Virus record (IMG/VR): IMGVR_UViG_3300024310_000024
Location: 1-30,552 of that record
From: a virus
Lineage: Duplodnaviria; Caudoviricetes
Direction: 5' to 3' (one strand)
DNA length: 30,552 bases
Shown here: positions 1 to 30,552 of the stretch, one piece after another
Layout: every line of letters begins with the position of its first letter
Numbering within the stretch: position 1 is the stretch's first letter
Made by a program: the position numbers and the translations under genes
The notes under the pieces: model-generated
The model's database searches: none
Told to the model about the DNA's origin: nothing
Seen by the model: only the letters and a program-made list of their open reading frames with translations

Positions 1-72
1 GATACGCATACGCTTCGCACCAAGGAGGCGGTTGACATGTATATCGACTATTTAAAGAGGTGGGCGGAATGA
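1..72 (+). CDS. 3' end of probable VRR-NUC nuclease (partial)
   Basis: Frame 1 reads DTHTLRTKEAVDMYIDYLKRWAE*, resembling a VRR-NUC C-terminal helix. VRR-NUC genes commonly precede SNF2 helicases in phages. Confidence 0.5.
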   Translation, partial: DTHTLRTKEAVDMYIDYLKRWAE

Positions 73-152
73 GCGGACTGTCAATTGTTATTCTGTGTTG
101 GGGTATTGCGATTCTGTCTTTCGCTTGTGGATGGGGCCTGCGTCCGCGATGA
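69..152 (+). CDS. 27-aa hydrophobic micropeptide
   Basis: MSGLSIVILCWGIAILSFACGWGLRPR; ATGA overlaps with both neighbours; AAGAGG upstream. Confidence 0.55.
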   Translation: MSGLSIVILCWGIAILSFACGWGLRPR

Positions 153-1519
153 AACTAAGACCGTATCAGGAAATCATTCGTGATTTCATCTTGGAAAAGG
201 AGCGATGCAATGCCTTTGTCCCAATGGGCCTCGGTAAAACGGTCAGCACCATTAAGGCGTTGGAGACCCTGGCCCTGGTCGATGACGCCCCGACGCTTGT
301 ACTGGCACCGCTGCGCGTTGCGCAAAGCACCTGGCCTGATGAAGCAAAGAAGTGGTCTTCGCCGCTGTCTGTTACGCCGATTGTTGGATCTGCGGGGGCT
401 AGAGCGCAAGCGCTTCGTGAAGATTCTCAAATCTTCACCATGAATTACGAGAACGTACCGTGGTTAGTGGACTGGTTCAAGTACAACCCCCGCCCCTGGC
501 CCTTCAAAACGATAGTGGCGGACGAGGTAACGAAACTCAAAGGCTTCCGCACGCGCCAGGGTACGAAGCGCGCCAAGGCGCTCGCGGAAGTTGCACACAA
601 AAAGGTGGACAGATGGATCGGATTAACGGGTACACCTGCGCCGAATGGTTTGAAAGATCTTTGGGGGCCGATGTGGTTCGTGGATGGGGGCCAGAGACTT
701 GGAAAATCGTTCTCAGCCTTTTCCCAACGGTGGTTTCGTACGAGCTACGATGGTTTTGGGCTAGAGCCGATGGAGCACGCACAGAAGGAGATGCAGAGTC
801 TCATATCCGACGTGTGCTTATCGCTGGATGCGAAGGACTACTTCAATCTCTCCGAACCGATCCGCAACCGGATAGTTGTGGATCTGCCTTACAAGGCGCG
901 GCAGATGTACCGGGATATGGAAAAGAAGATGTTCCTGGAACTGGAGGGGCATCTTGGGCCCACGGAGATCGAAGCGCTGAACGCGGCCAGCAAGACGCAG
1001 AAGTGTCTCCAGCTGGCAGCAGGCGCGATCTATACCGATGACCAACGCAACTGGCAGGAGGTGCATGATGCAAAGATCCAGGCTCTTGACGACATCATTG
1101 AAGAGGCGAATGGTGCTCCGGTACTGGTCGCTTATCATTTCAAGCATGATCTTGCTCGCCTTACTGCCGCTTTTCCTCGCGGCAGGGTTCTGGACAGTGA
1201 TCCAGAAACTATCAGGGCTTGGAACGCTGGGAAAATTCCTGTTCTTTTCGCTCATCCTGCTAGTGCCGGTCACGGTCTTAATCTTCAGGATGGCGGAAAT
1301 ATACTCGTTTTCTTCTCTGTCAACTGGTCGCTAGAAGAGCACCAGCAGATTATCGAACGCATCGGCCCGACACGCCAGATGCAGGCAGGACATGATAGAC
1401 CGGTATTTATTCATTACATTCTGGCAAACGATACAGTGGACTTTGACGTACTTGAACGTCTTGAGAGCAAGAAGACGGTTCAGGAAATTCTGATGCAGGC
1501 TATGAAGCGAAGGAGATAG
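149..1519 (+). CDS. SNF2-family (SF2) DNA helicase
   Basis: LRPYQ Q-motif, Walker A PMGLGKT, Walker B IVADEV, motif III LTGTP, GHGLNLQ and QIIERIG. Start placed at ATG 149 (MKLRPYQ). Confidence 0.92.
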   Translation: MKLRPYQEIIRDFILEKERCNAFVPMGLGKTVSTIKALETLALVDDAPTLVLAPLRVAQSTWPDEAKKWSSPLSVTPIVGSAGARAQALREDSQIFTMNYENVPWLVDWFKYNPRPWPFKTIVADEVTKLKGFRTRQGTKRAKALAEVAHKKVDRWIGLTGTPAPNGLKDLWGPMWFVDGGQRLGKSFSAFSQRWFRTSYDGFGLEPMEHAQKEMQSLISDVCLSLDAKDYFNLSEPIRNRIVVDLPYKARQMYRDMEKKMFLELEGHLGPTEIEALNAASKTQKCLQLAAGAIYTDDQRNWQEVHDAKIQALDDIIEEANGAPVLVAYHFKHDLARLTAAFPRGRVLDSDPETIRAWNAGKIPVLFAHPASAGHGLNLQDGGNILVFFSVNWSLEEHQQIIERIGPTRQMQAGHDRPVFIHYILANDTVDFDVLERLESKKTVQEILMQAMKRRR

Positions 1520-1521
1520 AA

Positions 1522-1884
1522 ATGGTGACTTTAGCGACGACAGAAACGATGTGGACCGAAAGCCGGATTCATGAGTTGGAGACGCGCTTGCAAGCTCTAG
1601 AAAAGATGCGGGCTATGGAACACATTCAGGCGTTGGCTCTTCGACTGGCGCATCTGGAACGACTCGTCCAGTATCCGAACACGATAAAGCATCCGGCAGA
1701 CCTTAAGGGCTGCGCTGCACAAATGGAAGCGACGCAGAACCTCTACGCACCTTTGCGCAGCGACACGCGAGCCGTGATCGACCTGGCAGCGTTCGCGCGC
1801 CGCCTGATCGACATGCAGGACCTCGGCCACGCGGTAACGGATGAGGTACGGGAACTTGCGAAACGGGCTTTGGGGTTGAAATGA
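1522..1884 (+). CDS. Hypothetical protein (coiled-coil N-terminus)
   Basis: 120-aa ORF with AGGAG RBS and an ATGA overlap with the next gene. Confidence 0.7.
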   Translation: MVTLATTETMWTESRIHELETRLQALEKMRAMEHIQALALRLAHLERLVQYPNTIKHPADLKGCAAQMEATQNLYAPLRSDTRAVIDLAAFARRLIDMQDLGHAVTDEVRELAKRALGLK

Positions 1885-2693
1885 AGCTTTACAGCACAAC
1901 CGACATCGCGGCATCGGTCATTAAAGCGTACGAGACGTTCACGCACGTCGTTCTGAATCGCGGGTACACGATCTTGAAACCCGTCTACTTCAAGACGGCC
2001 ACGCTCGACGGATTGCCCGTCTTGCAGTACGCCAGCTGGATACCTGCTTCCGCGCCTCAGCTGAAGCGCTGGACGAACCTGGGCGGCATCCTGATTGAAC
2101 AGGACACGCACCCGGCGGACAGCTTCCCGAAGGCGGATGTAACGGTCATGGTCGAGGCGCCCTACGACATGGACCGTCTGAAGAAGTGCAACTGGCGCAA
2201 CAATGAGTATGGCGTGATTCCGAACCCCGTATCGTGGTCCACGCATGAGGAATGCATCGACTTACGCTTCCCGACTTCGGAACTGTTACGCGGGATCTGG
2301 ACCGTTGCCAACGGCCAGCCGTTCACGAATAGCGAACTGGCGACGGAAACCGGGATTCCGGTTAGCCAGTTGCAGTACATCAAAAATTCGCTTCACCCGG
2401 TCGAGCATTGGTACATCCAGAAGCGCCTCGCGCCGGAGCGCGAAGAGATGCTGCCCGCGTGGGAGTGGCTGGAGGCGGGCACGGTGTCGAAGTGGAAAAT
2501 CATCGAATCCGGCCACAAGTCAATGATTGAGGAGCTGGGGAAGTTCGGGTACATCAACCTGAAGCGCTACCAGCATTACCCGGCTGAAGAGCCGGATTGG
2601 GCAGTCGTAGACCGCAAGCGGCAACGCGCGCTTAGCGATCTGGCGTCTGTTCGATCGTTAGTGGAGTCACTTCCCGATCATCTCGCAACGTGA
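1881..2693 (+). CDS. Hypothetical protein with central HTH-like motif (possible regulator)
   Basis: 270-aa ORF with phage-like codon use; FTNSELATETGIPVSQLQYIKNSL resembles an HTH. Confidence 0.7.
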   Translation: MKLYSTTDIAASVIKAYETFTHVVLNRGYTILKPVYFKTATLDGLPVLQYASWIPASAPQLKRWTNLGGILIEQDTHPADSFPKADVTVMVEAPYDMDRLKKCNWRNNEYGVIPNPVSWSTHEECIDLRFPTSELLRGIWTVANGQPFTNSELATETGIPVSQLQYIKNSLHPVEHWYIQKRLAPEREEMLPAWEWLEAGTVSKWKIIESGHKSMIEELGKFGYINLKRYQHYPAEEPDWAVVDRKRQRALSDLASVRSLVESLPDHLAT

Positions 2694-3165
2694 TGACGGT
2701 TTGCCGTATCTCTTTAATTCGAGGGGCATTAGCATGATAGAGAGCATTGAGTTCAGCCAGGGCGTTCTCCGTCTCACTGTTGCCAGCACTCGCCCCCGTT
2801 TTCCCGGTGAGCGCGAGTGCCGCATCGAGCTTAACTTTGGCGAGCGCGGCACTGTCACCGAACTCCATGGTGGCGAGCTTGTGAACTTCATTTATCCCGT
2901 CTACCCGGAAGGCGCGCATGAGATCCGCAACCTGGTTCTCGAACTGCTCAGCACTCATGCGCGAGTAAGCCGGATCGACCTTTACTGTTTCTATGGCGCC
3001 AGCGAAGGACTGGAGGGCAGCACTGCGACGGATGAAGATGTCAAGCTCGCGCGGGGTACAGTCTAGCGCGCACGCGGCCAGGAAGATGTCCCCCTTGGCT
3101 TCTGTCAGCGCGGTCTTGATTGACTGTTCGGAAATCAGGCCGCTCTTTCGCGCTCTGCTGGTCAT
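2632..3165 (-). CDS. HTH protein, candidate small terminase subunit
   Basis: N-terminal Fis-like HTH (IKTALTEAKGDIFLAACALDCTPRELDIFIRR), helical middle, beta-like C-terminal tail; ATGA-coupled to the upstream gene. TerS function is inferred. Confidence 0.55.
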   Translation of the reverse strand: MTSRARKSGLISEQSIKTALTEAKGDIFLAACALDCTPRELDIFIRRSAALQSFAGAIETVKVDPAYSRMSAEQFENQVADLMRAFRVDGINEVHKLATMEFGDSAALAKVKLDAALALTGKTGASAGNSETENALAELNALYHANAPRIKEIRQTVITLRDDREVTPLTIEQTPDR

Positions 3166-3314
3166 TTCTTCGTCCGCCGTTCAGGAAGTCGTTTCAGGGA
3201 TTTGCCGTGTTGCTCTTCCACGAATTTCTTGCCAACCTTGGCAGGCACCTTGGAAGACTTGCCCGCCGCTGCCGCGTGCATAAGTCGGCTTTGCGCTTTC
3301 GATTTCATTGGCAT
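3162..3314 (-). CDS. 50-aa basic protein (MPMKSKAQSRLMHAAA type)
   Basis: Not in the ORF track: MPMKSKAQSRLMHAAAAGKSSKVPAKVGKKFVEEQHGKSLKRLPERRTKK. GGAG RBS; ATGA overlap with the 3165 start. Resembles small MPxKSKAQxRxM proteins of phage late regions. Confidence 0.75.
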   Translation of the reverse strand: MPMKSKAQSRLMHAAAAGKSSKVPAKVGKKFVEEQHGKSLKRLPERRTKK

Positions 3315-3389
3315 TTTTTATCACTCCAAAGTCACAACTGCATTTAGAGGCGTCATAACCGCATTGTCCACAATCTGCCATGACAAATC

Positions 3390-4733
3390 CTAATATGAAA
3401 GACCTACCCCATACCCCAAACGTTGAAGATCCGGCAGTTGCTTCTTCAATCGGCCCGCTCCAATGTCTGTTCTGTAGAAAGGAGAATTGGGGATCTTTAC
3501 CTTCTTTATCGCACTGTAAGCACTGCGGCGAGCACCTGTTATCGTGTCGCCCAAGCCCGTTGCAATCAATACGTAATCGCCAGCAGTCACAGGACCCGGT
3601 AGCTCGACTACTTTCCCGTTTATTTCCCTGGGCGCGTCGCCGATCATGACTTCCGAGAAGTGAAGATGCTCCATATCTTCTGCATTGTAAATCGGTATGC
3701 CGCAAAGTTCCTTGTTCGTTATTTTCGAGTAAGGAAAGTCGGGCAGCGCCATCAGGACGGAGATGGAGACTACATCGGTCTTCACCTTCAGCGTGTCGCG
3801 CCCGTTCACAAGGTCGAGCATCCATTGGGCCTGATCACCCTCGATCAATGCGGTAAGGTTGTGGCGGATCGGCCAGCCGTCACGCATCGTCCACTCAAGC
3901 GGATAGGGGGTTCCATCGTGCGTTATCATGCAGTTCACATCAACGTAGCCGACGTACCCCACGCGATGGAGATGATCTGTAGCCGGCTTGAGTACCTGGT
4001 CAGCCAGTTTCGACTTCTTCACGACGCGCACAGTAGTGCCCATCTCGCCCGTATTAACGCCGAGATCGCCGTTCATCAGTTTCTTGTTCTCCCAGTTCTC
4101 AACCCATCCTGCTTTGGACCATCCAGCAGGCCCGAACCACCCGCCCACAGCCATTTCCATCCCGTCAATCTTCTCCTGGAGAATAAATCCGTCTTCTTTG
4201 GCCGATTTGACGTATTTCGGGACTGTTTTCCAGCGCTGAAGCATGTAGACCAGATCCGCCGCCGAGTTCGCAACATAGGACATTGCCCGCTCGCCGTCAC
4301 CGGACGGCTTGGAGACAAACGCTTTACCCTGCTTTTTTACGTAGGCGATAGCTGAATCGTAGTCGTGGAACGTCTTGCCATCGATGCACGGCATCCCACA
4401 ATCTTCCATGACCTTTTGGCCTACCTCGCGGTCCAGTTCCCATTCGACGGCATCGAGATTGCAGCCGAAGATCGGATAACCGATGCGCCGGAAGGGCTCT
4501 AGCAGGTCGAGGTAGTGCGTGTTGTCGGGCGTGTAGATGAGATCCGCCCATCCGATCCACTTCTTGCGAAGCTCGTTGAAGTCGCGGATCTTTGTAACGA
4601 ACCCTTCGCCCGCGTGGCGGTCGGTACCATCAGGACGCGGTTTGTCGTACCAGCGCACTTCATGGCCCTGCATCTGCCAGCGCATGCACAGGTCAAGCGC
4701 GTTGGAGCCAACGTCAATCACTAGTATTTTCAT
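3390..4733 (-). CDS. PurD (GARS)-like ATP-grasp ligase, divergent
   Basis: MKILVID start, GYPIFG..AVEWELDR, ILQEKIDGME, KKLMNGDLGVNTGEMG, LEWTMRDGWP and YRTDIG parallel PurD motifs. The PurD GGREH motif is missing. Start taken at ATG 4733. Confidence 0.85.
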   Translation of the reverse strand: MKILVIDVGSNALDLCMRWQMQGHEVRWYDKPRPDGTDRHAGEGFVTKIRDFNELRKKWIGWADLIYTPDNTHYLDLLEPFRRIGYPIFGCNLDAVEWELDREVGQKVMEDCGMPCIDGKTFHDYDSAIAYVKKQGKAFVSKPSGDGERAMSYVANSAADLVYMLQRWKTVPKYVKSAKEDGFILQEKIDGMEMAVGGWFGPAGWSKAGWVENWENKKLMNGDLGVNTGEMGTTVRVVKKSKLADQVLKPATDHLHRVGYVGYVDVNCMITHDGTPYPLEWTMRDGWPIRHNLTALIEGDQAQWMLDLVNGRDTLKVKTDVVSISVLMALPDFPYSKITNKELCGIPIYNAEDMEHLHFSEVMIGDAPREINGKVVELPGPVTAGDYVLIATGLGDTITGARRSAYSAIKKVKIPNSPFYRTDIGAGRLKKQLPDLQRLGYGVGLSY

Positions 4734-4752
4734 TTTGCATCTGCTATAGTGG
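4722..4752 (+). promoter_or_regulatory. Repeated phage promoter, copy 1
   Basis: TAGTAT-17 bp-TATAGT with an extended TG. Core TTTTGCAnYTGCTATAGTG is shared with the copies near 26970 and 27740. Confidence 0.65.
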
Positions 4753-4775
4753 TCGTAACAACCTGGGAGATCACC

Positions 4776-5021
4776 ATGAAACTCATCGCAATCGTAGCAC
4801 TGTTCGCCTGCACTTCCGCGCACGCCGTCTGCCTTGGCTCCTATCAGCAATGCAACGCTCAAACGCAACAGTATTACGGGCAGACATATCAGCAGTATGA
4901 GCAGAACCAGCAACAGCAGTGGAACCGCCCGCCGCTTCCGCCTCAACAATACCAGTACGAACCGCCCATGAACCAGAACGGCTTCGATCGGTACGGTCAC
5001 TATCACGCGGCAGGGTACTGA
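4776..5021 (+). CDS. Secreted Q/Y/N-rich small protein (moron-like)
   Basis: GGGAGA RBS; Sec signal MKLIAIVALFACTSAHA; mature part has a Cys pair and is Gln/Tyr-rich. Confidence 0.75.
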   Translation: MKLIAIVALFACTSAHAVCLGSYQQCNAQTQQYYGQTYQQYEQNQQQQWNRPPLPPQQYQYEPPMNQNGFDRYGHYHAAGY

Positions 5022-5113
5022 TGAACCTGAACCCGTGGCTGGATATCATTGCGGCGGTGATGGCAGTTGTGTGTTGGTGGTTGATGGACTCGCCTGATCA
5101 CGATCACCACTAA
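5021..5113 (+). CDS. 30-aa single-TM peptide
   Basis: MNLNPWLDIIAAVMAVVCWWLMDSPDHDHH; TGATG-coupled to the previous gene; overlaps the 3' end of the ejection gene on the other strand. Confidence 0.45.
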   Translation: MNLNPWLDIIAAVMAVVCWWLMDSPDHDHH

Positions 5114-7094
5114 CATTCCCGTACTGCGCGCGAAGCGCACCGACAGCGGCGGCTTGCGCCTTACCGTTTGTCGAGTTGTAGGCTGCGCGCAGCAAATCGC
5201 GGCCTTGCTGCGTTAGTAGCGCTTTCGAGGCAACGTAAGGCGTCACGACTGCGGCCACGGCGCCTAATGGATGCGTTACCGCCAGTGCGGGAATGCTGAG
5301 CATGTGCGCGGCGCCCGTCGTCTTCGACGGATTTGCGCCCGTCTTGTCGCCTGCCCGCGCCATCGTGTCTGTTACGTCCTTGATGTCTTTGATGTCCCGG
5401 TCCGAGAAGCCCATCTGCGACAGCTTGGGCACCACTTTATCCATCTCCTTGCGGAACTTGGCGAAGGAGATAGGCGGCGCGCCCGGCGCGTCGTTACGCG
5501 CCTGTTCCAGCCCGTTGCGCAGCACGAACGCTTTCGCATCCTGCAACACTTCAGGCGAATGCAACTGGAGGATGGCCGTAACCGCTTTCGCCTGGCTAGG
5601 ATCCATATTCAGATAGCGGCGCGCGATGGCCTCCGGCGCCTTGGTCGAACCCTGTACGCCTGTGAACGCGGCATCAGCCACGTCTTCGCCCAACAGCTTG
5701 CCGAGTGCCGATTTTTCCACGAACGTGAGCGATTGCGAAGCCTTCGCGTAATTCTGGTTCGCGGCCTTCAAAGCCTGAGCAATGGGCGTCTTCGCGGTGC
5801 TTGCGTCTTCGAAGTCCTTGTTGATCGCGCCGAAAAGTCGCTTCGCCAGAACCTGATTCGCATTCGGATCGATGTCCGAGAAGATGTTCCCCGTTCGGCG
5901 CGCGGCTTTCCCCCACGCGCTGCGCGTCTTCATCGCGTCGTCAATCGTATGCGTGGCCGTGCCAGTAACCGACGGCGCGGCAGGGATTAGCGGCTTACCG
6001 GATGGGCCAAGGATGGACGAAGCCGGCGCACCTGGCGTCGTAGTCGTCAGGGCGTCCTTGATTTCTTGCGCCTGCTTTGCCACCTTGCGCGCGTCGGCGG
6101 ACGGCACGTTAGCGTTCTCTGCAATGATCTTGTCGAGCGTCGCCATCGTGTTTTTATAACCGATGACGGGGTTGCTCCCGGCCAGTTTTCGGACTTCGCC
6201 GTAATCGCGATTCGCGGTCGTTTCGCGCAAGGAGTCGATCTTGTCTACGGTGTTCTTGTACGCCTGCCGCAACTTCTCGCCGATGTTCGTGGCGAGCGCT
6301 TCCCCCGGCACACCTTGCGGCGCGCTGATCTGGTCTGCCAACTGGTTGATGCGGTTCACGCCCGCCTCTACCTGCTTCAGTTCGTCGGCGTGCGCGGTTC
6401 CGGCGGACGGGAACAGTTCGCGCAAACGGTTCTCACTGAATACGAGGCTCTTGCTCCCCGTCTCCTGCCCGAGGGTAAGAGGAATGCCGGAAGCTTGCGA
6501 TGCGCGCGCGGCTTCCGATGGGGGTTTCGGGATGCCGCGCTCTGCGCCCGCCATACCGCCAAGTCCGCCACCGAGTACCGTGCCCGCGATTTGCCCCGGC
6601 GTGCCGCCGATCTGGCGTCCGATTTCACCGCCCACCCCGCCGCCCACGGCTGCGCCGAGACGCGGCAGTGCTCTCGCGCCGCCCCCTGGAAGGACAGCCG
6701 AAGGCGCCGCCTCAAGACCGGCAGCAACTACACGTTGCGTCGGCGTGCGCGGTTCCGCGCTAGGACCAATCGAACCGATCTGTGTAAGCTTCTGCTTGAT
6801 CCATTCCGAACCGCCAATTGGGGCTTGGGTTTCCTTCAGTCCTGCACCGAAGAGGTTGGCGACGCCCTTCACGCCTTCGATAGCCGAACTGGCCAGATCC
6901 ACCGGCAGGCCCGCCACATCCGCGACGCCTTCGCTGATGTTGCCGCCGATGAACGCGCCCATGTTCTGTTTCGGCTGCGTCGGAGCGGCGGGCGAGTTCA
7001 ACTGCGAAAGCAGGTTCACGTCCGCCACTTCCTTGCCGCCGGGAGTGCCGCCGTTAAGCTGCGCCAGAAGTGCCGGATCGGTGACTTCTCTCAT
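5046..7094 (-). CDS. Internal virion/DNA ejection protein (large)
   Basis: 682 aa, Ala/Gly-rich and helical, with a Gly-rich hydrophobic segment; third of three such genes. Start 7094 chosen from the ATGA overlap. Confidence 0.7.
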   Translation of the reverse strand: MREVTDPALLAQLNGGTPGGKEVADVNLLSQLNSPAAPTQPKQNMGAFIGGNISEGVADVAGLPVDLASSAIEGVKGVANLFGAGLKETQAPIGGSEWIKQKLTQIGSIGPSAEPRTPTQRVVAAGLEAAPSAVLPGGGARALPRLGAAVGGGVGGEIGRQIGGTPGQIAGTVLGGGLGGMAGAERGIPKPPSEAARASQASGIPLTLGQETGSKSLVFSENRLRELFPSAGTAHADELKQVEAGVNRINQLADQISAPQGVPGEALATNIGEKLRQAYKNTVDKIDSLRETTANRDYGEVRKLAGSNPVIGYKNTMATLDKIIAENANVPSADARKVAKQAQEIKDALTTTTPGAPASSILGPSGKPLIPAAPSVTGTATHTIDDAMKTRSAWGKAARRTGNIFSDIDPNANQVLAKRLFGAINKDFEDASTAKTPIAQALKAANQNYAKASQSLTFVEKSALGKLLGEDVADAAFTGVQGSTKAPEAIARRYLNMDPSQAKAVTAILQLHSPEVLQDAKAFVLRNGLEQARNDAPGAPPISFAKFRKEMDKVVPKLSQMGFSDRDIKDIKDVTDTMARAGDKTGANPSKTTGAAHMLSIPALAVTHPLGAVAAVVTPYVASKALLTQQGRDLLRAAYNSTNGKAQAAAVGALRAQYGNVSGDRDQASPSTTNTQLPSPPQ

Positions 7095-8596
7095 TGTTCG
7101 TACCATTTACCGTTCTGTTGGACGTAGGTCTTGCCGCCGATGACTTTCGTTTCCGGCGCCCCGCCTGCCGCAGGCTTCGAACCGCCCGCAATCCGCGCGC
7201 GCTGCTGCGCCTGAATGTGCCCCGGCGCGCTGAGTGCTGCCGTCATTTCCCGCTTGGCCTGGTCCATACTCGCCGCGAACGCTTCCGGGGACTGATTCAT
7301 GTCGAACAGTTCGTCGGCGTGCTGCTTGTCGTGAACTGTGGGCGCGCCTGTCGGGCTGATCGCGCGTGAATAGGTGTTGCGGAAGCCCTGTATGGCGACG
7401 TTAAAGCGCGACACCGCAGGATCGCCACCCTGTTTGCGCAAGGCGTTTAGCCCCGCGTTAATCGTAGGCGAATTCGTCCGTGCGATCTGCTTCGACACGT
7501 CGAGCGCCTGATCTGCCAGGGTGTTCGCCTCATCTGCTGCCTGTGCTTGCTTGGCGCCTGAGACGTAGCTTGAACGTGCTGCCGCCTTCTCACCCTGGAA
7601 CGCGACATTACCCGCCGCAATGTCCGCGCCGCCCTTGCCTTCACCCTTCGCCAGTTCCGCCACGCGTTTGCGGATCGCAACGATGTTCTGCGCGCCCTGC
7701 ACCCCGCGCCCAAGGTTCTGATAGACGGACGTGTCCCCCGCCAGTGCTTGCTGGGCGAGGATATCCACTGTTTCCTTGTCCAGCTTGCCGTCAGGATCGG
7801 CGGCATGCTTTGCCTTCGCTTCCTGAATGCGGAACGCCATCATTTCGCGCTGCATGCCGAGCGAATCCAGATGCGCCTGCTGCCGCTCCTGAATTCCGAG
7901 TCGTCGGTCTTCCGACGCCTGCTTCGCGGCGTCAATGCGCGCCTGCAACGATTCCCGTTGAACGCCCAGTTGCTGGACTTTCAATTCCTGATTGAACTGC
8001 TGTTGCAGTTGCGCGGCCTGTGCTTTCGATGCCGAATCGAGAACCGGAGTCAGTTGTTGCAGTCCAGCCATCAGGTCGGCGCCAGACAGGCCCTGATCCT
8101 GAAGCACCTTAACCGCGCCCTGAAGCGTCAGCGGTCCGCCGCCCTGTTGTGGCGCGGTTGCCGCAGCCTGTGCCGGCGGCGCAGGGATCGCGCCTTGCGG
8201 AGCCATCGACTGCGGCGGCGTGGTCGGCATCGGGCGGAAAGGCGGGATAGGCTGTTGCTGCCCCTGCGCGCCTTGCGGAATACCGCCAGGGGGCAACGGG
8301 GGTTGCGCGCCACCCGGCGCCGCACCTTGCGGTTGCTGCATAGGCTGCGACGCCTGGCCCGGTGCGGGGGGCTGTGGGGGAGGCGGAAATTGCGGTTGCT
8401 GCGCCGGCATCCCGCCTTGCAGGAGTTGAGGCAAAGCGTTACCCGCTGCCGCCTGCGCGGCCTGCTGGCGTTGCCGGTCCTGCTGCGCCTGCTGGAACAT
8501 CTGCAACTGCATTTGCTGTTGCTGCTTTGCCTGTTCCTGCTGCTGCAACTGTCCTTGATACTGGATGAAGTAGGGAAGCCCCGCGAGTCCTGCCAT
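7091..8596 (-). CDS. Internal virion/DNA ejection protein (Q/P-rich)
   Basis: 501 aa; Gln/Pro low-complexity N-terminal half, coiled coil, C-terminal TKVIGGKTYVQQNGKWYE motif. Confidence 0.7.
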   Translation of the reverse strand: MAGLAGLPYFIQYQGQLQQQEQAKQQQQMQLQMFQQAQQDRQRQQAAQAAAGNALPQLLQGGMPAQQPQFPPPPQPPAPGQASQPMQQPQGAAPGGAQPPLPPGGIPQGAQGQQQPIPPFRPMPTTPPQSMAPQGAIPAPPAQAAATAPQQGGGPLTLQGAVKVLQDQGLSGADLMAGLQQLTPVLDSASKAQAAQLQQQFNQELKVQQLGVQRESLQARIDAAKQASEDRRLGIQERQQAHLDSLGMQREMMAFRIQEAKAKHAADPDGKLDKETVDILAQQALAGDTSVYQNLGRGVQGAQNIVAIRKRVAELAKGEGKGGADIAAGNVAFQGEKAAARSSYVSGAKQAQAADEANTLADQALDVSKQIARTNSPTINAGLNALRKQGGDPAVSRFNVAIQGFRNTYSRAISPTGAPTVHDKQHADELFDMNQSPEAFAASMDQAKREMTAALSAPGHIQAQQRARIAGGSKPAAGGAPETKVIGGKTYVQQNGKWYEQ

Positions 8597-8605
8597 GATG
8601 CCTCC

Positions 8606-9658
8606 TTACATGGTAAAGCCGTAGCTGTTGCCGCCACCGCTGTAATAGGGACTCGACGTGAACGCGCCGCTGAAGTCACCGCCACCGAATGAGCCTGTCG
8701 TGCCGCCAAACAGGTTACCCCAGCTTCCGGCGTTCTGGTACGCGCTGCCCAAGCCGCTGATGCCTTGCCCGATTGCCTGACCGCCGAGCGCGCCGGCGGC
8801 GCCCGCCTGCTGCGCCTGGTTCTGGTAGGCGACGGCCTGCGCACCCTGCCCCTGATTCGCGTAGGGGATGTACTGCCCCTGGATCGCCTGACCGGGACCG
8901 TAGACGTTCTGGTTCAGGAACTGCCCGAAGGTGTTCGCAAGTTGCCCCTGATTCGCTGCGATGTCCTGCGCGGTCTGATAGGGCAGTTGCCCGCCTTGCA
9001 GCGTGTAACCCGCGCCCGCGCCGCCGAGTGCGCCGGCTTGCCCTGCTGCCTGACCCGCCTGCCCGACTGCCTGACCGTATCCCTGGAGACCGGACAGTTG
9101 ACGCTGCAACTGCTGGTTCTGCCAGTCAATGTTGAAGTTCGACAGTGCCTGATTCGCAATCCCCGCACCCGCGCCGGAAGCGCCGAGTCCGTACATGCTA
9201 TTCGTGGCGCCTGTCTGGTCCTGCAACTGCTGCGCAGTGCGAGCGTAAAGTGCGTTCTGCGGATCGAGCGCGGTGTTGTATGTGTTCAGACCGGCCTGAA
9301 GCAAACCCTGTTGCGCGCCGAACTGCTGGCCGGCGGCGCCTGTCAACTGGTTGCCCAGGGTGCCGTACTGGTTGCCCGCCTGATTCGCCGCGTTCTGCAA
9401 TGCAGGGGCGTACTGCTGGCCGGCCTGAATGCCGTTCCACAGGGAACCCAAACCATACTGGTCGAGGTCATACCCCATGTACTTGTTGTAATTCTGGTTC
9501 TGGATTGCCTGCCATTGCTGGTCGGCGGGCTGAAGACCGGTAGGAACATAGTAACCCCCTCCGCCTCCACTGCCGCCGGAACTGGAGGGCGAGATTGCGC
9601 TAGAGATGGCTGACCCTGCGACAGATGCGGCAACGCCTGCTGCGATTCCATAAGGCAT
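8606..9658 (-). CDS. Internal virion/DNA ejection (pilot-like) protein
   Basis: 350 aa, G/Q/A/N-rich, with N-terminal GIAAGVAASVAGSAIS; position typical of P22 gp7-like proteins. Confidence 0.7.
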   Translation of the reverse strand: MPYGIAAGVAASVAGSAISSAISPSSSGGSGGGGGYYVPTGLQPADQQWQAIQNQNYNKYMGYDLDQYGLGSLWNGIQAGQQYAPALQNAANQAGNQYGTLGNQLTGAAGQQFGAQQGLLQAGLNTYNTALDPQNALYARTAQQLQDQTGATNSMYGLGASGAGAGIANQALSNFNIDWQNQQLQRQLSGLQGYGQAVGQAGQAAGQAGALGGAGAGYTLQGGQLPYQTAQDIAANQGQLANTFGQFLNQNVYGPGQAIQGQYIPYANQGQGAQAVAYQNQAQQAGAAGALGGQAIGQGISGLGSAYQNAGSWGNLFGGTTGSFGGGDFSGAFTSSPYYSGGGNSYGFTM

Positions 9659-9661
9659 GGT

Positions 9662-9943
9662 TTACTCCTTGGCGATATCCGGATCTGCTACCGCTTCCGA
9701 GTGAATGCAGAGCCAGATGATATCCGTTACCGCGTAGATCCGATGTTTTTTTCCGGCCTTGATTTCTAGCATGCAGGGGGCCTGTAGGGTCTGCAATTCG
9801 CTGTCTACCTCCACCGTGGCGATACCTCTAGCCAGGTAGCTTAAATGGTCGTAGTCGTGGACGTGCTTCTCAACTTCCTGTCCTGCGTCCAGCGTCTGTT
9901 CGCGCGCGTACACACCGCCAGCTGAAAAGTGGTGCAGGATCAT
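9662..9943 (-). CDS. Cupin-fold protein
   Basis: HHFSAGGVYARE, HVHDYDH and AGKKH metal-binding cupin pattern. Start 9943 from the ATGA overlap. Confidence 0.8.
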   Translation of the reverse strand: MILHHFSAGGVYAREQTLDAGQEVEKHVHDYDHLSYLARGIATVEVDSELQTLQAPCMLEIKAGKKHRIYAVTDIIWLCIHSEAVADPDIAKE

Positions 9944-10506
9944 TTCTCGCACCTGACCGAAATAATCAGGCTGATCCGGTCATCCGGCCCGTCGTTTACG
10001 ACTTCATGCTCCTTCGTGTTATCGAAGTACCACGCCTCGCCGGGGGCCATCGCTACCTGTTCATCCTCCACCCGATTAATGCAATGGGGATTCCCCTGGA
10101 GTACCACATACAGTTTGGTATTGTAATGGTGAACATGCCAGCCATCGTCAGTATGTGGCAAGATACGCCCGCCCGGCGGCACGCGGGTAATCAGGATGCC
10201 GCCGAGTCGAGTTCCTTCCACGCGCGCCATCATGCCGAACACAATCGGCCTAGCCTGCGGCAGCGCATACCACTCCGGGTAAAACACAGGGTCGTGGGGC
10301 CCATGAAAACCCGACCAGTCGCCTTTTTCCTTGAACGGCTTCTCATCGTTGTATCGCAGCCAGATATCCGAAGACCCTTTGTGAGGGCTGTTCTCGTACC
10401 CTTCTTTTCTGTAATCGTGCCGGTTCCACAACTTCGGCTGTCTCGCGATAGCCAGAAGCAAGGGCGCCGTGTCGATCCCCGCTGCGATCTTTACCATGTT
10501 TCTCAT
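9940..10506 (-). CDS. Aspartyl/asparaginyl beta-hydroxylase-like 2OG-Fe(II) dioxygenase
   Basis: ITRVPPGGRILPHTD (HxD) and WYFDNTKEHEVVN..DDRISLII (distal His and 2OG-binding Arg). Confidence 0.85.
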   Translation of the reverse strand: MRNMVKIAAGIDTAPLLLAIARQPKLWNRHDYRKEGYENSPHKGSSDIWLRYNDEKPFKEKGDWSGFHGPHDPVFYPEWYALPQARPIVFGMMARVEGTRLGGILITRVPPGGRILPHTDDGWHVHHYNTKLYVVLQGNPHCINRVEDEQVAMAPGEAWYFDNTKEHEVVNDGPDDRISLIISVRCEK

Positions 10507-10907
10507 TGAGCATCCACCAGGCTGTTACGGGCTACGCCCTTGATTTTCTCTACCGTGCGGTACGCGCCGAGTCCGAGCAACGCGGTCAACATCGGCATCA
10601 TCTCCGACGTGTCAGCGGGCGTCAGGACGATAGGATATTGCAGGATCGCGCATACTGCCTTGGCGACGGAGATCCCAATCCAGTTCCACGCGCACGCGAT
10701 GCCGCATACCCACATGATGAAGGGGCGCGCGCCCGACACGAAGACGGACGGGTTGGAAGCCTGCGCCTTGTTCGCGTCCATCTGGCCTTGAATCATAGAC
10801 AGGACAGCGGCAAGCTGTTGCTGTTCCTGCTGCGACTTGTCCGGCCAGATGCGCGAGACTACGGTTTGCGCCAGATCCATTCCGGCGGTGATAGGGTCTA
10901 GTGCCAT
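10503..10907 (-). CDS. Holin (GTA 3TM-like)
   Basis: FVSGARPFIMWVCG and LLGLGAYRTVEKIKG motifs, hydrophobic segments, adjacent to the endolysin. Confidence 0.8.
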   Translation of the reverse strand: MALDPITAGMDLAQTVVSRIWPDKSQQEQQQLAAVLSMIQGQMDANKAQASNPSVFVSGARPFIMWVCGIACAWNWIGISVAKAVCAILQYPIVLTPADTSEMMPMLTALLGLGAYRTVEKIKGVARNSLVDAQ

Positions 10908-11458
10908 GACTCACTCCAGTAGCCGTCGCCGACGCCGAGCGTCGTGCAACACATCTTCCACAGGTTCACGCGGTCGTCATACCCATTCAGCCCGCCGTTG
11001 ATGACCTTCGTGATACCCTCGAAGTCCATCACGTCAGCCGAGACGTTCAGGCCGTGCGTGTTCCAAAACCATGCCGCAGATTGCGCAGCGTTGCCCGGTT
11101 GCTCCAGCAGTTCAGGGTGATCCGTCAGCGGCAAGACCAGTGCATCGCCGCACCGCTGGTAGTTCGTGCGGCCAGTAACCTGAATCAGGCCGCGCCCCCG
11201 AAACTTGAACCCGTCGCCCTTCTCGGTGTTGCCGAGATCCGCGCGGCCTTCGTAGCGCTCCTGCGCGGGCGTTGGGCCCCACAGTTCGCGAACGTAAATC
11301 AGGCGTCCGGATTCGTGGCCGATCTGCGCGAGGAACGCAGCCTGGCGCTTAGGCGAATCGATCGCATAAAGCGCCATTGCCGCAGACAGCGGATCAGCCC
11401 ACGTTTGCGCGCGAGTGAGAGGAATCCCAAGGCAGGCGGCTAACTCTTCCGGAATCAC
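10898..11458 (-). CDS. Endolysin, glycoside hydrolase family 19
   Basis: AAFLAQIGHESG, FRGRGLIQVTGRTNY, SAAWFW and ITKVINGGLNG. Confidence 0.92.
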   Translation of the reverse strand: MIPEELAACLGIPLTRAQTWADPLSAAMALYAIDSPKRQAAFLAQIGHESGRLIYVRELWGPTPAQERYEGRADLGNTEKGDGFKFRGRGLIQVTGRTNYQRCGDALVLPLTDHPELLEQPGNAAQSAAWFWNTHGLNVSADVMDFEGITKVINGGLNGYDDRVNLWKMCCTTLGVGDGYWSESWH

Positions 11459-11667
11459 AGCTTGCCCACCAGCGTCAGGAGTTCGGTCACCTTGTCCGGC
11501 GTTGCCTTCGCGCCGTCGTCAATGATCGCCGTGAACTGGTTGGTCAGCGTCGTCATTTCCTGAGCGCGCGTCTGGATGCCAACCAGGTTGGCGAGTTTCG
11601 TCGCCACGCTGTCAGCGCTCGTGATTACCGCGTTGTAATCTGCTTCGATCTGATCCCAAAACGACAT
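11455..11667 (-). CDS. 70-aa hypothetical protein in lysis cassette
   Basis: MSFWDQIEAD start with AGGAG RBS; GTGA overlap with the endolysin. Confidence 0.65.
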   Translation of the reverse strand: MSFWDQIEADYNAVITSADSVATKLANLVGIQTRAQEMTTLTNQFTAIIDDGAKATPDKVTELLTLVGKL

Positions 11668-11677
11668 GATATTGCTC

Positions 11678-11869
11678 CTATTTAAAGAACTTCCCGAAAC
11701 CGCCAGCCGCACCGTAAGCCGCAAGCCAGAGTATGAGATAAAAACACGCCTTCCACACCAGGGAGAGAACGCCCTTTCCAATATTCAGCTGGAAGCGCTG
11801 CGCCGCGCGCCGCTCCAGTTCATCTACGATTGCCTTAACATCGCCCTCGGTGAGCGTTCTCTGGTCCAT
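11678..11869 (-). CDS. Small single-TM protein (holin/antiholin-like)
   Basis: 63 aa with a C-terminal hydrophobic helix, upstream of the endolysin. Confidence 0.6.
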   Translation of the reverse strand: MDQRTLTEGDVKAIVDELERRAAQRFQLNIGKGVLSLVWKACFYLILWLAAYGAAGGFGKFFK

Positions 11870-11893
11870 ATTTTTCCCCGGAATAGCACATTT

Positions 11894-12658
11894 TTATGCA
11901 AACTCGAAAATTATCATCAAACCCGGTGCGCCATTAAAGCCTGCCGTAGCGGCTGCGTTCTGCCCGACGCCGTTACCCGCGCCGCCTGCACCAAAACCCA
12001 ATCCGGTAGCCGATAACGCAGTTCCGCCCGAACCCCATTGAGAATTACCGCCGGAACCGTTCACGACTGACGCAGTGCTCAATGCGAAACCTAACTGTCC
12101 CGCCTGGCCTCGCGCGCCCACGAGTATGGTTCCCGATCCTGAAGTCGCCCCACCGTTGCCGCCACCCACGCCACTATTGTTTGGCGGCGTTACTGCATTC
12201 CCGGCATTCCCGCCCTGACCACCCGCGCAGCTAAATATAGTCCCGAACGTGGTCGCCCCTCCGGTGCCGCCGATGGATGCACTGGCGCCTAAACCCCCGA
12301 GTCCTACCGTTACTGTCTGCGTTGACAAGCCCGACGACACGTAACCTATGAGAAAGGCCCCCGCGCCGCCACCCGCGCCCGCCGCTGTCTGTCCTGGTCC
12401 TGTTACGATAGTGCCGCCTCCTGCGCCGCCTCCTGCGATCTGGAAGACAAGCGCTTTCGTGGCACCGGAGAATGGCGTGTACGTGCCGCTGACCGTGAAC
12501 GTCTGCACGTTAATCAGTGTTCCCGGCGCGACGAAGGATGTCGGAAGCGCGTTCGCGTTCACCTGATTAACGATGAAGTTGAAATCCGACATGACCTGTG
12601 TGGCGTCCGCCGTCGTGCCGTTCTGAAGTGTTACCGGCAAGGTGCCGATGATAGCCAT
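11894..12658 (-). CDS. Tail fibre/spike with glycine-rich domain
   Basis: N-terminal NGTTADATQVMSDFN anchor, QTFTVSGTYTP and GGGAGGG repeats. Confidence 0.75.
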   Translation of the reverse strand: MAIIGTLPVTLQNGTTADATQVMSDFNFIVNQVNANALPTSFVAPGTLINVQTFTVSGTYTPFSGATKALVFQIAGGGAGGGTIVTGPGQTAAGAGGGAGAFLIGYVSSGLSTQTVTVGLGGLGASASIGGTGGATTFGTIFSCAGGQGGNAGNAVTPPNNSGVGGGNGGATSGSGTILVGARGQAGQLGFALSTASVVNGSGGNSQWGSGGTALSATGLGFGAGGAGNGVGQNAAATAGFNGAPGLMIIFEFA

Positions 12659-12662
12659 GTCG

Positions 12663-14285
12663 TTACCCCGCGTTCAGTAAGCCCGTGTCCTGGTATTCGG
12701 CATAGAACGTGCCGATTGATAGCGCGGAAGCGCTGGTCGCCAGAACATCGATTGCCATTTTCTGGAAATTCAATGGTGCCTTCCACGCGAGCGTGTATAC
12801 GTGCGGAACCTTCGTGTTGCTGGTCCACAGCGCGCCGCCCCATGAGAAAGCGCCCCATATCGTCTGCTGCGCCTGCGTCATGATGAACGTCGAGCCGAGC
12901 GTATTGCCCTGGTCGTCCATCGCGGTAATGTTGTAGTTCACCGCTGCGCCGGAAGCCGACAGTTCGATAGTAGACTGGACAACCTGCAACTGGCGCATGT
13001 GATTCGTCTTCGGGAACGTGGACGACTTCAGGTGACTGGTGAGGTTCGTGCCTGCGTCGTTGTACACGTCATTCAGGCCGGGGATACTGTCACTCTTGAA
13101 CAGTGCCGCGCCGTGGTCCGCTCCTGACAGGATGAAGTAATTCCCGACTTGCGAAGCGCAATCGTAGGTGAACGTGTGCGGCCCCGTCCACCGTAAGCGC
13201 CGGATGTCGTACCAGTAGTCGTTTGTCTGCGCGATGCCCTGAATCACTGTCGGGATGCATATCCGGTAGATGTTCCCGGAATAGGAAGCCGCGATCCGCG
13301 AAGGCGTCGTCGCGTTCTGGAACGGGACTTGCACGTCCGACATGCCGCCCTGCCCCGGCGTTTTCGACAGCGGGCCAACCGTGCCGGCGTAACTGGCTAC
13401 GTAAGGCCCGTCTACGCCTGCAAAGATGATCCCGAAGGGTGAAGGGACGATACTGCGCGGCGCGACGCTGCCTGTCGTGAGCGTGATGTAGTTCAGCGCC
13501 AGATTGTTCGTGGCAGGGTCGCCCGATACTTGCCAGATCTGCGACACCTTGAACACGGCGAGCGCGCCGAGCACGCCCGAAGACGTGGTAGTCAGCGGCA
13601 GGCCGGACAGCGCGGTAATCAGCGTCGTGTCGCCGATCGTCAGATCCTGAGATGCGTTCGTGCGCACCGTCGGCGCGAGCACATCGCTTAGCGCCAGATG
13701 GTTGCTGTTGTAGGCAAAGTACGCACGGTTGTTATAGTTCGCAACAGCCGTGGGCACTTTGCCCATCGGGTTTGTCGTGAGATCGGTCGAACTCCATGCC
13801 GGTGCCGCCGGGTTCGTGATATCGATCACGCCGAAGAAGTTCGTACCCGTGCCGCTGAAGCCCGGATGCGTCACGAGAATCTTCGTGCTGACTACGGCCA
13901 TTGTCGGTGGCGTCCACGCGCCGGACGTGGCCGGGGAGGCCGGCACGTTGCCTGCGACCACGCCGGAGATCGTCACGAAAGTGTTCGTCAGGCTGTTATA
14001 GGCGAACGGCTCATCGAAACCGGGATTGCGCGCGGTCGATACCATACCGTAGATCATCGTTCCGATAGACGCCTGTACGGATACGAAGGTGGGTGCCGTG
14101 AAGCTCCCGAACGTCGTCAGCGCTGCACCCACACCGGGGCGTGAGACAACGATTTCCGGGTTGCCCTGATCAAAAATGAGATTGCTTAACGCCTGGCACG
14201 CGCCGGGGAAAGCGTCTGTTGCGTCGAACGCATCGCAGAGCCCTTTCGGCGTGAAGCGCATCGGGTAGCCGTTGCGAATTCCCAC
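12663..14285 (-). CDS. Tail nozzle/stabilisation protein (P22 gp10-like position)
   Basis: 540 aa, beta-rich, directly after the adaptor; NLIFD..VSRPG N-terminal pattern. Confidence 0.65.
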   Translation of the reverse strand: MGIRNGYPMRFTPKGLCDAFDATDAFPGACQALSNLIFDQGNPEIVVSRPGVGAALTTFGSFTAPTFVSVQASIGTMIYGMVSTARNPGFDEPFAYNSLTNTFVTISGVVAGNVPASPATSGAWTPPTMAVVSTKILVTHPGFSGTGTNFFGVIDITNPAAPAWSSTDLTTNPMGKVPTAVANYNNRAYFAYNSNHLALSDVLAPTVRTNASQDLTIGDTTLITALSGLPLTTTSSGVLGALAVFKVSQIWQVSGDPATNNLALNYITLTTGSVAPRSIVPSPFGIIFAGVDGPYVASYAGTVGPLSKTPGQGGMSDVQVPFQNATTPSRIAASYSGNIYRICIPTVIQGIAQTNDYWYDIRRLRWTGPHTFTYDCASQVGNYFILSGADHGAALFKSDSIPGLNDVYNDAGTNLTSHLKSSTFPKTNHMRQLQVVQSTIELSASGAAVNYNITAMDDQGNTLGSTFIMTQAQQTIWGAFSWGGALWTSNTKVPHVYTLAWKAPLNFQKMAIDVLATSASALSIGTFYAEYQDTGLLNAG

Positions 14286-14293
14286 ATGGCCCC

Positions 14294-14998
14294 CTAGTCG
14301 GTGATTTTGGTCGGCTTCAACGTGCGGTTCGTGTGGAAGCGTCGCGGATCGAGGCGCACAGACTTCACTACCTGCTGTTCGTCGCCTTCCATGATGAGAT
14401 GGATTCTAAGCATCGCGTCGCACTGCGCGAGGAAACTTTCCCGGCGCGTGTCGTCCGTAATGTCCATCAGGCGCGCAGCTGTCGCCTTGATGAGGTAATC
14501 CTGATCCGGAAACCACGGAATCACGGGCGACGTTTCCGGAGTCGTGATATCCGGTTGCTTCACCATGTAACGGTGCGTCAGCGTGATCTGACCGGACGAC
14601 TGCGGATAGATGAACAGCGTGCCGGCGGAGTTCTGCGCCTGCGCGGTCGTCTCGTCCACGAGGATCGTCATGAACTCATACGGGTAGTTCGCAATCGACG
14701 GGTCTTTAAACTCCTGGTCGTACTCTTCCGTGCTGATCGGATTCAGGAAGTACGGCAGGTTGTTCTGTTCGAAGAACAGATCGTACGTGCGCAGGTAATT
14801 CAGCGGAAGCGTGAACGGCCCGAAGTTATTCGCCTGCACAGTGATGAATTCGGTGACCCGATTGATTTTCAGGTCACGGTGAAGCCAGAGGTCCTCAAGA
14901 GCCATGTTCAGGAACTGTCCGCCCTGCTGGACGTAGCCAGGGCACTTGGCAATGGTGCAGGCCAAGGAGACAATTTGCTGGCTCGTGAGGTACGCCAT
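14294..14998 (-). CDS. Head-tail adaptor protein
   Basis: 234 aa; FLNMALEDL, FTLPLNYLR, LFIYPQ and WFPDQDYLI patterns resemble podovirus adaptors. Confidence 0.65.
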   Translation of the reverse strand: MAYLTSQQIVSLACTIAKCPGYVQQGGQFLNMALEDLWLHRDLKINRVTEFITVQANNFGPFTLPLNYLRTYDLFFEQNNLPYFLNPISTEEYDQEFKDPSIANYPYEFMTILVDETTAQAQNSAGTLFIYPQSSGQITLTHRYMVKQPDITTPETSPVIPWFPDQDYLIKATAARLMDITDDTRRESFLAQCDAMLRIHLIMEGDEQQVVKSVRLDPRRFHTNRTLKPTKITD

Positions 14999-15381
14999 TA
15001 CGCCGCCTTCTTCACAGAAGCGATTTTCGCCTTGCCTTCATCGAGGTACTTCTCGATCTGCTTGATCTGAACGGGCAGATTCGTCATCTGTGCCTGTTCC
15101 TGACTCGTCAGCTTGTACTTTGCCTTCGAGCGCTCCAGAAGATCCGCGTACGCCTTGCGGTGATCTTCGAGCATCTTCACCTGCGCCTCGATAGCCTTCT
15201 CAAGCACAGGAATTTCCAGAATCGCCTGCTGGCGAAGAAGGGCTTCGCGGTAGACATCCATCCGTTCATTCAAACCTTCCGGGGTCTCGCCTTCGATCAC
15301 ATAGCTACTGATCGAAACGGAAGCGCCATTCGGCGCGGGCAAGTTGATCTGGAAGTTTCCCAGTACGGTATGTTCGTTCAT
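14998..15381 (-). CDS. Hypothetical protein (coiled coil)
   Basis: 127 aa with GAGG RBS, coupled to the adaptor gene. Confidence 0.7.
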   Translation of the reverse strand: MNEHTVLGNFQINLPAPNGASVSISSYVIEGETPEGLNERMDVYREALLRQQAILEIPVLEKAIEAQVKMLEDHRKAYADLLERSKAKYKLTSQEQAQMTNLPVQIKQIEKYLDEGKAKIASVKKAA

Positions 15382-15390
15382 CGTTTCCTC

Positions 15391-15879
15391 TTATCGACGG
15401 CGGTCGCCACCGCGCAACACGCGGTCTTGAGCTACCTTGTAGGCGTTTTCGTTTGCACCACTGATGTTGTTCTCGTGATCCCAGGTGCGGGCCACGATTT
15501 CCTTCACGCTGCGCAACACGTCCGTACTGAATTCGTACGTCGTGCCATGCACGTACTGCTGACCGTTCAGGCGGATGTCAATCCCGCCACACGGCGCGAG
15601 ATCGATGCGATACCACCAGAGGTCCTTACCGTCGTCCGTGCGGCGCGAGAAGCGCTCCGTTACGTTGGCGGTAAAGAGTGACGACTGGGCCTGAGCGGAC
15701 AGACGCGCGGATTCTTCTTCCGCGATCAGCCGGCCAGCGGTCGATTTCGCCAGTTCGGCCTCAAGCGCCGCGATGCGGGCTTTAAGCTGTTCCGGGGTTT
15801 CGGCGCCGGTAACTTCCGGCTTGTCGTCATCTTCAAAAACCCCCTCTTGCGAGGGGGTGTTAGGCGTGCGCGGGGGCAT
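15391..15879 (-). CDS. Hypothetical protein downstream of capsid gene
   Basis: 162 aa with AGGAG RBS; coiled coil followed by an IRLNGQQY..G motif. Confidence 0.7.
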   Translation of the reverse strand: MPPRTPNTPSQEGVFEDDDKPEVTGAETPEQLKARIAALEAELAKSTAGRLIAEEESARLSAQAQSSLFTANVTERFSRRTDDGKDLWWYRIDLAPCGGIDIRLNGQQYVHGTTYEFSTDVLRSVKEIVARTWDHENNISGANENAYKVAQDRVLRGGDRRR

Positions 15880-15890
15880 TTAAGCTCCTA

Positions 15891-17312
15891 TTACGGTGTG
15901 GTCACAGTGCCGGCAGTATAACCCGGCGTGAACGCCGAGCCAGCCTCAACACGGGCCAAAAACGCCTGGTTAAGGATAATACTCCCGTAAAAGACTTTCC
16001 ATGATACGACGCGCGTCTGGTTGAGCGGATCGCTCTTGTCAGCGCCTGTCAGGTAGTGGAACTCGGGGTTCTCCAGCAGGACCTGGCCGTACGAGTGGTT
16101 ACCAATGAAGATCGTCGGGAACACGCTCACGCCCGTTGCCGGTGCTGCCGGCGGCGTCTGCGCGACACCGATACCCGTCAGCGTAACCGTCTGGTTCGGC
16201 AGCAACTGCGTAGCCTGACCGGCCAGCGGGCCCGTAACAGGAACGCCGTTACCGATTGCCGTTGCCAGATTCGACGGCGTGGCCGACGTGCCGATGTACA
16301 CGTTAAACACGTAGTTCGGCACGTTCGGGATCACAACCGAGATGGAACCCGTGGGGCCCGTCACGCTGATCGCGTTCGACACCTGATAGATGATCTGTTC
16401 GACCGACGTTTGCGCAGGCGAAGCCGTCACAATGATCTGGTAGCCGGCGTTCGTTGCCAGCGTGCCGCCCGAAGCGGACGCCGTACCCTGGATGGCGGCT
16501 GCGCCCGTCCAGTAGGGCATCATGTTCGATTCAACGAATCGCGCGCCGTTGAACGGGCCCAGTTCGTTGTTGTACAGGCGGTTCACGTCGCTGTACGACC
16601 ATGCGTTCACAACCGTCGTGTTCTCGCGCATGTCCTGCGCCGACAGCGGGTGGATGAGCGCGATGTAGTGTTGCATGACAGCGGGCGACTTCGACGGATC
16701 GCGATACGCGCCCGCTTCGATCATCATGTCTTCGCGTTCGTCGCCCATGAAGCGCGGGACGCCGTACGTGAGGAACGAACCGACGATGCGGTTCGTCTCA
16801 TGCGGCGTCATCACGTCGGTTGCCAGCAGGTTCGCGCGCGAGGCCTTGCCGTTCGCGTAGTTCACCTGAGTCGTGGCGAGAAGCGTGTTGAACGTGTTGC
16901 GTTCCAGCGTTTCCGGCAGTTGCAGCGCGACCAGTTCGCAGGCTTGCTGGAACAGCGGATGCTTGATGGTCAGGTTCGCCACGTCGGTGATGATAACGCG
17001 GTCGCCCCATTGCTGTGCCGTGGCCGAAACCTGTTGCAGCGTCATCGCTTCGCCGGGAGGCGCTACGCCTTCCTGCAACGGCGCGAACGGCAGCGGCAGA
17101 CGCTGATAGCGCGAAGCCGTGTACGTCGTGCCACGATTCGTGTCCAGCTTCAGCGGTTTGCCGAACTGGTACGCGACCAGCTGGCGGCGTGCCAGCGGCT
17201 CGACTTCTTCCTGAATGTACGCTTCAACGTCCGCCGTAAAGCTGGTGGACTGGTTGGTAACGCCCGGGAACAGCGAGGCCCACAAGAGGCCCAATTTTTT
17301 GAGGTGTCGCAT
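15891..17312 (-). CDS. Major capsid protein (N4-gp56-like, HK97 fold)
   Basis: YQFG, PLQEGVAP, QQWGDRVIITD, ELGPFNGARFVES and DKSDPLNQTRVVSWK. Start at ATG 17312 with GAGG RBS. Confidence 0.88.
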   Translation of the reverse strand: MRHLKKLGLLWASLFPGVTNQSTSFTADVEAYIQEEVEPLARRQLVAYQFGKPLKLDTNRGTTYTASRYQRLPLPFAPLQEGVAPPGEAMTLQQVSATAQQWGDRVIITDVANLTIKHPLFQQACELVALQLPETLERNTFNTLLATTQVNYANGKASRANLLATDVMTPHETNRIVGSFLTYGVPRFMGDEREDMMIEAGAYRDPSKSPAVMQHYIALIHPLSAQDMRENTTVVNAWSYSDVNRLYNNELGPFNGARFVESNMMPYWTGAAAIQGTASASGGTLATNAGYQIIVTASPAQTSVEQIIYQVSNAISVTGPTGSISVVIPNVPNYVFNVYIGTSATPSNLATAIGNGVPVTGPLAGQATQLLPNQTVTLTGIGVAQTPPAAPATGVSVFPTIFIGNHSYGQVLLENPEFHYLTGADKSDPLNQTRVVSWKVFYGSIILNQAFLARVEAGSAFTPGYTAGTVTTP

Positions 17313-17328
17313 GGTTTCCTCTTCGTGG

Positions 17329-18048
17329 TTAAATATTCTGATTCGCGAGACGCTCGCGACGCTTGTCCTGATCTGAGCGCCCCGAACGTGCCGGTACATC
17401 ACTGCGAACTCCTGCCGACTTCCCGCGCGGCACTGCCGGTGCGGACGACTTGGGCTTTGCCTTAAGCTTGCCCTCAGCAATGTCCTTACCGAGCATCCAG
17501 TAGTACACATCCTCGCGTGAGGCCTGCTGACCGCGTGAACGTGCCTTCTGTACTTCTTCTTCCACCCGCTCCGTGTACTTCGCGCGGCGCGGTTCGCTCG
17601 CGATCTTCGATTCGAAGCGCGCGCGATCCGACATGTCTTGTGCCTGGAACATCGCCTGCTGCGCCTGGCGTTGCGTGTCGCGCAGCGTGCGATTGGCCTG
17701 AATCTGCCAGCGTTCCATCTCCGTCGTGTCCGAACTGCGCAGGCGTTCTTCCTCGCGCTGGTACTCCGCGTCTACGGGCGCAGGCTGACTCGAAAGGCGC
17801 GCTTCCGCTGCAAGGCGCCCACGGCGTTCGACTTCAGCTTCCAGACGAGCCAGACGCTCAGCAGAATCATCGCGGCGCGATGCGGCCCGTGCAGGAGGAT
17901 CGTCAGGCAGGTCATCAGCAGGCAGATCCAGATCAATATCATCATCGGGATCAGATGCAGGCAGGTCATCAGGTAGGGGATCATCGTCCGTTTCTCCGTC
18001 AATCCCCGGAAAAAGAAGGCCTAAGAGTTTTTTAAGCAGCTTGTTCAC
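17329..18048 (-). CDS. Capsid scaffolding protein
   Basis: Acidic disordered N-terminus, coiled-coil middle and basic C-terminal tail, immediately upstream of the capsid gene; GTG start with AAGGA RBS. Confidence 0.75.
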   Translation of the reverse strand: MNKLLKKLLGLLFPGIDGETDDDPLPDDLPASDPDDDIDLDLPADDLPDDPPARAASRRDDSAERLARLEAEVERRGRLAAEARLSSQPAPVDAEYQREEERLRSSDTTEMERWQIQANRTLRDTQRQAQQAMFQAQDMSDRARFESKIASEPRRAKYTERVEEEVQKARSRGQQASREDVYYWMLGKDIAEGKLKAKPKSSAPAVPRGKSAGVRSDVPARSGRSDQDKRRERLANQNI

Positions 18049-18057
18049 TTGGGTTCC

Positions 18058-18573
18058 TTAGTTCGCAGTGCCCGAACCGACGTTCTGGAGCGTCGCGGTA
18101 GGCGAGGCGCCAACTGCGGTGATCGTCACGGTGAAGTCGCGCCACACTGCGGTAGCGATGGTCGCCGTGCCGCTGATCGTCCAACCGGTAGCCGTCGTCA
18201 TCGTAACGGTTTGCGATGTCTTGTTGAGCACGCGAAGGCTGACCGAAGATCCAACCACGGCTTGCTGCGGGGTAAGCGTTGCGAGAAGGACAGCAACCGT
18301 GGGGAGCGTCAGTGCGACGCCCGCGCCAGCAGTGCCCGTCAGATCGAGGTAGGTTTGCTCCGCCCCCATGATCTGCGATTGCGTTGCTGTAAAGCTGGCG
18401 GTATTCGTCGCGTTGTTGTAGACAGTTGCCTGCCACGGGTTGATCGCGAGAATCGCGTTGATGAGGCCGGTCTGGTCTGCCAGTGCGCCGAGCATCGGCA
18501 CAATGTTAGGGGTTTGCCCCTGCACAGACGGGAAAAGCGCGCCGATCAGGGCGCTAAGACGGGTTTTTCGCAT
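18058..18573 (-). CDS. Head decoration/minor capsid-like protein
   Basis: 171 aa, Thr/Ala-rich and beta-like (LTLPT motif). Start ATG 18573 with AGGGG RBS. Confidence 0.65.
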   Translation of the reverse strand: MRKTRLSALIGALFPSVQGQTPNIVPMLGALADQTGLINAILAINPWQATVYNNATNTASFTATQSQIMGAEQTYLDLTGTAGAGVALTLPTVAVLLATLTPQQAVVGSSVSLRVLNKTSQTVTMTTATGWTISGTATIATAVWRDFTVTITAVGASPTATLQNVGSGTAN

Positions 18574-18600
18574 GGTATTCCCCTGATTAGGCTTTCGCCG

Positions 18601-18629
18601 GTTATATAGCGTTTGTTTCAAAAAGTCAA
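18601..18629 (-). promoter_or_regulatory. Sigma70-type internal promoter for head genes
   Basis: Minus strand TTGACT (18629-18624), 17 bp, TATAAC (18606-18601), followed by a GGC-GAAA-GCC mini-hairpin and the RBS. Confidence 0.7.
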
Positions 18630-19906
18630 CGTACGCGCCGCGCGCGGATCAATCCGTCCACGGTAAGCGTGCTGGTCGTGAAAACCATGATGCTTACCAG
18701 AAATACCGTCGTAGTGGATGCGAGGCTCAATCTCACAGCTGGCGTGGGGTTAGCAGCGCCATTTCCGGCAGCGAAAGTTATAGTCAGATTGCTGAATGTG
18801 CCGAACGCTCCCACCGTTGCCGAAGTCGTACTGATACCTTCCAGCTGTTGTTGAATCACCGTGGTCCCTGCAGGGTTAGATCTGACTATCCCCGTCACGT
18901 CCCAGTCCCCGGCGGTAAGGGAGATGCTGGTTACGTTGAAAGCAGCCCCCGACGACGCGGAAACTGCTGTGGCCGTTGCTGTGACGAATTCGCCCACGCT
19001 GCCGGCGTTCGCGTTGTCATTCGTTGTCGTTCCTACAATACCGTTCGTGCTGGACGGCGTGAACGTGCCCGTGCTGCTTAGTGTGGTGAACGCGCCGGTA
19101 CTCGCCGCCGTGTTACCGATAGGACCGGGCGACGCGAAGCGCGCGGTGAAGCCCGCACCGCTCACTGCACCACTGGCGGCCAGTGTCGTAAATGAGCCGG
19201 TGCCGGGCGTCGTCGCGCCGATGTTCGTGCTGTTGATGCCGCTTGAAGCGGTGAGCGTGGTGAACGCGCCCGTGGAAGGTGTCGTCGCGCCGACAGCCGT
19301 GCTGTTAATGCCACCCGTCGCGCTGAACCCGCCTGTATGCGCCCACGCGCCCGTGCCGCTGTTCGACGTGATGCCGCTGATGCCTGCTGCCTGGCCCCCG
19401 GTGATTGTGAAGGCGTTCACAGAAGCGCCGAACGCATCGTTGGCAAAGCCGAATGCCAGAACCGTCGAACCCCATGTGATGAACGCGTTCTTATTGTTCG
19501 CGCTGCGGATCGAGTCGATGAACTGGACGGTAGGGTTCGGGCTGTTGTAAATCTGCGTACCCGTGACGGTAACCGCCGGGATCGCGCCGCCGCTTGCGAA
19601 CAGACTGGTGCCCGTCACGGTGGTCGGCGTTGTGGCGCCGATGGGCGTATTGTTTATCGTGCCGCCCGTGATGGCAACGCCCGACATCGTGCCGGAAGTC
19701 GCATGCACCGCTGCCACGGTCGGGTTCGGGTACGTTCCGGACAGGTCACCGCCCGCCGCACCCTGCGGCCCTGCCGCCACGATGGTGTTCAGTGCTAATG
19801 TCGTCTGCTGCGCGAGCGAGTTGATACCGGCCTGCACTTCTTCAGGCGGCACATCGGTGCCCGCGCTGCGCACCTTGTAAGGCGTAATCAGGAACTGGTC
19901 AGCCAT
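18626..19906 (-). CDS. Fibre-like virion protein with internal repeats
   Basis: 426 aa, T/G/A-rich; AGGDLSGTYPNPTV motif and about four INxTxIGATTPxTGxFTTL-type repeats. Confidence 0.75.
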   Translation of the reverse strand: MADQFLITPYKVRSAGTDVPPEEVQAGINSLAQQTTLALNTIVAAGPQGAAGGDLSGTYPNPTVAAVHATSGTMSGVAITGGTINNTPIGATTPTTVTGTSLFASGGAIPAVTVTGTQIYNSPNPTVQFIDSIRSANNKNAFITWGSTVLAFGFANDAFGASVNAFTITGGQAAGISGITSNSGTGAWAHTGGFSATGGINSTAVGATTPSTGAFTTLTASSGINSTNIGATTPGTGSFTTLAASGAVSGAGFTARFASPGPIGNTAASTGAFTTLSSTGTFTPSSTNGIVGTTTNDNANAGSVGEFVTATATAVSASSGAAFNVTSISLTAGDWDVTGIVRSNPAGTTVIQQQLEGISTTSATVGAFGTFSNLTITFAAGNGAANPTPAVRLSLASTTTVFLVSIMVFTTSTLTVDGLIRARRVR

Positions 19907-20234
19907 GGAGTGCCCTTAACCGTTTGCTTATCGAGGGGCGCCCGCCGGGGCAGTGCGTCAGGAGATACGTGACAAGTCCCGGCCCGTAGCCGCACGCCTT
20001 CGCGTACTGATCTGCCTCAAACTCCTGCGCCTCACACATCGCGAAGAACGCTTCCGTGCGGAAGAACGCGCGCAGCGTCACCATCCACAGAATCCGGGTG
20101 CGCACATGCTTATGGTGCAGGTGTCCCCTCTCGTGCGCCAGCACTGCGTTCTGTTCGAACGCCGACAGGGAGTCGAACTGACTCCCGGTCTGTATTGTGC
20201 CCCATGGCGTGACTCGCGCGCAGAAGTCTTTCAT
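19899..20234 (-). CDS. Miniature HExxH zinc metallopeptidase (M48/M56-like motif)
   Basis: EQNAVLAHERGHL followed by QEFEADQYA, matching the HExxH plus ExxAD pattern; ATGA-coupled to the portal gene. Confidence 0.7.
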   Translation of the reverse strand: MKDFCARVTPWGTIQTGSQFDSLSAFEQNAVLAHERGHLHHKHVRTRILWMVTLRAFFRTEAFFAMCEAQEFEADQYAKACGYGPGLVTYLLTHCPGGRPSISKRLRALHG

Positions 20235-22414
20235 CGTGGCCCCATCTGCGGATCTTGCACGACATCCGGATGAATCATCCCGGCAGGGCCTTGCGGACGC
20301 GGCTGACCGGGTTGCGCGCCGGGGCGCGGTGTTCCGGCCACGCCTGGCGCCGCGCCGCCGGGTACTCCTGGCTGGCCTTGCGGTGCGCCTAACTGCTTCT
20401 GCATCTTCTGGTTCATGGCTTGCTGGTGCGCCTGTATGTGCGCGCGGAAGAGGCCCTGCGGATCGCCCGTCAGCTGCGCGCCGCGCATATGCTCCGCGAT
20501 GTGCCGCTGGTCGTCGTCCGCCGGGTGGACTTCCGCCGGCATGCCGTTGTGCATCATCAGGTTTTCGTCTGACGGCTCGACGTGGAACAGGTTTCGCTCA
20601 TCGATCAGAATGCGCGGTCCGACTTCCGGCCCGAAGATCTGTTCCGTGCCCATCTCCAGAATCGGGCCGACATTCAGACGTCTGCCGTCCAGTTGCTGCG
20701 GCGGGATGCCGCGCAGCACGTTCATCCACGCAATCATCTGCTGCATGCGCTGCATGCCCGTCTGGTAAGCCGTGCCGCACCAGCGGAAGAAGTACCGCTC
20801 GTTGAACGCCTGAACGGGAATCTCTTCCTGCTTCGCCCGCGCGCCGACTTCACCCATTGTCACGACGGTCAGTTCCTTCGTGCGGAACTGGCGGTCAAGT
20901 TCGAACATGCGCTCCAGCAGCGGATTCAGGATGCAGCCTTCGTACCGTTTGGCGTGGTCGATGATGTTCGACTGCTGTTCCTGCGCCTGCGCGGCGGCCT
21001 GCGCCTGGTTCTTCCGGCCTGGCGGCATCTTGCCGAGCATGGCGTCGTTGACTTCCATCGATTCCTGAATCTGCGCTTTGATGGAGTTGCAAAGCGCGAT
21101 GGAGTCTTTGTAGATGGCCGGGAACTGCGCGAACTGCGTCTTCTGCGGATCGGTCAACCACACGGCGGCGAGGCCCATCACCATGGACTGGTAATTGGGG
21201 TTCGCAAGCGGGTCCGTCATCACGATAGGAAGAAGTGCGTACTGCGCACTGTCCATTCCCATGTTATAGAAGTCGTTGATATTCCACTGCAAATACTTTA
21301 CCGGTTCGATTCGTGAGATGCCATAAATCGTTCCTTGGATACGCTCCACAGGCGCCGTGATGATCGGGCGTTTCTTAGACCAAAATGGATTGCGAATAAT
21401 GCCAAGAATGACTTCAGGGCCTGCATAGTAGACGAAGACCGGTTCTTTGCCCTTGCCTTCCTCCAGCTCCAGATTCGTGTGAACTTCATAGATTAGGGCG
21501 TACTTGTACGTGCCTTCCGTACGCACGCCGGCATCTGCCGTGCGGCGCTTGTTCGGGACTCTCTTCTGACGACCGCCGTCCGGTTCGTTCAGATTGTCCA
21601 TGATTTCTTTCGCGTTCCAGCCGACGAAGACGCCCTCATCGATAAATTGCTGGACGGACTCTTTCGACAGACGCAGCCGTACCGCCGTGGCGGTTGCGCG
21701 CTCAATGTCATTCACGGTAGGCGGGTACACCACCAGATCATCCACCGCCATCGGGGTGATGTCCGGCATCTCATCAACTACTTCCGTTTCCTCGACATCC
21801 CACTCTTCTTCGACCGTGGTGTCTTCAACGTCTTCACCAACTACCGTTTCCACGATAGGCGGCTTTTTGACGAGTTCCGTCACGCGGCGCGTGGTGCGCA
21901 TCCAGTCCACGTACAGAAGCCACTGGCCGGTCACGTCGCCCGAAAGCAGATCCGCACGTACGATATCCTTCAGATTCGTCTTGCGGATGTAATGCTCCAG
22001 GAGCGCGAGCGTAGGAAACGGCGTGACTTCCGCCGGACCCACCGCGTCCACGTGCTTGTAGTTAGCGGGAAAGAGCGTCGATAGCGTGCGCTTGCACCGC
22101 GCATTGATGCAATCTCTGACTACTGGAACATAACACTGCGAATTTCCGGTATACTGCTGGTTCTCGTCCGGAATTGCGTTGTAGATATTCCAGGCTTCCT
22201 CTACGCGGTCCGACTGCTGCTGTTTGTTCTCGTACCCCTTCTGAATCTTCGGGTACAGCTTGCAGGCCTCGATATAGGCGTCGCTGCCCATGTCTTCCGC
22301 CCAGTTCTCGACTTCTTCATCCAGGCGCTCAGCGTCGATAGCCCGGCTATCGACTGTTTCGATGACGGGCTTTTCTTCCTCTTTCTTCTCTTTTTTTACG
22401 GCTTTCCGGGCCAT
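20231..22414 (-). CDS. Portal protein (P22-like)
   Basis: About 727 aa between terminase and head genes; IYGISRIEPVKYLQ..N pattern and Q/P/G-rich C-terminal tail. Start taken at MARKAV (22414). Confidence 0.85.
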   Translation of the reverse strand: MARKAVKKEKKEEEKPVIETVDSRAIDAERLDEEVENWAEDMGSDAYIEACKLYPKIQKGYENKQQQSDRVEEAWNIYNAIPDENQQYTGNSQCYVPVVRDCINARCKRTLSTLFPANYKHVDAVGPAEVTPFPTLALLEHYIRKTNLKDIVRADLLSGDVTGQWLLYVDWMRTTRRVTELVKKPPIVETVVGEDVEDTTVEEEWDVEETEVVDEMPDITPMAVDDLVVYPPTVNDIERATATAVRLRLSKESVQQFIDEGVFVGWNAKEIMDNLNEPDGGRQKRVPNKRRTADAGVRTEGTYKYALIYEVHTNLELEEGKGKEPVFVYYAGPEVILGIIRNPFWSKKRPIITAPVERIQGTIYGISRIEPVKYLQWNINDFYNMGMDSAQYALLPIVMTDPLANPNYQSMVMGLAAVWLTDPQKTQFAQFPAIYKDSIALCNSIKAQIQESMEVNDAMLGKMPPGRKNQAQAAAQAQEQQSNIIDHAKRYEGCILNPLLERMFELDRQFRTKELTVVTMGEVGARAKQEEIPVQAFNERYFFRWCGTAYQTGMQRMQQMIAWMNVLRGIPPQQLDGRRLNVGPILEMGTEQIFGPEVGPRILIDERNLFHVEPSDENLMMHNGMPAEVHPADDDQRHIAEHMRGAQLTGDPQGLFRAHIQAHQQAMNQKMQKQLGAPQGQPGVPGGAAPGVAGTPRPGAQPGQPRPQGPAGMIHPDVVQDPQMGPR

Positions 22415-22935
22415 GTTCGGTTGCCTTTTTTCGCGTTCCATGCCGCCGGCAGGATCGACAGATTAGTCTGGACGTGCAATCCGCACACCTGCTTTGATTG
22501 AAGCGGTACGACGTGATCGACCTGAAACGGCGTGCCGAGTTCTTCTGTCAGAAATCGCGCGATCAGATAGTACTGGTCGATTGCCTTGCTATCCGCCCAT
22601 GCGGGTGTAGCCTGAAGGCGTAGCGCCTTACGGCGTGAAGTCTTCGCGTTTATCTTGTGGACGTTTTTCTTAGCCCACTTCCTACCGCCCGCCGCAACAC
22701 ATTCTTTCGACTTTTCAGGGTTCTTTTCAACCCATCTGCGCTTCGTAGCCAGCGCACGTTCTTTGTTCGCCGTAGCCCAAGCCTTGTCGTAAGCCGCTCT
22801 TTTCGCGCGATTCTTTTCGCGCCAAGCCAGATGATACGCTGCCTTGCAATCAAGACACCGCGTATCTACTTTTCCGTCGCGTAAAGGGAAAGCAGCGAAT
22901 TCTTTCTCTACCGCGCAGCATCGACAGACTTTCAT
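22396..22935 (-). CDS. HNH homing endonuclease
   Basis: N-terminal CxxC..CxxC, ATPAWAD and VDHVVPLQSKQVCGLHVQTNL..NAKKGN. Confidence 0.9.
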   Translation of the reverse strand: MKVCRCCAVEKEFAAFPLRDGKVDTRCLDCKAAYHLAWREKNRAKRAAYDKAWATANKERALATKRRWVEKNPEKSKECVAAGGRKWAKKNVHKINAKTSRRKALRLQATPAWADSKAIDQYYLIARFLTEELGTPFQVDHVVPLQSKQVCGLHVQTNLSILPAAWNAKKGNRTWPGKP

Positions 22936-23153
22936 CCTATGACTTTCCCAGCGAGCTTCCTGGCCAAAGGCGAGCCGGTATTACGATCACGCGGCGTGCG
23001 CGCGGGCCGGTCATCTTCTTCCGGCTTCTTCGACGTGCGTCCGAACACCGTGTCCGTCGTCTTGCCGCCCCACGGCACACCGTGGCGCAGTTCGACGGAT
23101 TCCGACCAGTTGCGCCCGTTGTTGCCGGCGCGATCCTTTTTCGTGACTTTCAT
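22932..23153 (-). CDS. 73-aa basic protein
   Basis: K/R/G-rich; ATGA overlaps at both ends. Confidence 0.7.
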   Translation of the reverse strand: MKVTKKDRAGNNGRNWSESVELRHGVPWGGKTTDTVFGRTSKKPEEDDRPARTPRDRNTGSPLARKLAGKVIG

Positions 23154-23287
23154 GCTGGCCTCTTCTTAGGTGCGATCTTGCGCTTCGCGCCCATCGGTGG
23201 GAGTTTGGCGCCCTTGCCGGGCGTCTTGCGCGTGTCGCGCTCCCGGCCCTGACTGCCTTCGCTCTTGTGGTGGTCGCGATAGCCCAC
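23150..23287 (-). CDS. 45-aa basic protein
   Basis: Not in the ORF track. GTG start; MGYRDHHKSEGSQGRERDTRKTPGKGAKLPPMGAKRKIAPKKRPA; ATGA overlap downstream. Confidence 0.6.
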   Translation of the reverse strand: MGYRDHHKSEGSQGRERDTRKTPGKGAKLPPMGAKRKIAPKKRPA

Positions 23288-23289
23288 GA

Positions 23290-23454
23290 TCAGCCGCCCA
23301 TCTTCGCTTTGTGCTTCGACGTGCGCTCGCCGCGCATGGGCATCTTGCCCTTGCCGGGATCTTCCGAGCGACCGCCCTTCTTGATCGCTTCAGGTGACGC
23401 CTTGACTCCGGGGGCCGTATAAACCCGGTTCATCCGGCCTTTCTTGCCTTCCAC
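23290..23454 (-). CDS. 54-aa basic protein
   Basis: Not in the ORF track. GTG start right after the upstream TAA, AAGGGG RBS; MEGKKGRMNRVYTAPGVKASPEAIKKGGRSEDPGKGKMPMRGERTSKHKAKMGG. Confidence 0.6.
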   Translation of the reverse strand: MEGKKGRMNRVYTAPGVKASPEAIKKGGRSEDPGKGKMPMRGERTSKHKAKMGG

Positions 23455-23616
23455 TTACAGCCCCTTGCGGCGCATCTGTTCGCGCTGGGGACCGCCTTGC
23501 AGCTTCTCGCCAACCTTCTCAGGCTTGCCTTGCGCGCCGCCTTGCTGCTGGCCCTTATAGAACGAAACCGGGTTTTGCGAAGGGGCTTTCGGGGTGATCG
23601 TACGGGAAATTGCCAT
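23455..23616 (-). CDS. 53-aa basic protein
   Basis: Not in the ORF track. GGAG RBS; MAISRTITPKAPSQNPVSFYKGQQQGGAQGKPEKVGEKLQGGSQREQMRRKGL. Confidence 0.65.
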   Translation of the reverse strand: MAISRTITPKAPSQNPVSFYKGQQQGGAQGKPEKVGEKLQGGPQREQMRRKGL

Positions 23617-23619
23617 GAT

Positions 23620-25623
23620 TCATCTCCGGGGGAGTGAAGTGAAATAGGTTGCACCCTGCGGATTAGTAGCAGAAGACAGGTCTTCCGGCAAGGTGTTTTG
23701 ACGCGATGTTAGCACAAATACTGCCGACTCCAGCCCCTCCAGCAATGTGCGGTGCGCGCCGCGCTCAGGCTCCGCCGCGAGTTGCCCCGTCTTGCTGACG
23801 GGATAGCAGTAGCCGCCGGCGAGAGCGTTCAACGTCTGCCGCGCGTTGCTATCGACCAGCAACAGGCGCTTGCCCTTCATCTCCGTGCGGATCATGGGCG
23901 ACAGCGCGCCGCGCGCCATGCTCGGATACGCTCCGCGCATCGGGTTCATCTTCGCTGTACGCAAGGCGGTCATCAGCGGCATGCGGTCCGCCTGGTCCGC
24001 CACGTCGCCCGGAATCCAGCAGGTCAGTCTTGCTCGCGGGAAAGCTGCGCGTACAAGTTGCAGCACGTCCGGTACAGCCTGTGCTGGCACGACTGGCGAA
24101 ATCCAGTCGGCAACCACGGCGAGGCGCTCACCTTCAACAGAAACAAGCACCGCCGTAGTCTCCGCCCCGTTCGCGTTGAAGCAGAGCGCCATTGCATCGC
24201 GGGCAGTAGGTTCATAGCCGTCGATGATGTTGTAGCTGCCGAAGTCTTCATAAACAGGAACTCCTGAGAACACACGCTGCGCGTACGCCAGCGCGTTAAG
24301 GATGTCGCGCTTGCCGGAAGGGAAGTTCAGTATTTCCGCGACCAGCTGCGCGTGCTGCCCGCGTCCGCCTACCAGTACCACGTCCCCGGCTTCGAAGAAC
24401 GGCTGGAGGCCCATGATGAACTGTTCTTTCGACCGGTCCTGCGGGGCCTGGATCGCCTTCAGCGGCAGGCTGACCCCGCGCCGCAACATCTCCGCGCGCA
24501 TTGGCTGGAGCAACCACTCGTCAAGCGAGTTCTTTTCAATCGCGACGTTCGCGTCATCAAACCGGCGCGACGTGTCGAATGCATCCGCGATTATCTGGTC
24601 GGGCTTCCAGTACTCGCCGGAACTTGCGTGCACGTAGATACGGGTTCCGAGACGAGAGAGCACAACACGGCCAGTGCGATCAGAGGAAGTAACACTTGCG
24701 GTGCGAGCAGGATCGACCACAAGCGTTTTAGGAAGCCATGGGGCGGGGTCCAGTGCGATTTCACGGATATGCTCACTTTCAAAAGGTTTATCCTGACTGC
24801 CGATCGCCATCAGCATCAGTTCCTGCAAAAATCCCCGGAGCTGCCCTGCCTTCTCGTACCGGTCGCGCTCCTTCCGGATCCAGTCCATCGGGAAGCGTTC
24901 CGGCCAGAGCGCCTCCGTCGTCGGGTCATCGATATCCCCGTTGCAGATCGGAAAGCGTAACGTCGTCCACTGGTCGTCCGCGCGCAGCCGCGACACAAGG
25001 CAGTCTTCCGCCAGCGGGGTCTGTGTGACCCGCACCTTGCGCTTCTCCTTGTCCATTGCGGGGATCAGCTGGAGATACAGCTTGCGCAAGGTGGCGTCCA
25101 CTGCCGCCTTGTCCTTCACCATCGTTTCGTTCTCGATGTCGTCCAGGTACGCTCTATCCGGGCGCCAGTCGTGCCACTTGAAGCCCCGTAGCTCCTCCTC
25201 CCACCCGTGCGCCTCCAGCAGGACGCCGTTCGGCAGCTCGAACTGGTGCTCGTTCCACAGGCGCCCGCGATGCCCCGTCAGTTTCCCGAAGAGCGTCAGC
25301 AGCTTCATGTTCTTCGCGGCTTCGTTCTTGATCGCCTCCAGCCGCTGGCACGCCTTCGTGTACGTCTCGCCGATGATGAGACAGTAGTTGAAGTTGGCGA
25401 AGCATGCCTCCATCAGCAGATGCTCTTCCGAGAGGGTGGACTTCGCAGCGCTCCGGAACGCCTCGATCAGTACCAGCTCGTCTGCACTTCGCCACGCGTC
25501 CATGATCCGCACGTGGAACGGAGGACTGGCCTGCGGATGCCGGTGCGGGAAGAGCATCGCGCTTGCGAGCGCCCGGTCTTCCGAGATGACGCGCAGCGTG
25601 GCCGCGCTTGTGAGTCCTGTCAC
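23620..25623 (-). CDS. terL: Terminase large subunit with C-terminal extension
   Basis: Walker A-like AFRSAAKST, Walker B YLDDIE, coupling motif QTP, ALWPERF, nuclease motifs VVDPA, IEKN and FPSGKRDILNALAYA. Confidence 0.9.
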   Translation of the reverse strand: MTGLTSAATLRVISEDRALASAMLFPHRHPQASPPFHVRIMDAWRSADELVLIEAFRSAAKSTLSEEHLLMEACFANFNYCLIIGETYTKACQRLEAIKNEAAKNMKLLTLFGKLTGHRGRLWNEHQFELPNGVLLEAHGWEEELRGFKWHDWRPDRAYLDDIENETMVKDKAAVDATLRKLYLQLIPAMDKEKRKVRVTQTPLAEDCLVSRLRADDQWTTLRFPICNGDIDDPTTEALWPERFPMDWIRKERDRYEKAGQLRGFLQELMLMAIGSQDKPFESEHIREIALDPAPWLPKTLVVDPARTASVTSSDRTGRVVLSRLGTRIYVHASSGEYWKPDQIIADAFDTSRRFDDANVAIEKNSLDEWLLQPMRAEMLRRGVSLPLKAIQAPQDRSKEQFIMGLQPFFEAGDVVLVGGRGQHAQLVAEILNFPSGKRDILNALAYAQRVFSGVPVYEDFGSYNIIDGYEPTARDAMALCFNANGAETTAVLVSVEGERLAVVADWISPVVPAQAVPDVLQLVRAAFPRARLTCWIPGDVADQADRMPLMTALRTAKMNPMRGAYPSMARGALSPMIRTEMKGKRLLLVDSNARQTLNALAGGYCYPVSKTGQLAAEPERGAHRTLLEGLESAVFVLTSRQNTLPEDLSSATNPQGATYFTSLPRR

Positions 25624-26399
25624 TGGAGATCCACGTTGTCGATCAGAATCCCCTCGAACGCGCTGAATCCGTCCACCGTGCCCGTTACCGCCTTGATCCG
25701 GTTCGTGACTGTCGTCTTCTCTGCCACCAGCGCCCCTACGATCACACTGCGCTGAACCGGGAACAACGGCCCCGCGATGTATTCGCTGGTCGTCACTATC
25801 GTGTTCGCCACCGCATTGATCCGCGTGAAGCTGAACACGATATCACTCGCCGCACCCGTGCCGCCGCACTCCAGCAACAGATCCGTTACCAGCAGCGTGA
25901 ACCCCGCCGGCACCGTGTAGATAGCCTGCTTCGCGTACCCGTACCCGGCGCGCGCGATGGCCTGCGTGGCGCCCGCGCCCGTCACGCGCAAGGTCACGTC
26001 CCCCGCGTTCGTCTGACCGCTCCCGCCACTGGCCAGCACAAGGCTGTTCACGCGCAGATACTGTTTCGTGGTCTGTACGGGCGTCACACCCACCATCGTC
26101 AGCACTTCCGTCTGTGAGTTGTAGTTCGCGTCCAGTCCCGTCAGCGTGAACGTCCGGGCGCCCGTGCCTGCTGCCGTGTCGTTCGCACTCGCTGAGAGAA
26201 TCTCCAGCGTCACCGCCGCCGCCTGGAACGGGTACACGCTCGCGCCTTCCCACACGTCGTTGCCCGCGACCACGGGGCTCGGATGATGCCCGTACACCGC
26301 CACCCGGCTATGCCCGCCAATGCGGTTCAATGTCACGGCCAGCGGGAACACGATCTGTACCGGGTCCTGCGCGACGCTCTTCACGTATCCGTTTGCCAT
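25620..26399 (-). CDS. Virion-like beta-rich protein, first gene of late module
   Basis: 259 aa with GGAGG RBS; DVWEG..YP, SASANDTAAGTGART and AIYTVPAG motifs resemble phage structural proteins. Confidence 0.65.
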   Translation of the reverse strand: MANGYVKSVAQDPVQIVFPLAVTLNRIGGHSRVAVYGHHPSPVVAGNDVWEGASVYPFQAAAVTLEILSASANDTAAGTGARTFTLTGLDANYNSQTEVLTMVGVTPVQTTKQYLRVNSLVLASGGSGQTNAGDVTLRVTGAGATQAIARAGYGYAKQAIYTVPAGFTLLVTDLLLECGGTGAASDIVFSFTRINAVANTIVTTSEYIAGPLFPVQRSVIVGALVAEKTTVTNRIKAVTGTVDGFSAFEGILIDNVDLQ

Positions 26400-26542
26400 A
26401 TTCCCTCCTGGGGGTTTCGCGCGATTATGGCATGCCTATCCTTACAAAAGGTTTACGGAATGTTTTTTCGGTTCGCGGTTTGGGAAGAGGGTCTGCAAAT
26501 TTACCCACCCGTCCGGCAGGAGGGCCGCCGGGTCCCAGAGTT

Positions 26543-26791
26543 TGAGAATGATTCTCGTTCTCCTGATATATCAGCCTAAACCTAAGGGTAAACCCTAATT
26601 GGAATCGGTTTCATGAGAATGGGAATCACCCGCTACATCGTTAGTGCTCATTATGTCAAATTAAACGTTCGCTTAACTAAATCGTAAGTCGTTGATTCTA
26701 TTGGCTTTTCTGAAAGTGCAAATGCACAGACGCGTTATCAGACCGCGATTTGCTGGCCTGGGCAACCATTATCAGGTGATAACGATTCTCG
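26543..26791. promoter_or_regulatory. Palindromic operator-like sites (Fur-box-like) and IHF consensus site
   Basis: TGAGAATGATTCTCG (26543-26557) and TGATAACGATTCTCG (26777-26791). TAAGTCGTTGATT (26685-26697) is the reverse complement of AATCAACGACTTA, matching WATCAANNNNTTR. Confidence 0.45.
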
Positions 26792-26961
26792 TTCCGGAAA
26801 ATCCGCCGAGCGCCGACCATCGATATTTTCGGGACGCGCAAAGGAGGTCATTTCGCCACCAAATCGCAAATCGCGATTCGAAGTTAGTACTCACTAACCA
26901 AGACTTGGCGCCCCCGCTCGCGCGTCCATAATGCGTAACTGCGGCAGTTGCATTTGTTTTT

Positions 26962-26998
26962 CTTGCATTTCGTTTTGCAACTGCTATAGTGAAGTCAT
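26962..26998 (+). promoter_or_regulatory. Repeated phage promoter, copy 2
   Basis: CTTGCATTTCGTTTTGCAACTGCTATAGTGAAGTCA: TTGCAT, extended TG, TATAGT. Confidence 0.75.
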
Positions 26999-27016
26999 CA
27001 ACAACGGAGAGACAAA

Positions 27017-27175
27017 ATGTTCGCTTACGAAATCGTCATTGAGGTCAACGGTCGCGCTGCACGCTTTGTCGAAGACGCGGATTCGCGCGACGCAGCGCAG
27101 GAGAAGCTGATCGCATGGCTGGAACTGGAAGGCAACGTGCACGGCACCATCCGCAGCATCACGAAACTCTGGTAA
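27017..27175 (+). CDS. 52-aa hypothetical protein
   Basis: Not in the ORF track. GGAGA RBS; MFAYEIVIEVNGRAARFVEDADSRDAAQEKLIAWLELEGNVHGTIRSITKLW. Confidence 0.7.
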   Translation: MFAYEIVIEVNGRAARFVEDADSRDAAQEKLIAWLELEGNVHGTIRSITKLW

Positions 27176-27185
27176 GGAGACCGTC

Positions 27186-27332
27186 ATGAAACTCTCAACC
27201 CTTCACACCGTCCTCATCCTGCTCGCCAACGCCTACATGGAAGTTGCCTGCCCCGACATGGAAGCGCCTGAAATGCGCCGGCACTGGCTCATCCGTCGTA
27301 CTGTCGACTTCCGCCACGTGGTGTGGTGCTGA
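27186..27332 (+). CDS. 48-aa hypothetical protein
   Basis: Not in the ORF track. TAAGGAG RBS; MKLSTLHTVLILLANAYMEVACPDMEAPEMRRHWLIRRTVDFRHVVWC. Confidence 0.65.
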   Translation: MKLSTLHTVLILLANAYMEVACPDMEAPEMRRHWLIRRTVDFRHVVWC

Positions 27333-27333
27333 C

Positions 27334-27510
27334 ATGAGCGCGGACTACGAATACGGCTTCAACCGTGGCTATGAAGCGGGCTACCGCGCAGCACGGGAGC
27401 GATCCGACCTGGAGCTTGCTCATCTGCGGGCTCAGGTGGAGTTGCTGGTGAAGCACACCGCCAGCTTGGACTATCTGAAACCGCAGGCCATCGTTCTGGA
27501 GTCGAAATGA
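27334..27510 (+). CDS. 58-aa hypothetical protein
   Basis: MSADYEYGFNRGYEAGYRAA (YxxG repeats then coiled coil); starts 1 nt after the upstream stop. Confidence 0.65.
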   Translation: MSADYEYGFNRGYEAGYRAARERSDLELAHLRAQVELLVKHTASLDYLKPQAIVLESK

Positions 27511-27689
27511 CCCGCTACGCCATCCTGATCCCCGGTGACGAGATGATCGGCTTCATCGACTGTGCTGGCCTGCCTACGCTGGAGATGTGCGCCGATGCGC
27601 TGGCAGCGGAAGCCGGATTCCCTGACCGCGATTCCTTTCTCCTCGCCAACCCTGAACTCAACACAATCGGCTTCGCGCCCATCCACTAG
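27507..27689 (+). CDS. 60-aa hypothetical protein
   Basis: GGAG RBS and ATGA overlap. Confidence 0.65.
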   Translation: MTRYAILIPGDEMIGFIDCAGLPTLEMCADALAAEAGFPDRDSFLLANPELNTIGFAPIH

Positions 27690-27726
27690 GACAAACCCTC
27701 GAACTGGAGAAATTTTCCAGTTCAGG

Positions 27727-27763
27727 CTTGCCATTCCGTTTTGCAATTGCTATAGTGGAGTCA
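27727..27763 (+). promoter_or_regulatory. Repeated phage promoter, copy 3
   Basis: TTGCCA-17 bp-TATAGT, nearly identical to copy 2. Confidence 0.75.
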
Positions 27764-27793
27764 CTGGATAACACAACACGAAGGAGAAACACC

Positions 27794-27958
27794 ATGTACT
27801 CGAAATTCGCATCGCAACACGCTTACGCACGTCGCAACGGCTACAAGGGCACGTACGAAGGGTACGTCGAACTTCAGTATCAAACGTACCTCACGATCTG
27901 CAAGCGCTGCGACGACAAGCCGATGAGCAAACAGGCATGGTTCGAAAAAGCAGCGTAA
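27794..27958 (+). CDS. 54-aa hypothetical protein
   Basis: AAGGAG RBS; MYSKFASQHAYARRNGYKG..CKRC. Confidence 0.7.
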   Translation: MYSKFASQHAYARRNGYKGTYEGYVELQYQTYLTICKRCDDKPMSKQAWFEKAA

Positions 27959-27968
27959 AACCCCCTAC

Positions 27969-27988
27969 AACGCCCCGCAAGGGGCGTT
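27969..27988. terminator. Hairpin between convergent genes (probable terminator)
   Basis: AACGCCCC-GCAA-GGGGCGTT: perfect 8-bp stem with a GNRA loop; weak U-tract. Confidence 0.6.
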
Positions 27989-28002
27989 CTGCTATCTACC
28001 CC

Positions 28003-28188
28003 TTACTCCCTCTCCACAAACGGCTCCTGCGCCTTCCTCGCACGCGAGGCGGCCTCTGCCAGCTCGGTATCGGCATACGTGATGCACGGCTGGCACCAGA
28101 GCGGCCCTTCCCACCTCACCAGCTCCAGCAGGCGCACGCTGAACTCCTGGCCACAGCACACGCACAGGACTGAGTCGTCTTTTCTCAT
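28003..28188 (-). CDS. 61-aa zinc-finger-like protein
   Basis: CVCC and CQPC motifs; ATGA overlap with the upstream ORF. Confidence 0.65.
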   Translation of the reverse strand: MRKDDSVLCVCCGQEFSVRLLELVRWEGPLWCQPCITYADTELAEAASRARKAQEPFVERE

Positions 28189-28343
28189 TTGCTCATCCCG
28201 TTCAGGTCTTCGACCAGGCGGGCGATCAATTCATCTTCCGGCACGCTGTCCGTGTTTCGCTCTTTCATCATAAGTTTCAGTGTCTGGATGATAAGCACTT
28301 CCCTTACAGTTTCGTCAGCCCAGTTATCCCAGTCGTAGTTCAT
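28185..28343 (-). CDS. 52-aa acidic hypothetical protein
   Basis: Not in the ORF track. GGAGA RBS; MNYDWDNWADETVREVLIIQTLKLMMKERNTDSVPEDELIARLVEDLNGMSK. Confidence 0.65.
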   Translation of the reverse strand: MNYDWDNWADETVREVLIIQTLKLMMKERNTDSVPEDELIARLVEDLNGMSK

Positions 28344-28369
28344 CGTCAAATCTCCGTTCAGTAAAGTTG

Positions 28370-28480
28370 CTTGCTGAGGTTACTGACGTTGCTGACGTCT
28401 TATAGACACGTCAGCAACATCAGAAAGTCAGCAAGAAGTCAGCAACAACGTCAGCAAGAAGTCAGCCAAAGTCAGCAAGC
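28370..28480. repeat. Iteron-like array with inverted repeat (candidate replication origin)
   Basis: GTCAGC at 28410, 28427, 28438, 28450, 28461 and 28471; inverted copies at 28373-28396 flank a central TCTTATAGA. Confidence 0.7.
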
Positions 28481-30457
28481 GTCAAGGTCATCGTCCGCCA
28501 GGCTAAGCCCGGCTTCGGTTCGGCGGATTACGCCAAATTCTTCCAACCTCAGCACAAGGGGCACCATGTTGCGTCTGAGTTTGCTCGGAAACTTCTTGAT
28601 GATAGCGTCCAGCAACTGATCATCAGTCACCACCTTGGTAGGCGATTCGTCAGTGATGCGTTCGAAAATTGTAAGTATTTCCCTGTGCATGTCGTATCGC
28701 GAATCCTCAAGATTCGCCAGCTTGCGGGGCCGCTTCGGTGTCTTGCTGACCTCCTTCTGCACCGGCTCGATCACGCACGTGGTTACCTCGTCGCCCTCGT
28801 CATCTACGCCGACGGTTACGCGCTTCAGTTCGAACCCGAAACTGGTTCCCGTTACGTCATCCCGCGATTTGGAAAGCATGGCGCCATGCTCGAAACGGTC
28901 GCCAACCTTGTTCTTGAAGATCTCCATCACGAAATCGGCGCCCGCGAACAGTGCTGACGAGCCGCGCATACCTTTGCTGTCTTCCTTGCCTGTGTGGTGT
29001 ACGGCAAGCACCATCGCGCCCGTAGCGTGGCTGATGTCCTTGCAGGCAGCCAGGAAGAGGCCCATGTCCTTCGCGCTGTTCTCATCACCTGAATGGGAAG
29101 CGGCCATCGTGTCGAGGATAATCAGGCCAGCAGAGCCAATAGCCTCGATCAGTTGCTTCGTGTCCGTCGATAGCAGGTTCGGTGCTGACGCGATGATGTC
29201 AGGCCGCGCACCGTCGGCGCATATATGCTGGTCGTAGGCATCCATGCGCTTCTTGATGCCCTCGCGTGCTTCAGCCGCGACGTAGACAACACGGCAGTTG
29301 CTGACCTTGCGCCCCCGCCATTCCGCGCCGCGCGCGACGCATGCCGCCATGTCCAGCACGAAGAAGGTCTTCCCTGAACCCGACTGGCCGTACAGGATGC
29401 CTACCTCGGCCTGCGGCAGGACGCCCTTGATGATCCACGGAGTGGAAAGGTAATTCTGCTTGTAGGAACCCCATTCGTGAACCGCAAACGGGTTAGCGGA
29501 GCCGTCGGCGCGCGGTTTGTGTTCTTCCGCGCCTGCGACTTTCAGCAAACTGCGAAGCGTGACGGGGCGGCCCGTGTAACGCCCAAGGCTGTTCCAGGTC
29601 GTGTCGAACTTCTCGTCGGTGTGCTTGGCACTGGACGAAGACCATTCGTACGCCAGATCGCGCCCCGCGTCCGACAGTTCGTGATGCACTGCCGCGATGA
29701 CGTTGAACCAGTGCTCGTAGGACGCGTCACCATTCGGGTGCGCGCGCAGCAGCCGCGCTACTTCCGGTTCCGTTTTTCCTACCGGCTGATCCTCGAACGG
29801 ATCATCAGACGCAGCCACATCGCGCAATCCTTGATCTGGTGCGCCCACGGTTCGTACAGACCACTTTCCCGTTGCAACCATACCGGACGCAATGCGTTCG
29901 AATGCGTCAATAACCAGCTGAGCATCTCCTCGGGATAGAGACGGTAGGCTCTCACGTGAAACAGTTCGCAAACCATCATCTCCAAGTCCGTCGAACCATC
30001 TGTAAGGCTTTCCGGTGACCGGATGTACGTGGTAGGCAACCCACTGCTGACCGTCTCCGAGTATCTCAACTTTGTGCTCATTTTTCCCATCCGTGTAAAT
30101 GGCGGACGACATCTTGCGAAACGGTGTATCGGAACGGAACGGTACAAGAAACTTTGGCGCCATCCCGGTTCTGGTCATCAGCGACTGGCCGGCGAAGATC
30201 CGGTCGATCTCGTCAGACATGCGCTGCGCAATGCCCGGGTCCAGAATGTCTACGTCAATCGCTGGCGTGCTCGCGGCTATCACACCTACGCCAGCCTGCG
30301 CGGAGCCGTTGGAGGCCATCCTTCGCACGTCCTCGACGGTTAGCGAGGCCTGCGGCCATCCCTTCATGCGCGGGCCCTTGGAACCGGGCGGCAACGGGAC
30401 AATACGATACCCGTGACGAACGAGGTCTTCGCCCAGGTCTTTGAAGTATTGGGGCAT
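28472..30457 (-). CDS. Primase-helicase: Prim-Pol + PriCT-2 + AAA (RepA-like) + C-terminal winged-helix-like region
   Basis: GYRIVPLPPGSKGP, AIDVD, SYEHWFNVIAAVH..WSSSSAKH, Walker A GQSGSGKT, Walker B IILDT and VHHTGK..RGSSA. Confidence 0.9.
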   Translation of the reverse strand: MPQYFKDLGEDLVRHGYRIVPLPPGSKGPRMKGWPQASLTVEDVRRMASNGSAQAGVGVIAASTPAIDVDILDPGIAQRMSDEIDRIFAGQSLMTRTGMAPKFLVPFRSDTPFRKMSSAIYTDGKNEHKVEILGDGQQWVAYHVHPVTGKPYRWFDGLGDDGLRTVSRESLPSLSRGDAQLVIDAFERIASGMVATGKWSVRTVGAPDQGLRDVAASDDPFEDQPVGKTEPEVARLLRAHPNGDASYEHWFNVIAAVHHELSDAGRDLAYEWSSSSAKHTDEKFDTTWNSLGRYTGRPVTLRSLLKVAGAEEHKPRADGSANPFAVHEWGSYKQNYLSTPWIIKGVLPQAEVGILYGQSGSGKTFFVLDMAACVARGAEWRGRKVSNCRVVYVAAEAREGIKKRMDAYDQHICADGARPDIIASAPNLLSTDTKQLIEAIGSAGLIILDTMAASHSGDENSAKDMGLFLAACKDISHATGAMVLAVHHTGKEDSKGMRGSSALFAGADFVMEIFKNKVGDRFEHGAMLSKSRDDVTGTSFGFELKRVTVGVDDEGDEVTTCVIEPVQKEVSKTPKRPRKLANLEDSRYDMHREILTIFERITDESPTKVVTDDQLLDAIIKKFPSKLRRNMVPLVLRLEEFGVIRRTEAGLSLADDDLDAC

Positions 30458-30552
30458 CAGGCCTCCTGCGTGCGCAGATCCTTTTGAGCTTGAACCCAGG
30501 CCTCAACTTCAGCAGAGTCCCAGAAGACGCGGGAGCCAACACGGACAGGTTT
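30457..30552 (-). CDS. 3' end of AlpA/excisionase-like HTH protein (partial)
   Basis: KPVRVGSRVFWDSAEVEAWVQAQKDLRTQEA*; TGATG-coupled to the primase. Confidence 0.7.
   Translation of the reverse strand, partial: KPVRVGSRVFWDSAEVEAWVQAQKDLRTQEA

What the first reader, a model, noticed from the sequence alone, without database searches (positions are those of the whole stretch)
17259..20234. Shared LFP[GS][VI] N-terminal leader on three consecutive head proteins, near a miniature HExxH protease: candidate leader-processing system
Seen: three consecutive, otherwise dissimilar genes begin with the same kind of 16-18 aa basic amphipathic peptide. The decoration-like protein starts MRKTRLSALIGALFPSVQG (18573), the scaffold MNKLLKKLLGLLFPGIDG (18048) and the capsid MRHLKKLGLLWASLFPGVTNQ (17312). 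Two genes upstream of them, coupled to the portal, is a 111-aa ORF with HExxH and ExxAD motifs. No HK97-type prohead protease is visible in the window. Established: in staphylococcal phage 80alpha, scaffold and capsid share an N-terminal motif removed by the host Prp protease that processes ribosomal protein L27. Inference: this is an analogous but different tag, cut by the phage metallopeptidase or a host enzyme, or used to co-target head proteins to a membrane or assembly site. I do not recognise it as a described system.
Basis: partly seen in the sequence, partly recalled or inferred. Interest (0 to 1): 0.85.

Follow-up and report, generated by a model that had tools for sequence, protein, structure and literature searches.

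The report
Clip-off leaders and mini zinc protease
Three head proteins of this Burkholderia-type phage begin with the same short leader peptide, and relatives with such leaders also carry a tiny zinc-protease gene that likely cuts them off, which would be an undescribed, metal-dependent way of maturing phage heads.

Summary
Observation confirmed. LFP[GS][VI] occurs exactly three times in the window's six frames, at the starts of the spike-like, scaffold and N4-gp56 capsid genes. The 111-aa portal-coupled gene is a minimal M48 peptidase. In relatives the tag generalises to basic-hydrophobic helix, then [FYL]-h-x-[PL]-x|[VILA], on up to five proteins per phage. Among 176 capsid-retrieved loci spanning portal to capsid, 135 have leader plus M48, 39 have neither, 2 have a different capsid-only extension without M48, none has M48 alone. 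Leaderless relatives begin about where the leader ends, which places the likely cut before V/I. Caveats: leader and peptidase form one clade, so this is one gain; two covariation tests did not discriminate; co-folding gave only weak support (0.54, best control 0.01); cleavage is unshown. Best reading (0.68): a phage-encoded M48 protease removes the leaders. It works like 80alpha/Prp and T4 gp21 but belongs to neither; nine literature searches found no description. This scan noted the same system earlier on other genomes (e1-3503806, e1-6086545, e1-6086544, e1-3414634); those notes are not independent evidence.

The parts
20231..22441 (-). Portal protein; no leader; its stop overlaps the peptidase start
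   Evidence: PHROG portal/head-tail hits E 3e-10, 2.5e-9; sequence
19899..20234 (-). 111-aa minimal M48 zinc peptidase (HExxH 34-38, E71, D75, R105); predicted leader-processing enzyme
   Evidence: Pfam PF01435 E 2e-6, over cut-off; Ste24p best solved hit; fold of a relative matches ZMPSTE24; residues invariant in 73 of 73 aligned homologues
18626..19906 (-). Fibre-like protein between peptidase and leader genes; no leader
   Evidence: phrog_11393 tail fibre E 1.3e-10; sequence
18058..18573 (-). Spike/decoration-like protein, 171 aa, with leader
   Evidence: AlphaFold model: N-terminal helix 2-13, C-terminal beta domain; best Foldseek hit Pa223 capsid spike, E 2.1e-4, TM 0.37, a weak match
18526..18573 (-). 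Leader 1 (16 codons; predicted cut after S16, before V17)
   Evidence: register with leaderless paralogues
17329..18048 (-). Scaffold-like protein, 239 aa (acidic N-part, basic C-tail, directly before capsid), with leader
   Evidence: position and composition; no family hit, so the name is inferred
18004..18048 (-). Leader 2 (15 codons; predicted cut after G15, before I16)
15891..17312 (-). N4-gp56 family major capsid protein, 473 aa, with leader
   Evidence: TIGR04387 E 2.5e-40; phrog_1357
17262..17312 (-). Leader 3 (17 codons; predicted cut after G17, before V18)

Best explanation
The capsid, scaffold and spike-like proteins each begin with a shared 15-17 residue basic-hydrophobic leader, and the 111-residue M48-type zinc peptidase encoded next to the portal likely cuts it off just before the V/I. 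Shown: the leader, its conservation, the peptidase's family and intact metal-binding residues, and their joint presence in relatives. Inferred: that the leader is removed; that the cut falls before the hydrophobic residue and recreates the N-terminus that leaderless relatives make directly; that this enzyme does it. More speculative: before cleavage the leader gathers the precursors (on the inner face of the cell membrane or on each other), and because a spike-like, probably external protein is also tagged, the enzyme would act on precursors outside a closed prohead rather than only inside it.
For: (1) Co-occurrence: 176 capsid-retrieved loci spanning portal end to capsid: 135 leader+M48, 39 neither, 2 other extension without M48, 0 M48 alone; 30/32/2 after clustering at 95%. 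Whole records: one M48 in 20 of 20 leader records (11 of them found through the capsid, 9 through the peptidase), 0 of 17 others, 15 of these complete. Reverse: of 71 new loci found with the peptidase profile, 60 reach a capsid gene and all 60 show a leader by eye. (2) A matrix trained on 58 capsid leaders scores the scaffold start at 8 bits or more in 34 of 39 leader loci and 0 of 30 leaderless loci; P2 class (P or L) agrees between capsid and scaffold in 37 of 39, one site set by hand. (3) Register: 79 of 80 sister capsids (one cut by the contig end) start with Met at or within a few residues of the leader's end; the residue matching P1 is Met in 43 of 62 leaderless capsids; P1' is V/L/I/A in 58 of 58 leader capsids but A/G/P/T in 59 of 62 leaderless ones; some spike-family copies lack the leader and start in register with P1'; a 96-nt in-frame insertion in one capsid leader keeps the terminal LFPG-V. 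(4) HExxH in 42 of 42 and the ExxAD pattern in 41 of 42 peptidases, down to 20% pairwise identity; fold match to ZMPSTE24 Z 10.4, rmsd 2.2 A, 106 aligned. (5) No S78, Prp or ClpP in 5 near-complete relatives. (6) Co-folding of peptidase + Zn + capsid residues 1-36: weak support, score 0.54, best of 3 controls 0.01, contacts agree at least 79%, partner pLDDT at least 58; the mark was reached by 116 of 157 solved and 2 of 215 mismatched pairs, but at 0.60 or under by only 18 of the 157 and by both mismatches.
Against: Leader and peptidase map to one clade (SH-aLRT 97, quick tree of 88 rows): one gain, so any two genes of that clade co-occur; the spike family is also confined to it. P/L leader type needs 4 changes on both the peptidase and the capsid tree, so it does not track the enzyme better than the capsid. 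L084 and L092 carry capsid-only extensions without M48 (L084 only 57% complete), so extensions can exist without this enzyme. The window's subclade has R-P where most relatives have H/Y-P before the last helix; from recall that His/Tyr stabilises the transition state in related enzymes. 9 of 471 ORF starts in leaderless loci also score 8 bits or more, mostly signal-peptide-like. In 80alpha, blocking cleavage of capsid or scaffold left phage viable (PMC5744158), so a cut need not be essential. No proteomics or activity data exist here; no cultured phage matched the peptidase.
Confidence: 0.68

Rival explanations
1. The leader is removed by a host protease (as Prp does for 80alpha; in Proteobacteria a candidate would be a leader-trimming enzyme such as TldD/E or HtpX, names recalled), and the phage M48 has another job.
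For: Precedent in 80alpha. Other N4-gp56 capsids carry Prp-type or other leaders. L084 and L092 have extensions with no M48. Within-phage agreement of leader type would also follow from a shared host enzyme.
Against: Prp found in 0 of 61 genomes of the host family and a host L27 has no extension. M48 never found without the leader or the clade's leader without M48 in spanning loci. Host proteomes were not scanned for the motif, so other host enzymes are untested.
Confidence: 0.12
2. The leader is not cut: it is a permanent amphipathic handle that co-localises head proteins on the membrane, a chaperone or each other.
For: Helical, basic, amphipathic on scaffold and capsid. In 80alpha the intact scaffold N-terminus is needed while cleavage is not. 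T4 proheads assemble on the inner membrane (PMC9026906).
Against: Does not explain the conserved P/L-x-V/I end, its exact register with ancestral starts, or the constant company of an intact peptidase.
Confidence: 0.12
3. The leaders are Sec signal peptides cut by host signal peptidase.
For: Basic start plus hydrophobic core; true signal-peptide-like starts are the main false positives of the leader matrix.
Against: From established knowledge (recalled): signal peptidase I wants small residues at -1 and -3, here -3 is often F and -2 P; no lipobox Cys; cores are short and contain Lys; exporting capsid and scaffold is incompatible with cytoplasmic head assembly.
Confidence: 0.05
4. The shared motif is chance, a DNA/RNA element or a mis-called start.
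For: The ORF caller gives other starts for two of the three genes.
Against: Three of three motif hits at N-termini; low DNA identity; synonymous variation; present in all 120 listed capsid homologues by eye (best 120 of 2106) and on scaffolds.
Confidence: 0.02

Closest known systems
Staphylococcus phage 80alpha capsid/scaffold leaders cut by host Prp (PMC5744158, PMC9405229; passages read)
   Same: Short shared N-terminal motif of similar length (13-14 residues) on scaffold and capsid, and on other non-homologous virion proteins in related phages
   Different: Enzyme there is a host cysteine protease that also matures L27, motif LQFF|A; here Prp is not found in the host family, the motif differs and the candidate enzyme is a phage-encoded zinc peptidase
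T4 gp21 prohead protease and capsid-targeting sequences (PMC9026906; passages read)
   Same: Phage-encoded protease gene beside the portal; shared short propeptides on several unrelated head proteins, removed at a short consensus
   Different: gp21 is a serine protease cutting after L/I-X-E inside a membrane-bound prohead; here the enzyme is M48 and the predicted cut is before a hydrophobic residue
Peptidase family M48 (Ste24p/ZMPSTE24, HtpX, BepA)
   Same: HExxH, ExxAD, late Arg; best sequence and fold matches
   Different: Only 108-160 residues, lacking the multi-pass membrane barrel; phage-encoded in a head module
Uncharacterised zincin-like metallopeptidase of group 1 jumbo phages (PMC7824862; passages read)
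   Same: A metallopeptidase proposed, without test, to act in virion maturation
   Different: Different phages; no shared leader or M48 assignment in the passages read; not compared by sequence here

Membership tests
Peptidase M48 | Profile match over the curated cut-off | tested here: met
   PF01435 28.2 bits vs cut-off 20.3, E 2e-6; below HtpX equivalog cut-offs
Peptidase M48 | HExxH plus downstream Glu in ExxAD | tested here: met
   Invariant in 73 of 73 and 24 of 24 diverged sequences (H, E, H, E, D)
Peptidase M48 | Catalytic-domain fold | tested here: met
   Model of a 48%-identical relative (pLDDT 94.7): ZMPSTE24 Z 10.4, rmsd 2.2, 106 aligned; next four hits also M48/M56. Z is under the tool's caution level for helical proteins, so it counts together with the sequence hits
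Peptidase M48 | His/Tyr before the Pro of the last motif (recalled as transition-state stabiliser) | tested here: inconclusive
   H or Y in most relatives, R in the window's subclade
Peptidase M48 | Zinc-dependent proteolytic activity | not testable with these tools
   needs an assay
Prp-dependent processing (80alpha type) | Prp (PF04327) in host or phage | tested here: not met
   0 of 61 host-family genomes, 0 of 5 phage records; control rang in 3 of 14
Prp-dependent processing (80alpha type) | Motif LQ(F/L)F|A shared with a long L27 | tested here: not met
   Motif differs; L27 of one host genome has no extension
HK97-type (S78) or ClpP-type prohead protease | S78 or ClpP gene in the phage | tested here: not met
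   0 of 5 near-complete relatives each; controls rang
T4 gp21 type (S77) | S77 gene in the phage | tested here: inconclusive
   0 of 5, but the control rang nowhere
Prohead maturation proteases (functional class) | Cleaves head-protein precursors during assembly | not testable with these tools
   comparative support only

The most novel reading that the evidence does not exclude
A self-contained tag-and-clip system: a roughly 110-residue stand-alone M48 zinc protease and a portable leader that the phage adds to or drops from individual virion proteins (up to five per genome), used to gather capsid, scaffold and spikes at the membrane and release them by cleavage. It would be a metalloprotease class of phage head-maturation enzyme and among the smallest M48 enzymes with a defined substrate.
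Probability: 0.4. Interest if true: 0.87.

Novelty: new variant of a known kind. Interest (0 to 1): 0.72.

Why it matters
The characterised phage head-processing enzymes in the papers read are serine (T4 gp21 and kin) or cysteine (Prp) proteases. A zinc protease in this role would add a catalytic class, in a large group of uncultured phages and Burkholderia/Paraburkholderia prophages (2106 capsid homologues). It also gives a very small M48 enzyme with a predicted natural site, a handy model for the Ste24/HtpX family, and a clean system to ask why several head proteins share a removable tag, which is still open for 80alpha (PMC5744158). Prohead protease activity can trigger CBASS defence (PMC12991175, passages read), so a switch of protease class may matter for immunity; that link is speculation.

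Tried and rejected
Covariation of leader type with the peptidase tree: no discrimination (4 changes on each tree). Suspected homology between the spike-like protein and a signal-peptide-bearing gene of leaderless L086: not supported (hhalign probability 0.3%). Portal scan of genome contigs gave only one locus. No cultured phage matched the peptidase; cultured capsid matches were under 30% identity, and the three inspected (L081-L083) show no leader or HExxH gene in the genes printed. The first peptidase alignment had wrong coordinates and was replaced. Automatic leader calling failed on 8 loci, which were dropped (7 leader-type, 1 leaderless), and mis-called L446, L450, L086, L154, L164, set by hand. 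L324 and L364/L365 have leaders but their loci do not reach the portal and their records were not held: uninformative. A wide structure search for the spike model was not run. Host proteomes were not scanned for the motif. Literature searches gave no description of an M48 head protease or this motif; the library lacks most subscription papers and no supplements were read. Prepilin-peptidase and lipoprotein signals were rejected from recall (hydrophobic stretch precedes the site; no Cys).
Full report
Setting. The window is a 30.6-kb virus record, about 80% complete. On the minus strand lie terminase, an endonuclease, portal, the 111-aa ORF, a fibre-like gene, a 171-aa gene, a scaffold-like gene and an N4-gp56 major capsid gene. 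Named relatives are prophages of Burkholderia and Paraburkholderia.

Observation. LFP[GS][VI] occurs three times in six frames, each at one of these starts; the leaders share 16-20 of 39 bases and vary synonymously in relatives. The 171-aa protein folds as a leader helix plus a beta domain whose best match is the Pa223 capsid spike (E 2.1e-4, TM 0.37), weak support for a spike.

The leader in relatives. All 120 listed capsid homologues (best of 2106) show such an extension by eye. In 58 capsid leaders (95% clusters), counted back from a conserved Asn: P5 F/L/Y/S, P4 mostly L/F, P2 P (35) or L (23), P1 G (47), P1' V/L/I/A (58). A matrix trained only on these scores scaffold starts at 8 bits or more in 34 of 39 leader loci (median 13.9) and 0 of 30 leaderless loci (median -19.4); background was 9 of 471 other ORF starts in leaderless loci, mostly signal-peptide-like. 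Capsid and scaffold agree in P2 class in 37 of 39 phages. Diverged members tag up to five genes between portal and capsid, for example L247 and L312, or four in L306. Portal and genes before it do not score (0 of 219).

Where the cut would fall. Sister capsids near 50% identity start M-[AP]-[VT]-N or close variants at the leader's end (79 of 80, one truncated). The position matching P1 is Met in 43 of 62 leaderless capsids, and P1' is A/G/P/T in 59 of 62; L450 has the leader placed in front of an intact M-A-T-N. Within the leader clade some spike-family copies lack the leader and begin in register with P1' (L317, L300, L324 against L321, L315). A 96-nt in-frame insertion in the capsid leader of L009 and L011 keeps the terminal LFPG-V. 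Two leaderless capsids start M-G-V/I-T-N (L384, L387), which would also fit a cut one residue earlier. A preference for hydrophobic P1' is typical of thermolysin-like zinc peptidases (recalled).

The peptidase. It passes the Pfam M48 cut-off; its profile's best solved match is Ste24p (E 3.1e-5). A model of the L024 homologue (pLDDT 94.7) matches ZMPSTE24 at Z 10.4, rmsd 2.2 A over 106 residues, followed by Ste24p, Q74D82, BlaR1 and BepA; Foldseek ranks the same enzymes first but without E under 0.001. Zinc ligands and catalytic Glu are kept down to 20% identity. The window's subclade lacks the His/Tyr most relatives have before the last Pro.

Co-occurrence. Using only loci retrieved with capsid queries and spanning portal end to capsid: 135 leader+M48, 39 neither, 2 other extension without M48, 0 M48 alone, of 176; 30/32/2 at 95% and 4/12/1 at 75% clustering (8 loci dropped and 5 set by hand). 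Whole records: 20 of 20 leader records hold one M48 (9 chosen through it), 0 of 17 others (same result with a narrower profile). Of 71 new loci found with the peptidase profile (from the best 80 of 119), 60 reach a capsid and all have a leader. The match starts within 150 nt of the portal end in 23 of 39 and further downstream in the rest. However, a quick tree of 88 of 122 representative capsids puts all leader capsids in one clade (SH-aLRT 97): one gain with no loss seen, not many independent events. Leader type tracks peptidase and capsid trees equally. L084 and L092, outside the clade, have capsid-only extensions of another form and no M48.

Other enzymes. No S78, Prp or ClpP in 5 near-complete relatives; S77 inconclusive. 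No Prp in 61 host-family genomes; one host L27 is short. Co-folding of peptidase, zinc and capsid 1-36 gave weak support: 0.54 against best control 0.01, contacts agreeing at least 79%, partner pLDDT at least 58; the mark was reached by 116 of 157 solved and 2 of 215 mismatched pairs, at 0.60 or under by 18 of 157 and both mismatches; a ZMPSTE24-peptide structure exists, so memory may contribute.

Mechanism. Most likely (0.68) the mini-M48 removes the leaders before V/I. Shown: leader, conservation, enzyme family, linkage. Inferred: cleavage, site, enzyme identity. Speculative: membrane gathering before the cut. Rivals: host protease (0.12), uncut handle (0.12), signal peptide (0.05), artefact (0.02).

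Known systems. 80alpha: shared scaffold/capsid motif cut by host Prp; cleavage dispensable, intact scaffold N-terminus needed (PMC5744158, passages; PMC9405229, passages). T4: serine protease gp21, shared capsid-targeting propeptides, membrane assembly (PMC9026906, passages). A zincin was proposed, untested, for jumbo-phage maturation (PMC7824862, passages). Passages of bioRxiv 2025.05.26.655371, PMC8776804, PMC12002296 and PMC12991175 describe no such system. Nine searches found none; supplements were not read and most subscription papers are outside the library. It works like these systems but is a member of neither.

Earlier notes. My reading was set before the look-up. The scan noted this system on other genomes and similar leaders paired with cysteine peptidases in other phage groups; these are unchecked AI notes, not support.

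Verdict. Real, conserved and apparently undescribed; a new variant of head-protein processing with a probable metalloprotease. Interest 0.72.

Noticed in passing
L009:3433-3645, L011:5089-5300: 96-nt in-frame insertion inside the capsid leader of near-identical relatives, tripling its length but keeping the terminal motif; origin unknown.
   Followed up: partly
L084:7905-8000 and L092:7944-8003: Capsid-only N-terminal extensions of other form in phages without M48; in L084 it sits between the same start context as leaderless L085 and the ancestral N-terminus.
   Followed up: partly
proteins P0153, P0158, P0160, P0168, P0197, P0202, P0255, P0260, P0279: Distant N4-gp56 capsids carry other leader types (Prp-like LNLxLF; P-x-x-A-G-G-A; long hydrophobic), suggesting leaders were gained repeatedly on this capsid family.
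   Followed up: no
L318:13299, L366:13044, L391:17536: Genes downstream of the capsid that also start with the phage's own leader type (3.8-9.9 bits): possible further substrates.
   Followed up: no
L324:1953-2960: Gene in the head region with a Cys motif that looks by eye like a papain-type peptidase, in a leader-bearing phage whose M48 status is unknown.
   Followed up: no
L121:3968, L155:5644, L101:4981, L086:3845: Leaderless sister phages have small head-module genes with classical signal-peptide-like starts.
   Followed up: partly
window 3390-5006 (-), 9940-10506 (-), 9662-9952 (-): GARS-like ATP-grasp gene and an aspartyl/asparaginyl beta-hydroxylase-like cupin with a small neighbour, after the virion genes: possible modification enzymes.
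   Followed up: no
window 23620-25623 (-) and 22396-22935 (-): Large terminase has about 220 C-terminal residues beyond the family match; an endonuclease VII/HNH-like gene lies between terminase and portal.
   Followed up: no
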